A stretch of 64,000 nt of DNA from Candidatus Bathyarchaeota archaeon (GCA_963717465.1 OY970340.1:2400001-2464000); one strand, 5' to 3'. Positions 1 through 64,000 are shown, counted from the stretch's first letter. Notes: generated by a model from the letters alone, not told the origin. Program-made: numbers and translations.

Positions 1-1476
1 AGTAAATTGTCCTTTGTTCCTTGGGGCTGCTATTCCGCTTTCAGCGCACCATAGGCCAACTTTTGACCATAGCTCTTTTTCTGGAATGAATTGGTTTTCT
101 TCATAGCGTAAGTTTGATTCTATGAATGCTTGTGCTGGATTTGAGTTTTTAACGTATTTTTCTCGATTTTCTTCTATGTTCTCGTTCGCGCTAAAGCAAC
201 CATTTTCTAATAATCGTTTTCTTCCTTCTAAAGCCCAATTAAGGAACCCTGACATTTCCTCTTCGTTTTCAGCCAGTTTATCAGCTAATCTTTTGATTTC
301 ATTTACGCCTGGTATAAACTGCTTGTTGAAAGCGATTAGATTTTGCCTACGGTACCAGGCGTCAGTGTCATCGTCACTGGGTGGCAGCTGGTTGCAACTA
401 TAGAATTGTTTAGGCAGGTCATCAGGGTTTGCTGTGAAAGGTTGACCATACTTATTCTGCATTGTCATGGGATCATCCCCTGACATCATTTTTGCGTTGC
501 CAGTTGCAGAGATTTTTGTTTGTGGAATATCTCGACCTAAATTGACTAGTTTTCTGTAGCAGGTTGCTCTCTCGTATTTGTCATTGCATAATGCTTGAAG
601 TGTAACATTTGATACGTTTTCGGGTCCTACGAGATAGGTTATTAACGTTAAAACTTGGCCTTTTCCATTGCCGCCTCCTCCAATAAAAATTGTTATTTTA
701 TGAAACAACATTCCACGGATGAATATGTTTCCTATCGCTTCCTGGAGTAACGGAAGTTGTTTCTCTCCTACGATTTCAGTGAAGGCTTTAAGAATTTGAG
801 GGCATTTAGCATTAGGGTTAAATTTATGGGGTATTTTGATTGTAGTATATTCGTTCGGTGTTGGATTTATCAGAATGTTTTTCTCTAAATGCAAAAAACC
901 ATTTTTAACGCCTACGACAGCGTTGCTTGGTTTTATTTCTTCTAAAGTTATGCTTTTCAAGCAATGAAGCGTATTTTCATACAAAGCCTTAGTGTTGCGA
1001 TCACCTATGATTTTTGGCAGTAATTCCTGTAAATAAGTATCACCATCATTGCGCCAAATTCTTCTTTCGGCATCATACCTGCTTAATTTCCCTGTATCTC
1101 GATCAGTTTTGAAAAGATAATTAACGCTGATATCATTAGCGATTTCTTGTGCCCTTAAGGGGAGCTCTTTAATGTCTTCATTTGAAGTTACAGGCATTTG
1201 AATGTAAGTTTTTGGATTAGGATTATATTTTTGTTTTAAAGGTTCGTTTATTTCTTCTTTACATTCTGGACATGCCCAAAGGTTAGGTTGTCCATTATCA
1301 GTATATCCTATAATTCGTAAAAGCTTGCCTTCTCTTGGGCATACATCAAACTCAAAATGCTCTGCCTCTTCTTCATGAAGACGATTAAGCGCTTCTTCAT
1401 GTTCAGGATTAAATTCTTTTGGCAGTCCCGTGGGGATATCGGAAACAATTGGGTTTGGTTGCGGTTGCTCTGTCAT
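1..1476 (-). CDS. Phage/plasmid D5-like (P4-family) SF3 helicase, runs off the window edge
   Basis: Manual translation (absent from ORF track): MTEQPQPNP...CPREG...CPEC...VGVKNGFLHL (D5_N-like)...FIGGGGNGKG (Walker A)...FYSCNQLP...AWYRR...SGFLNWALEG; open to base 1. Confidence 0.9.
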   Translation of the reverse strand, partial: MTEQPQPNPIVSDIPTGLPKEFNPEHEEALNRLHEEEAEHFEFDVCPREGKLLRIIGYTDNGQPNLWACPECKEEINEPLKQKYNPNPKTYIQMPVTSNEDIKELPLRAQEIANDISVNYLFKTDRDTGKLSRYDAERRIWRNDGDTYLQELLPKIIGDRNTKALYENTLHCLKSITLEEIKPSNAVVGVKNGFLHLEKNILINPTPNEYTTIKIPHKFNPNAKCPQILKAFTEIVGEKQLPLLQEAIGNIFIRGMLFHKITIFIGGGGNGKGQVLTLITYLVGPENVSNVTLQALCNDKYERATCYRKLVNLGRDIPQTKISATGNAKMMSGDDPMTMQNKYGQPFTANPDDLPKQFYSCNQLPPSDDDTDAWYRRQNLIAFNKQFIPGVNEIKRLADKLAENEEEMSGFLNWALEGRKRLLENGCFSANENIEENREKYVKNSNPAQAFIESNLRYEENQFIPEKELWSKVGLWCAESGIAAPRNKGQFT

Positions 1477-1481
1477 CACTT

Positions 1482-1976
1482 TTACGCTCCTGGGTCAAAC
1501 GCATTTACTTGCTGCAAAATCGGAGAAATTGTTTCAGAGGAGTAATTCAGAAATGTATAGTATTCTTTCGTGTCAGTGTTAGCGAAGACCCGCGAGTTAC
1601 TCAATGGTTCTCCTAGCTGCATGCGAATAAAAGCTGCAAGTCTAGCACATTCATCGAGATTTTTAGTTGTTATTTTTATTGTTGAAATTTCTTGGGTCAG
1701 GCCTTTTTGGCCGTCAGGTAAAATTCCATTTTTTCTATCTAATATTTTGTCTTTATTCATTCGTGTTCGTTTGCCTTTCCCTGCACGCGCAACGGGAACA
1801 ATATAACGCTCAAATACAGTAGGCGAACGATCAAACGCTTTATTTTCAGCTTTTTCGCCACTTAAGCTTTTTGTCTTATTCGGTACATCATTGCAATAAT
1901 GCGAGGCAGAAAAAATGGAGTTAATGCACTCCTCAAGCTTCATTTCTTCAGTGAATTTTGTTAAAGTTGATTCCAC
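1482..1976 (-). CDS. Hypothetical protein of the element
   Basis: 164-aa ORF co-oriented and tightly packed with the helicase gene. Confidence 0.6.
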   Translation of the reverse strand: MESTLTKFTEEMKLEECINSIFSASHYCNDVPNKTKSLSGEKAENKAFDRSPTVFERYIVPVARAGKGKRTRMNKDKILDRKNGILPDGQKGLTQEISTIKITTKNLDECARLAAFIRMQLGEPLSNSRVFANTDTKEYYTFLNYSSETISPILQQVNAFDPGA

Positions 1977-2004
1977 TTTTTAGCCGCCTCTATATTTCTT
2001 CATA

Positions 2005-4608
2005 TCAGGGCAGATTAGCGAACCAAGTGTTTCCTTGGCGTGCTGTAACTTCAAGTGCTGTCAATCTGTCTCTTAGAGCTCTACTGATTGCTGCCCCGCC
2101 CTGGTCTTTGCCGTAACTCCAAAGTTGAGTTTGATACTTCTGAGCTACCGGAACAAGATCTACTTCTACACGGTGAAGCCAGCCACTTTCAGGCGTTTCA
2201 CGATCAAGTATGTGATGGATTTTTACAAAACGGTAATTCGGCGATGTGCTTGATATGCCCCATTTGTCAACGTTCAAAGTCACTGAAGCGCCAGGAAGCA
2301 TAGCCCAAGCGTTACTGACGAATCCGCAATCTCCAGTAGCCCAAAGAGTTATTTTTTCAAGCGGCGCTTTCCTTTTTTGGTAAATGCTGTTTGCGTATGC
2401 TGATGCTTCAAAGAAGGCTCCGAAATCACTTTTAGTAATTGGTAATTGACGTTTACCAAAACCATTCGGGTAAGTTACGCCGTTAATAGTGTATGGTGAA
2501 TTAATGTTTGTAGGGTCAGGGTCAGAGGGAGATTGATTTGCCCAATATGCGACGGCTACAGGCTGCACGTTAGGAATCTGCAAGTTATCAATTAAGACAT
2601 ACTGCAATGTTGGATTGGAAGGTTCATCAAATGTGAAACGAATCGCCGTTATTTTCCATGAAAAGCCTGAGCCTTCAAGTTGAACCCATTTTGGATAGCT
2701 CCCCACTGGATTAATAAGTTGAGTTGGGCCACATGGAACACTTATACTATTCCATGCCGCGCCATCCGTAAGAAGATTAGGAAGATTAGGCGTGTAACCG
2801 ATCCAGTTTCCAGCATCATCCTTAAGGCTTAACCACCATTGAAAATGATCGTTTGGTGTTGTATCATGGGCAAAGAGGTCAAAAGTTATGTTTACAGGCA
2901 GTGTCAGTTGAGAATAGTCAATTTTGTTTATTCCGTAAAGTGGAAAGTTTAATTGGCCGCCGGCAAATGTTCCGTTACTTTCAGGGCATTCAATTGATGC
3001 TACTCCTGCAGAGGGAGCTATTGGCGAAGACTGCTCATAATCTATTGGTTGATTGCTTGTTGTCTGAGAGCCTCCACTTGGGTTAACTGTGTCAACGAGA
3101 CTGCAGGTTGCCCAGACTGAAGCATTCTGTTCTGTAAAAAGGTCGTCGCTGCTTAAGTCTAGCAAAACAATAATGTAGTTTCGCAGGTCTAAAGCGTCAG
3201 CGTAAGCGCGTTCAGCATATTTGATAAGATTGTTGCTTGAGTTTCCAAATATGCAGTTAAGTTGAATTCCGCTTGCTTGCTGGTTGCCTGAGCCATCATG
3301 AGGGAACATGTGGAAAACGCCGTTAGAATCAACGTAACCGCTGTAATCAATCAAATCAAAGATGTCTCGAATGCAATCTGTGAGGTATTTTCCTTCAGGT
3401 TCATAAAGAATTTGGGGCGCTGTTGAAGGCGAAGTAAAAGAGACGGCGGCGCCTGATTGAGAAAACAATGTTGCTATTAAATCATCAGCTTTTACTTGTG
3501 CTTGTGAAAGTACTGTTCCATTGATTACGTTTTGAAGAGTTTGAGCGCGATCTCTTCCTCTATATTCAGCTAAAGATAAGCATTCATGCTGTTCATCTTC
3601 CATTAGGATACAGATGGGTTGGTCGACGTAGCCAGACATTAAAGGCGCATTATTCTTGCTGATTTGTATTGGAGCGTTTGGGTTTCCACCGAAAACGTTA
3701 GCTCCATTAAAAAAGTTAACTAGGAAACGTCCAGTTATGTCAGTTTCGCTTAGCCACAACTCGATATGCTGAATAAGACTGCTATAATCGGTGCCGCCAA
3801 TAAGTACCTGAGTTGAAGCGTTGTATGCTAAAAATATGGCTTCAAGAGTATGCGTTTGGCCATTGCCACTATACTGAATCACGTAAGGATTAGTTGAACC
3901 GACATTTACGCTATCAAGCAACCAATAATTAAGAAAGTAACCTGGGTTTGGCGTGGTAGTCACGTTAGTATTTGAAGAGATAGTTTGTGTTCCTGAAGGC
4001 GAAACAGAACCGTTTTGGCTTGCAGAAATCGTATATGTGTCAGGTGTAGGAGATGCATCGGCTATGCCGTAGAGTTGAAACCAAAAAGAGGCAAAATTGC
4101 CTGAAGTAGTTTCAGAGCAAGTGTAAGGTGCCCAATTTGATGTTAATGCTGATGCGTTTCCACTATACGCGGCGTTAGCGTCAGCCGACCAAGCCGCATT
4201 ATTTCCTGAGAGGGCAGTGCACTCTATAACAAGAATGTACTTTTTAGCTGCAGCATAAACGTGTGTTCCGCTAAAAGTAAATTGCGCAGTAAATGTTTCA
4301 TCTTCCTCTGGATTAGTCACCGTTACAGGAGCGCTTGTTTCTAAAGGAGCACCTGTTGGAATCATGCTTATTCCGCTTTGCGCAGAAGCTTCATACATGA
4401 CAGCCTTAAGGGTAGCTGAGCCACCACCGTTTTGTGGAGCAATATATAATCGGATGATAACGCGAGTTAACTTATACCAGTTTGGCGGTGCACTTCCCAT
4501 AGGGAGGGCTTGCCCATTTGCGCTACCGCTCGCTGGATAAACCGCACTAAAACCGTTACCGCAATTGTAATTTCCAGTAGTGTAACTTGTAATTAAAACC
4601 TCACTCAT
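2005..4608 (-). CDS. Putative virion tail/baseplate hub-like adsorption protein
   Basis: 867 aa, S/T/G/N-rich beta composition; InlB B-repeat-like segment (YTISASQNGSVSPSG...TPNPGYFLNYW); hub-like segment (LMSGYVD...YRGRD); internal CBM-like segment (...YVLIDNLQI). Confidence 0.65.
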   Translation of the reverse strand: MSEVLITSYTTGNYNCGNGFSAVYPASGSANGQALPMGSAPPNWYKLTRVIIRLYIAPQNGGGSATLKAVMYEASAQSGISMIPTGAPLETSAPVTVTNPEEDETFTAQFTFSGTHVYAAAKKYILVIECTALSGNNAAWSADANAAYSGNASALTSNWAPYTCSETTSGNFASFWFQLYGIADASPTPDTYTISASQNGSVSPSGTQTISSNTNVTTTPNPGYFLNYWLLDSVNVGSTNPYVIQYSGNGQTHTLEAIFLAYNASTQVLIGGTDYSSLIQHIELWLSETDITGRFLVNFFNGANVFGGNPNAPIQISKNNAPLMSGYVDQPICILMEDEQHECLSLAEYRGRDRAQTLQNVINGTVLSQAQVKADDLIATLFSQSGAAVSFTSPSTAPQILYEPEGKYLTDCIRDIFDLIDYSGYVDSNGVFHMFPHDGSGNQQASGIQLNCIFGNSSNNLIKYAERAYADALDLRNYIIVLLDLSSDDLFTEQNASVWATCSLVDTVNPSGGSQTTSNQPIDYEQSSPIAPSAGVASIECPESNGTFAGGQLNFPLYGINKIDYSQLTLPVNITFDLFAHDTTPNDHFQWWLSLKDDAGNWIGYTPNLPNLLTDGAAWNSISVPCGPTQLINPVGSYPKWVQLEGSGFSWKITAIRFTFDEPSNPTLQYVLIDNLQIPNVQPVAVAYWANQSPSDPDPTNINSPYTINGVTYPNGFGKRQLPITKSDFGAFFEASAYANSIYQKRKAPLEKITLWATGDCGFVSNAWAMLPGASVTLNVDKWGISSTSPNYRFVKIHHILDRETPESGWLHRVEVDLVPVAQKYQTQLWSYGKDQGGAAISRALRDRLTALEVTARQGNTWFANLP

Positions 4609-5000
4609 TCAGGCACCACGCTGCGATAAACGTCTCGCATTTGTTTCTGTTGTTGTCTTTCCTGAGCTTGATTCTGCAAATACTGCTGATACTTTTCCCA
4701 TTCTGCAAAAGCAACCGTGATTAAAGGCATTAAAATTGGTGCAATGATAGGCGCTAGCTCTGGCGCTAATTCTTTTATTGCTTCATGACTAAGAAAATGC
4801 GTCATTGCTTCTGGACTGCGAACAGCACGCGCTCCACGCACCACAGTTCTAGGGCTAACTCCAAAACCTGAAGGTTCCCCGCCTTCACCGCTTTCTTGAC
4901 TACCCCAATAAGCATTATACTGGCTAGGATTCCACTCTTCACTTTCACCGCCAGCTCCTTCACCGGCACCAGTTTCTGAACCGCCAAACGACGTAGCCAT
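4605..5000 (-). CDS. Hypothetical virion-associated protein (G/E-rich N-terminus, hydrophobic helix, Q-rich coil)
   Basis: ORF overlapping the start of the 867-aa gene by 4 nt. Confidence 0.6.
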   Translation of the reverse strand: MATSFGGSETGAGEGAGGESEEWNPSQYNAYWGSQESGEGGEPSGFGVSPRTVVRGARAVRSPEAMTHFLSHEAIKELAPELAPIIAPILMPLITVAFAEWEKYQQYLQNQAQERQQQKQMRDVYRSVVPE

Positions 5001-5286
5001 GCCTAGTGCCGCCTTCCTGCTTACTCCAATAAGCGTTGTATTCGCCTAACTGCTCAGCTTCTTCATCCGCTTCCAGACTGCAGCCGCAATGGTTGTGAAC
5101 GTTTGCTGCGTAAGAATCAGGGTCTTCTTGCTCTGCGTTTGGGAAAGTAGCCGGAATCGCGCTTTCATTAAACGGCTTATTATCGTACCCGATGCATTGT
5201 TCGCAGTGGTTACAATTCGTGCCTAAATGAAAAGTGAATGGGCGGTCTTGCTTCTGCAAATCCTGATTATTGTCGTTTTCGGTCAT
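4960..5286 (-). CDS. Small protein with a phage head-morphogenesis (Mu gpF/SPP1 gp7)-like Cys/His motif
   Basis: CEQCIGYDNKPF...VHNHCGCSL resembles the CxxC...HxxCxC motif of gpF-family proteins. Confidence 0.5.
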   Translation of the reverse strand: MTENDNNQDLQKQDRPFTFHLGTNCNHCEQCIGYDNKPFNESAIPATFPNAEQEDPDSYAANVHNHCGCSLEADEEAEQLGEYNAYWSKQEGGTRHGYVVWRFRNWCR

Positions 5287-5303
5287 CTCCAGTCAAAGCA
5301 CCC

Positions 5304-5459
5304 TTATTTTTTGCAATTCTTTCTACAGCCATTCACAAGGCATCCAAAAGTAGGCCCGTGGCAGTTGGGGCATTCTTCTTGAGATTTTTGAGCCTTAACT
5401 GCCTTAGTTAACTCATTGCAAACAGGAACCCAAGCTCCCGTTCCTTTATTATTTAACAT
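5304..5459 (-). CDS. Small Cys-rich protein (51 aa)
   Basis: Manual translation MLNNKGTGAWVPVC...CPNCHGPTFGCLVNGCRKNCKK; fills the gap between co-oriented ORFs. Confidence 0.45.
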   Translation of the reverse strand: MLNNKGTGAWVPVCNELTKAVKAQKSQEECPNCHGPTFGCLVNGCRKNCKK

Positions 5460-5862
5460 TTAGGGCCTCCTTGGAGCTGGAAGATTTAGCTTGTTCTTTA
5501 TTTTTGAAATAGACCTTTCCATCTTTAAGATAAATCCTTCCTAACGGATCCCAGGCACCGTTAAGTTTGATATTGCCCGTAATAAGCGGGTTCTCTATTA
5601 CCATTTTATCGGTTAATCCTTCAACGGTAAACGTAACTTTTGCTGTCTGACCAACTAGTAGATGGGTTCTGTCGCATTCGATTTTTAGGGGAGCGTTACT
5701 TTCGTTAATAAACCGAATCTTGAAAATGTCGATGTCCGACTCATTACGGATATAATAGTTTTCTTGCATTTGCTCGAAGCATATTACAAAAAGAGGATGC
5801 GAATCGCTGACGGGATCCTTGTAGGCGCTATCATGATACCAGCCAATTTTTGGCGTACTCAT
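5449..5862 (-). CDS. Hypothetical protein, Ig-like beta pattern
   Basis: 137-aa ORF in the same operon. Confidence 0.55.
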   Translation of the reverse strand: MSTPKIGWYHDSAYKDPVSDSHPLFVICFEQMQENYYIRNESDIDIFKIRFINESNAPLKIECDRTHLLVGQTAKVTFTVEGLTDKMVIENPLITGNIKLNGAWDPLGRIYLKDGKVYFKNKEQAKSSSSKEALNVK

Positions 5863-5966
5863 GATTTTTTAACCTCTTTTTTAACTTTAGCTTTTAAGTG
5901 TATTTCATCTTTGAATTGTTTCATGCTAGATCGCCTTCGATCGGTGCCTTGTTGTTTATTGGACAC

Positions 5967-6161
5967 TTAGGTTAACCCCGGCTCGTTTTTGAGTCCATTC
6001 AAATCTTTTTGGGCATTTTCCTTTTGAAAGAAGTCATTAAGCGCTGAACGAATTAGCTTGCCCCTGTTTGGAAACTTGCCTTTTGAAACAAGTTCGTCGA
6101 TTTTCTGTTTTTCCATTGTTGAGAGCTTAAAACTCAACATTTCAGGGTATTCGGGTATCAT
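5967..6161 (-). CDS. Ribbon-helix-helix (CopG-like) regulator
   Basis: MLSFKL...IDELVSKGKFPNRGKLIRSAL fits the RHH pattern. Confidence 0.8.
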   Translation of the reverse strand: MIPEYPEMLSFKLSTMEKQKIDELVSKGKFPNRGKLIRSALNDFFQKENAQKDLNGLKNEPGLT

Positions 6162-6251
6162 TTTTCGTTATCACTGAGAAGTGTTTATATACAGATCTGC
6201 TATATAACCCTTATAACACGGATAGTAAACATAGAGAGTGGATAGTTAAAA
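6162..6251. promoter_or_regulatory. Divergent promoter region with back-to-back TATA boxes
   Basis: Near-palindrome TTATATA-CAGATCTG-C-TATATAA (~6185-6207) and two GGATAGT copies between divergent regulator genes. Confidence 0.5.
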
Positions 6252-7103
6252 ATGAGTGAAATGGAAAATAAAACTGAAGCTACCAAAAAATCGGAAAGAA
6301 TTGACGCCATATTAAGCGTGATAGCTGAGAGTCCTGATCCGATAAGTCCTTCTGCAATGCAAGTTAAACTAGATGCAGCCTACTCCAGAGTACATGAAGC
6401 CTTTATCGAGGTGCATCGACAAGGATTGATACAAAAAGCAACTGTGAAATCCAAAAAAAACATGCCGAAAACAGTCTATAGTTTAACCTTTAAAGGAGCC
6501 CTCAAATACCTATCGACATTTACATTAACTCCTAATACACTAATGGATATATTCGAATTCGAGAAAAAAGAAGATGAAGCAAAAGCCCTCTTAATGATTG
6601 AAAAAATAGGCATACTTTTGAATTATCCACTTTTCAAAGAAATCAAATGGCTGTATTCTCGTTACAGTAGCGTGGTTGCATATTTTATCGATGTATCAAG
6701 AGGCCTACTTCGCGGACCTTTAGTAGGTGAAGCGGCTAAGGCTGAAATTGTAAGTAGACCTAACAGTAAGGTACCCGACGCTTATTTTTCGTATGGAGGT
6801 TATCTGCGTAGAATTGAAGAGGATGAAGCAAAGGAATTAGTTAAGACATTAGGTTCAGATCCAAAAAGAATAAATCAATTACGAGCTGAGGAAAACGCTA
6901 TGTTAATGTTTAATTTTGCCGAGTTTTTTTTCATTAATGGGGTACCCTATCAGGGAATTGACAATTCTAATATAGATTTTTCTAACGTTGCTCTTAGTTC
7001 ATTTGCTAAAGAAATTCTCAAAGACAATTTATGGAAAATACACGCATTGGAGCGAGCTGTAAAAGTGTTCTCTGGCCAGAAGGGAGCAGATAAAACAAAA
7101 TAA
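6252..7103 (+). CDS. Winged-helix domain protein, probable regulator
   Basis: N-terminal wHTH (...GLIQK...VYSLTFKGAL); divergent from the RHH gene. Confidence 0.7.
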   Translation: MSEMENKTEATKKSERIDAILSVIAESPDPISPSAMQVKLDAAYSRVHEAFIEVHRQGLIQKATVKSKKNMPKTVYSLTFKGALKYLSTFTLTPNTLMDIFEFEKKEDEAKALLMIEKIGILLNYPLFKEIKWLYSRYSSVVAYFIDVSRGLLRGPLVGEAAKAEIVSRPNSKVPDAYFSYGGYLRRIEEDEAKELVKTLGSDPKRINQLRAEENAMLMFNFAEFFFINGVPYQGIDNSNIDFSNVALSSFAKEILKDNLWKIHALERAVKVFSGQKGADKTK

Positions 7104-7474
7104 GAGAAGAATTAAGAACTGAACTGCAACGTGAACTGGGAGGCAAGAAAGATGTGTGAAGATTCCGAAACTATTGAAAATAATCAGTTGAAGTTAATAG
7201 CAAGTTGAAAAACTTAGGCATTAGGGATATTAAGTTTGATGAAAAAATGAAAGCACCAGGAGAGATAGTAGGTCTAGACCCCAAGTTTATAGACCCATTT
7301 AAAGCATTGGAAAGTATTATCAAAGATTTAGCTGATGAATTAGCAAAGGCAAAGACAGACCTTTGGCTTTTAAAACAGAAATAATAGCATTCATGAAACA
7401 TAAACCAAAAAGAGAGGCTATTTTGCTCAACTATTTGAGCAGAAGCATGATGGTGATTAGTAAAAAAGCATAAG

Positions 7475-7735
7475 CTAACTCTTTTTTATTGGTTTAAAAA
7501 TTATTGTTTTTCCATCTGTTTCTTTCAGTTCTAGCCCATTTTTAATAATGAACCATTGAAGGCATATTTTGTTTGATTGGTTTAGGTATGTTTTAAGGTG
7601 AATTTGATAGCCATGCGATAAGATGTTATCGGAACCAGAGGGCATAAGCGCTAAATAATTTCCATCAACAGAAGTGCATTTATTCAAAATTTCCTTCAAT
7701 AAGTTAACTGCATCTTCTCGCTTCAGAAAAGTCAC
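7475..7735 (-). CDS. Hypothetical protein
   Basis: 86-aa ORF with natural composition. Confidence 0.6.
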   Translation of the reverse strand: MTFLKREDAVNLLKEILNKCTSVDGNYLALMPSGSDNILSHGYQIHLKTYLNQSNKICLQWFIIKNGLELKETDGKTIIFKPIKKS

Positions 7736-7746
7736 TATTAAAATAA

Positions 7747-8145
7747 ATGTTGATGCTTGTAAAATCCTTTGCTGAAGAATTTAAAGCAAACTTGGAAGCT
7801 TCGAAAGTTTTTTTAGTCCAGACAACCCCTAATATTTCAGAGGGCTTATCCTTTGGATGCTTTAGTTATTTGGCGAAAACCTGTTACTTGCGGTTTCTGT
7901 GGGAATCCTGCCCTAGATCCGGGGCTCAAGGGTACCTGGATTTAGCAGCTGGAACGCGAATATTTTGTCCTCACTGCAGCGTTTATGGACCTTACGAGAA
8001 AGAGTATGCGTCTTCTTTCACGGTTCCCTATCAGTACGGCGTTTTCTTCGTTAAAGATAAGGACGGCCGAGAGCACCAAGAGCAAAGAAAAATCTATAAT
8101 GCAAGAGCGCAGGAATTACTCGCGGCAACTCTTCAAACACGTTAA
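7747..8145 (+). CDS. Hypothetical protein with CxxC (start uncertain)
   Basis: FCPHC motif in a 132-aa ORF. Confidence 0.4.
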   Translation: MLMLVKSFAEEFKANLEASKVFLVQTTPNISEGLSFGCFSYLAKTCYLRFLWESCPRSGAQGYLDLAAGTRIFCPHCSVYGPYEKEYASSFTVPYQYGVFFVKDKDGREHQEQRKIYNARAQELLAATLQTR

Positions 8146-8224
8146 CCCTCCATTCATGACAAGCATTTTTTTAGTGGAAAAGCTAGGTTTTTTAATATAA
8201 AAAAGGTGACTTATAGAAAGTCAC

Positions 8225-8596
8225 TTACTGGGTTTTCTCTGTTGCTTTTGCTTCTGATGTTTGAGCGCTTCTATTTAATATGTACAAGGCATTCTTTGAG
8301 TCCGAGCTAAGTTCAATAACGTCTTTGCTAAAAATCCAGCTTTGAAGTCTCGCTACGTCTCTCGGATGGATTCTTGCTTTGATAACTGATTCTTGAGGCA
8401 TGCACCATTTTAAGCCAGGATAGAAAAGGTCTTTATGGCGTGCTTTGTCAATTTGAGCATTCAATAAGTGCGCGGCCATTTCGTTTGGTGTTTCATTGTA
8501 CTCTTTGCTGATTGCTTCGATTTCTAAATAAACGGTTTCTGGAATTGAGATTTGAACAGTTTTCTTGTTAACTGATTCCTGAGCCAATTTTCTCAC
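8225..8596 (-). CDS. Hypothetical protein with RHH-like N-terminus
   Basis: VQISIPETVYLEIEAISKE; SD-like GGAGG overlapping the GTG start. Confidence 0.6.
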   Translation of the reverse strand: MRKLAQESVNKKTVQISIPETVYLEIEAISKEYNETPNEMAAHLLNAQIDKARHKDLFYPGLKWCMPQESVIKARIHPRDVARLQSWIFSKDVIELSSDSKNALYILNRSAQTSEAKATEKTQ

Positions 8597-8635
8597 CTCC
8601 TTTTGATCTTGCTTTTAGGGCTAATTTTGCGGTTT

Positions 8636-8992
8636 TCACATAGTAACCTCAGTAAGAATCTTAAATTTTGTTATCCATGACCCAACGCTGACATAACGTT
8701 CCACACCTGGTTCGGAAAGAAATTCTTTCAATGCTCCGTGCAAATATTGAGCCTCTTCGTAAATCATCTGGCGGGCTAAGTCTTCAATAGACATGTCAGA
8801 ACCGAAGAAAGCTAAATATTCCTTCAAAAAGCGTAGTGTATCTTTGTCGATTGAAGTATTTACTGGAACCATGTCGTTAGTCGTTGCTGTTTGGCTTTTG
8901 TTTTCATTTTCACTCAACAGTTCACCCCCTTCATTACTTCTTTTTTTGCCTGTAGATTTTATCTTCGCCAAAAAGCCAGTAAGTATAAACAT
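8636..8992 (-). CDS. Hypothetical protein, RHH-like (true start probably ~8917)
   Basis: VNTSIDKDTLRFLKEY; GGGGTGA upstream of TTG at 8917. Confidence 0.55.
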   Translation of the reverse strand: MFILTGFLAKIKSTGKKRSNEGGELLSENENKSQTATTNDMVPVNTSIDKDTLRFLKEYLAFFGSDMSIEDLARQMIYEEAQYLHGALKEFLSEPGVERYVSVGSWITKFKILTEVTM

Positions 8993-9338
8993 AGTTTAAA
9001 CCTTGATAGCGATCCCGAATGTTACAATCAGCTTTCCTGAGTTCGTCATACGCTGTTGAAAACTTTGCCTGGTCATTGTCTTGCTTTACTGCCAACTCAA
9101 AGGTACCAATCTTAGTGCCTTCCTGAATTTGCCATTTCAAAGCGTTAAAGGCGATTTCTTGCAATTCAGCGTCTTGTTTATGAGCGCTCCCGGCTTTTCG
9201 GCTATCCTGCAGACCCTTAGCCTGGCCAATCTTGTCTAAGAGTTCATCGATTGCTTCAATTTTAGCTTGGCACGTGTTACGCTCAATGAGTAACATTTGG
9301 ACTTCAAAATCTGAAAAATTATATTTCTCGGCTATCAA
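8934..9338 (-). CDS. Hypothetical protein of the element
   Basis: 134-aa ORF in the co-oriented cluster. Confidence 0.65.
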   Translation of the reverse strand: MIAEKYNFSDFEVQMLLIERNTCQAKIEAIDELLDKIGQAKGLQDSRKAGSAHKQDAELQEIAFNALKWQIQEGTKIGTFELAVKQDNDQAKFSTAYDELRKADCNIRDRYQGLNYVYTYWLFGEDKIYRQKKK

Positions 9339-9341
9339 ACC

Positions 9342-9458
9342 TTAAGCCTCCACTTTATTTTTTTGTTCAAATCGTTTCCTACAGTCTAAATGGTGCTGGC
9401 AGGACAGCATCAACTCAGCCTCGCAATTATACGATCCAAAACAGGAAGGGGTTTTCAT
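9342..9458 (-). CDS. Small Cys/His-rich protein (38 aa)
   Basis: Manual translation MKTPSCFGSYNCEAELMLSCQHHLDCRKRF...; fills the gap between co-oriented ORFs. Confidence 0.4.
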   Translation of the reverse strand: MKTPSCFGSYNCEAELMLSCQHHLDCRKRFEQKNKVEA

Positions 9459-9460
9459 TT

Positions 9461-9643
9461 TTAGAGCGCCTTTATTTTTTTCTTCCTCTTAGTTTTGACG
9501 GCTAACGGATAATATTCTAAGAAACGATTCCTGAAAGCGGCTTTTGCAAAGTCTTCTATGGTTTCGGTTGCCCAGGGCAATTGCTCTTTTATGAACTCAT
9601 AGCTTTTTATGGTTTCTGGCGATACTTCAAAGGTTACTTTCAT
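9461..9643 (-). CDS. Small RHH-like protein
   Basis: MKVTFEVSPET...IEDFAKAA; GGAGGTGA SD upstream. Confidence 0.6.
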   Translation of the reverse strand: MKVTFEVSPETIKSYEFIKEQLPWATETIEDFAKAAFRNRFLEYYPLAVKTKRKKKIKAL

Positions 9644-9661
9644 GCTGTTTTCACCTCCTGG

Positions 9662-10051
9662 TTAATCCTTTTCTGGAGTAGCGTTTGTCTCGGCAACCCA
9701 GCGAGTTTTGCAGGATTCACAATAGAAATCTTCACTAACGTCAGCTGGAGTACTAACTAGTATGATGTGATCTGTTCCATCTATAGAAGCTGTTACGGGT
9801 TTATTCTCGGGGTTCCAACTATCGACAAACTTCTTTTTCTTCAATTCTCCACCGCAAGCAGGGCATAAAGGAACTTCCGGTAATGCCGCGTGTTTTTGAA
9901 TAGTATCAAGAAGGTCCTCAGTTAATTCATCGATGTCTTTCACGATTTTGTCGTATTTTTCTGTCGTCTTTCCAACAATCTTTTCCATATATTCTTCCAT
10001 GGGTATTTTTTGAGGATCTAATGCTTGTTTCAAATTCGATTTTTGAGACAT
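9662..10051 (-). CDS. Zn-ribbon protein (start reassigned to MSQKS)
   Basis: CPAC...CESC; GGAGGTGA SD at ~10060-10067 precedes ATG at 10051. Confidence 0.6.
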   Translation of the reverse strand: MSQKSNLKQALDPQKIPMEEYMEKIVGKTTEKYDKIVKDIDELTEDLLDTIQKHAALPEVPLCPACGGELKKKKFVDSWNPENKPVTASIDGTDHIILVSTPADVSEDFYCESCKTRWVAETNATPEKD

Positions 10052-10067
10052 TTTCTTGTTCACCTCC

Positions 10068-10358
10068 TTAAGCAGTTTCTTGCCTAAACATTGTCGCAGA
10101 AACGGCTTTTTGCATAACTTCATTGAAGCGCCGTTTAACAGCTGCTTTTGATATGCAATCATCGAAATCTTCAAGTTTTATGGATAACGGTTTTTCGCTG
10201 AAAGTTCTCTGTTTGACTTCCCATTCACCCGGATTATTTGAGACGCCGATTGTGAGAACTGCATACAGGTTAAAGATGTCGATCTGAGTGCCTATCCAGC
10301 CTTTCAAATCAAGGATATCATTGATTTGTTCTTTTGTGTATTTTGCCATGTTTACCAC
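10068..10358 (-). CDS. Hypothetical protein
   Basis: 96-aa ORF in the co-oriented cluster. Confidence 0.55.
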   Translation of the reverse strand: MVNMAKYTKEQINDILDLKGWIGTQIDIFNLYAVLTIGVSNNPGEWEVKQRTFSEKPLSIKLEDFDDCISKAAVKRRFNEVMQKAVSATMFRQETA

Positions 10359-10483
10359 TTAATTCTCTCCTTTGAGTTCATTCCCATTCATATTTTTGAG
10401 ATCAGGGTCGCAAAAGCGAGAGTAAGAACCGCCGGGGCAAATATTGCCAATGGCTTGGCAGTAATCTTTTTTAGGACACATTT

Positions 10484-10684
10484 TTACCACTCCAAGCTCA
10501 TTCGTTCTCGGCGTTCAGGGTTGCATTTGTGGCAATTGCTGCAGTCTATCCAACTGTTTGCTCGCTCACAGAAAACATCATTATTAAATCTTGAAACTCT
10601 TGAGCGATTGCCGCATTTGGGCAATTTATGAGATTTAACAAACGTTCCATAAGTGTTTTCTTGTTGAGTCATCATTTCAATCAC
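10484..10684 (-). CDS. Small Cys-rich protein
   Basis: C...C...CSNCHKC; first gene of the leftward operon. Confidence 0.5.
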   Translation of the reverse strand: MIEMMTQQENTYGTFVKSHKLPKCGNRSRVSRFNNDVFCERANSWIDCSNCHKCNPERRERMSLEW

Positions 10685-10685
10685 T

Positions 10686-10739
10686 AAGTTACTGTAATGG
10701 TAACCTATGCTTATTAAGGTTACGGTTATGGTAACCTAT
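10686..10739. promoter_or_regulatory. Two tandem palindromic operator-like sites
   Basis: AAGTTACTGTAATGGTAACCTAT (10686-10708) and AGGTTACGGTTATGGTAACCTAT (10717-10739); GTTAC-N7-GTAAC dyad between divergent genes. Confidence 0.65.
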
Positions 10740-10798
10740 TAACAGCAACCTTATATAATACTTAATATGATAGTAACCTGAAGGCTGAAACCAAAAGA

Positions 10799-10978
10799 AT
10801 GAGGCAATATATTCTATCCGAACAGGAAAAAAAAGTCATAATGGAATATTTGGAAACCGGAAAGAAACTTGAAGGCTTCAAAGTAATCCTACATAGAGCT
10901 AGAAACCTGCAAACAGTCACCAGTGATTTAGAATTAATTAAGCGGTTTCTATCTAAGGTTGAAGGTGCTAAGTCTTGA
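10799..10978 (+). CDS. Small helical protein (59 aa), possible regulator
   Basis: Manual translation MRQYILSEQEKKVIMEYLETGKKLEGFKVILHRARNL...; stop overlaps the next start. Confidence 0.6.
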   Translation: MRQYILSEQEKKVIMEYLETGKKLEGFKVILHRARNLQTVTSDLELIKRFLSKVEGAKS

Positions 10979-11454
10979 AAGTAAAAGTCGGAGATGTAAC
11001 CTTTTCTGATGCAATTGTGAAGAGATACATTGATCTCAGTGAGGGATTTCCTGCCCTTTTGATCCGAATTGATTACAAAAATGATAAAGCTGAAATGAAA
11101 GAACTCTCAAGGACTAACTCAACTGACTTAATTCCATTTGAATTTGATCAACTAAAGACCATGGTTTCAATTCAACCAACTCAGTTTGTAGATGGTGACC
11201 CAGAGAGACCTTATCTTATCCTTAGAGAGTTTTTCGCACCGTGCAATTATAAGTCAATCCAGTATGAGTCCCTGAGTGATTGTTTTTTAATACCTGAAGA
11301 TGTCAAAGGGTTTGATACTAACATAGATGAGGCCGATAAGAAGGATTTGCTGACACCTTCTTACCTAAGCATACTTCCATACTGGCGCTTAATTTTACGA
11401 GAAGGCATACCTGAAGAGTATTTTACTAAAGAAGACAAAAAAACAGAATCGTAA
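10975..11454 (+). CDS. Hypothetical protein
   Basis: 159-aa ORF coupled to the upstream ORF. Confidence 0.6.
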   Translation: MKVKVGDVTFSDAIVKRYIDLSEGFPALLIRIDYKNDKAEMKELSRTNSTDLIPFEFDQLKTMVSIQPTQFVDGDPERPYLILREFFAPCNYKSIQYESLSDCFLIPEDVKGFDTNIDEADKKDLLTPSYLSILPYWRLILREGIPEEYFTKEDKKTES

Positions 11455-11589
11455 ATTTTAACAGTTTTGTTCTCATGTGATAACAGAAAAAAATCATCGC
11501 CTGGATCATCGCTCTTTGAGTGCTGAAGAGCTCACCACATCGGGGAGGGAAAAAGGAGGAGAACCCAAAAACCTCCCTGGAGCACAAAG

Positions 11590-12129
11590 TTAGAAGGACC
11601 TGCTCGCGTAGACGATTGACATAAAGTTGCAACTGGGGCAGTAAACTTTGAACTTGTGATAGTCGTATCCGATGAATTTTTGGTACTCTTCAAGGGTTTT
11701 AGCATTGATGAGATAGTCCAAGTTTGGCTCGCTTGTTAGGGTTCGTATGTTTCTGAGGTTCTTGGTGAATGTGTTTTTGCATTGTGGGCAGTCTATTGTT
11801 ACGGCGTCCCCGCTGAATAATTTGAGATTAGTGCCTTGGAAGGTTATTTTGGCAGCCGCTAATTTTTCAGTATAGCTAATGTCTGTGACTTGGTTTTGAA
11901 GGCTCTCGTTTTCTTTAATGAGTTGGTCGATTCTTGTTCTATTTTCAGTAACAACTTTGTCGATCTTGGCCTTTTCTGCTGCATAGTCAAAGCCTAATTT
12001 CTCTTTTAGAAAATTAAGGACTACGTTGTCAAAGTTTATGTTAATAGTGAGTAGATAGCTTTGGTCTCTCATTTTCTGAATCTCTTGGTTATTGCCGGCT
12101 ATTCTCGTTTCTATGTCTCTAAAACTCAA
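11590..12129 (-). CDS. Coiled-coil protein with C-terminal Zn ribbon
   Basis: CPQC...CPSC; GGAGGTGA SD upstream. Confidence 0.7.
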   Translation of the reverse strand: MSFRDIETRIAGNNQEIQKMRDQSYLLTININFDNVVLNFLKEKLGFDYAAEKAKIDKVVTENRTRIDQLIKENESLQNQVTDISYTEKLAAAKITFQGTNLKLFSGDAVTIDCPQCKNTFTKNLRNIRTLTSEPNLDYLINAKTLEEYQKFIGYDYHKFKVYCPSCNFMSIVYASRSF

Positions 12130-12163
12130 ATGATATCACCTCCTGTAACGCTACGGTTATTAT

Positions 12164-12237
12164 AAAAAACACTGAAAATCTCGGAAAACCCACGAATAAC
12201 ATGGAAAATCAAGGAAAAACCGAAAAAAAAGGGAAAA
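12164..12237. repeat. Phased GAAAA tracts with 10-bp period
   Basis: GAAAA/GAATA starting at 12174, 12184, 12194, 12204, 12214. Confidence 0.6.
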
Positions 12238-12299
12238 GTTACGAGTGATGAATAAAACATGCCAAAAGTGGCGACAAATACCTCACCTCGGCCACTTTT
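12223..12299. repeat. ~75-bp degenerate repeat with hairpin, copy 1
   Basis: Aligns with 13896-13971; exact 18-mer CTCACCTCGGCCACTTTT. Confidence 0.7.
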
Positions 12300-12853
12300 T
12301 CGTGCGTTGTCGTGATTTATCGACGCTTTATTTGAGGGATGTTGGTTTCCTATGATTGTGTCAGGGTTCTCCTTTATTTCCGTTTCCTCATTAATTGAAC
12401 GCCATTAATGACCATGAAAGGCTTAAAACCAACTTCCCTTAAAGCAACCGCTTCTTCAATTTAACTAACAGATTTAATTGTGAGTTTATTGTAAGATAAA
12501 TTCTTGAATAAAGTTTTTCTCAAGCTGAAAACACAACCGAGTTGTATCGATGTCTAATTCCGAGAAATCGGCACTTGAAACATAATAAGAGTGACTAAAA
12601 TGACTGGATCCTCAAGAAAGCAATGATTAGTCTATCGAGGTAGTTGTGGATAAGCAACCACAAATCTTTATCTTATGTGAAGAACAAAATTTATAATTGC
12701 TCAGTTAAAAGAAAAAGTGTTTTTTGTTTTTGTTAGCGGCTGATTTGAGTTGAATGTCGTTATAAATACTGGCTTTTGCAACTCGATCGAAGAGTAATGA
12801 GATTTGAGTCTTTTTTTGAATTTGTGCTTAGTTGCGCAAAGGAAAGGTAGAAG

Positions 12854-13303
12854 ATGGAAAGAAAAAGCCTGGTTTTGATTTTAAAGAACGAGTATATAGT
12901 TGTAACTTTAATTATTTTGTTAGCTTTACTTTCTTGCTTTTTCGTTATTACTTCAGGTTTAGTTTTAATTGGATTATTGCAGCTATTCGATTGTTTAGGT
13001 GTCAGCCTTGTTGTTTTGAACATTTTGGATTTGGCGACTACCCAAATTGCCTTATCAAAAGACGGCATAGAAAAAAATCCAATACATAAGAGCCTGAATA
13101 AAACAAGAAATGTCTTAACCCTAAAATACATATTAATCAAAATTGGTTTACCCATCTTTCTAATATTACTATTAAATTGTGCGTATTCTTATGATCCTTT
13201 TGAAATAACACTACTCCTTGATCTAGACTTGGCTTTAATTGCCGTGAACGCACTCTATTGTTACGCTTTTTATAACAATTGCTGCGCCATAAAGGAGTAT
13301 TAA
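12854..13303 (+). CDS. DUF5658-like membrane protein
   Basis: LDLATTQIALSKDGIEKNP motif; several TM helices. Confidence 0.65.
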   Translation: MERKSLVLILKNEYIVVTLIILLALLSCFFVITSGLVLIGLLQLFDCLGVSLVVLNILDLATTQIALSKDGIEKNPIHKSLNKTRNVLTLKYILIKIGLPIFLILLLNCAYSYDPFEITLLLDLDLALIAVNALYCYAFYNNCCAIKEY

Positions 13304-13895
13304 AAATGCAAAAAAAGATTTACACGTTGATTCATATAATTAAATTCAGCGCTCATCGCTTAGAGGTGGAGTTACTTGGCCTATGAAACTTTAGTTTTCT
13401 CTTCCTCACAAAGGCTGCAAGCGTGTGCTTTACTTAATTGTTTTATTCTCAGCATGCCTCTTTTCTTGCTGGCGTATTTATGTAGTGCAGATGCTGGGTC
13501 AGTATTACCAACACATATGGTTTATTAATACTTAAGCCTTCCTCGTAAACGCAAATAGGTGTGACAATGCAAATACAAACGAGTCAATATGAAGTTAATC
13601 CAAAACAAAAAATTCTTGTAGACAACATTATCACTTTTGAAAAGGACATAGAACTTCAATTGAACAAACAGGAAATATGCACCCAAGGTTTTAGACTTTC
13701 AAAAGGAAAGCTAATACCCGGCGTACCCCGCAGAAAGTCAGAAGATTGCCTAAAGTTTTGTGCACTCGACCATTGCGATGGTCTATAAATAACGTACTCC
13801 AAATAAACAAACTATTTGACCATAGTAACAAATGGCAATAACCTCAGGAAACTTACTACTTCTTTCCCTAAGGATTGGTTGCCCGATAAGGATTA

Positions 13896-13971
13896 AAAAG
13901 GGGAAAAAGTCACAAAGGACGGTTTTAACGTGCCAAAAGGTGGAATTAGCTAACTCACCTCGGCCACTTTT
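13896..13971. repeat. ~75-bp degenerate repeat with hairpin, copy 2
   Basis: Aligns with 12223-12299. Confidence 0.7.
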
Positions 13972-14820
13972 CCATGAAAAGTCTTGATTTGGATACACAT
14001 TAGAAATATCATCGCCATTATTTCCTTTCACTGAATATTTTTTCACCATCCATGCATCTTCCTGTTTCACATTCAAAATTCGCTTCAACAAGCCGATAAG
14101 AATAGAGATGATACTGCCTAAGCGAAAAAAGTCTAATAAATCACTTTGAGAGCACTGCATGATATACTTTGAGATTTACTAATTAGCGAAATAGCCTTTG
14201 CAACAAAGCTTTTTAGCTCCAACTGAGGGTACGATTGAGGGGTAGAGATTACGGTTAAGGGATGGCTAAAAGTCTTATTGCTTCCTTTAATTTGCATTAT
14301 CTGGGTATCTGGATGGATGCTTTATATTGTAGGACAACCACGAGCGCCTAATACTGAGTAAAATCCAAACTTCAAGCGAGCTCCATTAAATTCTTAATAG
14401 CTTCATAAAGAATTTCTTAAATACTAAGACTTTTTGGTCGCGATGAAGATGTTGACAGCATATCTCGATTAAATCACCTTTTTTAATATTGCATTGTTTA
14501 CATATTTTATGGAAGATTGCTGCCTCGAATTTAGCCGACTTGAACGACTCAACCTTAACACCTACGTCATATTCTGATCAATGAGCTCTACAAAAAAGGA
14601 AAAGGTTCCAAGAGAGTTGAGAATCTACAAAAAAAGCTTAGCCACCTCACCTAAGCCTCATTATGATGGACGTCAACGGCCTTTCCGCTATTTACCTTGA
14701 ATCAAAAACGGTGTTATTCCCGCAGCAAACGTGCACGTGCGCGTGTTTGTTTTGAATCAAAAAAGCGCTCCCTTAAATATTTAATCAGTTAAAAATTAAC
14801 TAAGGAAGAATTGATGTTTT

Positions 14821-15153
14821 ATGGGATCAGGTTATGTTAAAGCTGCCACGGCATCAGAAATTCCAGTTGGAAAAACAAAAATAGTAAAATTAGGTGACAA
14901 AGAATTGTTGATAGCCAATGTTAGCGGAAAATATTACGCCATTGATGGTAGATGCACTCATGCTGGCACGTATCTATCCCACTGTGCTTTAGATGGTAAC
15001 GTTGTTGAATGCCCGAAACACTATGCAAAATTTGATGTCACAACTGGCAAGGTAGTTTCTCCTCCACAAATAGCCTTTTCTCCTCCTAAAATAAAAAACG
15101 TAAAATCTTACGAGATTAAGGTTGAAAATGAGGATATTATGGTCAGACTTTAA
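14821..15153 (+). CDS. Rieske-type [2Fe-2S] ferredoxin
   Basis: CTH...CPKH Rieske motifs. Confidence 0.95.
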   Translation: MGSGYVKAATASEIPVGKTKIVKLGDKELLIANVSGKYYAIDGRCTHAGTYLSHCALDGNVVECPKHYAKFDVTTGKVVSPPQIAFSPPKIKNVKSYEIKVENEDIMVRL

Positions 15154-15810
15154 AAAGACCATGCGCAGATACGTTGATATATCTTACGACAAGCGAGCGT
15201 TAGCAACTAAGTGAAGCCTCAACATTTTTCCTTTTATTAAGAAAATTGTGTGAAAGCCAGTAAATATGAGTCAGTAGTTGTTTTTAGAAAAAGGCTTTTG
15301 ACGCAACAAAACGAAAGCATTATTCGATGATTTCCTTTATTTTGTGGCGAAATTTGAAAAGAGCTTACAATCTAACCTTAAATATTCATCAGACCGTAAT
15401 CTGTAACATTGTGCTAAAAAAAACATTAAAAAGGAGAGTAAAAATTGAGAACAGGAATACTGCACATAGCAGGTTTGCTCCCCCCTATTGCTACAAGGAA
15501 CAAACTTTAGGGCAATCCATGAAGCTACAATGTTTCCATAGAAAAAGTTGGGGTTGGCGGCGTTACTAATAAGCTTCAAAAAGTCTACAAGGATTCGGGC
15601 TGCACCATCGCTGATGAGAAGAAAAGAGTTGTGAAATACCTGAAAACGTCGCAAAGGAAGGCATAAACGCAATATCTCGTAAGTTCGTTTTGCAGGTTAT
15701 ATTTTTTTACATTTGTCAAAAAGAAGATTAGTAATGGCCAAAAAAAATGGCGGTTAGAATTTAGCTCTGATGTAGACTTGAAATACTCCTTGAAGAATCT
15801 GTTGATTAAA

Positions 15811-17352
15811 TTATGATTCAATCCCTAGAGACTTGTTAAACTCAATTGAAGCCTGAATTTGCTGTTTAAGGTCGTCTAATTTTGTCTTGTATTTTTCTAT
15901 AAGAGCATGAAACTCTGTTTCAGCTTTATTTGCAGTGTTACAAATATTTTGAGATTCTGCGATAATGCTAAGGTTGGCTTTTCCTATTTTTTCAAGAGAT
16001 TCCTGAATTTCTTCGGCTTTTTTGTCTGCATTGGCTCCTTTATTTTGCATGTCAGCTGATATTTTCGATACTCCCTTGACGTCTGTAACAACGTCCTCGG
16101 TTAGTTTTTCAACATTTTTTGCGATAGTAGCAACTTGCTTGGCGATTTTTTCTAGTTCTTGTGAGGCGGCAGTTTGCTCTTCTACTGTGGCAGAGACTTC
16201 TTCAGAAGCGGAAGAACTCTCCTCAGCAATACTAGCCACTTCATTAATTGTCTTGACAACATTGCTTAATGAGTTGAGACCTCGATCAACACCCAGGGTC
16301 AAATTGTTAACTTTACTTGTCATTGTCTCCATTATTTTGGCAATGCCTTCAGCTTCCTTAATTGCGCCTAGAACCACGTTTGTTCCTTCTGCTGCGTTTG
16401 CTTGTGATTGCGTTGCAATAGTGTTTGTTTTGGTTCCTGCGTCTTTTATTCCTTTTACTAGAGTAATTGCTGAGCCGGCGGCCACTTTTGATTGGCCTGC
16501 TAAGCCTTTAACGGCGTCAGCGACAACTGCGAATCCTCTTCCTGCCTCGCCTGCTCTTGCGGCCTCGATTGCAGCGTTCAGGGCTAGCATGTTTGTTTGG
16601 CTAGCTATTTCTGAGACTGAATTTGTTATTTGCCCTACCTGCTCTACGGAATTGACCATTGACACGACGGCGTCAGAAACCTTTGTAATGTTTGTTTTAA
16701 TATCCTCAATTGCATGTAACCCCTGTTGTCCTTTTTCGTTGGCGTGTTTAGATTTGTTTAGAGCCTCTTCTGTTACGGCGGATGCTTCCTTTGCTATGTT
16801 GCCTGCTTCGTCCATGACTTTCTTTAGGGATTCTGTGCTTTTTGCTGCTTCTTGTGAGAGTTCAGCTAACTTTTGCGATCCAGTGGAAACCTGTTGGGAC
16901 GCGGTGCTAACCTGCTGCATGCCCGAAGACATCATTTTAGACGTATTTTCTACTTGTCTACTCACTTCCCCAACAGTGAGGCCGGCTTTGGCAACTTCAC
17001 CTGCACTTGACAAAACTTTTTCCGCATAGTTGCCCGCTTCCTTTGCAGAAGTTGCGAATTCGGTAATCATGCTCGAAGCCTGAAATGCTAGTTCACTGTT
17101 GTTAGCAGCCATCACACCAAAATTCTCAACCAACTCATTGATGGTTTTACTTGAACTATTAATGTAATCAGTGTTTTTGACGGATTCTTCAGCAACTTTA
17201 ATCACTTCATCAAGTTCTTCTGCATGAGATTTCATTAACCCGACAATTGCGGAGTGAAGATCATTATTCTCCTGTCGAAATTCTTCTAATTGTCTTTCAA
17301 GTTCTGAAATTCTCTTTTCCAAAGACTCAAGGGCCATAGTAACCAAATCCAA
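15811..17352 (-). CDS. Soluble methyl-accepting chemotaxis protein (MCP-1)
   Basis: [27 protein letters not shown] hairpin tip; no TM segment. Confidence 0.95.
16313..16875 (-). repeat. 563-bp repeat, inverted copy of 23378-23940
   Basis: Reverse complement matched base for base in the stretches compared by eye; the encoded peptide is identical throughout. Confidence 0.9.
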
Positions 17353-18239
17353 CTAATTTGCATTTAGCACTTATCTACCTCACTTATTTAGTAATATCTA
17401 GCTTGCGATTTAACAATATGTACAGTAAATACAGATTTGCCCACGAATAGTTACGTATGCATAACAATGGTTTCTAGTAACGACTTATACAGAGTTAAAA
17501 GGCGAGTTTCCAGGTCTACCCCCCCCAGCAAAATAGTTCGAACACCAATCATTTACTTACAATCTTTTTTTCACGGCTTTTTGGAACACATTTTGTTAAG
17601 GGCATTAACAGCATTTTCCACTTTTTAAAGACAAGAATAAACAAAAAAAGATAGATCGCTATAAGCACATGCTAAGAAACGTCATGAACAAATTTTTCAA
17701 TTAGAAGTCGGAAGCTCCAGATTATGACGCAGCGTATTGTTAAGGCAGGCAATCTTAAATTGCAGCAGGGTTATTTCCTCGTTGCATCCTCAATTTTTAA
17801 GGATTGATGGTTTTACGGATTGAAATAGGCAACCCATGTTTCGCAACGAGAACGGCTTTGGTGACAAATTATCTGTGCGAAACAGATAGCTACGAGTTTC
17901 ATTTTTCGTACAAGGAATATATCCCCCAAAACCATTCTCTTTGCAAACTTGGTCAATTTTAAATTCATAAAACCATAAATCCTTGCCAAAAAAGAGGATA
18001 TAACGAGGAAATAACCCCCTGTCCAAATCTAAAATAGCCGACATATGAGTAATTAAAAGTAACATTCGACTTTCTGCTATTATTTTTGCCTCAGGGTGTT
18101 CTTATAATATTGTATTTTGCTATGTTTTTGAGCTACACACTGCTTATATCCACGCATATATTATATCTTAATATATACTAATCAAGACAGCTCACCGGCA
18201 AGAAAGCAATCAAAGAATCAAAAGAGTTGAAAATCAACA

Positions 18240-18656
18240 TTGCATCTAATGACCAAGATCATAATCACCCTTTTCATCCTGGTGATATGCTTTCACTTAG
18301 TTGCAGCCTACATAACGTACATCACAATAAGTTCAGGCAACTACGTTGAAGGCAACCCTACAGCTGCGGAACTTCAAATCAGTTATGGATTAACCAACGG
18401 ATTAATAGTAACCCTGATTCAAGGTTCAGCACTCTCCATAATTCCGCTATTAACTTATTTAGTTCCGGCAAAGTTTGCTCAATCACATTTCGTGCAACCA
18501 TTCGAAAAGGAAAGGACGATGAACATTGTAAAATTTTTCTCGTTCCCATTAGCCTTATCCATCTTGATTTTTCTGGTGTTGATAGCTGGAGTAGACGTTG
18601 CGCATGACTTAGCGATTTTTCTAAGCAATGGACAAATAAACTTGTGGGCCTTCTGA
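18240..18656 (+). CDS. DUF5658-like membrane protein
   Basis: AYITYITISSGNYVEGNP motif; TM helices. Confidence 0.55.
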   Translation: MHLMTKIIITLFILVICFHLVAAYITYITISSGNYVEGNPTAAELQISYGLTNGLIVTLIQGSALSIIPLLTYLVPAKFAQSHFVQPFEKERTMNIVKFFSFPLALSILIFLVLIAGVDVAHDLAIFLSNGQINLWAF

Positions 18657-18783
18657 AAAGTTGCTTTGCCAAGCGTGCGAAACGTTAGTTCCAAGTATTG
18701 CACAAGATAAGCTTATAAATTACAAGAAATGATAAAGGAAGCACTGGGATAATTGTACCACATCCTACCGGTAGGTAATTAAA

Positions 18784-19230
18784 ATGAAACTATGGGCATC
18801 ACTGTACCTGTTGATTTGGATCTTAGTCTTAGAGTTTCTCCTAGTTATGGTTGTTCCCGGTGTGATAGTTTTAATTTATTTGCATGCCATTCTAGGCATT
18901 GCCATTATAGCCATTACTTACTATAACTTTACAAAGGTTAAGAACACCAGCATTGCTGGGCGTGTCAAGCGTACTGCACAAGCGTGCTTCTATTTCTCAA
19001 TAGCGATGCTTATCCTGGGAGTTCTACTTGCATTTAATTTAGGTGGCGCAACAATCATTCCTCCTTTAATTTTCACTATCGTGCTATTCTTCCACGTATT
19101 CTTTGCACTTGCAATGATTACTCAGTCAGCTGCAATCGCAATTGCATACGACATGTGGGAAGAAAACGAATTCAAAGAACAGACACAGCCTGGATCAGTG
19201 CCGCCTGCACCCAAGCCAACCAAGCAATAG
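18784..19230 (+). CDS. Multi-pass membrane protein
   Basis: Four hydrophobic helices, two containing His. Confidence 0.75.
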   Translation: MKLWASLYLLIWILVLEFLLVMVVPGVIVLIYLHAILGIAIIAITYYNFTKVKNTSIAGRVKRTAQACFYFSIAMLILGVLLAFNLGGATIIPPLIFTIVLFFHVFFALAMITQSAAIAIAYDMWEENEFKEQTQPGSVPPAPKPTKQ

Positions 19231-19533
19231 AAGAGCAAGTCTCTGAAAGAATGCATAAAAGGAACTTAACTTAGCACGTGCTTTCTGAGATAAAGGAAAT
19301 TAGGTCAACGTAAGAAAAACCAAAATTATTATTTTTCGCTTTGATTTGAAATTTTAGTTTTTGCTTATTGATTTTTAAAAATAGTGAATTGCCAAAAGAG
19401 ACTCCCGAAAGGTTTTTTTTGAGAGACGAGGATTAGTATGTAGCTTGTTCTGTTTCGCGTAAAATGGGGTGCCGTTGGCATCAAGAGCAAAATCAGCAGT
19501 TTAGGTTACGTTAACAAGATACAAGAAAATATC

Positions 19534-20634
19534 ATGAGCATAAAGCATAAAGAATTGTCAGCTTTGTTTGAAGATCTAAAAGCCGCTGACTGCGTAGTTT
19601 GCGGTGGGTCAGGAAGGTCGCTTTACTCGTTGAACGCTGCTATGAGCCAGATTGCCTTAAGTCAGGCAGGCTGGAGAAACAAGGTTGTCATAACTCCTGA
19701 TGACCCCGGTTTTCCAGGCAAAACCATGTACGAAGCAGCCGCTGACTTTGAAAGACGCTACAAAAAGATTCTGTTGCTTATTAATTCAGGTAGCGGTTTT
19801 TCAGATGACCCGTTAGTTATGGCTCAAGACCTGGCGACCTACATTGAAAAAAAGAAAACTGACAAGTTTTCAATGGGACTCTTAACATCCGCGTTAAGTT
19901 CACCATTAGCGGAGATAGTTAGCAAGTATGGGAATGTTGTTCAGCTTAAAGGTCGAGGGAAATCTAAACCTTCTTTTGAATACAGCGAAACAGGCATGAT
20001 GGGAGACATTTTTGAGCTTGGATCCCTTGAATTACTAAACAGCATGATAGAAGTTATTTTCAGAAACTTGGAAGCTGACGACGTTTACACGCTTTGCGCT
20101 GAAGAATTCGAGAAGATAGGAGAAATGATGGATGCAAACGTGGCTTCCGACACTTATACTAAACTTGTTGATTTGCTTGAAAAACGCACTGACGTGTTTT
20201 TAGGCGGGAAAGGAACTGCGAATCAAATTGCAAAAATGACTGGAGTAAGACTCTTCCACATTAAGAGTTTCTTGGGTGACAACGTTTTCATTACTAGGGG
20301 CGTTAACACGCCGCATCCAAGGGCAGGCGACCTGGAAATTCTTTTATCTTATTCAGGCGAGACTAAACCTGTGGTTATATGGGCTGACGTGATTAAGAAA
20401 TTCAATGGGACAGTTCTTGCAATCACAGGTTCAAAAGATTCAATTCTCGCAAAGAAAGCAGACCTAAAGATAGTTTTGGAAGAAGAAGATAGGCCGAACA
20501 CGCCGAGACGCTTCTACACTAGAGCAGCCTACGTTTTAAGCCCTTTACCTGTTAAGTTAGCTGAAAGACTTGCTCAAAGAGGACTAAGACTCCCAGAATA
20601 CATTATCAGCTGGTACCATTCAGTTACGCAATAA
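19534..20634 (+). CDS. Tandem SIS-domain sugar-phosphate isomerase-like protein (HxlB/Phi-related)
   Basis: GSGRS, INSGSG, LSYSGET and LAITGSKDSILAKKAD SIS motifs; the true start may lie upstream, behind a frameshift. Confidence 0.8.
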   Translation: MSIKHKELSALFEDLKAADCVVCGGSGRSLYSLNAAMSQIALSQAGWRNKVVITPDDPGFPGKTMYEAAADFERRYKKILLLINSGSGFSDDPLVMAQDLATYIEKKKTDKFSMGLLTSALSSPLAEIVSKYGNVVQLKGRGKSKPSFEYSETGMMGDIFELGSLELLNSMIEVIFRNLEADDVYTLCAEEFEKIGEMMDANVASDTYTKLVDLLEKRTDVFLGGKGTANQIAKMTGVRLFHIKSFLGDNVFITRGVNTPHPRAGDLEILLSYSGETKPVVIWADVIKKFNGTVLAITGSKDSILAKKADLKIVLEEEDRPNTPRRFYTRAAYVLSPLPVKLAERLAQRGLRLPEYIISWYHSVTQ

Positions 20635-22063
20635 TTCCTTTTTTGGTTTTGAGCCAAAAAGGTTTTCCATCGATAAAGCTGCTAAGGAATTCAGTGAACT
20701 CTTTATTCTCTTGGTAAACTTGGCTGATTTCATTGTTTACCACAACTTGAAGTTTTTCTTTGAATGCTTTTTCAACTATTGAGGCTACGCCTGAGTTTTT
20801 GCCGCCGTCAGAAAGTTTTTCTTTTAGAAGTTCAATAACATCAGGATTTTTTCGTTGTAACTCTACCACCCACCTGTTTTGTTCAATATAGGGCCCAGAA
20901 ATCACGTTCGCGTTTTCCTGGTATTTGGATAGAAAGTTTTCGCATTCTTTTTCTCTTTCAAGTTGTGGTCCTAAATGCTTTTTTATATTTGGCAATATTT
21001 GTTGTTCAACTTCAAAAAAGAATATGCTCAGATTTTTTTCGTTGCTCCAAACAGCATCGTTAAGCACTTTATGGCCATTGAGTTCGATTAATTTGTGAAG
21101 AGCTTTTTTTGTTTTGTACAGTTGACCCCATAAAATGTCAGGAACAAACTCAGAATGATGAACAATGATAAAGACGAGAGATGATCCGCGTTTTTCAATT
21201 TTACTCTTTAATTCCTGAATGCTTAAAGCATGAGGTTTCTTTGGGTAAAAGAATTCAGCCGTGGGTTCTTGCAGGAAAGCTCTTGCTGCTCCAATCAGCG
21301 TGTAGAGTTTTTCTGGTCTCACGGCAGAAGCAACGTTTCTTGCTTTATCAACGGGGTCAACGATGACTAATGGTTCTGGAAAAAGAAGTGATAACTCCTT
21401 TTCCCTTTTGGCATAGTGTTGTTCGATGTCGATGACTGTGCGTTGGGAGTATTTTGCAAAAGAGCACAAAGTCTCAAAAAAGGACCCATGCGCCAGTACC
21501 AGAAGTTCGCAGAGGTAGCCGCTGAAGCCACCGATTTTTATTTCAGCGCCGTAAACTTTGATGCCCTTCATGAATTTTTTTAGGAGACGAACTTCATTGC
21601 GCAAATTCTTGTTTAACTTATCTTTGACGTAATCGGTGTGATAGGGTGTTCTATCAGTTGCGCTTTGCCACTCTCCGCGTTTCGTGTTGTAACATGGAAC
21701 AATATGCACTCTGTAACCGTCCACAAAGGCCTCAAGGTAGGGATGCTCAGCAAACCGCTCAACCTGCTTTAAGCCCACTGTAGCTTTTCTAGCGATTTTT
21801 AAACCAACATCGCCAAGATTCTTTCTTGGAATTGAAGTTGGCAACCGCACAAAAATGTCGACGTCAGGGTCTTCTCTAAGCCAAGTGTCTTTAGCAATAG
21901 AACCTTCAACCCGCACAATCGCCTCAACATTTTCTTCCCCGCAAACCGAGCCAATCTTCGTTTCTAAGTCGTTGACTATGGCGTCAATCTTTGCCCTATC
22001 CTCTTTTTTCGGCAAAATTTTTTCAAGAATAGCTTTTGAAACCGCGTTTACTTGGTTTTCCAT
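20624..22063 (-). CDS. cca: Archaeal (class I) CCA-adding tRNA nucleotidyltransferase
   Basis: GSIAKDTWL..DVDIF, AEHPY, DRTPYHT, GFSGYLCELL, DPVD. Confidence 0.95.
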   Translation of the reverse strand: MENQVNAVSKAILEKILPKKEDRAKIDAIVNDLETKIGSVCGEENVEAIVRVEGSIAKDTWLREDPDVDIFVRLPTSIPRKNLGDVGLKIARKATVGLKQVERFAEHPYLEAFVDGYRVHIVPCYNTKRGEWQSATDRTPYHTDYVKDKLNKNLRNEVRLLKKFMKGIKVYGAEIKIGGFSGYLCELLVLAHGSFFETLCSFAKYSQRTVIDIEQHYAKREKELSLLFPEPLVIVDPVDKARNVASAVRPEKLYTLIGAARAFLQEPTAEFFYPKKPHALSIQELKSKIEKRGSSLVFIIVHHSEFVPDILWGQLYKTKKALHKLIELNGHKVLNDAVWSNEKNLSIFFFEVEQQILPNIKKHLGPQLEREKECENFLSKYQENANVISGPYIEQNRWVVELQRKNPDVIELLKEKLSDGGKNSGVASIVEKAFKEKLQVVVNNEISQVYQENKEFTEFLSSFIDGKPFWLKTKKGIIA

Positions 22064-22080
22064 AGTAATCAGTTTCTTCT

Positions 22081-22647
22081 CTATTGAGGGCAGAATTCTT
22101 TAAGGGTTGAATAACTAGGCCCGTGTGGTGATAAGTCGCTTCTTTTCAGTCGAAGACAATCAGCATGTACAATACCAAATTCATAGTCCTTTTTTTTATT
22201 TACAAGTTCAGCAAGCTGAGCTTTGTTTGCTCCTGATTTTATCCTGGCAATTGTCAAGTGCGGGCTGAAACCATAACGATCAGGCTCAAAACCCAAGGCT
22301 TGTATCTTAGGTTCTAGCTGGCTAAAGATGCTTGTCAGTTGTTCAGCACCTTGCATCATTCCAGCCCAAACAACTCTTGGATAATTCATGCTTGGAAAGA
22401 CACCTAAACCCTTAATCTGGACAGGAAATGGCGAAAATTTAATTTGCTTCATAGCTTCAAAAATTTTTTCAGCCATATTTTGGCTGATGTCACCAAAAAA
22501 GCGAAGAGTAATGTGAATATTTTGGGGTGACACAAGTTTTAGGTCTGCGCCAGTTTGGATTAATAGTTTTTGCACTGCTGCTAACCTGTCTAGAATTGTG
22601 TCGTCTTGCATGTCGAAAGCTAAGAAGCTTCTTATGGACTCAGACAT
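22081..22647 (-). CDS. thpR: RNA 2',3'-cyclic phosphodiesterase (2H family)
   Basis: HITL and HLTI 2H motifs; adjacent to cca as is usual in archaea. Confidence 0.95.
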   Translation of the reverse strand: MSESIRSFLAFDMQDDTILDRLAAVQKLLIQTGADLKLVSPQNIHITLRFFGDISQNMAEKIFEAMKQIKFSPFPVQIKGLGVFPSMNYPRVVWAGMMQGAEQLTSIFSQLEPKIQALGFEPDRYGFSPHLTIARIKSGANKAQLAELVNKKKDYEFGIVHADCLRLKRSDLSPHGPSYSTLKEFCPQ

Positions 22648-22906
22648 TGAATTTCCTTCAAATTAGTTTTAACACATAACACTCATAAATGCTTATTCGC
22701 AGGGCTCGGGTGATGTCTCCCACGCCAATCCTTCTTATTCTTTTTCTGTGTTTTTAGCATGTTTCTTGTGTGTCAGAGCTTTTTTGTTAAGCTACCAATC
22801 TACTGGAGATGTTAAAGAAGGTTAAATCAAATCTTAATTCACTGTGCATATTGTTGAGCAACAAGCCACATATTAGGGATTATTAATAGATGCAATCAAA
22901 GCGGAT

Positions 22907-24409
22907 TTGATAAAAATGACAGTTGAGGCTCAAGAAAACAAAGGCTCAGAACACGAAGAGCAGTTGGATCAACTTGAACAAGAAATCAAGAAGCTTCGAA
23001 CTCAGAACCGAGAAATATTAAAAATATATGTGAAAAAGCTTGAAGAAGCTATTCAAATTGTTGAAAAAACAGTCAAAACCACTGATGATACCATTAACTC
23101 TGCTAACAAGATTAATCAAGATATCATGACACATGCTGAGACGACTGTTGTAACTGCCGAACGTGCAATAGAAGCTTCAAATATAATTGGCAACGTTGCA
23201 ACTTCCGCAAAGGAAGCTGGCAACTATGTACAAAAAGTCTTGATAAGTGCAGAAGATGTTGCCAAAGCTGGCATCAGCGTTCAGGATATGGGCAAACAAG
23301 TGGAAAAAACATCCAACATGATGTCTCTTGGCATGCAACAGGTCAGCACTGCATCACAACAAGTATCTACTGGGGCACAAAAGTTAGCTGAACTCTCACA
23401 AGAAGCAGCAAAAAGCACAGAATCCCTAAAGAAAGTCATGGACGAAGCAGGCAACATAGCAAAGGAAGCATCCGCCGTAACAGAAGAGGCTCTAAACAAA
23501 TCTAAACACGCCAACGAAAAAGGACAACAGGGGTTACATGCAATTGAGGATATTAAAACAAACATTACAAAGGTTTCTGACGCCGTCGTGTCAATGGTCA
23601 ATTCCGTAGAGCAGGTAGGGCAAATAACAAATTCAGTCTCAGAAATAGCTAGCCAAACAAACATGCTAGCCCTGAACGCTGCAATCGAGGCCGCAAGAGC
23701 AGGCGAGGCAGGAAGAGGATTCGCAGTTGTCGCTGACGCCGTTAAAGGCTTAGCAGGCCAATCAAAAGTGGCCGCCGGCTCAGCAATTACTCTAGTAAAA
23801 GGAATAAAAGACGCAGGAACCAAAACAAACACTATTGCAACGCAATCACAAGCAAACGCAGCAGAAGGAACAAACGTGGTTCTAGGCGCAATTAAGGAAG
23901 CTGAAGGCATTGCCAAAATAATGGAGACAATGACAAGTAAGGTGAATACCTTAACGAACGGCGTTGACCGAGGTCTCAACTCATTAGATAATGTTGTTAG
24001 AACAATCAGCGAGGTAGCCAGCATCGCCGAAGAAAGTTCTTCCGCTTCTGAAGAAGTCTCTGCTACCGTCGAGGAGCAGACATCAGGCGCAAAGGAGCTG
24101 GAAAAAATCGCTAAACAAGTTGCAGTTATCGCGAAAAACGTTGAGAAATTAACCGCGGATGTTGTTAACGACGCTAAGGAAGCATCTAAAATATCAGTCA
24201 ATATTGGAAATGACGCCACAAACGTCGAGAAAAAAGCCGAAGAAATTAAAGCATCTGTTGAAAAAACAAGTGAAATCGATTTAGCTCTTACAACACAAAC
24301 TAGCGAAATAATTGAGAATAATAAAAAATCTAAAGCAGAACTTCAAACTCTAATTGAACAATGCAAGGCAGCAATAGCGGACTTAAGAAGCGCTGAAACA
24401 AGTTCATAA
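22907..24409 (+). CDS. Soluble methyl-accepting chemotaxis protein (MCP-2)
   Basis: MCP hairpin-tip motif; no TM segment. Confidence 0.95.
23378..23940 (+). repeat. 563-bp repeat, inverted copy of 16313-16875
   Basis: Direct comparison with the MCP-1 core. Confidence 0.9.
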
Positions 24410-24604
24410 AAACCCGCAACTGACTAAGCAATTTAAAAAGAATAACCTGGAAATTCAACACCTCAACAGACAGATCATAGCCGACTCAAGAGTTTGAAAA
24501 AGCGGTTTCAAACGACAGTTAATTAAGCGCTAATCAACAGTAAACGCGCACCTATGTGAAGCCTCTATTTAATTCTTCCTCCAACCTTTCCTTTTATTGT
24601 ATCC

Positions 24605-25028
24605 TCCATGTCTATTCCTCCTTACTAGTCGGAATTAAGGCACAAGCCTATTCGACCACATCAAAGGGTCAATAGGGCGTCGCATCCAGGCGCCCATCAA
24701 TCATGCGGACGTCCACTTTAAGGAACAGCGGCTAGCGAGGAGAAATCCTATGCCTGATCATAATACGGCCGCTTATTCTTCAACACCGAATAACAAATCA
24801 ACAACAGATGAGCAGCCACATTCAAACCAACTCTTTTTCCTTTCTTTTCACCAATCGATGATACAGTCGAGTTACTCCCGAATCAAGACTGCGGACATGC
24901 CTCTGAGCAGCCTGAACCATCACCCACCGCAACCAACGACTACCCTCCTTGACAATGCCACCACGCCTAACCCTCCCTGTAAACACACATAATAACGCTA
25001 AATCAAGAAAGCATAAGATACTTTGCAA
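24605..25028 (-). mobile_element. IS110/IS1111-family remnant: C-terminal transposase fragment plus downstream non-coding end
   Basis: RRGGIVKEGSRWLRWVMVQAA...RLYHRL is typical of the IS110 C-terminal domain; structured non-coding DNA follows. Confidence 0.75.
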
Positions 25029-25043
25029 ACTAACTTAGGAACA

Positions 25044-25172
25044 GAGACTGTGTGAAAACTATTTTTGCTTTGAAAAGTTGCATTGTTTGTCTGAAAAATT
25101 AAGTGTGCGCTGGTATTTTTAAAAATGAAGGACGCAATTTTCAGAAATAATTTCAACTTTTCACACAGTCTC
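25044..25172. mobile_element. 129-bp MITE (TIR resembles IS1182 family)
   Basis: Perfect 15-bp TIRs GAGACTGTGTGAAAA (25044-25058) / TTTTCACACAGTCTC (25158-25172); 4-bp direct repeat AACA on both flanks. Confidence 0.85.
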
Positions 25173-25192
25173 AACAGCCATGTGCGCGTTGT

Positions 25193-25814
25193 TTAGTAGT
25201 GTCCTGCCAAGTCCCTTTCTATGCCTTTTCCCGCTTCGTATCTTAGAAATCGCTTTAATCTCTTATGTTTATCCTTCGGCTTTTCTTTTTCTGGGAGAGG
25301 CGTTCCGCATACACTGCAGAACTTTGCTATTTCATGGTTTTGCGTTCCGCACTTAGAGCATACATTCACCGTTGCATACTTCTCTTGTTTAGGTTTCTTG
25401 ATGTAGATTCGGCTTACTGCTCCCCCGACTGCACCTAAAATCAATGAAGCTACGCTTCCAACCAAAAACATTACTCCAACCATAATTAAGGCTAAGACAA
25501 ACATGATCTGTGAGAGCGAAGACGACAGCGCATAGAGGGTTACGGTTGCTGGGTTAATTGGGTACCCATCTAAGTTTGCTGAGGACAAGTGTACTCCAGC
25601 TAGTGAAATCAAGGTTAGGATGACTGAGGGGATTATGAAGGTTAACCAACCGTTTTTTGCTCCTGTCTTTGCGCTTCCAGCTGTAAGGGCCGAGATTAGG
25701 GGAGAAAAGAGCTAGGTAATACATGGGTAGTTGCAAGGCGTAGATCAGGACTCCGGAGACTAAACCTATAATTACGCCTATGATTGTTGGATGTTTCATT
25801 TTCTTGTTTTTCAC
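25193..25814 (-). pseudogene. Membrane protein with C-terminal zinc ribbon, split by a frameshift
   Basis: ORFs 25554-25814 and 25193-25612 overlap; CSKC...CSVC. Confidence 0.6.
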
Positions 25815-26412
25815 CTAGATTCCATGAAACTTGACGTAAAAGTCCATCCTTTAAAGAACTTAATAGATAATAGAAACTATTTTTGATTTAATTCTTATGA
25901 ATAGAGAATAAATATTATAAGGCTATTAATTACGAAAGATTAACGAACTAATTTGTCTATGAGCAAACGGCTGCATAGATTTTACGATTGTACCTGCACA
26001 CCGACCATAGTAGAGTTAACTTCGTAGTTTATTTTCGTTTGAAAAACAGTTATTTTGTAAACAGCAACTTCTCAAATAGCTTCGTCGCTAAGAAGCATTT
26101 CCTTGATAACATCTATCTTTGATTCTTTTACATCATCGCTCAAGAGTTGCAACCCATAGCCAATTGACAAATTAGACATAAACGCGCGTTCTTCTCTTTT
26201 TCTTTGTGTTGTGAGTCGTATCGTGTTGTTGTTTCGCGTTCTGTAGTGGGCCAGCGCCTTATTACTCTATCAACATGGAATGTTTGGACGCAAATTGATA
26301 AGTCAACGTGAATCAGAAAAAGCTCAGTGCCTCTCGACTGAAATCTTGCTTAGTAAACGAAAACCTGAACACATAAATCTTTTAAGCAAATCTGATATAT
26401 GAACGAAAAATA

Positions 26413-26988
26413 GTGTGCAGTATGAATGTCGACAAGGTTGTTATTGGCTTAGCTGGAATGCCTGGTGCAGGAAAATCTTTAATTGTTGATGCGGCACGCG
26501 AGTTAGGCTTTGCAATTGTAGTTATGGGTGATGTGATTAGGGAGGAAACATTGAAAAATGGGTTGGAATTGACTCCGGAGAATGTTGGAAAAGTTATGCT
26601 TGAGCTTAGAAAGAAAGGTGGAAACGCTATAGTTGCGGAGAAAAGCATTCCAAAAATTGAAGAGCAAACAAGCAGCAAGGTGCTGGTGGATGGTTTAAGA
26701 AGCCTCTTTGAGGTTGAAGCGTTCAAGGCGCATTTTCCAAGGTTCATAACTATTGCTGTTCATGCTTCACAGAAAACTCGGTTTGATCGCTTGAGAAATC
26801 GTAGCAGAAGCGATGATTCGAATGCTTGGGAAGTTTTTCATGAACGGGATATGCGTGAGCTAAGCGTTGGCTTGGGAAATGTTATAGCAATGGCTGAATA
26901 CATAATAATGAACGATAACAGCGCAGAACAGTGTAGAAGCGTTGCTGTGGATTTACTGCGAGGGATTGAAGAAAAATGGATGATGTAA
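26413..26988 (+). CDS. UPF0200 P-loop nucleotide kinase (dephospho-CoA kinase-like fold)
   Basis: GMPGAGKS Walker A, MGDVIRE, DGLRS. Confidence 0.9.
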   Translation: MCSMNVDKVVIGLAGMPGAGKSLIVDAARELGFAIVVMGDVIREETLKNGLELTPENVGKVMLELRKKGGNAIVAEKSIPKIEEQTSSKVLVDGLRSLFEVEAFKAHFPRFITIAVHASQKTRFDRLRNRSRSDDSNAWEVFHERDMRELSVGLGNVIAMAEYIIMNDNSAEQCRSVAVDLLRGIEEKWMM

Positions 26989-27377
26989 TTATTCGTGTTG
27001 AAACTGAAATAAACCCGACTGAAAGCGAGGAAAAAGTGAAGACGGCAATAACCAACTTTTTAGCCAACACGTCAATGTCAACCAAACCAGCTCATAGGGG
27101 AAGCATTTTGCTTGCTGAAGCTAAAGGGCAAGATTCGCTGGTTAAGCTTCGGAACCTGCTGAGAAATGATCGGATTCGTGATGCTGCAAGAAAATTGCTG
27201 TTAAAGTCAATTCGTGGGAACACCATTAGTTTTTGCTTGAATAAGCAGGTTGCTTTTGCTGGTCATGTTTCTTTTTCTGAGGAAACCGCTGAGTCTCCTT
27301 TAGGTCCCTTAAGAGTGACTATTGAAACAAATAATCCAAGTCAGCTTGTTGAGTGGCTGGCTGAGAAGACTGTTTAG
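26976..27377 (+). CDS. UPF0201/DUF54 putative RNA-binding protein
   Basis: INPTESEEKVKTAI, IRDAAR, LNKQVAFAG. Confidence 0.9.
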   Translation: MDDVIIRVETEINPTESEEKVKTAITNFLANTSMSTKPAHRGSILLAEAKGQDSLVKLRNLLRNDRIRDAARKLLLKSIRGNTISFCLNKQVAFAGHVSFSEETAESPLGPLRVTIETNNPSQLVEWLAEKTV

Positions 27378-27393
27378 TGGATAAGGATAAAGT

Positions 27394-28416
27394 TTGCCTG
27401 CTAAAGCCTCGATAACAAAGAAAGGCGCCGTGTTGCTGGGCGATTATGTTGCTTGCGACGCTTATGATGCGACTAGACCGCTAAGGGTTGTTACGCATGC
27501 GCATGCTGATCATCTTGGCGGGTTGCGGACAAGTTTGAAGAGTTGCGAGAAAGTTTTGATGACTAAGGCAACAAGAGACTTATCCGAAGTACTTGATGGG
27601 GCGCTTAAATCGAGGCTAAAGTCGGTTGAAGCATTGGATTATGGTAAGGCAGTCAGGTTTGGCGAAGAAAGAATTACTTTGGTTAAGGCTGACCATATTT
27701 TAGGTGCTGCTCAAGTTCTAGTTGAAGATGCAAGTGGAACCCGAATTGCGTACAGTGGCGATTTTAGAATTGATGATACGCCAGTTGTGGAATGTGACGT
27801 TCTGGTGGTTGAATCCACTTATGGAAGTCCTTCATGCAGGCGCTCATTCAACGTGGATGTAAGAGAACTCCTCGTATCTATGATTGAAAAACAATTAAGG
27901 TATGGATCAGTCTACGTTTTTGGGTATCATGGTAAACTTCAAGAAGTAATGCAAATTCTCACCAAAGCACACGTTTCAGTCCCCTTTGTTATGCCGGAGC
28001 ATGTCTTTGAAGTCTCCAAGGTTTGCGAGCGCTATGGGATGCAGCTTGGCGGTTGCTTAACAAGGTCCACGGATAAGGAAGGTCGTGAACTTTTAGATGA
28101 CAATTTACCATGCGTTGCGTTTTACCACATGAACTCGCATAGTCAAGTTGGCTTGAGAAACGCGCGGATTACTGTTAGCGGTTGGGAGTTCCATTCGCCA
28201 TGTAGACAAGTTGGAGCTCGAGAGCACTTAGTTGCTTTGAGTGATCATTCGGATTTTGACGGCTTAATTGAGTATGTTAAGCGTTCAAAAGCAAAACTTG
28301 TTGTTACGGACAATTACCGAGTCAGCTACGGCGAAGTGTTAGCTAAGGAAATTAGAAAACGCTTAAAAGTTTCTGCTTTTGCTATGCCGACGACTAAGGG
28401 GCAAACTACTCTTTAA
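27394..28416 (+). CDS. MBL-fold (beta-CASP-like) nuclease
   Basis: THAHADH, HILGAAQ, YSGDF, ESTYG, LSDHSDF. Confidence 0.9.
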   Translation: MPAKASITKKGAVLLGDYVACDAYDATRPLRVVTHAHADHLGGLRTSLKSCEKVLMTKATRDLSEVLDGALKSRLKSVEALDYGKAVRFGEERITLVKADHILGAAQVLVEDASGTRIAYSGDFRIDDTPVVECDVLVVESTYGSPSCRRSFNVDVRELLVSMIEKQLRYGSVYVFGYHGKLQEVMQILTKAHVSVPFVMPEHVFEVSKVCERYGMQLGGCLTRSTDKEGRELLDDNLPCVAFYHMNSHSQVGLRNARITVSGWEFHSPCRQVGAREHLVALSDHSDFDGLIEYVKRSKAKLVVTDNYRVSYGEVLAKEIRKRLKVSAFAMPTTKGQTTL

Positions 28417-28474
28417 GCACTCGATGTTGAAAGTTTAAAAGCGAAAAACCATAATTTTTACAGCGGAGGATAAT

Positions 28475-29746
28475 GTGACAGCCAAATCGTCTTTAATTGC
28501 TGGTTTCTACAAGTTGCCGCTAAAGGAGCGTTTAGAGATAGTTAAAGAGTTTGCAGGCTTAAGCGATGAAGAATGCCGTTTACTGCAGGATACGGGTTCT
28601 TTGCCTTTGGATTTGGCTGATCACATGGTTGAAAACGTGATCGGTGCTTTCCCTGAGCCTTTGGGTTTAGGAGTTAATTTTCAAATTAACAATCGTGACT
28701 ATTTGATTCCGATGGCTACAGAAGAGCCAAGCGTTATCGCTGCAGCCAGCTACGCCGCGAAGATGGTTCGTGACGGAGGAGGATTCCACACAAGCAGCAC
28801 TATGCCTATTATGATCGGGCAAATCCAAGTTGTAAAACTAAAAGATGCCCAATCCGCTAAAAAACAGGTTTTAAAAACCAAAGCCGAGGTTTTGAAGAAA
28901 GCAAATGATCAGGATCCGGTTTTGGTTTCTGCTGGTGGCGGAGCTAAAGATTTGGACGCAAAAATAATCGACACCTCAATGGGGCAAATGTTGATTGTTG
29001 AATTATCCGTGGATTGTCGCGATGCGATGGGTGCTAATGCCGTGAACACTATGGCTGAAGCCGTTGCGCCGATGATTGAAGAGATTACTGGTGGACAGGT
29101 TTACTTGCGGATTTTATCCAATTTAGCTGCGAAACGGTTGGCTAAAGCGTGGTGTACAGTGCCTAAAGAAGCACTTGGCGGAGAAGAAGTAGTTGAAGGA
29201 ATAGTTTACGCGTCAGCTTTTGCAGCGGCTGATCCGTTTCGTGCGGCAACTCATAACAAGGGAGCGTTAAACGGAATATCAGCGGTTGTTCTTGCTACAG
29301 GCAATGATTATCGGGCAATAGAAGCTGGAGCCCACGCTTACGCAGCATTAAAAGGACAATACACCAGCTTATCAAAATGGGAAAAAAACCAAAAAGGCGA
29401 CCTAACAGGAGTTATCGAGTTGCCCATGGCTGTAGGCTTAGTTGGCGGTGCCGTGCGAACTCATCCGATAGCAAAAATCGCAGTGAAGATTTTGGGTGTA
29501 AAGTCAGCCAACGAATTCGGCGAAGTTTTAGCTGCAGTTGGTTTAGCTCAAAATTTAGCGGCGCTGCGTGCACTTGTTCATGAGGGAATTCAGCGGGGTC
29601 ACATGTCTTTGCATGCAAGAAACATCGCCATAAATGCAGGCGCAAAAGATGACTTGATTGACCAAGTCGCTGAACAAATGATAAGGGAACACAAAGTACG
29701 TGTAGACAGAGCGAAAGAAATTCTGGAAGAATTAACGAGAAAATAA
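28475..29746 (+). CDS. mvaA: Class II HMG-CoA reductase
   Basis: ENVIG, EEPSVIAA, DAMGAN, THNKG, GIQRGHMSLH. Confidence 0.95.
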   Translation: MTAKSSLIAGFYKLPLKERLEIVKEFAGLSDEECRLLQDTGSLPLDLADHMVENVIGAFPEPLGLGVNFQINNRDYLIPMATEEPSVIAAASYAAKMVRDGGGFHTSSTMPIMIGQIQVVKLKDAQSAKKQVLKTKAEVLKKANDQDPVLVSAGGGAKDLDAKIIDTSMGQMLIVELSVDCRDAMGANAVNTMAEAVAPMIEEITGGQVYLRILSNLAAKRLAKAWCTVPKEALGGEEVVEGIVYASAFAAADPFRAATHNKGALNGISAVVLATGNDYRAIEAGAHAYAALKGQYTSLSKWEKNQKGDLTGVIELPMAVGLVGGAVRTHPIAKIAVKILGVKSANEFGEVLAAVGLAQNLAALRALVHEGIQRGHMSLHARNIAINAGAKDDLIDQVAEQMIREHKVRVDRAKEILEELTRK

Positions 29747-29882
29747 GCAAATATTATCTTGCCCAAAGTGCATTGCTCATATTAGTCCTATTAATTAAAT
29801 AGGAATTTTTTTGGTGCCAACTGAGCTGCGAACATAGGGAATTATGGTAATAGTTATATAGTTATATCGTTGCAGTTTATGC

Positions 29883-30110
29883 ATGAGCAAATATGCAACT
29901 ATATCTGTTCCGGTTGAAGTGAAAGAAAAGCTGGAAAAAGCCAAGGGTAACAAAGAATGGGGTGAATTCTTGCTTGAGTTGTATACTGAGAGAAAACTGC
30001 TCAAGAGCAAGAAATCCTTCGATGAATTAGCAAATCTCCTCACCGACAAAGAGCTAAAATTGATGATTGAATCAAGCGAAGAGTTCAGGGAGAAGTTCAG
30101 CTTCGCATGA
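29883..30110 (+). CDS. vapB: VapB-type antitoxin
   Basis: YATISVPVEVKEKLEKAKG; overlaps the PIN gene by 4 nt. Confidence 0.8.
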   Translation: MSKYATISVPVEVKEKLEKAKGNKEWGEFLLELYTERKLLKSKKSFDELANLLTDKELKLMIESSEEFREKFSFA

Positions 30111-30451
30111 ATCTCATAGACACAGGCGTATTAATCGACATGCTTAAGCAAAAAAGGTACAATCCTGGAGCTATCTCGCCTTTAACATTGATTGAAGTTC
30201 TAAGGGGAATCGACGAAAAGAAAAGAATAAGGGTGAAGGAACTGTTAGAAGAAAGTTTTGCCGTAGTAAACTTGGATAATGCCATCATCGTGAAATACTG
30301 CGACCTTTATTGCAGACTAAAAAAAGAAGGCAACCTAATACCAGACGCCGACCTCTTAATCGCAGCCACGGCATTAGCTCACAATCTGATACTAGAAACA
30401 ACCAACGGGCACTTTCATCGTCTGAGAGATTTGGGATTAAAAGTCAAGTAG
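30107..30451 (+). CDS. vapC: VapC PIN-domain toxin
   Basis: LIDTGVLID...E...DADLLIAATA...TTNGHF. Confidence 0.9.
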   Translation: MNLIDTGVLIDMLKQKRYNPGAISPLTLIEVLRGIDEKKRIRVKELLEESFAVVNLDNAIIVKYCDLYCRLKKEGNLIPDADLLIAATALAHNLILETTNGHFHRLRDLGLKVK

Positions 30452-30459
30452 AATTTAAA

Positions 30460-30543
30460 GTGCACTGGTGGAGATTTGAGTCCACAACCCGCTAGCGATA
30501 TGGTCCTAAGCCCTACTCCTTTGACCAGACTTAGCGCAGATGC
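30460..30543 (-). pseudogene. Degenerate tRNA-Leu(TAG)-like sequence
   Basis: Minus strand: D-loop AAGTCTGGTCAAAGG, anticodon loop CTTAGGA, variable arm CGC-TA-GCG, T stem GTGGA/TCCAC; bulged acceptor stem; no GTTC. Confidence 0.65.
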
Positions 30544-30574
30544 AGTCTCCCAAAAGACCGCCGATGTCGCCAAA

Positions 30575-31348
30575 TCATGAAGTTTGTTCTTCGGCTAATA
30601 ATGCTGCTCCTAAAGCGCCGTTTATTTGGGGTTCTGGTGGGGCGAAAACTTTGTATCCAAGAATTTTTTCAAGGGTCATTTTCATTCCCAAACTTTTTGC
30701 TACACCGCCAGTGAAAATCACGTCATTTTGCAATCCAACTTGTTTTGCCATTCCCAGCATGCGTTTAGAAATAGCTTCATACAGGCCTGCAACTATGACC
30801 TCGCGTTTTTCTCCTTGGGCTATTAACGAGACAACCTCTGACTCTGCGAAGACCGTGCACATGCTGCTGATTATCGCTGCTCGTTCAGCGGAAGCTGCCA
30901 GTTCACTAAGCGATTGAATAGCAGTATCCAAGGTCCTAGCCATGACTTCCAGAAACCTTCCTGTCCCAGCAGCACATTTATCATTCATCAAAAAATTGCT
31001 TATCCGTCCATCCTCGTCAAGGCTGATCACTTTGCTGTCTTGTCCTCCAATGTCAATGATCGTTCGGGCGCTTGGAAAAAGGTGCCTTGCACCCTTAGCA
31101 TGCGCTGTAATCTCGGTAACAACACTGTTCGAAAAATCAATATTCCTTCGACCATAACCAGTTGAAATTATCCTGGTCAAGTCAGAACGAGTGATGTTCG
31201 CGGCAGCCAAGGACTTGTTTAAGGCGTTTTCGGAAGCAGCCTTGACGTTTGCGCCTGTATTAACGATTGAATAGGCTAAGGTTTCTTTGTTCTTGAGAAT
31301 GACGGCTTTTGTCGCTGCTGCTCCTGCATCGATTCCTGCGAAAAACAA
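30575..31348 (-). CDS. ATP-dependent activase/reductase (HgdC/DCCP-R family)
   Basis: GIDAG, TGYGR, DIGGQDSK, MNDKCAAGTGRF, CTVFAESE. Confidence 0.95.
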   Translation of the reverse strand: MFFAGIDAGAAATKAVILKNKETLAYSIVNTGANVKAASENALNKSLAAANITRSDLTRIISTGYGRRNIDFSNSVVTEITAHAKGARHLFPSARTIIDIGGQDSKVISLDEDGRISNFLMNDKCAAGTGRFLEVMARTLDTAIQSLSELAASAERAAIISSMCTVFAESEVVSLIAQGEKREVIVAGLYEAISKRMLGMAKQVGLQNDVIFTGGVAKSLGMKMTLEKILGYKVFAPPEPQINGALGAALLAEEQTS

Positions 31349-31379
31349 TTATGCTCTATCCAAAAAAGGGATTGATTGG

Positions 31380-32681
31380 TTATTTTTTAGTTTGGATCAT
31401 TTCTATAAATGCGTCGATGCGTGTGCGGATTTGTTCTGCGTCTTCCATAGTGTAGTCTGTTTCAATTTTTAGCATTGGTAAGCCTAATGCTTTCATTTCT
31501 TTTGCTACTTTGATAGCTTCGATATTGTATGTGTGGCAGAATTGCAGCGTGTAGTACAGCATGCCGTCTGCGTGGAATTGTTTGGCTAAATTCTTAACGC
31601 TAACTAAACGTGAATCGTTTGGAGTGAAGCAAGCGCAGGGAATTTTGGAGTATTTTTCAACGAGAGCTTTTAGCAAATCGTTAAGGGTGTTGCCTTTTGG
31701 CTCGACTAAGTCTGTGAAGTATCTTGTTCCTGTGCAGCTTTCTTCAACTACGATGGAAGCGCCTGCAGATTCAGCAATGCTGTGCACTTTCCAGTTAGGA
31801 ATCGCCATTGGACATCCCGAAAGGGCAAGTCGCGGTGCAGTCTTGCTTGTTACGCCTTCACCTTTCTTGACTCTTTGCTCAAGTTCATCGCACAGTTCAT
31901 TAACTTTGCTCGTGAAGCGTTTGGCATCATCGTAGAAACTTATCTGCATAACTATCAAAGCATCCAACCCGCTGATTGGCGAGGGAATATTTTTTCTCAA
32001 ATCAGACAAACGTTTAAGCGCTTTTCTCTTATCGTTAATTAGCTTTATTGATTCTTTCAGTTTTACAGGTGTTATTTTGTTTCCTGTTGTCTTTTCCAAC
32101 ACTGATTTAAATTCTTCCAGTTCCTTTTGCCACAAGTTTCTAGCTTGGGCTGTATCGGGTTTATGTGGAATTTCCATAACATGCGTTGGTACATGCTCAT
32201 TAAGAAGTTCATAAACTTTCTTTTTGCCGTCGCACGTTGTTTCGCCGACTACGATATCGCATGATTGGAAATACGGGCATGTGCGGCCAATTTTGAACCC
32301 ATAGAACGATTTTATTAGCGGGCACATGTTTCGGGGCAAAACTGTTTCGGCATCAGGAACAGAGAACTGAGCGCCTCCGCATAAGCCTACCATAGTAGCG
32401 TTTGCTGCGTATGCAAGTTCTTCAGGGGCATAAAGGCAAAACGCGCCTATCACCTTGTTTCCTGCTTTGCGAAGTTTTGCTAATTCTTCAACTCTTAAAC
32501 CGTGAATTTCTGAGAGAACAAAATCAAAGTAATCCATTTTTTTAGGTCTATTTTTCTGGGTTAAAACGACGTTTGATACTAGTCCAGGTAATGCTCCCAT
32601 GAGCAAACCGTGTTTCTCAAGGTCCATTCCAAGACTTTTCCAAAGTTCAACATACTTCTCTGTCATCCAAAGCACCTTCAA
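31380..32681 (-). CDS. Double-cubane-cluster protein (DCCP)-like reductase, 2-hydroxyacyl-CoA dehydratase family
   Basis: DLEKH...NRP..M.YFD...IHG.RV.EL N-terminus; FC, GLCGG, CPLIKS, CPYF, ETTCDGKKK, EESCTG, CACF, FCH; resembles Carboxydothermus DCCP as recalled. Confidence 0.85.
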   Translation of the reverse strand: MKVLWMTEKYVELWKSLGMDLEKHGLLMGALPGLVSNVVLTQKNRPKKMDYFDFVLSEIHGLRVEELAKLRKAGNKVIGAFCLYAPEELAYAANATMVGLCGGAQFSVPDAETVLPRNMCPLIKSFYGFKIGRTCPYFQSCDIVVGETTCDGKKKVYELLNEHVPTHVMEIPHKPDTAQARNLWQKELEEFKSVLEKTTGNKITPVKLKESIKLINDKRKALKRLSDLRKNIPSPISGLDALIVMQISFYDDAKRFTSKVNELCDELEQRVKKGEGVTSKTAPRLALSGCPMAIPNWKVHSIAESAGASIVVEESCTGTRYFTDLVEPKGNTLNDLLKALVEKYSKIPCACFTPNDSRLVSVKNLAKQFHADGMLYYTLQFCHTYNIEAIKVAKEMKALGLPMLKIETDYTMEDAEQIRTRIDAFIEMIQTKK

Positions 32682-32743
32682 ATGTATGCAGAGTGTAATA
32701 ATAAATTCGCTTATTAATCTTTTTGATTTTAAAAATTAAAAAA

Positions 32744-33052
32744 TTAAATAGCTAATTGACTGATAAAATCAGTCCGAAGAAATCTATTTCTTAAAAGTAA
32801 GCAGCAATTTTTTATTTTAATGGCTTTCTTTATTTTTATGATGAAATCCACTTTTGACTGTGAGGCTTCCACAATTTCATAGCCTTGGTTTTTAGCCCAT
32901 TTTTGAATGTTCGCAAATGCTGGAGCGCAATCTCCTACGACTTCCAAGATTTGCCCAGGCTTCATGCTGTCCAGTTTGCGTTTGGTAAGCGCAACTGGCA
33001 TAGGACAAATTTCTCCTTTAGTGTCAAGCTTTTGATTTTCCACATTACTCAC
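32744..33052 (-). CDS. tusA: TusA/SirA sulfur carrier
   Basis: LDTKGEICPMP motif; C-terminus possibly extended by a frameshift. Confidence 0.9.
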   Translation of the reverse strand: MSNVENQKLDTKGEICPMPVALTKRKLDSMKPGQILEVVGDCAPAFANIQKWAKNQGYEIVEASQSKVDFIIKIKKAIKIKNCCLLLRNRFLRTDFISQLAI

Positions 33053-33417
33053 TAAAACACTATTGTTTTATCACTGATAGCTGTCCAGTCAACAAGTTCA
33101 TTCATAGTTGCTATCTTTACGCCTGCAATTAAATCGTTCTCGGTTAAGCCTCGAGATTGAACGCAAACAACGCAGATTTTCACTTCAAGACCGTCTTTAA
33201 TTAAATCAGCTAGGTATTCGACGATGTTCGCTCCTGAAGCGGCAGACGGTTTTTGGTCTTTCTTTGCAACGTACACGCCATTTTCGATTAAGAAGAGATT
33301 TACTTTATGTCCCTCAAACATGCAGGTTCTGACAAACCTAAGTCCTGAAAATGCCCGCTCCATACCATAAGGGGCTTCGTTTATTATGACTGTGAAAGAT
33401 ACCATAAACTGAGCCAT
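33052..33417 (-). CDS. DsrE/F-family sulfur relay protein
   Basis: APYGMERAFSGLR, FLIENGV, CVVCVQSRG. Confidence 0.9.
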   Translation of the reverse strand: MAQFMVSFTVIINEAPYGMERAFSGLRFVRTCMFEGHKVNLFLIENGVYVAKKDQKPSAASGANIVEYLADLIKDGLEVKICVVCVQSRGLTENDLIAGVKIATMNELVDWTAISDKTIVF

Positions 33418-33666
33418 CCAATTTTTTTATCAGAACTATTAATTTTGCTAATTATAAACATTTTCCAAATTAATCACTTATAGTCGTGTTAACCTTGCAT
33501 AGAAGTGTAAGGAGATTAAGGTCATAAAATCACTAATTCTTCAAAAAATATGGCCAAGTACGATGAAAAAATTGACTGAAGGAATTCCCTGATTGATTCA
33601 GGGCAAATAGTATTATATATAACAATTTATGAATGGTTAATTATCTAGCTTTGGAAGCCAAAATGA

Positions 33667-34576
33667 ATGAGATTTGATTATCTTAAAACTTTCTTGACAG
33701 TTGCCAAAACACGCAGTTTTTCAATAGCAGCCAAGGAGTTAAGAACAACCCAGGGCACAGTAAGCCACCAGATCGCTGCTCTGGAAGAATATTTTGACGC
33801 TATCCTCTTTAAGCGTACAATTAAAGGTGTCGAATTGACTGATGCTGGAAAAATGCTTCAAGAAAGTGCAGAACAAATACTTGGAGAGGTTGAAAGTACT
33901 AAAGCTAAAATAAGCTCAACAAAAGACAAGTCTGCAGGCATAATTAAAATTTCAGCAAGCACTATTCCAGGTGAGCACGTGATTCCTGGGCTTATTGCAA
34001 ACTTTCAATTAAGCTATCCGTATGTAAAATTTAAGATTAAAGCAGAAGACAGCATGAAAAGTCTTGAAAGCTTACAGGCCAACGAAGTGGATTTTGCCTT
34101 TGTGGGCACGTCTAAAGGTTTTAACAGATAAATATGAAGCAATCGAAGTTGAAGAAGACAAACTGGTTCTGATTGTTCCAAGCAACCACGAGTTATCAAA
34201 ACGAAAATCAATCAAGTTAAATGAAATCCTAAAGTACTCATACATTAACCGTGAAGAATCATCAGGCACAAGACAAGAAGTGGAAAAAATGCTGAATGAC
34301 TCAAAAATTCCACTTTCCAGTCTCAACACAAAATTAGAATTGGGAAGCACAGAAGCAGTGATAACTGCCGTTTCAGAAGCAAACGGAGTAAGCATAATCT
34401 CCTCCATAGCCGCCCAAAAAGCCCAAGCAGCAGGCCTAGTCAAAATCGTAAACTTCCAAGACATCAATGCTACTCGTAAACTTTACATGATAAAACCAAA
34501 AAGACCACTTTCACAAGCAGCAGAAGCTTTCTGGGAATTTTGCAAAAAACGTGGACTTAAAAAAACCACTTCTTAA
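33667..34576 (+). CDS. LysR-family regulator, split by one frameshift near 34120
   Basis: N-terminal HTH (SFSIAAKEL..TQGTVSHQI..LE); substrate domain ASTIPGE...REESSGTR continues in the second frame. Confidence 0.85.
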
Positions 34577-34651
34577 TGAAATAAGAATAAACTTTACTTT
34601 TTCAAAAAAAATACGTACTTTATTGTGAAAAAAGAAGTGTTGTTTAGATTT

Positions 34652-34828
34652 TTAAGTTTTCTTTGCTTTGGATGGCTTGCTGGGTTTGGTTTGGGCTTTT
34701 TCAGGTTCTACAGGTTTCATTGGTTCGCCGCAACATACTAACTCGCAAGTTTCACAGCCACATGGGTCCTCAACCATTACTACGAGGCCGCAATCTTCAC
34801 ATTCGTATTTTTCGCCTTTAGTTTTCAA
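34652..34828 (-). CDS. Small desulforedoxin-like Cys-rich metal-binding protein
   Basis: Manual translation MKTKGEKYECEDCGLVVMVEDPCGCETCELVCCGEPMK; AGGTGA SD upstream. Confidence 0.75.
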   Translation of the reverse strand: MKTKGEKYECEDCGLVVMVEDPCGCETCELVCCGEPMKPVEPEKAQTKPSKPSKAKKT

Positions 34829-35137
34829 AAAATCACCTTCCTAAAAATTTGTTCTTAGAAGCCGCAAGATAACAATACACATTCTAAAAATATAAGAATT
34901 TCTAAAAAAAGTATTTTTTAGTTATCCATTTTTGAAAGCAAAAATCCGTGCAGAATATTGTTGAGATATTGCGGTCTGGGTATTCAGCGAATGAAATCAT
35001 TGATTACGTGCAGTTTATATTTTTTCGATGACCAAATGTGATTGTGCCGTCCATGTAGCATTGCTTTTTATAGCTGATTCCTCTTTTTTAAATCAGTGCT
35101 TGTTTTTGACAAGTAAATCGTTAATTCGGAGATTTGT

Positions 35138-35662
35138 ATGAGTAAAACCAACGTCTCAAGTGGCTATAGGGCATTAGAAATAATCATTGGCATCATTGCA
35201 ATCATAGTGGCGTTCTTAGTGTTGTTTTACCCTGGAATTGCCGTTGTAACAGCAGTCTTTTTTTTCGGTTTAGCACTGATGGTCATAGGCATTCTTAGGG
35301 TTGGAACAGCTGCTTTTTCAGCGCTTCCAAAATCAGGAAGATACGCTAACGCGGCAATAGGCATAATAGCGATTATCATTGCAGGCTTAATTTTGTTTTA
35401 TCCAGGGATTTCCACTGGTGTTCTGATTTTTTTGCTTGCGATTGGATTGCTGATTTACGGCATAGGAAGAATGGCAATCGGAGGATCAACAAGACAATTA
35501 GGCGGTGGACTTAGGGCCTTGCTCGTAGCGTTGGGCATTCTAATGATTATCTTTGCAATCATTGTCATAATTTTCCCCGCTGTTGGTCTCATCACTTTGG
35601 CAATACTCATATCCATAGCGTTTCTGTTTTTAGGCATTGACAGCTTGGCAAGTCAGGAATAG
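35138..35662 (+). CDS. HdeD/DUF308-family membrane protein
   Basis: Repeated GIIAIIxxxLxLFYP units; about 6 TM helices. Confidence 0.85.
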   Translation: MSKTNVSSGYRALEIIIGIIAIIVAFLVLFYPGIAVVTAVFFFGLALMVIGILRVGTAAFSALPKSGRYANAAIGIIAIIIAGLILFYPGISTGVLIFLLAIGLLIYGIGRMAIGGSTRQLGGGLRALLVALGILMIIFAIIVIIFPAVGLITLAILISIAFLFLGIDSLASQE

Positions 35663-35770
35663 TCGGTGTACCATTAACATCATAATGCCCTGTAGCAAAC
35701 ATTAAAAACCCAAATTTTTTTCCTACATAAAATTTTAGGTTGTATCTTTTTTCTTGCTTACCTAATAATT

Positions 35771-36773
35771 TTAAATAGAATGAGGGATTTGAAAAAAATT
35801 CTTCTTTAATGCTGTAAATATAGTTTCTTTGGATGCTTCAGATGCTTCTTTAAAGCAGCTTATCATGCAGAATTTATTATCGCACTGCGAGGAATCAACA
35901 GCATCAAGATTCAAGTCTTGCCGTTCCATTAAATTGAATAACTTTTCTTTTTTGTAGCATGGAAAAACGTTTAGGTTGCAGTCAAGCGTTATTATTGATT
36001 TACCCGCTCTGCAAGGGTATTTTCTGGGTAAACCGTCAAAGGATCTAAGGATTTCTCTTAGATAGCATGAGGTGGTTGCTACTTTCGAACCGTTTAGTTT
36101 CATCTGTAAAACTTTTGCCACCATATCTCTTATGTGACGAAGTTGGTATTGTGAATTCCGCAGTTTTCCTCCAACTACGAATGTGCCTTCATTAGAGGAT
36201 ATATAAGGGTATGATAATGCAAAAGGAATACCTAAATCGTCATTAACGTAATTGAAGAACTTTCTCCACATCACTGATAGCCCATTGTGGATTAAGAAAA
36301 GTTACGGCGTAGACTTTCATGTTATAAGATTTTGCTGCCTTGATTGTTTGTTGCGCTTTTGTTGATATTCCTGGAACATGCTTTGCTTCATCCCAAACGT
36401 TTTTGTTGTAATTATCCACGGAGACTGAAAGAACATCTAAGCTTTTGCTCATTTCCTTTAGGTTATCTTCAGGAATCGTGCCATTAGTTGTTATGGAAGT
36501 TACTAGCCCTTTCTTCTTAGCGTAGTTAACTGCTTCAACTAAATGTGGATACAGTCCAGTTTCTCCACCCGTGAAATAGGCCACTGAGAAAGAGTTTTCC
36601 GCTAAAACGTCAATGGCAAACAATAAGTCTTGAAGAGGTATATCAAATGGTTTGGAAGCCCAAATATTGCATCTATCTACGCACTTGGCGTTGCATCGTG
36701 TCGTTACGTGCAGTATAGCAAACTTTGTTTCTCAATGATTTTTGACAAAATTGGACAATAAAGTCTTTATCAT
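35771..36773 (-). pseudogene. Radical SAM/SPASM-like protein with several frameshifts
   Basis: CNAKCVDRC, FTGGE, ITTNG, SVSVD, CRAG...PC distributed across frames. Confidence 0.8.
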
Positions 36774-36924
36774 ACCAATTTTCAGATTCTGCAACCACCA
36801 AAAATAAGATTAAGAAATCGTCTAAATCCGATGAGAAGCAATTTTTCTTTGGAAAAAGCTCGTTATTTATTTATGTAAAATCGCTAATTTAATGATTTGT
36901 TGCAACAACTTGAAGCCTATTTTA

Positions 36925-37631
36925 TCAATATTTTAGTGACTTTTTAAAAGTGGCTAAGGGCTGAAGAATTATGTTTAGTGACTTGCCCATAGTCATGTAT
37001 GATCCAACAGAAAGAATACGCCAACAGCTGCGATGGTGAATCCAAGAAGTCAACTGGTATTTTCCAGCGCTTTTCCCAAGTTGAACTCCATACCAGAATA
37101 GCCAAGCAATGCCGGCTAAATTTGAAATAAACCATGCAAGAGTTTTGTCTTTTAAAACCAAAAAAGGCAGAGCCATTAGAAAACCAACTGCCAGGTAGAG
37201 GGCTATTATTGACAGCCATCCTGAGACTTCATCTTTGGTAATTATTCTGTTATCGCTCGATGGAGGCTTGTGAAACATGTGTGATTATCTGTTGGGCAAC
37301 AGCCTTTTTTCCTTCCTCGTCAAAGGAAGATAAAAATGTGTCGTCTAAGCTTTTCTCGACTTCATTTAAAATGTGCTCTTGTTTAGATAAGGATTTTAGA
37401 AGTCTAAGTTTTTTTCTTGTGTTGTTTCTTTCGATGGAGCTTGGAAATTGCATATATTATTCCATCGATGAAACCCCATCCAGCGCAGGCGCCAAGATTT
37501 ACGACTACAATGTATAGAAAGCCTGTGTTAAGGTTGGATAATGCAACGTAACCGTTGATGATTATGACCATAAGTACAGCGAAGGCTACCTCGCCAGTTA
37601 GGTCACTAAAAGAAAGAGAACTGCGAGCCAA
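36925..37631 (-). pseudogene. VIT1/CCC1-like membrane protein, frameshifted
   Basis: Consecutive TM fragments in three ORFs (AGWGFIDGIIY...LMALPFLV). Confidence 0.55.
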
Positions 37632-37688
37632 TTTGACACGCCTATTAATATTGGTTCGTTCCTCGCTATTAATGGTTTCTTAATGGGC

Positions 37689-37776
37689 TGAACTGGAAAA
37701 GTTGGCTGATTTAAAGAATAAGGGAATTCTAACAGAACAGGAATTTGAGGCAAAGAAAACAAATTATGAAAGTCTA
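37689..37776 (+). pseudogene. SHOCT domain fragment
   Basis: ELEKLADLKNKGILTEQEFEAKK with no intact upstream ORF. Confidence 0.55.
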
Positions 37777-37871
37777 AGTCTGTTTTTCTGGCTCAGACAA
37801 TTGCTGCATATAATTTTTTAATTTTTTGTTTAAAGAATAGTTGGGGGTAAACTTGTTTTTGATTTTGTTTT

Positions 37872-38189
37872 TTAGATGGCTATTTTGATGCGTTTGTAGC
37901 TTCTAGGTATGCATTCTTTAATGTCGGCGCTTGAAGCTATTTCGAGTAAAGTTTTGCTTATTGTGATTATGTCTCCGATGGATGATATGAGTTCAACGGG
38001 CATGCAGACAGTGTAGCTTCCGATTGTTTTTTTGAATCCTAAAGCAACTGCTGCTTTGGTAACTAGCTTCAACTGTAGGTGGGTTATTTGCCATTTTTTA
38101 ATGTCGAACATTATGTCCGTGATTTTTCCAATTTCGTCTCCTTTGAAGCTAACAACTTTTTTTCCAACAAGTTCAGCAACGTTAACCAA
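37872..38189 (-). CDS. PRC-barrel domain protein
   Basis: ELVGKKVVSFKGDEIGKITDIMFD. Confidence 0.9.
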   Translation of the reverse strand: MVNVAELVGKKVVSFKGDEIGKITDIMFDIKKWQITHLQLKLVTKAAVALGFKKTIGSYTVCMPVELISSIGDIITISKTLLEIASSADIKECIPRSYKRIKIAI

Positions 38190-38528
38190 AAAGTTTCACC
38201 AACAAAAAACTTCACTATTATTAGATTCTCAATCCAACGTTATATTGCTTTCGATTCGACAAAATCTCTAAAGTTTGTTTGCTTTTCATGCATGTTAACG
38301 CTTTCAAACAATGATTTCCAATACAAACAGCGGCGTCTTTTTAAGTGAACAGCAATGGAATTTGCCATTCAGGCAAATTTTCCGCCCAGGATTTACGTGG
38401 AATGTTACTAATAATTGTAGTCACAAACTCTTAAGAGGTTTAAAAATTATCAAAAAATGTGAGGTTTAAAATTTTCTTTTGAACCTCGATTCAGAAGAGC
38501 GCTTGCAGCTTAAAGATTAATTCAGGAG

Positions 38529-38855
38529 GTGAATTGGATGTCAAGAACTTTGTCTTATGCCGGATTCATTTTGGCACTAATTGGAAGTATAATACTTATT
38601 ATCGTCGGCATTGCAGGCTTGTTTGGAATATTCTTCTTGATTTTTTATCCCGTGTATGCGTTGGCGTCAGTCTTTTACGGACTTGCAATGCTTATAATAG
38701 GAATATTATGCGCTGTTTCTTCAAGGTTTGTGCATCGTATCGGTCCAGCTATTTGGCTCATCATATTAGCTATAATTGCGATTTTGCTTGGAAGCGTGTT
38801 CGCAGCCTGGCTGATATTGATAGGCGCAATATTAGGACTTATATCGCGACTTTAA
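38529..38855 (+). CDS. Small 4-TM membrane protein
   Basis: Hydrophobic ORF with SD. Confidence 0.75.
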   Translation: MNWMSRTLSYAGFILALIGSIILIIVGIAGLFGIFFLIFYPVYALASVFYGLAMLIIGILCAVSSRFVHRIGPAIWLIILAIIAILLGSVFAAWLILIGAILGLISRL

Positions 38856-39007
38856 ACAAAACGTGGAATTTTCTTTTCATTTTTTACGCAGTCATTTTTT
38901 TTATTTTGAGCTGATGCGTTTGTGCCGCGCGTTTCCTTTAAGAGGTAGATAGAATATTTATGTGGGTGAATTGTTATTTACTTGTAAGTAGGAATCAGCT
39001 CAGGTGA

Positions 39008-39682
39008 TTGGTTGTGGAAGAGAGAAATTACGAGTGGTTTAAAAAGCGTCATAGAAGTAAGGGTTTAGAATTAGCGCATATGCAAATCAGTAAAGCCTTT
39101 GATACAGTAGCTTGGCTGAATAAGGCTGCTAAGAGTTTTTCAGAAAATGATTTTGATAAGACGTTGGAGTATGTTAGGAAGCTTTACACTTCTGAAGAAG
39201 AAGTTGACAAACTTCGGATTCAAGTGTTCAAGGAGTTGTCTACAGGCGCTGCGTTAATGGCTGATTACCGGGAAGACCTTCTGCACGTTGTAAAAAGGCT
39301 TGACACGTTAGCGGATCATACTAAGGATGCGGCTAGATGCCTTGAAATGTTAGGCAAAGCTGTGATTCCTAAGGAGCTTAGCGAAAAAGTTGTTTTCATG
39401 ACATCTAAACTGATGGAAACCGCTCAGGCCCTAAGCAACGGTATTGAAAAAATTTCATCTAATCCAGAAGGCGCCGTAACTGAGGCGAAAAAGGTAAGTG
39501 ATTTTGAACATGATCTTGACATTGAATACCTTAAGACCAAGAGCCTGTTTGTAAAGTACGGTGAACAAGTGAACTGCGGTGCCATGGTAATCTTCGATGA
39601 CTTAATAGAATTCATTGAGCAGGCAGCAGACATGTGTGCAGACACAGCAGACTACATATCAATACTGGCAAGCGGCGAGTAA
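39008..39682 (+). CDS. DUF47/PhoU-like phosphate transport regulator
   Basis: EEEVDKLR, REDL...LDTLAD, EHDLD, EQAADMCAD. Confidence 0.9.
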   Translation: MVVEERNYEWFKKRHRSKGLELAHMQISKAFDTVAWLNKAAKSFSENDFDKTLEYVRKLYTSEEEVDKLRIQVFKELSTGAALMADYREDLLHVVKRLDTLADHTKDAARCLEMLGKAVIPKELSEKVVFMTSKLMETAQALSNGIEKISSNPEGAVTEAKKVSDFEHDLDIEYLKTKSLFVKYGEQVNCGAMVIFDDLIEFIEQAADMCADTADYISILASGE

Positions 39683-39933
39683 CAAAGTTAATTTTTTATC
39701 CTTTGCTCATACAAGGCTAAACAAATTATTGGGCTTTTAAACGATTCAAAATCAAGAATAATCGCACCTTTGATTTAGTCATATTACCTTATGTTCCGTT
39801 GCAGATGTCTTATCTGTCGTTCATTCGGCCTTTTCTATCGTTCAGCATTTTACATTACTATTTGGGATGTTAAAAGTTTTTATTACTGCTTGCTCTGTTT
39901 CATTATGCTCCCTTAAAAAACATGTATCTCGAC

Positions 39934-40012
39934 GGGGCCGTCGTCTAGCTTGGATTAGGATACACGCCTGGGGCGCGTGCGATCCTGGGTTCGAATCCCA
40001 GCGGCCCCACCA
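39934..40012 (+). tRNA. trnP: tRNA-Pro(GGG) with encoded CCA
   Basis: Full cloverleaf: GGGGCCG/CGGCCCC acceptor, CACGC-CTGGGGC-GCGTG anticodon arm, CTGGG-TTCGAAT-CCCAG T arm. Confidence 0.97.
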
Positions 40013-40205
40013 CATTTCTCTAGGATAAAATCAGTTTTAATGCGTCAAAAAAGTTATCTCTAAAACAGGTATAATCCCACAACTACTCGCCGAGTTTTCA
40101 AAGACAAAATATCCGACATCAGACATAATTGCATTAAAGGAAAATTAATCTCATATTGCAGTAGGTGCTCTAAATGAGCAGCAGCATATTGCTGAGTTTG
40201 AAACA

Positions 40206-40676
40206 ATGGCAACCGCCAATCGTGTATCATTGATTGTTCCTAAGACTGAAAACTTGAATGTTGATAGTATTGGAGCTGGCGCAGGAGTTCATAGTCGACT
40301 ATTTGAACTTGGGCATAAAGCAAATTCAATCCTGGTCAGCATGGCCCCAACTAATGAGATGGATCGTTATCTTAATCAGAAATCGCAACGTTGGTGGCAT
40401 ATAAGAACTCTCTTTGAGCAAGATTTAATCAGCATCCCAAACAACCCAAAATTAATCAGTCAATTATCCCAAATGCGATACGAGTTTACAACAACAGGCA
40501 AAATTAAAATTGTAGACCCTGAAGGCAAAAGCCCCGACTACGCGGACAGTTTAATGTTAACTCTGATTGGTATGGTTAGGCCGTCTCAAGGCTCAGGCGT
40601 AGTATTTAGCATTTCCAAAGATGCATTAACAAATAGAAAAAAAGTTTTGGATATCCATGAAAATGAGAAAGATTAG
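40206..40676 (+). pseudogene. Terminase large subunit, C-terminal nuclease fragment
   Basis: NVDSIGAGAGV..RL...YLNQKSQRWW...L..QL...Y....GKIKI...KSPDYADSLML; ATPase domain absent. Confidence 0.8.
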
Positions 40677-40952
40677 TAGCGCTGTTGACGAGAAAAAATG
40701 TAGAGGTTGTAGTAAAAGCTTTCAAGCAAGAACAAAACTGGTTACTGCAAGAAGTGTTTTGGCCGCTTTGTATCAGTCCTGCAGGAATAGCTGCTAAAAC
40801 AAGATATCTGGATAAAACGTCAGACTATAGACATCAAACTTTAGATTTTAAATTTGATTGCATTTTACTTTGATATGCAATTTACTAAATGATTGGCAAT
40901 TAGCAATTTCTTATAGCAAAAATTATAACTGATTCTACAGAAATAGGAATAT

Positions 40953-41510
40953 ATGTCTGCCTCTGATAAAGACAAACGTATTCTTGAATTGGCTAAGAGT
41001 GCATACGATTTTCAAAACGACTTAAGAGAACGCCTAGATTGTAAATTAAACAATTTCGTAGGAATAACTGGAACGGTTTCGACAATTAGCGTCGGCGTTG
41101 CGTTATTTGTCTTCCAAACAATCAAACAGATTAATCCCTTTTATCCTTACTTGGTGACTGCTTTTATCATATTTTTTGGATTTCTCATCTCTGCTATGAT
41201 TATTGGATTAAGAGCCTACAGACCATCAGATTTGTTTATATATCCTGAAGATCCTGAACAAAGTATCATCGACTATTCACAATGTTTGACTGAAACTGAT
41301 GTTATCAGAGTTGTTGCAACTTCTTTCGCAGAGGCAGCTAACGAGAATAAAAAAATGAACAAGACTAAATCTAGCATATGCCAATGGGTGTTTCGTCTCT
41401 TAGTAATTGGAGCAATTGTGTTTGTGGTCTTCGCTATACTAATGGTTGCAAGCTTAGGCAATACGACTACTATAATTCAAACATATGTCACAAATCAAAC
41501 TGGAATATAA
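40953..41510 (+). CDS. 3-TM membrane protein (Pycsar-effector-like topology)
   Basis: Helix..RLDCK-TM-TM-loop-N..MN.TK-TM layout. Confidence 0.6.
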   Translation: MSASDKDKRILELAKSAYDFQNDLRERLDCKLNNFVGITGTVSTISVGVALFVFQTIKQINPFYPYLVTAFIIFFGFLISAMIIGLRAYRPSDLFIYPEDPEQSIIDYSQCLTETDVIRVVATSFAEAANENKKMNKTKSSICQWVFRLLVIGAIVFVVFAILMVASLGNTTTIIQTYVTNQTGI

Positions 41511-41937
41511 AAGGCAATCATTCGAAGAATTTGGGTATAAAACTAACACAAATCAAATAAGCATGATTGAACTATAAGAAATATAACAAAGCAAGAAAAA
41601 GGAGTAAAGAAAGTTGAGTAAATCCTGTAAAGATGCAGATACTAAGAGCCGAGCAGCAGCTCAAGCGGGTTGGAAAGCTGATAAAGCTCAAATAAAGAGA
41701 TTAAAAGAAACTAGTTCAGATTAATCCTATTTTTTAGTCCGAAAGTTTGTAAATGAATCTTTGGATTAAAGTTTAATTATCCGCAGCTGGGGGACTCGCC
41801 CGAAACCCGCTACTCCACCAAGTAATTTACAAGTGACCATTTAAAGAGTAATATTTTGGCCGGCTTGTAAGAGAATCGGGTCAATTTGGTCGCATGAAAA
41901 GAATGCTTTCACTTGAGGAGGTTAGAATGGCCCCGCC

Positions 41938-41948
41938 CGGCCCCACCA
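41938..41948 (+). repeat. tRNA-Pro 3'-end copy 1 (short)
   Basis: CGGCCCCACCA is identical to the last 11 nt of the tRNA. Confidence 0.55.
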
Positions 41949-42476
41949 ACTCAAACAAGAAAAACTACATTTCTTTCTCTTTATCTCACTACTAAACAGA
42001 ATTAAGGTTCAAGGTTTTTCCAAATTTGTTATGGTTTCAGGGAATTTTCCGGATTTTTTGCCATAACAACAGACTATTTTTTCACATATAAGCGTTGAAC
42101 TGTTTGGCATAGAAAAGGCATAGATGAAAACGTATAGGCTTAACTTTAATTCTGGTTAGGTTTTGATAAGTAAATCAATGCCCGTTAGGCTTAAAAGCGC
42201 AGATAAACTTGCCACTCCGTTATGTATCTAGTAATCATAGCGATGAACTGTAGCATAATTCAAACCTCTGTTCAGCGAAAGAGCGTCATGGTTTAGCGTT
42301 GTTTCAGTTCTGTTTTGTGGTATCTCTAATGCTTAGTTGTTAGCTATAACCGGCTTCGATAAAATCGGATATGCAGCTCATTTTTAATAGTGAGGTTTTG
42401 ACAATATTTAATCAAAGAATTTTGGTATTTCAAATCTGAAATAAGCGTTATATATTATGTATTCAATCTCGAGATT

Positions 42477-43082
42477 ATGGATTTCAACGTTAAAAGAATT
42501 ACTGGTTTGCTTTTCATTGTCTCTGTCGTACAGTTTATTTTTGCGACAATCATTTGCGAATCGGTTTATTCTGGCTATAGCGTGGGACAGCAGGTTGTGA
42601 GTGACTTGGGTAACTGGAACTTAGCGGGCAATTACTCCGCTATCTTCAACATATCGATTATTTTGATGGGCATACTTATCATTGTTGGTGCTTATTTCAT
42701 ACAACGAATATTTAAGAGCGCTTTCACGCCAGTTTTCATGTCTCTTGGGGTATTACTAGGCGTGGGTTATATCGGGGTAGGCGTGTTCGCAGAGAATATT
42801 TCTCGATTGCACAACATTTTTGCTCTAATTATGTTTGTATTTGGAGCGATTTTCGCTATTATGTCTTATAAATTCGTAAAATCGCCTTTTTCCCACGTAT
42901 CTATTATCTTGGGTGTAACATCGCTTTTAGCATATTTTCTTTGGATGTTAGGATTACAAATGCCTGTTTTCCATTTGGGCTTAGGCATAGGCGGCATGGA
43001 ACGTTTAATACTCTACCCCATACTCCTATGGGTATTAAGCTTCGGCGCTTACTTAATCGGAGACCAAGGCAACATAAAGTAA
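42477..43082 (+). CDS. DUF998-family membrane protein
   Basis: YSGYSVGQQVVSDLG, GVGVF.E, LHN, GGMERL. Confidence 0.85.
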   Translation: MDFNVKRITGLLFIVSVVQFIFATIICESVYSGYSVGQQVVSDLGNWNLAGNYSAIFNISIILMGILIIVGAYFIQRIFKSAFTPVFMSLGVLLGVGYIGVGVFAENISRLHNIFALIMFVFGAIFAIMSYKFVKSPFSHVSIILGVTSLLAYFLWMLGLQMPVFHLGLGIGGMERLILYPILLWVLSFGAYLIGDQGNIK

Positions 43083-43261
43083 AAAAAACATAAAATAAAC
43101 CAGATAACGCCCGAATGTTGACGACTTAATTTTTTTAAGTGTTCAATATCAATTTTCCGTTCAGCGGATTTTACATAATAGTTTTGATTATTTGTAAGAA
43201 AAACGAATAATAAAATAAAATCGTAACGCCACAACGTTAAAAATATTTTTATTATAAGAAT

Positions 43262-44170
43262 CTAGTTAACTTCAGCAGTTGGTTGGATGCTAACTTCAGT
43301 AATTGGTTGGATGCTAACTTCAGTAATTGGTTGGATGGCGCGTATATTATTGACAGCCTTTTTAGGAATGAAACCAATCAGCCGCTTATTTTTAAACAGA
43401 TCTTCATAAGTGGATAAATAAAATAGCCCAAACGCAATTGTCAAATAGACCACTGGTAAAACTAGACCACTTTGGCTTATTGCTACAAAAAATGGATATT
43501 GAAATAGATAGATTGGGTAAGTTAATCGACTTAGTTTTCTTGTTATGGCAGGCGCCTTTTCAATTTTTAATGGCATATGAACAGTTCTAACCCCTACGAA
43601 GAAAACAAGAAGCATGACAGGTAATTCTAAGGCGCAAACGATTAAACTTGGTGATGTTGCAAATTGCATAAATTCTAAAATAAAAGCTACAGTAAAAATT
43701 GATATTGCTATCTTAAATGAAAGCTTATTGACCATGTAAATGCTGAAAAATACGTAACACAGCATTATGAATGGGACAAACCACAATGAAAACCAAGCTG
43801 TTCCTCCAGTGCTAAGGGATTGTAGTAGAAATAAACTGGAAATTTTATAGCTAGAGGTTAGTCCAGGGGTAACGCCGAACGTAAGTACAAGTGCTATCAG
43901 GTATAGCGGATACAGCCTGAAGAATCTTTTAATGACATACTTTACAGGATTAAAATTATCATTTGAAGTAGCTTTGGCCAGAAAACCAGCTGTGTAAGCG
44001 AACAAGGCTACTCCAGTTATACCAATAAGGCAAACAGGCCACTGAAAAACCGACGAAAGCGGGACAGAGAAAATAATAGAATGCTCAATAAGCACTAAGA
44101 TGACGCCTATTACCTTTAAGTAATCAACCGCGGCCGAGTCAGATTGCGTAATACTAGGTTTAGAGTCCAA
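43262..44170 (-). CDS. Acyltransferase family 3 (OafA-like)
   Basis: DYLKVIGVILVLIEH, GVALF, KRFFRLYPLY, WF, TYPIYLFQ. Confidence 0.85.
   Translation of the reverse strand: MDSKPSITQSDSAAVDYLKVIGVILVLIEHSIIFSVPLSSVFQWPVCLIGITGVALFAYTAGFLAKATSNDNFNPVKYVIKRFFRLYPLYLIALVLTFGVTPGLTSSYKISSLFLLQSLSTGGTAWFSLWFVPFIMLCYVFFSIYMVNKLSFKIAISIFTVAFILEFMQFATSPSLIVCALELPVMLLVFFVGVRTVHMPLKIEKAPAITRKLSRLTYPIYLFQYPFFVAISQSGLVLPVVYLTIAFGLFYLSTYEDLFKNKRLIGFIPKKAVNNIRAIQPITEVSIQPITEVSIQPTAEVN
43267..43338. repeat. 3 x 24-bp in-frame tandem repeat (IQPITEVS)
   Basis: TAACTTCAG(C/T)A(G/A)TTGGTTGGATG(C/G) three times. Confidence 0.9.
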
Positions 44171-44468
44171 GGTAATTACTACAACCGATGAAATACAACC
44201 GATGAAAATCGATTATAGCCTTTGTGCGTATAAGCCTTTGACGCAAAATTTGCCATTATCAATTTTATGACTACCCAGCTAGTTACCCAAAATTACTCAG
44301 CTAATTACTCACAAACCGACATAGAATTATTGAATATCATCAAGACTTTGACCTTTGGAAAACATCAGCCAACTTGCCGTTTTAACCGCGATATAACTCT
44401 GTTATTTAAGGCGTAGGAAAGAAAAAAATGGATAATTTGCAGGATATCCCCCATTAGGGGATAAGAGC

Positions 44469-44488
44469 AAATCCCAGCGGCCCAACCA
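44469..44488 (+). repeat. tRNA-Pro 3'-end copy 2
   Basis: AAATCCCAGCGGCCCAACCA vs tRNA GAATCCCAGCGGCCCCACCA. Confidence 0.85.
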
Positions 44489-44685
44489 CGACAATCCCGT
44501 CCCAAGAATGGTATATTTATTAACATCATTTTTTTCTGTGAAGGTTTTGCCTTAAATTGGCAAGGAATAGTTGACTTTCCTCCTCGATGAAAACATGTGT
44601 AGCCTTCTTTTAGTTCAGGCCTTCGGTTCGTCTTCGTAACATTAGAGACATATAGTCCAATAGCTTATCATGGAAATAGCAAAGG

Positions 44686-45636
44686 GTGAGTTGGTTGAGT
44701 GATCAGAACATTCGATTGAACATTCGATTGAGGGAAACCAAGCGTTTTGATATGCAACGAAGAGTTGTAGCGCACATGGTTTCGGAATCGTGGTACACTA
44801 TTCCACATGTTTCCTATCTATACGAGCCAGATATAACAGATTTTTATGAAGAATTTAATTCGCTCGCAGAAAATGGAGCTTTTTCCGGGCGCAAAATATC
44901 ATTCAATACTCTCATTATCCGTGTAATAGTCGAAGGCCTCCAATCTGCGCCGAACCTAAACGCTCTAGTTTCATATAACCATAAAAAAGGGGAAGGCGAA
45001 TTGCGAATTTGTGAAGACATCAATGTGGCCATCGCTTGGTTGTTGCCGGACGGAAGGATGATAACACCAGTAATTCTCAACACTGAATCAATGACCTTGG
45101 TTGAACTTTCCGAGGCTATCACCACATTAAAAGAAAAAGTAAAAAATACTAACATAGATGAATTACTTTATCAAGCAGCATATGCAGATACCGTAAAGGA
45201 ACTTAAGAAACTGCATCTAAATGTGCTTAGGCGAATTATAGCTTCTAAAATTAGTTTTCACCGAGTACAAGGACTTTCTGGAAGAAAAAAAGGAAGCTAC
45301 TATAAAATTCCTCAAGGCGATCGTCTAACAGAACAGAACCTGGTCAGCGGTACAGTAACTGTATCTAACATTGGATCACTATACAAAGAGCAAAAAGGAT
45401 ATTTCGGTATCCTTGAAATTATTCCGCCGCAAATTTTCACTATAGGTTTAGGGGCCATGCAGGAAAGACCTGGTGTTTATGTTACTAAGGACGGCGAGAA
45501 AAAAATTGGCGCCCGAAAGGTTCTCCCAATGTGTTTAGTTTTTGATCATCGCGCCATAGATTTTGGCTCAATAATTCCTTTTCTAAAAAAATTAGACGAA
45601 ATTTTCCTAAAACCCGATGCACTTGCTCAATTGTGA
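44686..45636 (+). CDS. Stand-alone 2-oxoacid dehydrogenase E2-like acyltransferase catalytic domain
   Basis: IPHV, PNLNA, GTVTVSNIGS, IIPPQ, FDHRAID; no lipoyl domain. Confidence 0.85.
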   Translation: MSWLSDQNIRLNIRLRETKRFDMQRRVVAHMVSESWYTIPHVSYLYEPDITDFYEEFNSLAENGAFSGRKISFNTLIIRVIVEGLQSAPNLNALVSYNHKKGEGELRICEDINVAIAWLLPDGRMITPVILNTESMTLVELSEAITTLKEKVKNTNIDELLYQAAYADTVKELKKLHLNVLRRIIASKISFHRVQGLSGRKKGSYYKIPQGDRLTEQNLVSGTVTVSNIGSLYKEQKGYFGILEIIPPQIFTIGLGAMQERPGVYVTKDGEKKIGARKVLPMCLVFDHRAIDFGSIIPFLKKLDEIFLKPDALAQL

Positions 45637-45707
45637 AACTTATAAACGGTTAAAGCTTTTGTGAGCGATTCAACACTCGAACTAAGATATAAAATGGAAA
45701 GCTCATG

Positions 45708-45754
45708 GATGACGCCACCAAATAGCCAATGTTCAAATTCCAGCTGGTCCGCCA
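45708..45754 (+). repeat. Extended att-like repeat, copy 3 (degenerate)
   Basis: GATGACGCCACCAAATAGCCAAT-GTTCAAATTCCAGCTGGTCCGCCA. Confidence 0.7.
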
Positions 45755-45905
45755 CTACTTAATACCTATTTGCTTCTTGCGTTACCAAGAATCTAGTTAT
45801 TACCGAAGAATTCTGTGCCACATCAATAATTGACTTCGGTGTTTCATAGGATGAAGAAGACAGGATGTCTGAAAATCACGAAACGCAATCGGACGGGTTT
45901 TCTGG

Positions 45906-46598
45906 CTATCTTAACAATTTGATAATTTCTTTGGCTGGCAACACCCTAGCAAAACCTTTTCGCAAGACTCTTAGTTCAGGTTCTTGCATGTCGGGATCAT
46001 CTGTCGAGGTTACATCGCTCCCGAAGACAACTTTGAAGCTTCTTTCGTAGGCTTGACGGGCGGTCACCCCACAGCAATAATTTGTTAGAGTGCCACAGAT
46101 AATAACAGTGTCCTTTCCCATGTTCTTAAGTATCGTCTCTAATTGCGTATCGTAAAAAGCGCCATAAGAAGCCTTGTGGATTACTACCTCATCGTTCCCA
46201 GGTGATAATTCATCCCAAATATGTCCTTCTACAAAAAAGGAAGACTGATCAACATTCAATTCTAAATAGCGATTAGGCATAGCAGAGCCAGTCTTTGGGC
46301 GATCAAGATAATTGTTAGTTTTTGAAAAGACAGTAAAAATGACAGGTATCTTTCTGCCTCTGCAATGTTCTATCAGTCTCTTTATGAGGGGGACCTGCAT
46401 GCTTGCTTCAGGAACCCAGAAAGGTGTCCACCCCGGCTTAACGAACTCGTCCTGCATGTCGATGACAAGCAAAGCGCATTTCTCAGGCAAAATTTCGAAG
46501 CCAGCAACACCTTTTGCGTAGGCGCGTTTGGCGAGAGCTAGAACTTGTTCTTGGGTGTATGATTTATCACTCACAGCTTTCCCCTCGAGAAATTTCAT
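45906..46598 (-). CDS. Isochorismatase-like cysteine hydrolase
   Basis: ALLVIDMQ, K..Y.AF..T.L, GTLTNYCC..TAR. Confidence 0.92.
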   Translation of the reverse strand: MKFLEGKAVSDKSYTQEQVLALAKRAYAKGVAGFEILPEKCALLVIDMQDEFVKPGWTPFWVPEASMQVPLIKRLIEHCRGRKIPVIFTVFSKTNNYLDRPKTGSAMPNRYLELNVDQSSFFVEGHIWDELSPGNDEVVIHKASYGAFYDTQLETILKNMGKDTVIICGTLTNYCCGVTARQAYERSFKVVFGSDVTSTDDPDMQEPELRVLRKGFARVLPAKEIIKLLR

Positions 46599-46669
46599 TA
46601 GTCGCGCGAAAGCTTTTAGTTTTTGCTATTCTCTTAGGGCTTTTATATTTTCTGTTAAAGATTAAAAAG

Positions 46670-46715
46670 GGTGATTTCATCAAACGTCTGATGTTCAAAT
46701 CCCAGCGGCCAACCA
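46670..46715 (+). repeat. Extended att-like repeat, copy 4
   Basis: GGTGATTTCATCAAACGTCTGAT-GTTCAAATCCCAGCGGCCAACCA. Confidence 0.85.
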
Positions 46716-46907
46716 CAGGCTTATTTTTCCTAAACAACTTCTTGCCAACATTATAATTAACCAGGCACAATAAAGCTTGTTTTAGAATGGCACACTGCTT
46801 GGTCAGTATTTTGGCTGGTATGGTGTAATGGTTTTTGCTGCTTTGTTTTGTCTCGCGTTTAAAAACCGCATTCCCAACTTTATTTTCCGTTACCAGGAAC
46901 TTGGGTT

Positions 46908-47447
46908 TTAGCGGATGAACATCAAACCAAAATATGTTGGTTGTTGATTATGCGTTTTCAGAACGTCTATGTCAAAACCATTCTTCCTTGCTGTAGCATA
47001 AACGTCTATGCTGGAAGATTCCATTGAAGGTCGAGCCAACCGAGGATAATTGCAATGCTCAAGATTACATTTTTCGCAACGTTCACAGGGACCAGCTGGA
47101 AGCCCAAATGCAGAATGATACCCTGCCAGAAAAATATGCCTCTCCAATTTGGCAACCAAGTTGTGCGTCGCAACCGATTCATCGGGCAGTTTCATTAAAA
47201 TAGCGTTGGAATAACTTGCCAAAACCTGCCTCATCTTTTCAGGCGTAGGACTGTAAGGCGGACAAGTCAAGGATTTTCCAAATCCTCCACAGCCATACTG
47301 GCACTTAAGTCTTACCCAATCTTTGACAACAATACTCTTAGGATCAACCATTTTAGCATCAAGTACGCCCAATCGTTTCGCAAACTTGATAAAACCTTCA
47401 ATATCTTGCTCAAAACTCCTCTTGACCGTTGCGGTTTTCTTTTGCAC
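46908..47447 (-). CDS. DUF2284 predicted metal-binding protein
   Basis: WVRLKCQYGC..G..LTCPP, GPCERCEKC...C..P..ARPSME. Confidence 0.9.
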   Translation of the reverse strand: MQKKTATVKRSFEQDIEGFIKFAKRLGVLDAKMVDPKSIVVKDWVRLKCQYGCGGFGKSLTCPPYSPTPEKMRQVLASYSNAILMKLPDESVATHNLVAKLERHIFLAGYHSAFGLPAGPCERCEKCNLEHCNYPRLARPSMESSSIDVYATARKNGFDIDVLKTHNQQPTYFGLMFIR

Positions 47448-47681
47448 ACTGCAGCCCCCTACAACATCTTACGATGATTAAATATATAAAATGAAAAGAA
47501 ACCTGAGAGGCTGAGTGAAAAAATGTGAAGGGTACCTATTAGCCCTGTAGGCTTCGAGTTCCAATGGGCCTGGGACTCCATAGAGCCTAACTCTCTTCAA
47601 GTTTGGGGGTGAGTCCGCCCGATTCATCTTCAAACTGTTTCAAATAGTTCCAAGTGAAAATTTTAAAAAAAGGGAAAAACG

Positions 47682-47728
47682 GGTGATGCCACCGCACATC
47701 CGAGGTACAAATCCCAGCGGCCCCCACC
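47682..47728 (+). repeat. Extended att-like repeat, copy 5
   Basis: GGTGATGCCACCGCACATCCGAG-GTACAAATCCCAGCGGCCCCCACC. Confidence 0.9.
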
Positions 47729-47856
47729 GTGATAAAAGCACTCGTTTCATAGCTCTTTTGTCACAATCTGCCAGTTCGAAAATAACGTTCTTTTAAAGAA
47801 CCCTTCACATAGCTTATAAGTAAGAATATTCTTACTTCATTGATTGTGGAAGCAAA

Positions 47857-48114
47857 ATGGAAGCATCAACAACAAAGGTCTCCTCCAAAGGGCAAGTAGT
47901 GATCCCTGCGAACGTGCGAAAAGCTGCTAGCTTGAAGAAAGGCGAAAAAATCCTAGCAATAGCCATAGGTGACACCATCGTCTTGAAAAAAATAGTTGAC
48001 AGATCATTTGAGGAAACGATGAAACCAATTTGGGCCAGAGTTAGGCGAATGGGTCTTATGGAGGAAGAAATAAACGCCCTTATCGACGAAGCGAAAGCCA
48101 AAGATAGTTCTTGA
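47857..48114 (+). CDS. AbrB/MazE-type antitoxin
   Basis: TKVSSKGQVVIPANVRK. Confidence 0.92.
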   Translation: MEASTTKVSSKGQVVIPANVRKAASLKKGEKILAIAIGDTIVLKKIVDRSFEETMKPIWARVRRMGLMEEEINALIDEAKAKDSS

Positions 48115-48511
48115 TACAAATATTTGGGTTTCAGCGCTACTGTGGGGAGGAAAGCCTGCAGAGATCGTAAAAATAGCTGAAGAAGACAAAGTCTTAATCT
48201 TCACAACTGAAGAAATAGTTGCAGAAATCAGCCAAGTTTTAGCTTATAATAAGCTTGCGAAAATCTACGAAGCCGAAGGCGTACATCGCGACCAATTAAT
48301 GGAAATGGTGCTAAAAATTGCTAAATTAGTAAAGGCAACAAAAAAAGTTACGGTTGTTCTTGCGCATCCCGCCGACGATAAAGTAATAGAATGTTCCTTG
48401 GCAGCCAAAGCAGATTACATTGTAAGTGGCGACAAGCACATTCTCGCACTGAAAAGCCACAACAGAACAAAAATATTGTCTGCTAACGAATTTCTTGAGA
48501 GCATAAAATAA
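48086..48511 (+). CDS. PIN-family toxin (PIN_3-like); no canonical start before the first catalytic Asp
   Basis: Frame reads (ACG)KRKPKIVLDTNIWVSAL...DDKVIECSL...ADYIVSGDKHIL; the ORF track caught only the 3' half. Confidence 0.8.
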   Translation, partial: TKRKPKIVLDTNIWVSALLWGGKPAEIVKIAEEDKVLIFTTEEIVAEISQVLAYNKLAKIYEAEGVHRDQLMEMVLKIAKLVKATKKVTVVLAHPADDKVIECSLAAKADYIVSGDKHILALKSHNRTKILSANEFLESIK

Positions 48512-48525
48512 AAAAGGAAAAAACA

Positions 48526-48572
48526 GGTGATGCCACGGCACATCCGAGGTACAAATCCCAGCGGCCCTACCA
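48526..48572 (+). repeat. Extended att-like repeat, copy 6
   Basis: GGTGATGCCACGGCACATCCGAG-GTACAAATCCCAGCGGCCCTACCA; nearly identical to copy 5. Confidence 0.9.
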
Positions 48573-48678
48573 CAACGAACAGAGGCTATTATGTGAGCCT
48601 GCAGAAAACAACTGTAATAGAAGCAAGAGTGGGTTTTTATAAGTCCAAGAACTAAAAAATTGAAGGGACTAATAGAAA

Positions 48679-48858
48679 ATGGGTCATTATGTGGGAATAA
48701 AGGAAAACGCTAAACCATTAATATTTGAGAGCGAAAAAGAACCTAACAAGGAAACGCACGCTCAATACGATATAGTTTACGGACCCTTCAAGAATAAAGA
48801 ATATGCAGAAAAGTACGTTAACACGATGGAACATGGTGTTTGCTGCCATCTGGGTTAA
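48679..48858 (+). CDS. Small hypothetical protein (59 aa)
   Basis: Manual translation MGHYVGIKEN...VYGPFKNKEYAEKY. Confidence 0.5.
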   Translation: MGHYVGIKENAKPLIFESEKEPNKETHAQYDIVYGPFKNKEYAEKYVNTMEHGVCCHLG

Positions 48859-49002
48859 CGCTCCCACAAATACCAAATTTTCAATTTTTTCAACAATCGA
48901 CACATGCTACCAACAGAGACATAATATTGTCTCTTAGCCAGTTTTCTCATCAATAAATTATCTTGAAAAAACTCAAATAACCCATTTTAAATTCTTTAGG
49001 TA

Positions 49003-50802
49003 GTGGAGAATAAACCGTTGATTGACAAGCCAGTTACATGGAACCTAACAGAATTTTTCAGCAGCATAACAGACCCCAAAATAAATCTGGCCATAGAAGA
49101 ACCTAAATCTTTGGCTGACAAAATTGAGAAGACTTATCGAGGCAAAATCGCCAAGTTGTCTGCGCAACAACTGCTTTCTTGTCTTCAAGAAATGGAAGCA
49201 TTCACTCTAAAATTTGGCGACTTAGCCTTGTACGCGAGTCTTTCATTTGCTGCAAACATGACACTGCCAGAAACGCAATCGCTAAATGACCGTGTTAGCA
49301 AACTTGATGCTGCCATTAGTAAGCAGTTAGCGTTTTTCTCTCTGGAGCTGGGCGCACTTGTTAAAGCTAAACCTCAGATTATCCAAGAGCCAGCTTTAGC
49401 TAATTATAAACATGTGCTTGAACGAGTCTTGCTTCGGGTTGAGCATCAGCTGTCTGAAGTTGAAGAGCAACTAATTATTGAAAAGGACCAGTTTGGCGTA
49501 AATGGTTGGGAAGAACTTCAGAGCAAGTGGCTTAACACCCGCATGTTCGAAGTAATGGTTATGGGCGAGAAAAAAACACTCTCATATGCAGAAGCAAACG
49601 GATTGCTTTCTCACCCAGACCGCTCAACCAGAGAATCAGCTAACCGATCGATTTATGGACTCTTGGGCAAGGATGGCGAGGTTTTCTCTTCATCTCTTCG
49701 GAACATATGCAATGACTGGGTGAATGTTTCTAAACGCCGCAAATACAGTTCCCCAATAGAATCAAGCATAATTGCAAACGATACCAAACAGAGCATCGTC
49801 GATAACTTGCTCGGCGTAGTTGAAGACGGTGTTAAGACTTATCAGCGGTATTTGAAACTGAAGGCTAAATTGATGGGGTTGCCAGTTTTGGGAAATCATG
49901 ATATCGTCGCACCCTTACCGGGCATGCCAGAATTAAAGTTTTCATTCAATCAAGCACAAAAACTAATAACTAAAGCTTACAGCCGCTTCGACAATCAATA
50001 CGTGGACGCAATTAAGGAAATGTTTGCTAAAAATCGCATCGACGCTCAACCCCGCTTTGGCAAACGCAACGGCGCCTTCTGCGCAAGCTACTATAATGGA
50101 AAATCAGCTTTTATTCTGGAAAGCTTCAACGGAACCTTAAGCGATGTCTTCACTCTGGCACATGAGCTTGGACATGCAACGCACGATTGGTATGCATCGC
50201 GAAGTCAAACGCTCATGAATACGGCTATGCCCTCAATCGTTGCTGAAACAGCATCAATTTTCGGCGAACTCCTACTTACCGACCAAATGATAGAAGACGC
50301 AAAAACAGATGCAGAACGCAAGATGGTGCTCTGCCATATCTTAGATGAAGCGGGCATGACAGCGTTTCAAGTGACGGCACGTGTCTGGTTCGAGCAAGCA
50401 CTCTACGATTCCATCGCAAAAGACGAGTTTTTGGATTACCCAACCATTTGTCGCCACTGGACAAAAAACCGTGACCGCATTTTCGGAAATGCAGTAGAAT
50501 GGTTCCCCGAAATGGAAGCAGAATGGACAATGAAACCGCACTATTTCATGGCGAATTACCGCTTTTACAATTACCCTTACGTTTACGCTCAAATGTTCGT
50601 TTATGCACTATACGAGAAATACCTGCAGGAACACAAATCCTTCGTACCTAAATTGAAAAAGGCCCTTTCAGCAGGCAGCAGCGTTTCGCCAATTGAAATT
50701 GGAAAAATAATGGACTTGGATGTCGCGGATCCAAATTTCTGGAAACTTGGGGTAAAAAGGTTTGAGCACTTTATTACCGAGCTAGAAAAAATTAAAATTT
50801 AA
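49003..50802 (+). CDS. pepF: Oligoendopeptidase F (M3B)
   Basis: WNLTEFF, GKRNGAFC, TLAHELGHATH, AETAS.F.E, FYNYPY. Confidence 0.93.
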   Translation: MENKPLIDKPVTWNLTEFFSSITDPKINLAIEEPKSLADKIEKTYRGKIAKLSAQQLLSCLQEMEAFTLKFGDLALYASLSFAANMTLPETQSLNDRVSKLDAAISKQLAFFSLELGALVKAKPQIIQEPALANYKHVLERVLLRVEHQLSEVEEQLIIEKDQFGVNGWEELQSKWLNTRMFEVMVMGEKKTLSYAEANGLLSHPDRSTRESANRSIYGLLGKDGEVFSSSLRNICNDWVNVSKRRKYSSPIESSIIANDTKQSIVDNLLGVVEDGVKTYQRYLKLKAKLMGLPVLGNHDIVAPLPGMPELKFSFNQAQKLITKAYSRFDNQYVDAIKEMFAKNRIDAQPRFGKRNGAFCASYYNGKSAFILESFNGTLSDVFTLAHELGHATHDWYASRSQTLMNTAMPSIVAETASIFGELLLTDQMIEDAKTDAERKMVLCHILDEAGMTAFQVTARVWFEQALYDSIAKDEFLDYPTICRHWTKNRDRIFGNAVEWFPEMEAEWTMKPHYFMANYRFYNYPYVYAQMFVYALYEKYLQEHKSFVPKLKKALSAGSSVSPIEIGKIMDLDVADPNFWKLGVKRFEHFITELEKIKI

Positions 50803-51061
50803 TTCCAAACCTAAACTGACTAACTCAATCAAAATGCCTTGTTATTCGCCAAGTATTTGAGGGCAGAAAAGAAAGATTGGATTCCGAGACTTAGCCTTCC
50901 ACCAATGTCTTCAGTTTGTTTATCTCATTAAAGCGCGCCGCGCTAATAAAAAATTCAAGCGCCACGCCACAAAATTCGTTAAATAATTTTTTTGTACGCA
51001 CGCGACCGACGAAAACTGCTGGTCCCACTATGGTGTCCGATACAGATAGGATCGATCATGT

Positions 51062-51493
51062 TCACTTCTTGGATGTGGGTATAACGCCGAGTTGCTGCAT
51101 CAAGCCCAGAGTGTCAGACCTTGACCAGACTTCCACGGCCTTACCACCGACGAAGCGGTAGATCTCGATTGCCCACGTCGATATTTTCTTATTGGTTGGA
51201 GGGATGCCCATAAATGCACCTTTATGGGTGCCAGTCATCGTATAGCGCAGAACTGCCTTGTCCCCTTCGACGACCATGTCGTCAATGGTGAAATGAACGT
51301 CTGGAAACGCGTCATAGATGGCGCTAAAATTCTGTTTTTGGTCATTGCGGCCGTGTGTAGCCCCGCCAGTGCCACTATGAAAGACGATATCAGTGGCGCA
51401 CGTCTCGTCTATTAAGGCCATGGCGGCCGCCTTCCCCTTGTTGCATTCCTCAATAACACGACGCCCGAGCGTCTTAAGATCTTTTGTCGACAT
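51062..51493 (-). CDS. SnoaL-like ester cyclase (NTF2 fold)
   Basis: AFPDVHFTIDDMVVEGDK...GTHKGAFMGIPPT. Confidence 0.92.
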   Translation of the reverse strand: MSTKDLKTLGRRVIEECNKGKAAAMALIDETCATDIVFHSGTGGATHGRNDQKQNFSAIYDAFPDVHFTIDDMVVEGDKAVLRYTMTGTHKGAFMGIPPTNKKISTWAIEIYRFVGGKAVEVWSRSDTLGLMQQLGVIPTSKK

Positions 51494-51690
51494 GACAAAT
51501 CACCCATTAATTGTTGTTAACTGCCTCACTATAAATAAATTTACCGCAAGTTTGCTGGCGAAACTAAAATTTAAATTTTCGCGATTATTTTTTCGAACAA
51601 TTACGGGATTAACTGAAAAACTGAAAAAAAGAAAACATTTAAGCGTTCCAAACGTGCTATTTATCTTAACTTAATTGAGGAGATAAGAGA

Positions 51691-52047
51691 ATGTCACAAG
51701 ATAAAGAACAATTTGGCGACGAAGTTATGAACCTTGTAGTAAAAAAACTCAACGATAAAAAATACAATGCAGAGGGTTGGGGACAAACAATTCAACTAGT
51801 TTTTAATGATATCGCAAAATGCTACAAAATGAAATTTGCAATGGATGGAGCCGTATCGATTGAAAAAATTCCGGCTGCGCAAATGAAAGAGGCAGATGCA
51901 ATTTCTACAGTCACATTTGACAAGGTGGAGACTTGGAAGGGCGTCGTTGATGGAGAAATTAATCCGATGGATGCAATAGATAGCGGTTCAATGGTTCTCG
52001 GCGGAGACATGAATGCGTTATACAAACTGATGCCTGCAATTGGTTAG
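51691..52047 (+). CDS. SCP2 sterol-carrier-like domain protein
   Basis: ADAI...W..VVDGEINPMDA...G.M.L.GD. Confidence 0.75.
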   Translation: MSQDKEQFGDEVMNLVVKKLNDKKYNAEGWGQTIQLVFNDIAKCYKMKFAMDGAVSIEKIPAAQMKEADAISTVTFDKVETWKGVVDGEINPMDAIDSGSMVLGGDMNALYKLMPAIG

Positions 52048-52086
52048 CAAATTTCAAACAGAACATAATGTGAGGTAAGTTAAGTC

Positions 52087-53112
52087 ATGAAGGCCGCATT
52101 ATTATATCCTGATAATACTCCTGAGGGAAAATTCCGCATAGAGGACATACCAAAACCGGAAATTGGAGCAGGGGAGGTTCTTATTAAAGTTGATTTTTGC
52201 GGTATATGCGGTACAGACCTTCACATGCCGTATGATGCTTTAAGAATGGTGCAACGCACGCAGCATCCACTCATAGGACACGAGTTTTCAGGTGTTATAA
52301 CTAATGTTGGAGATGGAGTTAAAAAGCTTAAAGTAGGCGATAAAGTCGTAGGCGAAGCAGTAGTACCCTGCCTTAGTTGTAAAGCCTGCAAAGAAGGCAA
52401 ACTAAACATATGTTACGAACTTAAGTCTATAGGCTTCCATCTTCCAGGGTCATTCGCAGAATACGTTAAATTGCCAGCCTTTAAAGTCCTAAAGATTCCA
52501 GAAGGCGTTTCACAAGAACACGCAGCACTAACAGAGCCTCTATCAGTGGCGCTCCATGGAGTCAACAGAAGCAGAGTAAAGTCAGGTGACTCAGTAGTAA
52601 TTTTTGGTGATGGCCCAATAGGCCTAGGTATGGCACAGATGGTTAGAAGAATAGCCTCCAAGGTTATTTTGGTCGGCGCGGTTCATCAAAGGCTAAAGGT
52701 TGCAGAAGAGCTAAAGGTTGACTCAGCTATAAACGCTACAGAACCAAACTACCAGACTAAACTTAGGAGTGCAGTAGGAGTGATAGGAGCAGACATAATA
52801 CTTGAAGTCAGCGGAAATCCCACTGTACCTCAATTAGCACTGGAAATCTGCGCACGCGGTGGAAGAATAGTACAAACTGGCTTGTCAATGTCCTCTTCAA
52901 CTGTTCCATGGATGCATATCATGTCAAAGGAACTCGAAATAGTCGGTGCAAACGGCTACTTGAATGAGTTTTCCACAGTCTTAGATATGATGTCAAAGAA
53001 AATGATAACGCCTGAGATTCTAATTAGCACTATCAGACCGCTTGAGGAAATAAATGAGGCTATGGCAGCTGCACGTGCTTACCAAGTTAATAAAGTGCTG
53101 CTAAAACCATAA
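52087..53112 (+). CDS. Zn-dependent medium-chain alcohol dehydrogenase
   Basis: CGICGTD, GHEFSG, CxxCxxC...C, EPL, GDGPIG. Confidence 0.95.
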   Translation: MKAALLYPDNTPEGKFRIEDIPKPEIGAGEVLIKVDFCGICGTDLHMPYDALRMVQRTQHPLIGHEFSGVITNVGDGVKKLKVGDKVVGEAVVPCLSCKACKEGKLNICYELKSIGFHLPGSFAEYVKLPAFKVLKIPEGVSQEHAALTEPLSVALHGVNRSRVKSGDSVVIFGDGPIGLGMAQMVRRIASKVILVGAVHQRLKVAEELKVDSAINATEPNYQTKLRSAVGVIGADIILEVSGNPTVPQLALEICARGGRIVQTGLSMSSSTVPWMHIMSKELEIVGANGYLNEFSTVLDMMSKKMITPEILISTIRPLEEINEAMAAARAYQVNKVLLKP

Positions 53113-53175
53113 AGATGAAATTGGTTGAAACAAGAAGTCAAGATAGCAACCAAGCGCCATTAGGAGTAATTAGGT

Positions 53176-53505
53176 ATGTGCTTTAGGCCAATTAGAGCTG
53201 AAAGAAATGAAACTGCGGAACAGCCAATAAAAATGGAAGAAGTGTCCTTTCTTCCCAAACAGATCAAAGTTATTATAAAGAACAAGGGAACTGAAGTTTG
53301 CAGCTTGAGGGGAAGAGTCATGATTCAAGACAGGGCAATACGGAATGAGACCGAGCATCCGGTCACGTGGAGTCAAGAAGATATCCCGCAAGACGGAACT
53401 TCCACGGGGACAATCGACTTTGAGTGGGAAAGCGGAAAAACCTATGACATTGCCACCGCGACATTGGAGGGGCAGGTAATATACGGAAATGGGAAAGCCC
53501 CGTAA
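53176..53505 (+). CDS. Hypothetical Ig-like protein, possibly 5'-truncated
   Basis: Beta-sandwich pattern (VIIKNKG...FEWESGKTYDI). Confidence 0.45.
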   Translation: MCFRPIRAERNETAEQPIKMEEVSFLPKQIKVIIKNKGTEVCSLRGRVMIQDRAIRNETEHPVTWSQEDIPQDGTSTGTIDFEWESGKTYDIATATLEGQVIYGNGKAP

Positions 53506-53702
53506 ATTTTTCGTTTGTTCGGCAAAAAAATGTTTCAAGAGATATTTGACTCATATCTGAAACTCGCAGAATTAAGATAAAATCATCAGATTTTGGATTT
53601 GAAGTGGAAACCAGTTGCATTCAAGCTTAAGATTAAATCGCGAATAACCTTGATAATTTGTGGCTTTGAAAACAGATTTCCGATTTTTTTTTGACAAGTA
53701 TC

Positions 53703-54404
53703 TTAAGGTGCGCCTTCAGTGAGTTCTGAAAGAACTTTCTCATCAAATTTCAAAAATGCTTTTGTAATTCTCGCCACCGCTCTATAAAAGTCCTTCTTTG
53801 CGTGTTCCGTTACATCATCTGCCAATTTAGGAACCCATTTATCCAGATGCTGATTAAGGAAGTCTCTTTGAACTTCCAAGAGATTTTTCAATCTCGCCTG
53901 ATCACTATTCTTCAGCGCAGCATCTGTTTTCTCGCAAAGTTGTGCCATGAATGTTAGCTCCAACGCGATGTGATCTTCAGGCTCAAGAAAGTTGCTGGCT
54001 TTTTCCAAGCCTATTATCTTGTACATTTCCATAGCGTTATCTCTGGGTTGCTGCATTATAAAGTGGTCTTTACTTAAGTAAGCGGATTCCGAAGGGTGAG
54101 GTAAATCTGGTTGAATGCCAAGGAATAATGCAGCGTAATCAACGGCAAGCTCTACCTGGACCGCCTTCAATTCGCGGCCTTCCAAAGCTTGAATGTATTC
54201 ACCGAGATTTTTGAATCCGCGTGCAAGCTCGGTGCTTTGGATATCTGGATTTTCGGCCAAAGCTAAGAAAAACTCTTTCTTTTTCAATAAGTCATTGAGA
54301 AACTCTATAGTAACCTCTTTTGCGTAGACGGTTGCCAAAAATGAATAAATAATTTGCCTATTCTTATTCACAGTAACTAGTTCTTCGGAAAAATGATTCT
54401 TCAT
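53703..54404 (-). CDS. TorD/DmsD-family molybdoenzyme chaperone
   Basis: DYAALF, PSESAY, EPEDHIALELTFM, FLNQHL..W. Confidence 0.93.
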   Translation of the reverse strand: MKNHFSEELVTVNKNRQIIYSFLATVYAKEVTIEFLNDLLKKKEFFLALAENPDIQSTELARGFKNLGEYIQALEGRELKAVQVELAVDYAALFLGIQPDLPHPSESAYLSKDHFIMQQPRDNAMEMYKIIGLEKASNFLEPEDHIALELTFMAQLCEKTDAALKNSDQARLKNLLEVQRDFLNQHLDKWVPKLADDVTEHAKKDFYRAVARITKAFLKFDEKVLSELTEGAP

Positions 54405-54547
54405 GACGCTTCACATTTTCGAGTCAGTTACATAAAAGATTAGGTAATATAAAAAAATAATCGCCCCACGTGCCGATCTTATACTCGAAGTTTTCGAGCT
54501 GCAATATAAAGATGGGAGATAATGGTTTGGGCTTGTTAAAAGCCATC

Positions 54548-55414
54548 TTATTTTGTAAGATGACTAACGCAGCACTCCAGCATTACGTCGCCCAAGTAGA
54601 TATCTTTGTCAACGGCAATGTTTTCCATTAGCAATGCGTTGTAGCCTGAGAGTTCCACTCTCAATGTGTATTTGCCTTTATCCAACCCTTCGAAAGCAAA
54701 GTCGCCGTAGTTGTTTGTCGTCGTATCCAGTACTTGTCCTGTCGCTTCATTCTTTAGTGTTACTATCGCGCCATCCACGCAATCATCATTCAAATTGCTG
54801 TAGATTGAACCTGCGAGAAACGGCTTAGTGTGTTTATCCAAGTTAATGTAGAATACGTTTGGCTTAGTGTTATACTCTGGATGCAACTGCTTTGCTGCTC
54901 CACTGGCAACCAACTTGGCTACTTCGCTGGCTGGATCGTCTAAGTCACCAAAGGAAATTGCGGTAACGGGGCAAGAGTCAACGCACCGTGGCTTCTTCCA
55001 TCCTCTCTCAAGCAGATGCACGCAGAATGTGCATTTCTGCGGGATTGCTAATTCGTCATTCCAATAGGGAACACCGTATGGACAGTTTTTCTTCATGCTG
55101 CGTTGTCCAGCGCTTTTCACTGGATCGAAGATTACGATTCCGTCAGGGCGTTTGTATCCTGCTCCAGCTGGAGCTTCCTTAAGGCACATTGGATTATCGC
55201 AGTGCATGCATGGCATGGGTATGTGAGTATTCCAAGCTTTAGGGCATTTTCCGCGTTCCTTCTCGATTACTTTCATCCAGAAGTGTCCCATGTCCGGTTG
55301 GGCTTGGGAGTATGGTGGCCAAGCATTGCCAACGTATTCGTCTCTGCAAGCTAGATAGCAAGTGTAGCATCCGATGCATTTCTTTAGGTCAATAACCATC
55401 CCGTACTTTGTCAT
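54548..55414 (-). CDS. Fe-S subunit with C-terminal beta-sandwich (BthL-like)
   Basis: CIGCYTC...C.DEY, CMHCDNPMC, CPYG, CTFCVH, CVDSCP; C-terminal TNNYGDFAFEGL domain. Confidence 0.88.
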   Translation of the reverse strand: MTKYGMVIDLKKCIGCYTCYLACRDEYVGNAWPPYSQAQPDMGHFWMKVIEKERGKCPKAWNTHIPMPCMHCDNPMCLKEAPAGAGYKRPDGIVIFDPVKSAGQRSMKKNCPYGVPYWNDELAIPQKCTFCVHLLERGWKKPRCVDSCPVTAISFGDLDDPASEVAKLVASGAAKQLHPEYNTKPNVFYINLDKHTKPFLAGSIYSNLNDDCVDGAIVTLKNEATGQVLDTTTNNYGDFAFEGLDKGKYTLRVELSGYNALLMENIAVDKDIYLGDVMLECCVSHLTK

Positions 55415-55417
55415 TGT

Positions 55418-58210
55418 TTATACCCCCTCCACTTGTACTAGGAACCAACCTACGGCGAAACCGAAGCAGTTGGCTGAAATAGTTTTATACGGTGAAATCG
55501 CTGCAACCATGCCGTTCGTATCCATCAACGGATCAGCGGCTGCTGGACCAGCTGGGCGGTAGTTAGCTCCGAATGTCTGGCGGACGACTCCTGGAGGCAC
55601 GAATTCTGTAATGTGTACTGCTGAAAGAACTGTTCCGCGGTCGTTAAAGACTTTGACGATATCACCTTCTGACAAATGTCTGTCTTCTGCGTCGATTGGA
55701 TTCATCCACATGGCCTGCGTCCAGACACCGTTTTTCGCTTTTATCATCCAGCGAGGTGTTGTCTCCCAGAGCCAGGTGGCGCTTCTGTACCTGCTATGGA
55801 ATCCGAATCGTGAGTGAGAAGTTGCTAGGAGCAGTGGGTACTTTCTTCCGCGTTTTGAAAGTCGGCTCTCTTGGTGTGTTATTCCTTCAGCGACGTAGTG
55901 TGGTACTGGCGCTCTTTCTTTGTCGTCTGGGAAGAACTTCTTGAGGTTCGTCGATTCGAATTCGAATTTCCCGGAGGGTGTTCTAAGTCCCTTTCCCTCA
56001 GGCTGGTCATGGTACCAACGGAGTCCGGGGCTTCTCTTGTATGTCTCCATGTCTGGGAACTTTACGACGTAGTATCCTTTCTTCTTGAAGTCGTCAAGGC
56101 TCATGACTTTGCTAGCTGGGCAGTCTCTCTTATAGACCAACTTCATCATTTCGTCCAAAGTCATCCCATCAGAAAACTCTCTTTCAAAGCCTAGTTTTCT
56201 TGCTAGTTCAGTGGTAATTTCAAGGTCTGATTTAGATTCCCCTATTGGTTCGATGCATTTTTCCATAAATGCGTATACGTCGTTACCCCACGCGTTTTTC
56301 CAAATCCATTTCGGAGCAGTACAAGATAATCCAGCATATGAACCGCAGATGTCGTTCTGTTCCATTGGGGTTGTTACCGGCAGAACTAAGTCGGCGAAGT
56401 GACAGTCACCTTCAAACCACGGAACTTGTATACATATGAACTCTAGTTTGGGACTCCTGAAAGCTTTCATCCATTCGTAAGTGCCGTTCCAATTTGCTAT
56501 CATTGAAGCGTAACCACTCCAGTACATGTGAATTTCAGACAGACCAGGGGTTGGATAAGTGGCTTTCCAGAACTGTTGCGTTGGATTAGTATGGAATCCC
56601 CAATCTCCTCCGCTGACTTCCGATGGTGGCCCGCGGGGTGCTTTTCCAGGTTCCACTGTTTCGCCATTGATGCCTCCATACCACGATACTGGGGGGTTCA
56701 GGATGCCGCCTGGGAACTGGGTGTAAAATACACTCTGCATTACTTTATTTTGTGGGAAGGAGTTGTATTGATACATTACCATGCGAGACCATTTTGCAGC
56801 GTCAGGATTGGTTGGTGCGGATGGAGTTGAGAACATGGTAACACCTGGCTTTCCATAACCCTGCATAACCAACAGCAGAATAGCCATTCTACAATGTTCA
56901 CTACCATATGGACCTCTACCTGCCATACAGTGCGTGGATATAGATGTAGTTTTTGAAGCCCATTCTTTTGCAAGTGCCCTTGTTATTCTGGCTTTGACAC
57001 CGGTAATCTTTTCAGCCCATTGAGGTGTCTTTGGAATTCCATCCTCGTCCCCCATGACATATTCTTTAAACTTGTCGAAGCCGATACTGTGAGTCTTGAC
57101 ATATTCCTTGTCATAAGTATCATCCTTAATCCATTGATAGGCAATCGCGGCCATTAATGCTGCATCGGTGCCTGGGTAAATTGGAATCCATTTGTCCGCT
57201 AATTTGCTTGTTAGCTCGTTACAGTCTACGTTGATCGCAACGATCTTTATTCCAAGGTCCTTAATCCAGTTCCACCAAACGTTGCTATCATTTCCTTCTC
57301 CCTCATAGGTTGTAAGTGCATCCTCTGCCCAAACTACAAGAAGCTTGGTGTTCTGCAGAACATCCTCTAGCACATCTAAGCAACCGCCAAGATATCCCGT
57401 TGGGTTAAACATGAAACCGCAGTGGTGATATCCACCCCAGAAAAAGCCTTCTGCACTGTCAGTGTTGCGCACCAGAGGTGTATGCCCGCCGAAAACTGTT
57501 AGAAATCGATCGATCTTTCTTGTATGAAGCCTTGCAGCAATCCCATGTCCACTGTCTTTCATTGCTATTGCTGAGTTCCCATATGTCGTCTTCATCCGCT
57601 TCAGTTCACTTGCTAAGATGTCAAAGGCTTCATCCCAAGTAATTCTAACAAATTCACCCTTGCCTCGGTTCTCAACACTACTCTTGCCGCCTGGTTCGAA
57701 CCCGACACGTTTCAAGGGGTACTTGACACGGTTTGATGCGTAAACAATTCTGCGGAACGCTTGGTCGAAGGTTGAAATGTGTGTCTTCTTTTCAGGAGTG
57801 TAGGTTTTGCCGCCAGCTGTGATACTCCATGGATGCGCTTCCTCTTCAGTGAAAGTCATTGGCGTAACGCGGATAATGCGCCCGGCTTTCGTGTAAACCC
57901 AAGCTGGGGCACCGCCTAGGACATCGCCTACAATAAAAGGATGCCTCTGTTCATCCTCCGCTTGAGGATTAATTGGGTTCGCAGTCACCGTTACGCCGCT
58001 TTGAGCCAAGGGTTTTGACTGCTGCAGAAGCCCGCTTCCACCCTTATCCAAGCCTGCTACCGCTGTGGCAGCTGCAGATAAAACGCGCTCCGACGCTTCT
58101 TTGCCTATTTGCTCCGGATATAAAGTCTTAGGTCCAACAAGTTCATTTGAATCTTCCGATTTCTTGTTTACACCCATATCTGGTAAATTTGCTATAACAT
58201 CCGTTGCCAT
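55418..58210 (-). CDS. DMSO-reductase-family molybdopterin enzyme, transhydroxylase AthL-like
   Basis: GGAPAWVYTKAGRIIRVTP...W.I.A.GKTYTP, RVKYPLKR, NTDSAEG (Ser ligand), ADLVLP, C-terminal MGD-binding domain; no N-terminal Fe-S motif. Confidence 0.85.
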   Translation of the reverse strand: MATDVIANLPDMGVNKKSEDSNELVGPKTLYPEQIGKEASERVLSAAATAVAGLDKGGSGLLQQSKPLAQSGVTVTANPINPQAEDEQRHPFIVGDVLGGAPAWVYTKAGRIIRVTPMTFTEEEAHPWSITAGGKTYTPEKKTHISTFDQAFRRIVYASNRVKYPLKRVGFEPGGKSSVENRGKGEFVRITWDEAFDILASELKRMKTTYGNSAIAMKDSGHGIAARLHTRKIDRFLTVFGGHTPLVRNTDSAEGFFWGGYHHCGFMFNPTGYLGGCLDVLEDVLQNTKLLVVWAEDALTTYEGEGNDSNVWWNWIKDLGIKIVAINVDCNELTSKLADKWIPIYPGTDAALMAAIAYQWIKDDTYDKEYVKTHSIGFDKFKEYVMGDEDGIPKTPQWAEKITGVKARITRALAKEWASKTTSISTHCMAGRGPYGSEHCRMAILLLVMQGYGKPGVTMFSTPSAPTNPDAAKWSRMVMYQYNSFPQNKVMQSVFYTQFPGGILNPPVSWYGGINGETVEPGKAPRGPPSEVSGGDWGFHTNPTQQFWKATYPTPGLSEIHMYWSGYASMIANWNGTYEWMKAFRSPKLEFICIQVPWFEGDCHFADLVLPVTTPMEQNDICGSYAGLSCTAPKWIWKNAWGNDVYAFMEKCIEPIGESKSDLEITTELARKLGFEREFSDGMTLDEMMKLVYKRDCPASKVMSLDDFKKKGYYVVKFPDMETYKRSPGLRWYHDQPEGKGLRTPSGKFEFESTNLKKFFPDDKERAPVPHYVAEGITHQESRLSKRGRKYPLLLATSHSRFGFHSRYRSATWLWETTPRWMIKAKNGVWTQAMWMNPIDAEDRHLSEGDIVKVFNDRGTVLSAVHITEFVPPGVVRQTFGANYRPAGPAAADPLMDTNGMVAAISPYKTISANCFGFAVGWFLVQVEGV

Positions 58211-58530
58211 TTTCTCTTATCTCCAATTTTCTTTAAGGAGCCCAAACATTTATAAAACTTTCGAGAACGCGGTAACAATTTTTCAAAAATTAGTGATAGG
58301 AAATTGCAACATTTTTTCAAAAAATCTCTAATAACAATAATTTTTCAAAAAATTGTAAAAATAAGGTTTCTTCCGAAAAAATTAAATTCACGCACGTTTT
58401 GAAGCAACTCCTTAGCCACTTTACTTTTAGGCAAAGGTACTATAACAAAAGAACACGTTAAAATAGCCTATGACGGGCTAACGCTTCAAATATAGATTTT
58501 CAACAAACCCGCAACAGGTGGCCCGTTACA

Positions 58531-59997
58531 TTACTCATATTTTTTAAGATCAGCTAATGCTGCTTTACTTTGTTCTATACGAAGTTTAAGTTCTTCTTTG
58601 AATTTTTCATTGTTGTTAATCATGTCAGTGGCTTCTTCCACAATAACGCTTTTTGAATCGCCATATCTTTCAATAGATTCCTGAATTTCTTGAGCTTTCT
58701 TCTCAACTACCGCTGCATCATTTCCCATATTAGCTGCTATCTTTGTTACTTGCGCCACATCGTTAACAACAGTCTCAGCTAATTTCCCAACGTCCTTTGC
58801 GATAACTGCAACGCCTTTAGCGATTTTCTCCAGCTCCTGAGCAGCAGACGTCTGCTCCTCAACCGTAGCAGAAACCTCCTCAGAAGCAGAAGAACTCTCC
58901 TCAGCAATACTAGCAACCTCATTAATCGTCCTAACAACACTATTCAGTGCATTAAGACCCCGATCAACACCACCCGTCAAATCACTCACTTTACTAGTCA
59001 TAGTCTCCATAATCTTAGCAATACCCTCAGCCTCCTTAATCGCATCCAAAACCACCTTCGTACCTTCAGCCGCATTAGTCTGAGACTGAGTAGCAATAAC
59101 ATTAGTCTGCGTTCCTGCATCTTTAATTCCCTTCACAAGGCTAATGGCTGATCCTGCAGCTACTTTTGATTGACCCGCCAAACCTTTAACCGCATCAGCA
59201 ACAACCGCAAAACCTCTTCCAGCCTCACCAGCCCTAGCCGCCTCAATCGCCGCGTTCAAAGCCAACATATTAGTCTGACCAGCAATATCCGACACACTAT
59301 TAGCCATCTGACCAACCTGCTCAACACTATTAACCATCGAAACCACCGCATCAGACACTTTAGTAATATTAGTCTTAATATCCTCAATAGCATGCAAACC
59401 CTGCTGACCCTTCTCATTAGCATACTTAGACTTCCTCAAAGCCTCCCCCGTAACAGAAGAAGCCTCCTTAGCAATAATATCGGCTTCATCCATAACTTTC
59501 TTTAAGGATTCTGTGCTTTTTGCTGCCTCCTGGGAAAGCTCAGCTAACTTTTGTGCCCCAGTAGATACTTGTTGTGATGCAGTGCTAACCTGCTGCATGC
59601 CTAAAGACATCAAATTTGACGTCTTTTCCACCTGCTTGCTCATGTTGTCAACGCTGACACCAGCTTTGGCGACATCTTGGGCACTTGCTAAAACTTTTTC
59701 AGCGTAGCTGCCAGCTTCTTTTGCTGAACCTGCGAATTTGGAAATTATTTCTGATGTGCTGATTGCAAGCTCGGCTGTGTTAACAACTAATACGTTGCTA
59801 TCGGTAACCGAAGTATTAATCTTGTTAGCAGAGTTTATACAACCATCGCTGTTTCCCATTATTTTCTCCGTAAATTGAATATCTTCTTCAAGTTTCTTTG
59901 CGTACATTTGCAGTATTTCTTGGTTCTGAGCTCGAAGCTTTTCAATTTCTTTTTCAAGCTGCTCTATTTTTCCTTTTTCTTGAGGCTCAGCAGTCAT
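58531..59997 (-). CDS. Soluble methyl-accepting chemotaxis protein (MCP-3)
   Basis: MCP hairpin-tip motif; paralog of MCP-1 and MCP-2. Confidence 0.95.
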
Positions 59998-60409
59998 TTT
60001 TTACAAATCCTTTTTATTTTAATGGATTTGTTATTAATTTATTGATAAGTATCTTGCGACTTTATAATACATAATTAGAATTTTTTAATACAATACAAAT
60101 TTATCAATAAATTGCTTCTAATTAGCGCTTATAACGCAACAAGACAATGTTTGACAAATAAAGCGACCAAAAAGTTTAAAAGAAATCTGGCCCGGAAAAA
60201 GAAATTTTTGATGAGAGATCATTCGTATTCGAGCTATGCAAAAATTATGGTCTTTCATCACTTTCAAGCATCATCTGCATGTTTAACAATCGCTTCTCAA
60301 AAAACAAATAATGAGTCTGATAATGCATATTCTTTGATGGTTTTAGACCTATAAATTTATACAAGAACAAAATTAGAATTATGGGAATTGCAGAATTTTC
60401 CCTGATTGT

Positions 60410-60901
60410 TTATTTTTTGCTTTCTTGGAAGAGTTTCTTTATTGCGTTCATTCTTGCTTTCTGCGCTAGAACATCGCTTGTTACTATTGTTAATGCTTCT
60501 TCTGGGCACCATTTGACGCATTGCGGTTCGCCTTTTTCTTTACACATGTCGCAGACGTAGACTATTTTGGTTTCTGGATGCAGCATTATGGCTCCGTAGG
60601 AGCAGGCTTCTATGCACCAGCCGCAACCGTTACATTTGTCTTTGTCAACGGTAATTGTTCCTGTTTCCTCGGATTGTGTTAAGGCGTCTCTTGGGCAAGC
60701 TGCAACACATGCGGGTTCTTCGCAGAGTCTGCATGTAACGGCCATGTTAGCTAACTGGTTAACTCTGACAGCGCGTATTCTTGATTTTAATGGGTTAAAA
60801 GCTTTCTCTTTGGTCATTGAGCAAGCATACTCGCATATTTGGCAGCCAACGCATTTGTCCGGGTCAGCTGAAACAAATTTTTTCTCGTGAATTTTAACCA
60901 T
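60410..60901 (-). CDS. 4Fe-4S dicluster electron-transfer protein (AOR partner)
   Basis: CVGCQICEYAC, CRLCEEPAC, CNGCGWC, CDMC. Confidence 0.93.
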   Translation of the reverse strand: MVKIHEKKFVSADPDKCVGCQICEYACSMTKEKAFNPLKSRIRAVRVNQLANMAVTCRLCEEPACVAACPRDALTQSEETGTITVDKDKCNGCGWCIEACSYGAIMLHPETKIVYVCDMCKEKGEPQCVKWCPEEALTIVTSDVLAQKARMNAIKKLFQESKK

Positions 60902-60904
60902 AAT

Positions 60905-62766
60905 TTACGCCTTCTTCTCCTCAATTATACTGGAATAATCATTCAATCCTAATTCCTCAAGCTTAGCTTTAGTAGGCACGCCATCCAATGTCCAACCGCG
61001 CGCCTTATAATAGTCATCCAGCAACAGATCAAGTTCATCCTGAGATACAAATGCACCCTTCGTTGGTCCATCATCTGGGATTGGCAAATTCATAACTTTC
61101 CATGGCAACGTATCATCTTTTCTGCCTAAGCCTTCTCTAGTGTTGATGAGTCTTGCAACATTGTTTATTCTTTGACCAGCAGCCGCAATTTCTTCAGGCG
61201 ACATTTCAAATCCTGTAACTAAACTGTAGAGTTTAGCCAGCTCCACCATCTCCTTGTAAAATGTTCCTTTGGCATTCTTGCAGACAATTAATGAATCAAT
61301 AACTGAGTAAGAATCTTCAAGGTCTTCAACCAGTTTTGCCTCGTCCTTTCTCAGCTTTCAACCGATCAACTTTATTGGTTAAGTCTAAAACGTAAGCGCC
61401 GCTTCTATTGTGATCTGCTCCACGGAAAGAAACCGCGTACCCCAACGCTGCAGTTTTAAGGCATCGGGCGTCATATCCTGTAACTTCTAATCCTTTAATA
61501 TGTTGAGCAAGCTTGTCAGAACCTTTTCCAATTTTGGCTGCTGCAGCTTTTACTCCGTCAGCAAGGACTTCGCCGATTCCTTCACGTTTACCCATAAGTT
61601 CAAGAAGCTTTAACATTGCTTCAGCATTGCCAAAGCTGAGCATCAATTCCGCCTAATTCTTCTTTGGAAAGTATGCCTTTTTCATAGCAATCCATTGCAA
61701 ATCCAACAGTTACTCCTGCGCTTTGCACATCCATGCCATAGTAATTGCATAATTCAGCGCCTTTAATTATAGCATCAAGTTTGTCTATGCCACAGTTTGG
61801 TCCAAGAGCCCAGACTGCATCATATTCCATTCGAGCCATGGTTCCCTTGTATGGTCCATCGCGAATTACTGCTTCATGTTCACATCGCATTGGACAAGAG
61901 TTGCAGGCGATGATTTTTGAAATATAAGTTTGATTTAATGCTTCCCCGCTTACTTTATCCGCGTTCATCAAAGTACAGAATTATTGTAATTGCGGGTAGG
62001 CATACAACTTGCTCCGTTATTGATAAGAACGTTTTCAACCGTGCCTAAACCTCGATACTTCTGCGTTGCTGGGCCTTTCATTCTTTCATGAAATTCCTTA
62101 ACCATATCCATAAATTCTTCAGGTTTAGCTACAACTATGTCGTGTGTTCCTCTAACAGCAATAGCTTTAAGGTTCTTTGAACCCATGACAGCGCCTAAAC
62201 CCGTTCTGCCAGCCGCACGAGTTTTCTCGTTCAGTATACTCGCGATTTTAGATTGTTTTTCTCCTGCTAAACCTATTGAGGCCACTCGAACATACGAGTC
62301 TCCAAGCTCATTCTTAATCGCCTCTTCAGTTTCCCACGGAGATTTCCCCCAAACAGCTGCAGCGCCAAACAATTGAACTGAATCATCATCTATCCATAAA
62401 TAAACAGGCCTTTCAGATTTACCAGTCAACACAATCAGCGTCGTAACCTGCTCTTTTTAATTCTGCGCCGAAAGTGCCATGACTTACCGCTTCACCAACG
62501 CCTCCAGTTGCTGGCGACTTTGAAATAAACGCGTGCCCGTTTCCTCCTGTTGGAAACATCGTTCCTGAAACTGGACCAAGAGCTAAAACCAAAGGGTTTT
62601 CAGGGCTAAGCGGGTCTACACTTGCTTTTGAATTAGTTAGCCATAAATGCATTCCTAACCCTATGCCGCCAATGTATTTTTTAGCTGTTGCTTCATCTAA
62701 TTTTTCAATATGAGTCTTGCCATTGGATAAATCAACAAATAAAATTTTTCCTGCGTAACCTAGCAA
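60905..62766 (-). CDS. aor: Aldehyde:ferredoxin oxidoreductase (W), broken into five ORFs by frameshifts
   Basis: GYAGKILFVDLS, KSPATG, ELKRAGYD, AAGRTGLGAVMGSKNLKAI, CNSCPMRC, EYD, DTLP, YYKARGW in collinear order. Confidence 0.88.
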
Positions 62767-63187
62767 ACCTATTCCTCACCTATATTTTTGAGTGTCTATA
62801 CTCCTTTGAACAGTATATTAAGTTAATGGGTATTAATTTTAAATTTTAGGTTTCTTCTAACCTAAAAAAGATTCATGTAAACAGCAAAGAACACAAGTCC
62901 ATTTAATTCAATTTTCAGAAATATATGAAAAATCTCTAAAAACACTCATATTCATGCGATGACCAAACATCAAGTTAGAAACTTAATAAATATGGAGAAC
63001 ATCCTAAAACATGAAGCTCTGTATGCAAAAGTCGACTTGTGAAACTCAATCTTGATAGACTTGATGGCGCTAGAATTGCTTGAAAGCACTTATTAACCGT
63101 AGACATGTCGGAAGTTGAGAAGTTAATGAATACTGAAAGAAAATCGGACTTGGACTGATCGGGAAAAAAAGGCTAAAATCTAATTCA

Positions 63188-63658
63188 GATAAAATCGAAG
63201 TTAAAGAATTATTCAAAGCAGACATTCCCGAAATAGAAGCCTTGCTTAAAATAGTCTGGTCAACCGCTTTTGAATATCCCCAAGATTGGAGAAGAAAAAG
63301 GAATGCTGATCACAAGAGCAAATTTTGCAGGAGATGCAAAAAGGTTACCATTATTTTGGAATAAGAATTGGCGACAAACTTGCTGGATTGTACAAAGCGA
63401 TAATCACAGAAAAAGGTTTGCTTGGTGAACACCAAGCGGTTGATCCAGACTTTAGAGGGCAGAGGTCTTGCAACCGCTATGTACCTTCAATTCATGGATT
63501 TTTGCAAAAAGAATAAATGTGGAAAAGTTTACATAAACATTCTTGCGAAACAAACAGCCAGTATAAAAATAATGGAGAAACTGGGTTTCCAAAAGAGCGG
63601 ACAAGAGTACGAGCAGGCAAAAGGCATGCTAGTTCAAATTTACGAGAAAAAAGTTTGA
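63188..63658 (+). pseudogene. GNAT acetyltransferase, frameshifted; start uncertain
   Basis: AVDPDFRG(R)GLA motif split across frames; ASIKIMEKLGF. Confidence 0.7.
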
Positions 63659-63669
63659 GAGGAGAAATT

Positions 63670-64000
63670 TTGAGTTTCACCCGTCTGAAGATTGAGTTGC
63701 TATGTAAGGGTGCTAAAACAAGGGAAAACATAGAGAAGGGACGCAAGGGTGGTGCAGGCCCAACTGGGGGACAATATTTCATTCTTCCTGATGGGACTTG
63801 TGTAGGGATTCCTGTACGTGCAAAATTTGTGGAAAATTCTCCGTTTTCGCTAATACAGAAAGAGGGAAAATGGTTTATTCTAAAAGGCAAGAAAACCGCT
63901 TGTTGAAGTAAAGCCTATACCAAAACCACCTTTTTACGAAAAGACCACTTCTGATGGCACACCGATGAAGAAAATCGCTGTTCTACACGCAAAAGACACA
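63670..64000 (+). CDS. Radical SAM protein N-terminus (MSMEG_0568-like), runs off the window, frameshift near 63895
   Basis: RKGGAGP...SPFSL...P.FYEKTTSDGTPMKKIAVLH. Confidence 0.6.

Follow-up and report, generated by a model that had tools for sequence, protein, structure and literature searches.

The window, a stretch of 64,000 nucleotides from what is probably a Bathyarchaeia genome, contains a tRNA-Pro(GGG) gene that is followed on the same strand by six copies of its own 3' end. These copies divide the downstream DNA into six consecutive units of 1.9, 2.5, 1.3, 0.96, 1.0 and 0.84 kb, with core-to-core spacings of 1944, 2532, 1266, 962, 1012 and 844 nt (Table 1), and from unit 1 to unit 6 the gene strands run +,+ / +,- / + / - / - / +,+. 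A first-pass annotation of the window had described this arrangement as a tRNA-anchored array of one- or two-gene units, and its coordinates, unit sizes and gene lists are confirmed here, as are the unrelated functions and mixed orientations of the genes, most of which are intact.

Table 1. Features of the tRNA-Pro(GGG) array and its distal flank.
Feature	Position	Strand	Remarks
tRNA-Pro(GGG)	39934..40012	+	sole ARAGORN tRNA in the window
Terminase large subunit fragment, unit 1	40206..40676	+	phrog_2, E 1.4e-6
185-aa predicted membrane protein, unit 1	40953..41510	+	no family match
Copy 1 of tRNA 3' end	41925..41948 (approx.)	+	short, with indel; exact 11-mer CGGCCCCACCA
DUF998 membrane protein, unit 2	42477..43082	+	Pfam E 3.3e-16, full profile
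Acyltransferase 3 protein (Acyl_transf_3), unit 2	43262..44170	-	Pfam E 6.3e-14; phrog_3333 O-acetyltransferase
Copy 2	44458..44490	+	33-nt family member; exact 14-nt core; upstream arm differs ("B type")
Stand-alone 2-oxoacid dehydrogenase E2 catalytic-domain protein (2-oxoacid_dh), unit 3	44686..45636	+	Pfam E 7.9e-35
Copy 3	45724..45756	+	33-nt family member; core most mutated
Isochorismatase-family cysteine hydrolase, unit 4	45906..46598	-	intact; Pfam E 1.7e-33, full profile
Copy 4	46654..46718	+	A-type arm + core; 33-nt family member 46686-46718
DUF2284 metal-binding protein, unit 5	46908..47447	-	intact; Pfam E 1.3e-40
Degenerate relic, second, different tRNA-like attachment fragment	47536..47575	+	upstream of DUF2284
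Copy 5	47666..47730	+	A-type arm + core, close to family consensus; 33-nt family member 47698-47730
AbrB/MazE-type antitoxin, unit 6	47857..48114	+	Pfam E 1.2e-9
PIN_3 toxin gene, unit 6	48104..48511	+	open frame
Copy 6	48510..48574	+	A-type arm + core; 95% identity with copy 5 across 58 nt; 33-nt family member 48542-48574
59-aa ORF, distal flank	48679..48858	+	outside any repeat-bounded unit
Oligoendopeptidase F (Peptidase_M3), chromosomal flank gene	49003..50802	+	Pfam

The terminase of unit 1 is represented by its C-terminal third only. Stop codons close the upstream frame, and the fragment shares 73-78% amino acid identity with residues ~304-424 of 435/436-aa ORFs in the genomes G118 and G127, the G118 ORF matching phrog_2 at E 3.6e-30. 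The E2 protein of unit 3 is full length when compared with a family of 302-309-aa proteins, its named relatives are bacterial, and its PDB matches are to catalytic domains only. The unit 4 isochorismatase is 70-79% identical to proteins of ~222 aa from several phyla. Close orthologs of the unit 5 DUF2284 protein are present in 7 of 119 other genomes of the genus, with 90% amino acid and 86% nucleotide identity to that of G013, and in both G013 and G056 fragments related to the relic of unit 5 lie upstream of the ortholog. The antitoxin gene of unit 6 is preceded by a palindromic operator at ~47814-47838 that is kept in eight aligned relatives as well as in G002 and G024, and the adjoining PIN_3 frame has no ATG, GTG or TTG near its N-terminus, the first canonical start being at 48299. 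A paralog of the unit 2 DUF998 protein, 37% identical, adjoins the tRNA-Pro(TGG) locus. In the distal flank, the 59-aa ORF is conserved at the nucleotide level in many genomes of the genus and has a second copy in this one; oligoendopeptidase F (PepF) lies beside tRNA-Pro in none of the 16 relatives examined.

A central question is what the repeats represent. The last ~21 nt of the tRNA gene form the attachment core on the attL side, and the gene reads CGAAT where all downstream copies read CAAAT. With the last 33 nt of the gene, a gap-free repeat search recovered five same-strand family members of 61-85% identity, and copies 4-6 also form a longer 58-nt family (71%, 100% and 95% identity). 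Copy 1 escaped this search because of its indel. It is marked by the 11-mer CGGCCCCACCA, which corresponds to the acceptor strand of the tRNA plus CCA and occurs only twice in the 3,053,889-bp genome, in tRNA-Pro(GGG) and at 41938. A search of the same genome for the 14-nt core AAATCCCAGCGGCC gave exactly four sites, always on the + strand and always between 44469 and 48566; every exact core is thus at this locus. Allowing at most one mismatch yields eight genome sites, namely the four exact ones, tRNA-Pro(GGG), a solitary site at 1411657 on the - strand and two sites within other tRNA genes. A looser scan of the window with up to three mismatches found 6 sites where 4.02 were expected, and 21 of 100 shuffles reached 6, which is not significant; it is the exact core copies, not loose matches, that carry the signal. 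The repeats are attachment-site scars of a family of tyrosine-integrase elements.

Such scars extend beyond tRNA-Pro(GGG). When the genome was queried with the 3'-terminal ~22 nt of all 38 tRNAs, 17 non-tRNA copies were found at 11 tRNAs, and all 17 lie 3' of their tRNA and on its strand, in agreement with the earlier proposal of att-type scars left by tyrosine-recombinase integration at a tRNA 3' end. Queries made from tRNA 5' ends in the same scan returned no copies other than tRNA-to-tRNA cross hits. Scars of a similar kind accompany at least 10 other tRNAs in this genome, and several of these scars bound short units that are rich in toxin-antitoxin genes. At tRNA-Val(TAC) a frameshifted integrase is found in a 6.8-kb repeat-bounded element, and C-terminal integrase stumps lie alongside tRNA-Cys and tRNA-Lys. 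The equivalent array of G002 consists of an att site, AbrB-PIN, a pseudo-tRNA, a 133-aa C-terminal integrase stump, ThiC with other genes, and a further att site. Every stage of decay is represented among relatives; no unit of the array was itself matched to a full-size parent, the decay intermediates lying elsewhere and unit 1 being a fragment.

The A-type arm and core carried by copies 4-6 is a conserved element of 60 nt, found in 18 copies across nine genomes of the genus, including this one, and six metagenome contigs. The genes that flank these copies are different in every case examined. Six A-type units have both ends defined, three in the window and one each in G117 (1.06 kb), the metagenome contig L233 (2.06 kb) and G133 (2.96 kb); they span 0.84-2.96 kb and all are without an integrase. 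No integrase was seen near any of the 18 copies, and none was present among 96 ORFs around eight of them. The arms of copies 5 and 6 are close to the cross-species consensus, whereas PepF is only 68-75% identical in the same genomes. These two insertions are therefore not ancient, yet their units are already reduced to ~1 kb. The B-type arm of copy 2 recurs in G020, in the copy that follows the AbrB-PIN operon. In G000 and G002 this operon is flanked on either side by Pro-type att copies, in G024 it begins 39 nt after the tRNA, and the att types around it vary between genomes.

Which integrase could have made these scars? A Phage_integrase (PF00589) search confirmed the earlier statement that the window contains none; all four matches in the genome lie elsewhere, the nearest ~2 kb before the window start, adjoining tRNA-His. 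Within the array, tblastn with the integrases of G052 found nothing, and a profile of nine integrases of the tRNA-Pro clade found nothing among its six-frame peptides (best E 0.28). The genome lacks a cognate integrase, and the array lacks any integrase remnant. Downstream of tRNA-Pro(GGG) in G052 come a convergent integrase of 312 aa, another integrase, and genes for an RNA ligase and a Schlafen/ATPase, with an A-rich arm and core 6.2 kb away; this is an intact 6.2-kb element that ends in the same kind of scar. Among nine integrase loci (eight fetched plus G052), relatives of the G052 integrase with 63-80% identity adjoin an ARAGORN-confirmed tRNA-Pro(GGG) in six, namely G052, G118, G127, G094, G115 and G079. 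A seventh integrase of the clade, in G087, lies beside an interrupted tRNA-like sequence, and those of G059 and G076 lie beside tRNA-Pro(GGG) by coordinates. In relatives, a dedicated, cognate integrase clade is thus found directly beside tRNA-Pro(GGG); the wider integrase family is present in 104 of 120 genomes of the genus.

Cross-genome comparison located the breakpoints away from the repeats, contrary to what had been expected of inserted cassettes. The DUF2284 unit is the only one with close relatives, and its similarity to G013 and G056 is confined to 46879-47563 and ends 100-160 nt inside the unit. G133 and L233, the closest genome pair compared, have flanks that are 88% identical and differ in the cargo between the tRNA and the A-type arm (ABC-2 transporter plus regulator in one, MFS transporter in the other), and here the right breakpoint falls 380-510 nt beyond the repeat core.

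The array most likely consists of the remains of integrative elements that used tRNA-Pro(GGG) as their attachment site. The explanation that we favor, and regard as reasonably probable, is that elements integrated serially and were then reduced to att-flanked modules without an integrase, in the manner of "gene capture" or cis-mobilizable elements (CIMEs). Elements of a large tyrosine-integrase family would recombine a core of ~21 nt, identical to the tRNA 3' end, with the tRNA, which would be kept intact while the displaced copy of its tail remained at the far end of the element as attR. Repeated integrations would stack elements head to tail, and each would then lose its integrase and most of its genes, so that the residue would be one or two genes, either cargo or toxin-antitoxin, together with the element-side arm and the core. 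In the order of events that we infer, every unit would formerly have been larger and the array would now be inert. Eroded remains of successive elements had been named earlier as the alternative reading, and it is the one that fits better, because the unit 1 terminase is cut, a stump survives in G002 and further stumps lie at other tRNAs.

Several observations count against reduction. No integrase trace is seen beside the tRNA or the six copies, whereas a C-terminal stump survives elsewhere in the genome and in G002. Units 3-6 are compact, each made up of a single intact gene or operon and hardly any further DNA, and no pseudogene debris was detected in them. The insertions at copies 5 and 6 are not ancient, yet measure ~1 kb, and the six defined A-type units are without exception small and integrase-less. 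We hypothesize as a possible, though unlikely, alternative that the units were born small, each being a gene or operon with a ~60-nt arm and core as its portable attP. Such non-autonomous cassettes, similar to those proposed in the first-pass annotation, would be excised as circles and inserted by the integrase of a passing element of the same family, acting in trans, and the array would work as an integron without attC. The conservation of arm and core next to ever-changing genes, the size of the defined A-type units and the absence of integrase debris from the array are consistent with this, as are the different cargoes of G133 and L233 between flanks of 88% identity and the recurrence of the AbrB-PIN operon between, before or near att sites in G000, G002, G020 and G024. 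Moreover, the genes of units 3 and 4 are intact, have no nucleotide-level relative in 119 genomes of the genus, and have their named relatives in other phyla or in Bacteria. However, an integrase to act in trans is wanting: the best relative of the tRNA-Pro clade in this genome is 41% identical and lies beside tRNA-His, and G000, G117 and G133, which have tRNA-adjacent A-type units, all lack an integrase of the clade, their best matches being only 41-43% identical or at E 4e-37. The left ends of the units share no conserved sequence, both breakpoint comparisons fall away from the repeats, and unit 1 is demonstrably a fragment. The AbrB-PIN operon is accompanied by different att types in different genomes, and therefore the gene and its site do not move together. 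The fullest form of the idea, in which the ~60-nt arm and tRNA-tail core are a portable attachment site and integrases of the hugely expanded family stack small circles in trans at tRNA genes, is in our judgment quite improbable. If true, single genes and operons, among them toxin-antitoxin pairs and genes that came from bacteria, would move as small circles, the archaeal genus would have a tRNA-anchored functional analogue of integrons, and the short repeat-bounded units at many tRNAs of the genome would be accounted for.

Could the repeats instead have a function for the host, for instance as tRNA-like processing elements or as termination elements that separate transcripts? The A-rich arm on the + strand is a T-run on the - strand that could act as an archaeal terminator, and in copy 6 the PIN stop codon is where the arm starts. 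However, the copies cannot form the T-arm or acceptor helix of a tRNA, an Rfam search from 39000 to 49500 (E <= 0.1) returned the real tRNA alone, the copies lie on one strand regardless of gene orientation, and in relatives sites of this family are associated with tRNA-adjacent integrases, all of which make this reading very improbable. That the locus is a true integron or CALIN-like cassette array with an unusual recombination site is scarcely credible, even though small gene units in series with a distal toxin-antitoxin pair give a superficial likeness and a preprint includes a report of integrons in Archaea (10.1101/2022.02.06.479319). The array starts with a tRNA gene, the window has no integrase, the repeats are derived in sequence from a tRNA end, the genes point in both directions, and at least the toxin-antitoxin operon comes with an operator and promoter region of its own. 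When folded as DNA, copies 5 and 6 show no hairpin on either strand (z-scores -0.18 to 0.37), which upholds the earlier view that attC is absent. Missing integrase, non-hairpin repeats and mixed orientations together rule out integron identity.

Serial integration followed by reduction can be set beside known systems. Passages of two papers (PMC6563490, PMC8371274), which cite Krupovic & Bamford 2008 and Krupovic et al. 2010 and 2019, describe archaeal tyrosine-recombinase elements that integrate in tandem at one site and lose their integrase genes after integration, and a passage of PMC9897764 quotes tRNA-gene integrations of ~9-23 kb. As far as these passages go, the array resembles tandem archaeal elements in the re-use of one tRNA site, in the direct repeats of the tRNA 3' end that bound the elements and in the loss of integrase; the terminase fragment of unit 1 and the AbrB-PIN pair of unit 6 are likewise genes of mobile elements. 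It differs from the ~9-23 kb elements so quoted (PMC9897764) in that six consecutive units measure 0.84-2.5 kb, none with an integrase. Three of the units, moreover, carry a common 60-nt arm that is conserved across species, and the intact elements of this study are 6-7 kb.

The array also has features of integrons: small units in series whose genes are unrelated, with a toxin-antitoxin pair and at least one gene of apparently bacterial origin among them. It lacks IntI, attI, Pc and the attC hairpin, its genes are of mixed orientation, and its recombination site is a tRNA tail with a sequence-conserved arm. Chromosomal superintegrons carry toxin-antitoxin cassettes, and the distal pair of this array may stabilize it, as the first-pass annotation suggested. 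In "Gene capture in archaeal chromosomes", ascribed to She et al. (Nature 2001; 2004), SSV-type integrases are said to split their own gene on integration and leave intN and intC fragments. The likeness lies in foreign genes trapped beside a tRNA after loss or disruption of an integrase, with att repeats as borders; unlike in gene capture, G052 and other genomes have a whole integrase beside the tRNA, and no integrase fragment occurs in the array. CIMEs, known from site-specific accretion in streptococci, are bacterial, tied to conjugative elements and few per locus. Like them, the units are att-flanked, integrase-less, in tandem at one site and in principle movable by the integrase of a neighbor, whereas here the host is archaeal, the units number six and mobilization is putative. 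If a cognate integrase were to arrive with a new element, segments between direct cores could excise and move in the manner of CIMEs. Units 2-6 have att sites on both sides and carry no integrase and no other recombination or transfer genes, as CIMEs do.

The tail of the tRNA-Pro(GGG) gene recurs downstream as six same-strand copies with core-to-core spacings of 1944, 2532, 1266, 962, 1012 and 844 nt, which confirms the tRNA-Pro-anchored repeat array described in the first-pass annotation. The gene contents claimed for units 1–6, each ended by the copy of the same number, match the annotation found here (terminase fragment and membrane protein; DUF998 and acyltransferase; E2; isochorismatase; DUF2284; AbrB-PIN), and the absence of an integrase from the window was likewise borne out. 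A repeat search with the last 33 nt of the tRNA recovers same-strand copies at 44458, 45724, 46686, 47698 and 48542 with identities of 61–85%, and the last three (copies 4–6) share a longer 58-nt repeat that is 95% identical between copies 5 and 6. Copy 1 (~41925–41948) contains an indel and has in common with the tRNA a T-loop-like stretch and the terminal 11-mer (acceptor strand and CCA) alone; this exact 11-mer occurs at two sites in the 3,053,889-bp genome, the tRNA and copy 1. A loose scan of the window for the core (≤3 mismatches) is not significant alone, with 6 found versus 4.02 expected. The scan of the whole genome that had been proposed as a check confines the exact 14-nt core to the locus, all 4 sites lying at window positions 44469–48566; the source genome (G000) consists of one 3.05-Mb contig with 40% G+C and 38 tRNAs (ARAGORN). 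Segmental duplication is ruled out as the origin of the array, since the units have no common sequence beyond the repeats.

tRNA genes of the source genome followed by short repeat-bounded units (window positions for tRNA-Pro(GGG), genome positions for the others)
tRNA gene	Position	Strand	Remarks
tRNA-Pro(GGG)	39934-40012	+	only tRNA in the window (ARAGORN)
tRNA-Leu(GAG)	626912-626999		units of 726 and 772 nt, a PIN gene in each
tRNA-Thr(CGT)	2756958-2757034		unit of 746 nt
tRNA-Gly(TCC)	405153-405231		unit of 963 nt, CAAX-protease-like gene
tRNA-Val(GAC)	851622-851699		unit of 1648 nt, ParE and PIN
tRNA-Ser(GCT)	184475-184561		unit of 2014 nt, Fic and DNA glycosylase
tRNA-Pro(TGG)	103571-103648		unit of 2809 nt

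A fundamental question is what these repeats represent. When the 3'-terminal ~22 nt of all 38 tRNAs were scanned against 60 kb on each side and both strands (≤4 mismatches), 17 non-tRNA copies were obtained at 11 tRNAs, all 17 on the tRNA strand and 3' of the tRNA, and an equal scan with tRNA 5' ends returned tRNA-to-tRNA cross matches only. This 3'-side, same-strand asymmetry is the signature of attR sites made by an integrase. Upstream of the core, copies 4–6 carry an A-rich run, the inverted-repeat motif GTGA-nn-TCAC and a diverged tRNA T-arm region, together termed here the A-type arm. Alignment of 18 arm and core copies gives a consensus of ~60 nt in which most columns are ≥80% conserved. 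Only ~21 nt at its 3' end match the tRNA; what lies upstream is element sequence, which makes it the P arm of attR. The arm of copy 2 differs from the A-type and is common to the copy behind the AbrB-PIN operon of the relative G020; these differing arms and the limited match of copy 1 mean that at least three kinds of element used this site. Two other readings of the repeat were rejected: the Rfam match is to tRNA alone, which rules out an RNA gene, and fold z-scores of −0.18 to 0.37 for copies 5 and 6 rule out an attC-like hairpin.

The arm is conserved across species beside unrelated cargo. A 27-nt piece of it (≤3 mismatches) is present in 7 of the 120 genus genomes, the source genome included, with further copies in G133 and G081, and PepF is ~70% identical in the genomes that carry the arm; collection scans with a degenerate arm pattern returned 6 metagenome contigs and 0 viral contigs. 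The genes adjoining the arm were different in every case examined, and none of the 96 ORFs around 8 arm copies (within 7 kb of the arm on its element side and 3.5 kb on the opposite side) matched Phage_integrase. A full-size element ending in an A-type arm was looked for and none was found.

Integrases beside this tRNA are found in relatives of the same genus. In G052, a convergent 312-aa tyrosine integrase lies 39 nt after tRNA-Pro(GGG) and is followed by a second integrase, an RNA ligase and a Schlafen/ATPase gene, with a tRNA-tail copy preceded by an A-rich arm 6.2 kb from the tRNA. Integrases 63–80% identical to this protein adjoin tRNA-Pro(GGG) at 6 of 9 loci (ARAGORN; G052 included), another of the nine adjoins an interrupted tRNA-like sequence, and, judged by coordinates, G059 and G076 also have an integrase beside tRNA-Pro(GGG). 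Within the stretch fetched (up to 20 kb), no second core was found in the elements with integrases of this tRNA-Pro clade, G052 excepted. The wider integrase family is represented in 104 of the 120 genus genomes, one of which has as many as 18 matches. In the source genome, its sole apparently intact member is a 439-aa protein (2397353–2398669, minus strand; locus L112:12352–13668) encoded ~2 kb ahead of the window; it shares 41% identity with the tRNA-Pro integrase of G052 and adjoins the 5' side of tRNA-His, and an AbrB-PIN pair lies near it at L112:9660–10272.

Signs of erosion are present both inside and outside the array. Unit 1 opens 190 nt downstream of the tRNA with an ORF whose match to a terminase large subunit is limited to the final third, and the frame upstream is full of stops; the fragment is 73–78% identical to residues ~304–424 of 435/436-aa ORFs in G118 and G127, of which the G118 ORF matches phrog_2 (E 3.6e-30), and the conserved genes downstream of these two ORFs are absent from the window. 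An array of equal att type in G002 reads core, AbrB-PIN, a pseudo-tRNA spanning positions 6–79, a 133-aa integrase C-terminal stump, ThiC and others, and core. In the source genome, tRNA-Val(TAC) is followed by a frameshifted integrase within a 6.8-kb repeat-bounded element, and integrase C-terminal stumps adjoin tRNA-Cys and tRNA-Lys. Every state of the integrase is therefore represented: intact, frameshifted, reduced to a stump, and absent. On contig C7 of G127 (L222, L227), a tRNA-Pro-clade integrase adjoins tRNA-Pro(GGG); ~30 kb from it, a 435-aa ORF homologous to the G118 terminase ORF has 74% identity with the window fragment over 121 residues and is followed by ORFs equal in size to those after the G118 gene; this stretch is possibly a large provirus at the same tRNA site whose far boundary was not found.

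The GTDB genus holds at least 120 species genomes, and PepF of the source genome is 68–75% identical to its listed full-length relatives, so there is no close relative among the genus genomes. None of 16 relatives has a tRNA-Pro within ~18 kb upstream of pepF, with pepF the only window gene in common, and the tRNA-Pro(GGG) loci of 20 relatives have almost no window gene in common on either side; genes flanking the tRNA in G047 and G045 are scattered over positions 0.1–3.0 Mb of the source genome. Gene order around pepF and tRNA-Pro(GGG) is thus not kept between the source genome and other species of the genus. Downstream tail copies were seen at one of the 20 relative loci, that of G045 (2 copies, units of 1.5 and 3.8 kb), with 6 loci cut by contig ends. 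In at least 10 metagenome-assembled relatives (G041, G054, G066, G071, G050, G018, G024, G005, G055 and G057 among them), the contig breaks off inside tRNA-Pro(GGG) or no more than ~2 kb past it, as expected of a site that varies or is repeated within populations; fragmented assemblies could instead account for this.

Were the units inserted serially as gene-sized cassettes, as the first-pass annotation proposed? The test that it put forward, breakpoints at the repeats, was applied in two comparisons, and both answered against it. Close orthologs of the DUF2284 gene (unit 5) occur in only 7 of 119 other genus genomes, and the gene is 90% identical in amino acids and 86% in nucleotides to that of G013, and 85% identical to that of G056. 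Similarity to both spans 46879–47563 and stops 160 nt and ~100 nt inside the unit; the neighbours in G013 and G056 (amidohydrolase, GNAT) differ from those in the window, and tblastn for remnants of these neighbour genes in unit 5 gave nothing below E 0.68. The shared block ends in the relic of a different tRNA-like fragment (~47536–47575), and fragments related to it are found upstream of both orthologs, in G013 and in G056, so the gene arrived with an older scar from another array already in place. In the second comparison, G133 and the metagenome contig L233 have chromosomal flanks that are 88% identical, and the tRNA is a pseudo-tRNA in G133. From tRNA to A-type arm and core, G133 carries an ABC-2 transporter and regulator (2.96 kb) and L233 an MFS transporter (2.06 kb). 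On the left, the breakpoint coincides exactly with the tRNA end; on the right, it lies 380–510 nt past the core, where no degenerate core is present. The AbrB-PIN operon of unit 6 has nucleotide-level relatives in roughly 30 genus genomes. A Pro-type core flanks it on either side in G000 and in G002, and one lies behind it in G020; in G024 the operon is 39 nt after the tRNA, where the contig then stops, and in G003, G071, G019 and others it has other contexts. Since the att type behind it varies between genomes, operon and att site are not moved together as a fixed unit.

We hypothesize that the array is probably an accreted, heavily reduced set of tRNA-site integrative elements. That the units are instead integron-like cassettes, movable one by one, seems unlikely, and the evidence points both ways. 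A profile of 9 tRNA-Pro-clade integrases finds nothing in the array (best E-value 0.28), units 3–6 each hold one intact gene or operon, and the six A-type units whose two ends are both defined all measure 0.84–2.96 kb and lack an integrase; copies 5 and 6 lie near the cross-species consensus and so are not old. These observations speak for the cassette reading. However, the three genomes with tRNA-adjacent A-type units (G000, G117 and G133) have no tRNA-Pro-clade integrase, and no conserved left end of units was found. An integron proper is ruled out, as there is neither an integrase in the window nor attC-like folding.

Under the accretion model, an element with arm, core and integrase would recombine its ~21-nt core with the tRNA tail, and the element's copy would rebuild the tRNA. 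This may explain why the tRNA reads CGAAT versus CAAAT in all older copies; alternatively, the A may derive from the element side of the crossover, and tRNA-Pro(GGG) itself reads CAAAT in 19 of 20 relatives. Newer arrivals would displace older elements outward, making copy 1 the newest scar, which fits its exact match to the present terminal 11-mer of the tRNA. Deletions afterwards would strip integrase and core genes to leave a row of att-flanked, integrase-less modules, and a later cognate integrase could excise the segment between two direct cores, a latent integron-like behavior.

It is textbook knowledge that archaeal mobile elements integrate in tandem at tRNA genes and lose their integrases. 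CIMEs and accretion in streptococci are comparison systems for the array, as is the 'gene capture' of She et al. 2001. Passages in two reports describe tandem integration of archaeal elements at one site and integrase loss after integration (PMC6563490, PMC8371274), and a third interprets tRNA gene fragments as what integration leaves behind, the inserts being ~9–23 kb long (PMC9897764). Our search of the open-access literature, whose scope cannot prove that none exists, returned no account of archaeal tRNAs followed by a series of integrase-less units of gene size with a conserved arm. In its basic form this reading is nothing out of the ordinary, but scale and grain are unusual; the novelty lies in units of gene size, in an arm that is both conserved and portable, and in a pattern repeated at many tRNAs.

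The micro-unit pattern is genome-wide and not peculiar to tRNA-Pro(GGG). Six other tRNAs of the source genome (loci L101–L105 and L108) have a copy of their own 3' end on the same strand 0.7–2.8 kb downstream, with PIN, ParE-PIN, Fic, CAAX-protease-like or unknown ORFs as cargo and no integrase among the ORFs scanned. Toxin-antitoxin genes predominate in these short units, and a possible explanation is that a cell can afford to lose the addictive modules of a decaying element only last of all. Six consecutive gene-sized units at one tRNA, comparable toxin-antitoxin-rich units at several others and the cross-species arm together suggest that tRNA sites are a main entry and storage point for accessory genes in this genus. 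If the units can move singly, ordinary tRNA-site integrases would yield an integron-like gene-capture platform; if not, the array is a clear, datable series on how elements are whittled down and why toxin-antitoxin genes remain. A solitary tRNA-Pro(GGG) tail copy that has the G variant of the tRNA itself is located 1 Mb away (1411657, minus strand; L111 ~8657). Around it are a transposase fragment, toxin-antitoxin genes of the HEPN/MNT and PIN types and a ParA-like gene, and the copy could be a displaced array piece or the site of another element.

Several cargo genes are of interest in themselves. The E2-like protein (window 44686–45636) is full length for a stand-alone 302–309-aa family whose named members are mainly bacterial (mostly Clostridia, and others) at 55–66% identity, which makes the gene a candidate bacteria-to-archaea transfer; it has the catalytic domain, lacks the lipoyl and E3-binding domains and has no E1/E3 neighbours. 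The isochorismatase of unit 4 has 70–79% identity with proteins of ~222 aa that come from several phyla, archaeal and bacterial, and the other 119 genomes of the genus contain no nucleotide-level relative of its gene or of that for the E2-like protein. The PIN frame (48104–48511) is open from just past the antitoxin end and has no ATG, GTG or TTG near the N-terminus, the first being at 48299, such that the toxin may use an unusual start or be disabled. DUF998 membrane proteins encoded at window 42477–43082 and L101:837–1502 are 37% identical and adjoin tRNA-Pro GGG and TGG, respectively.
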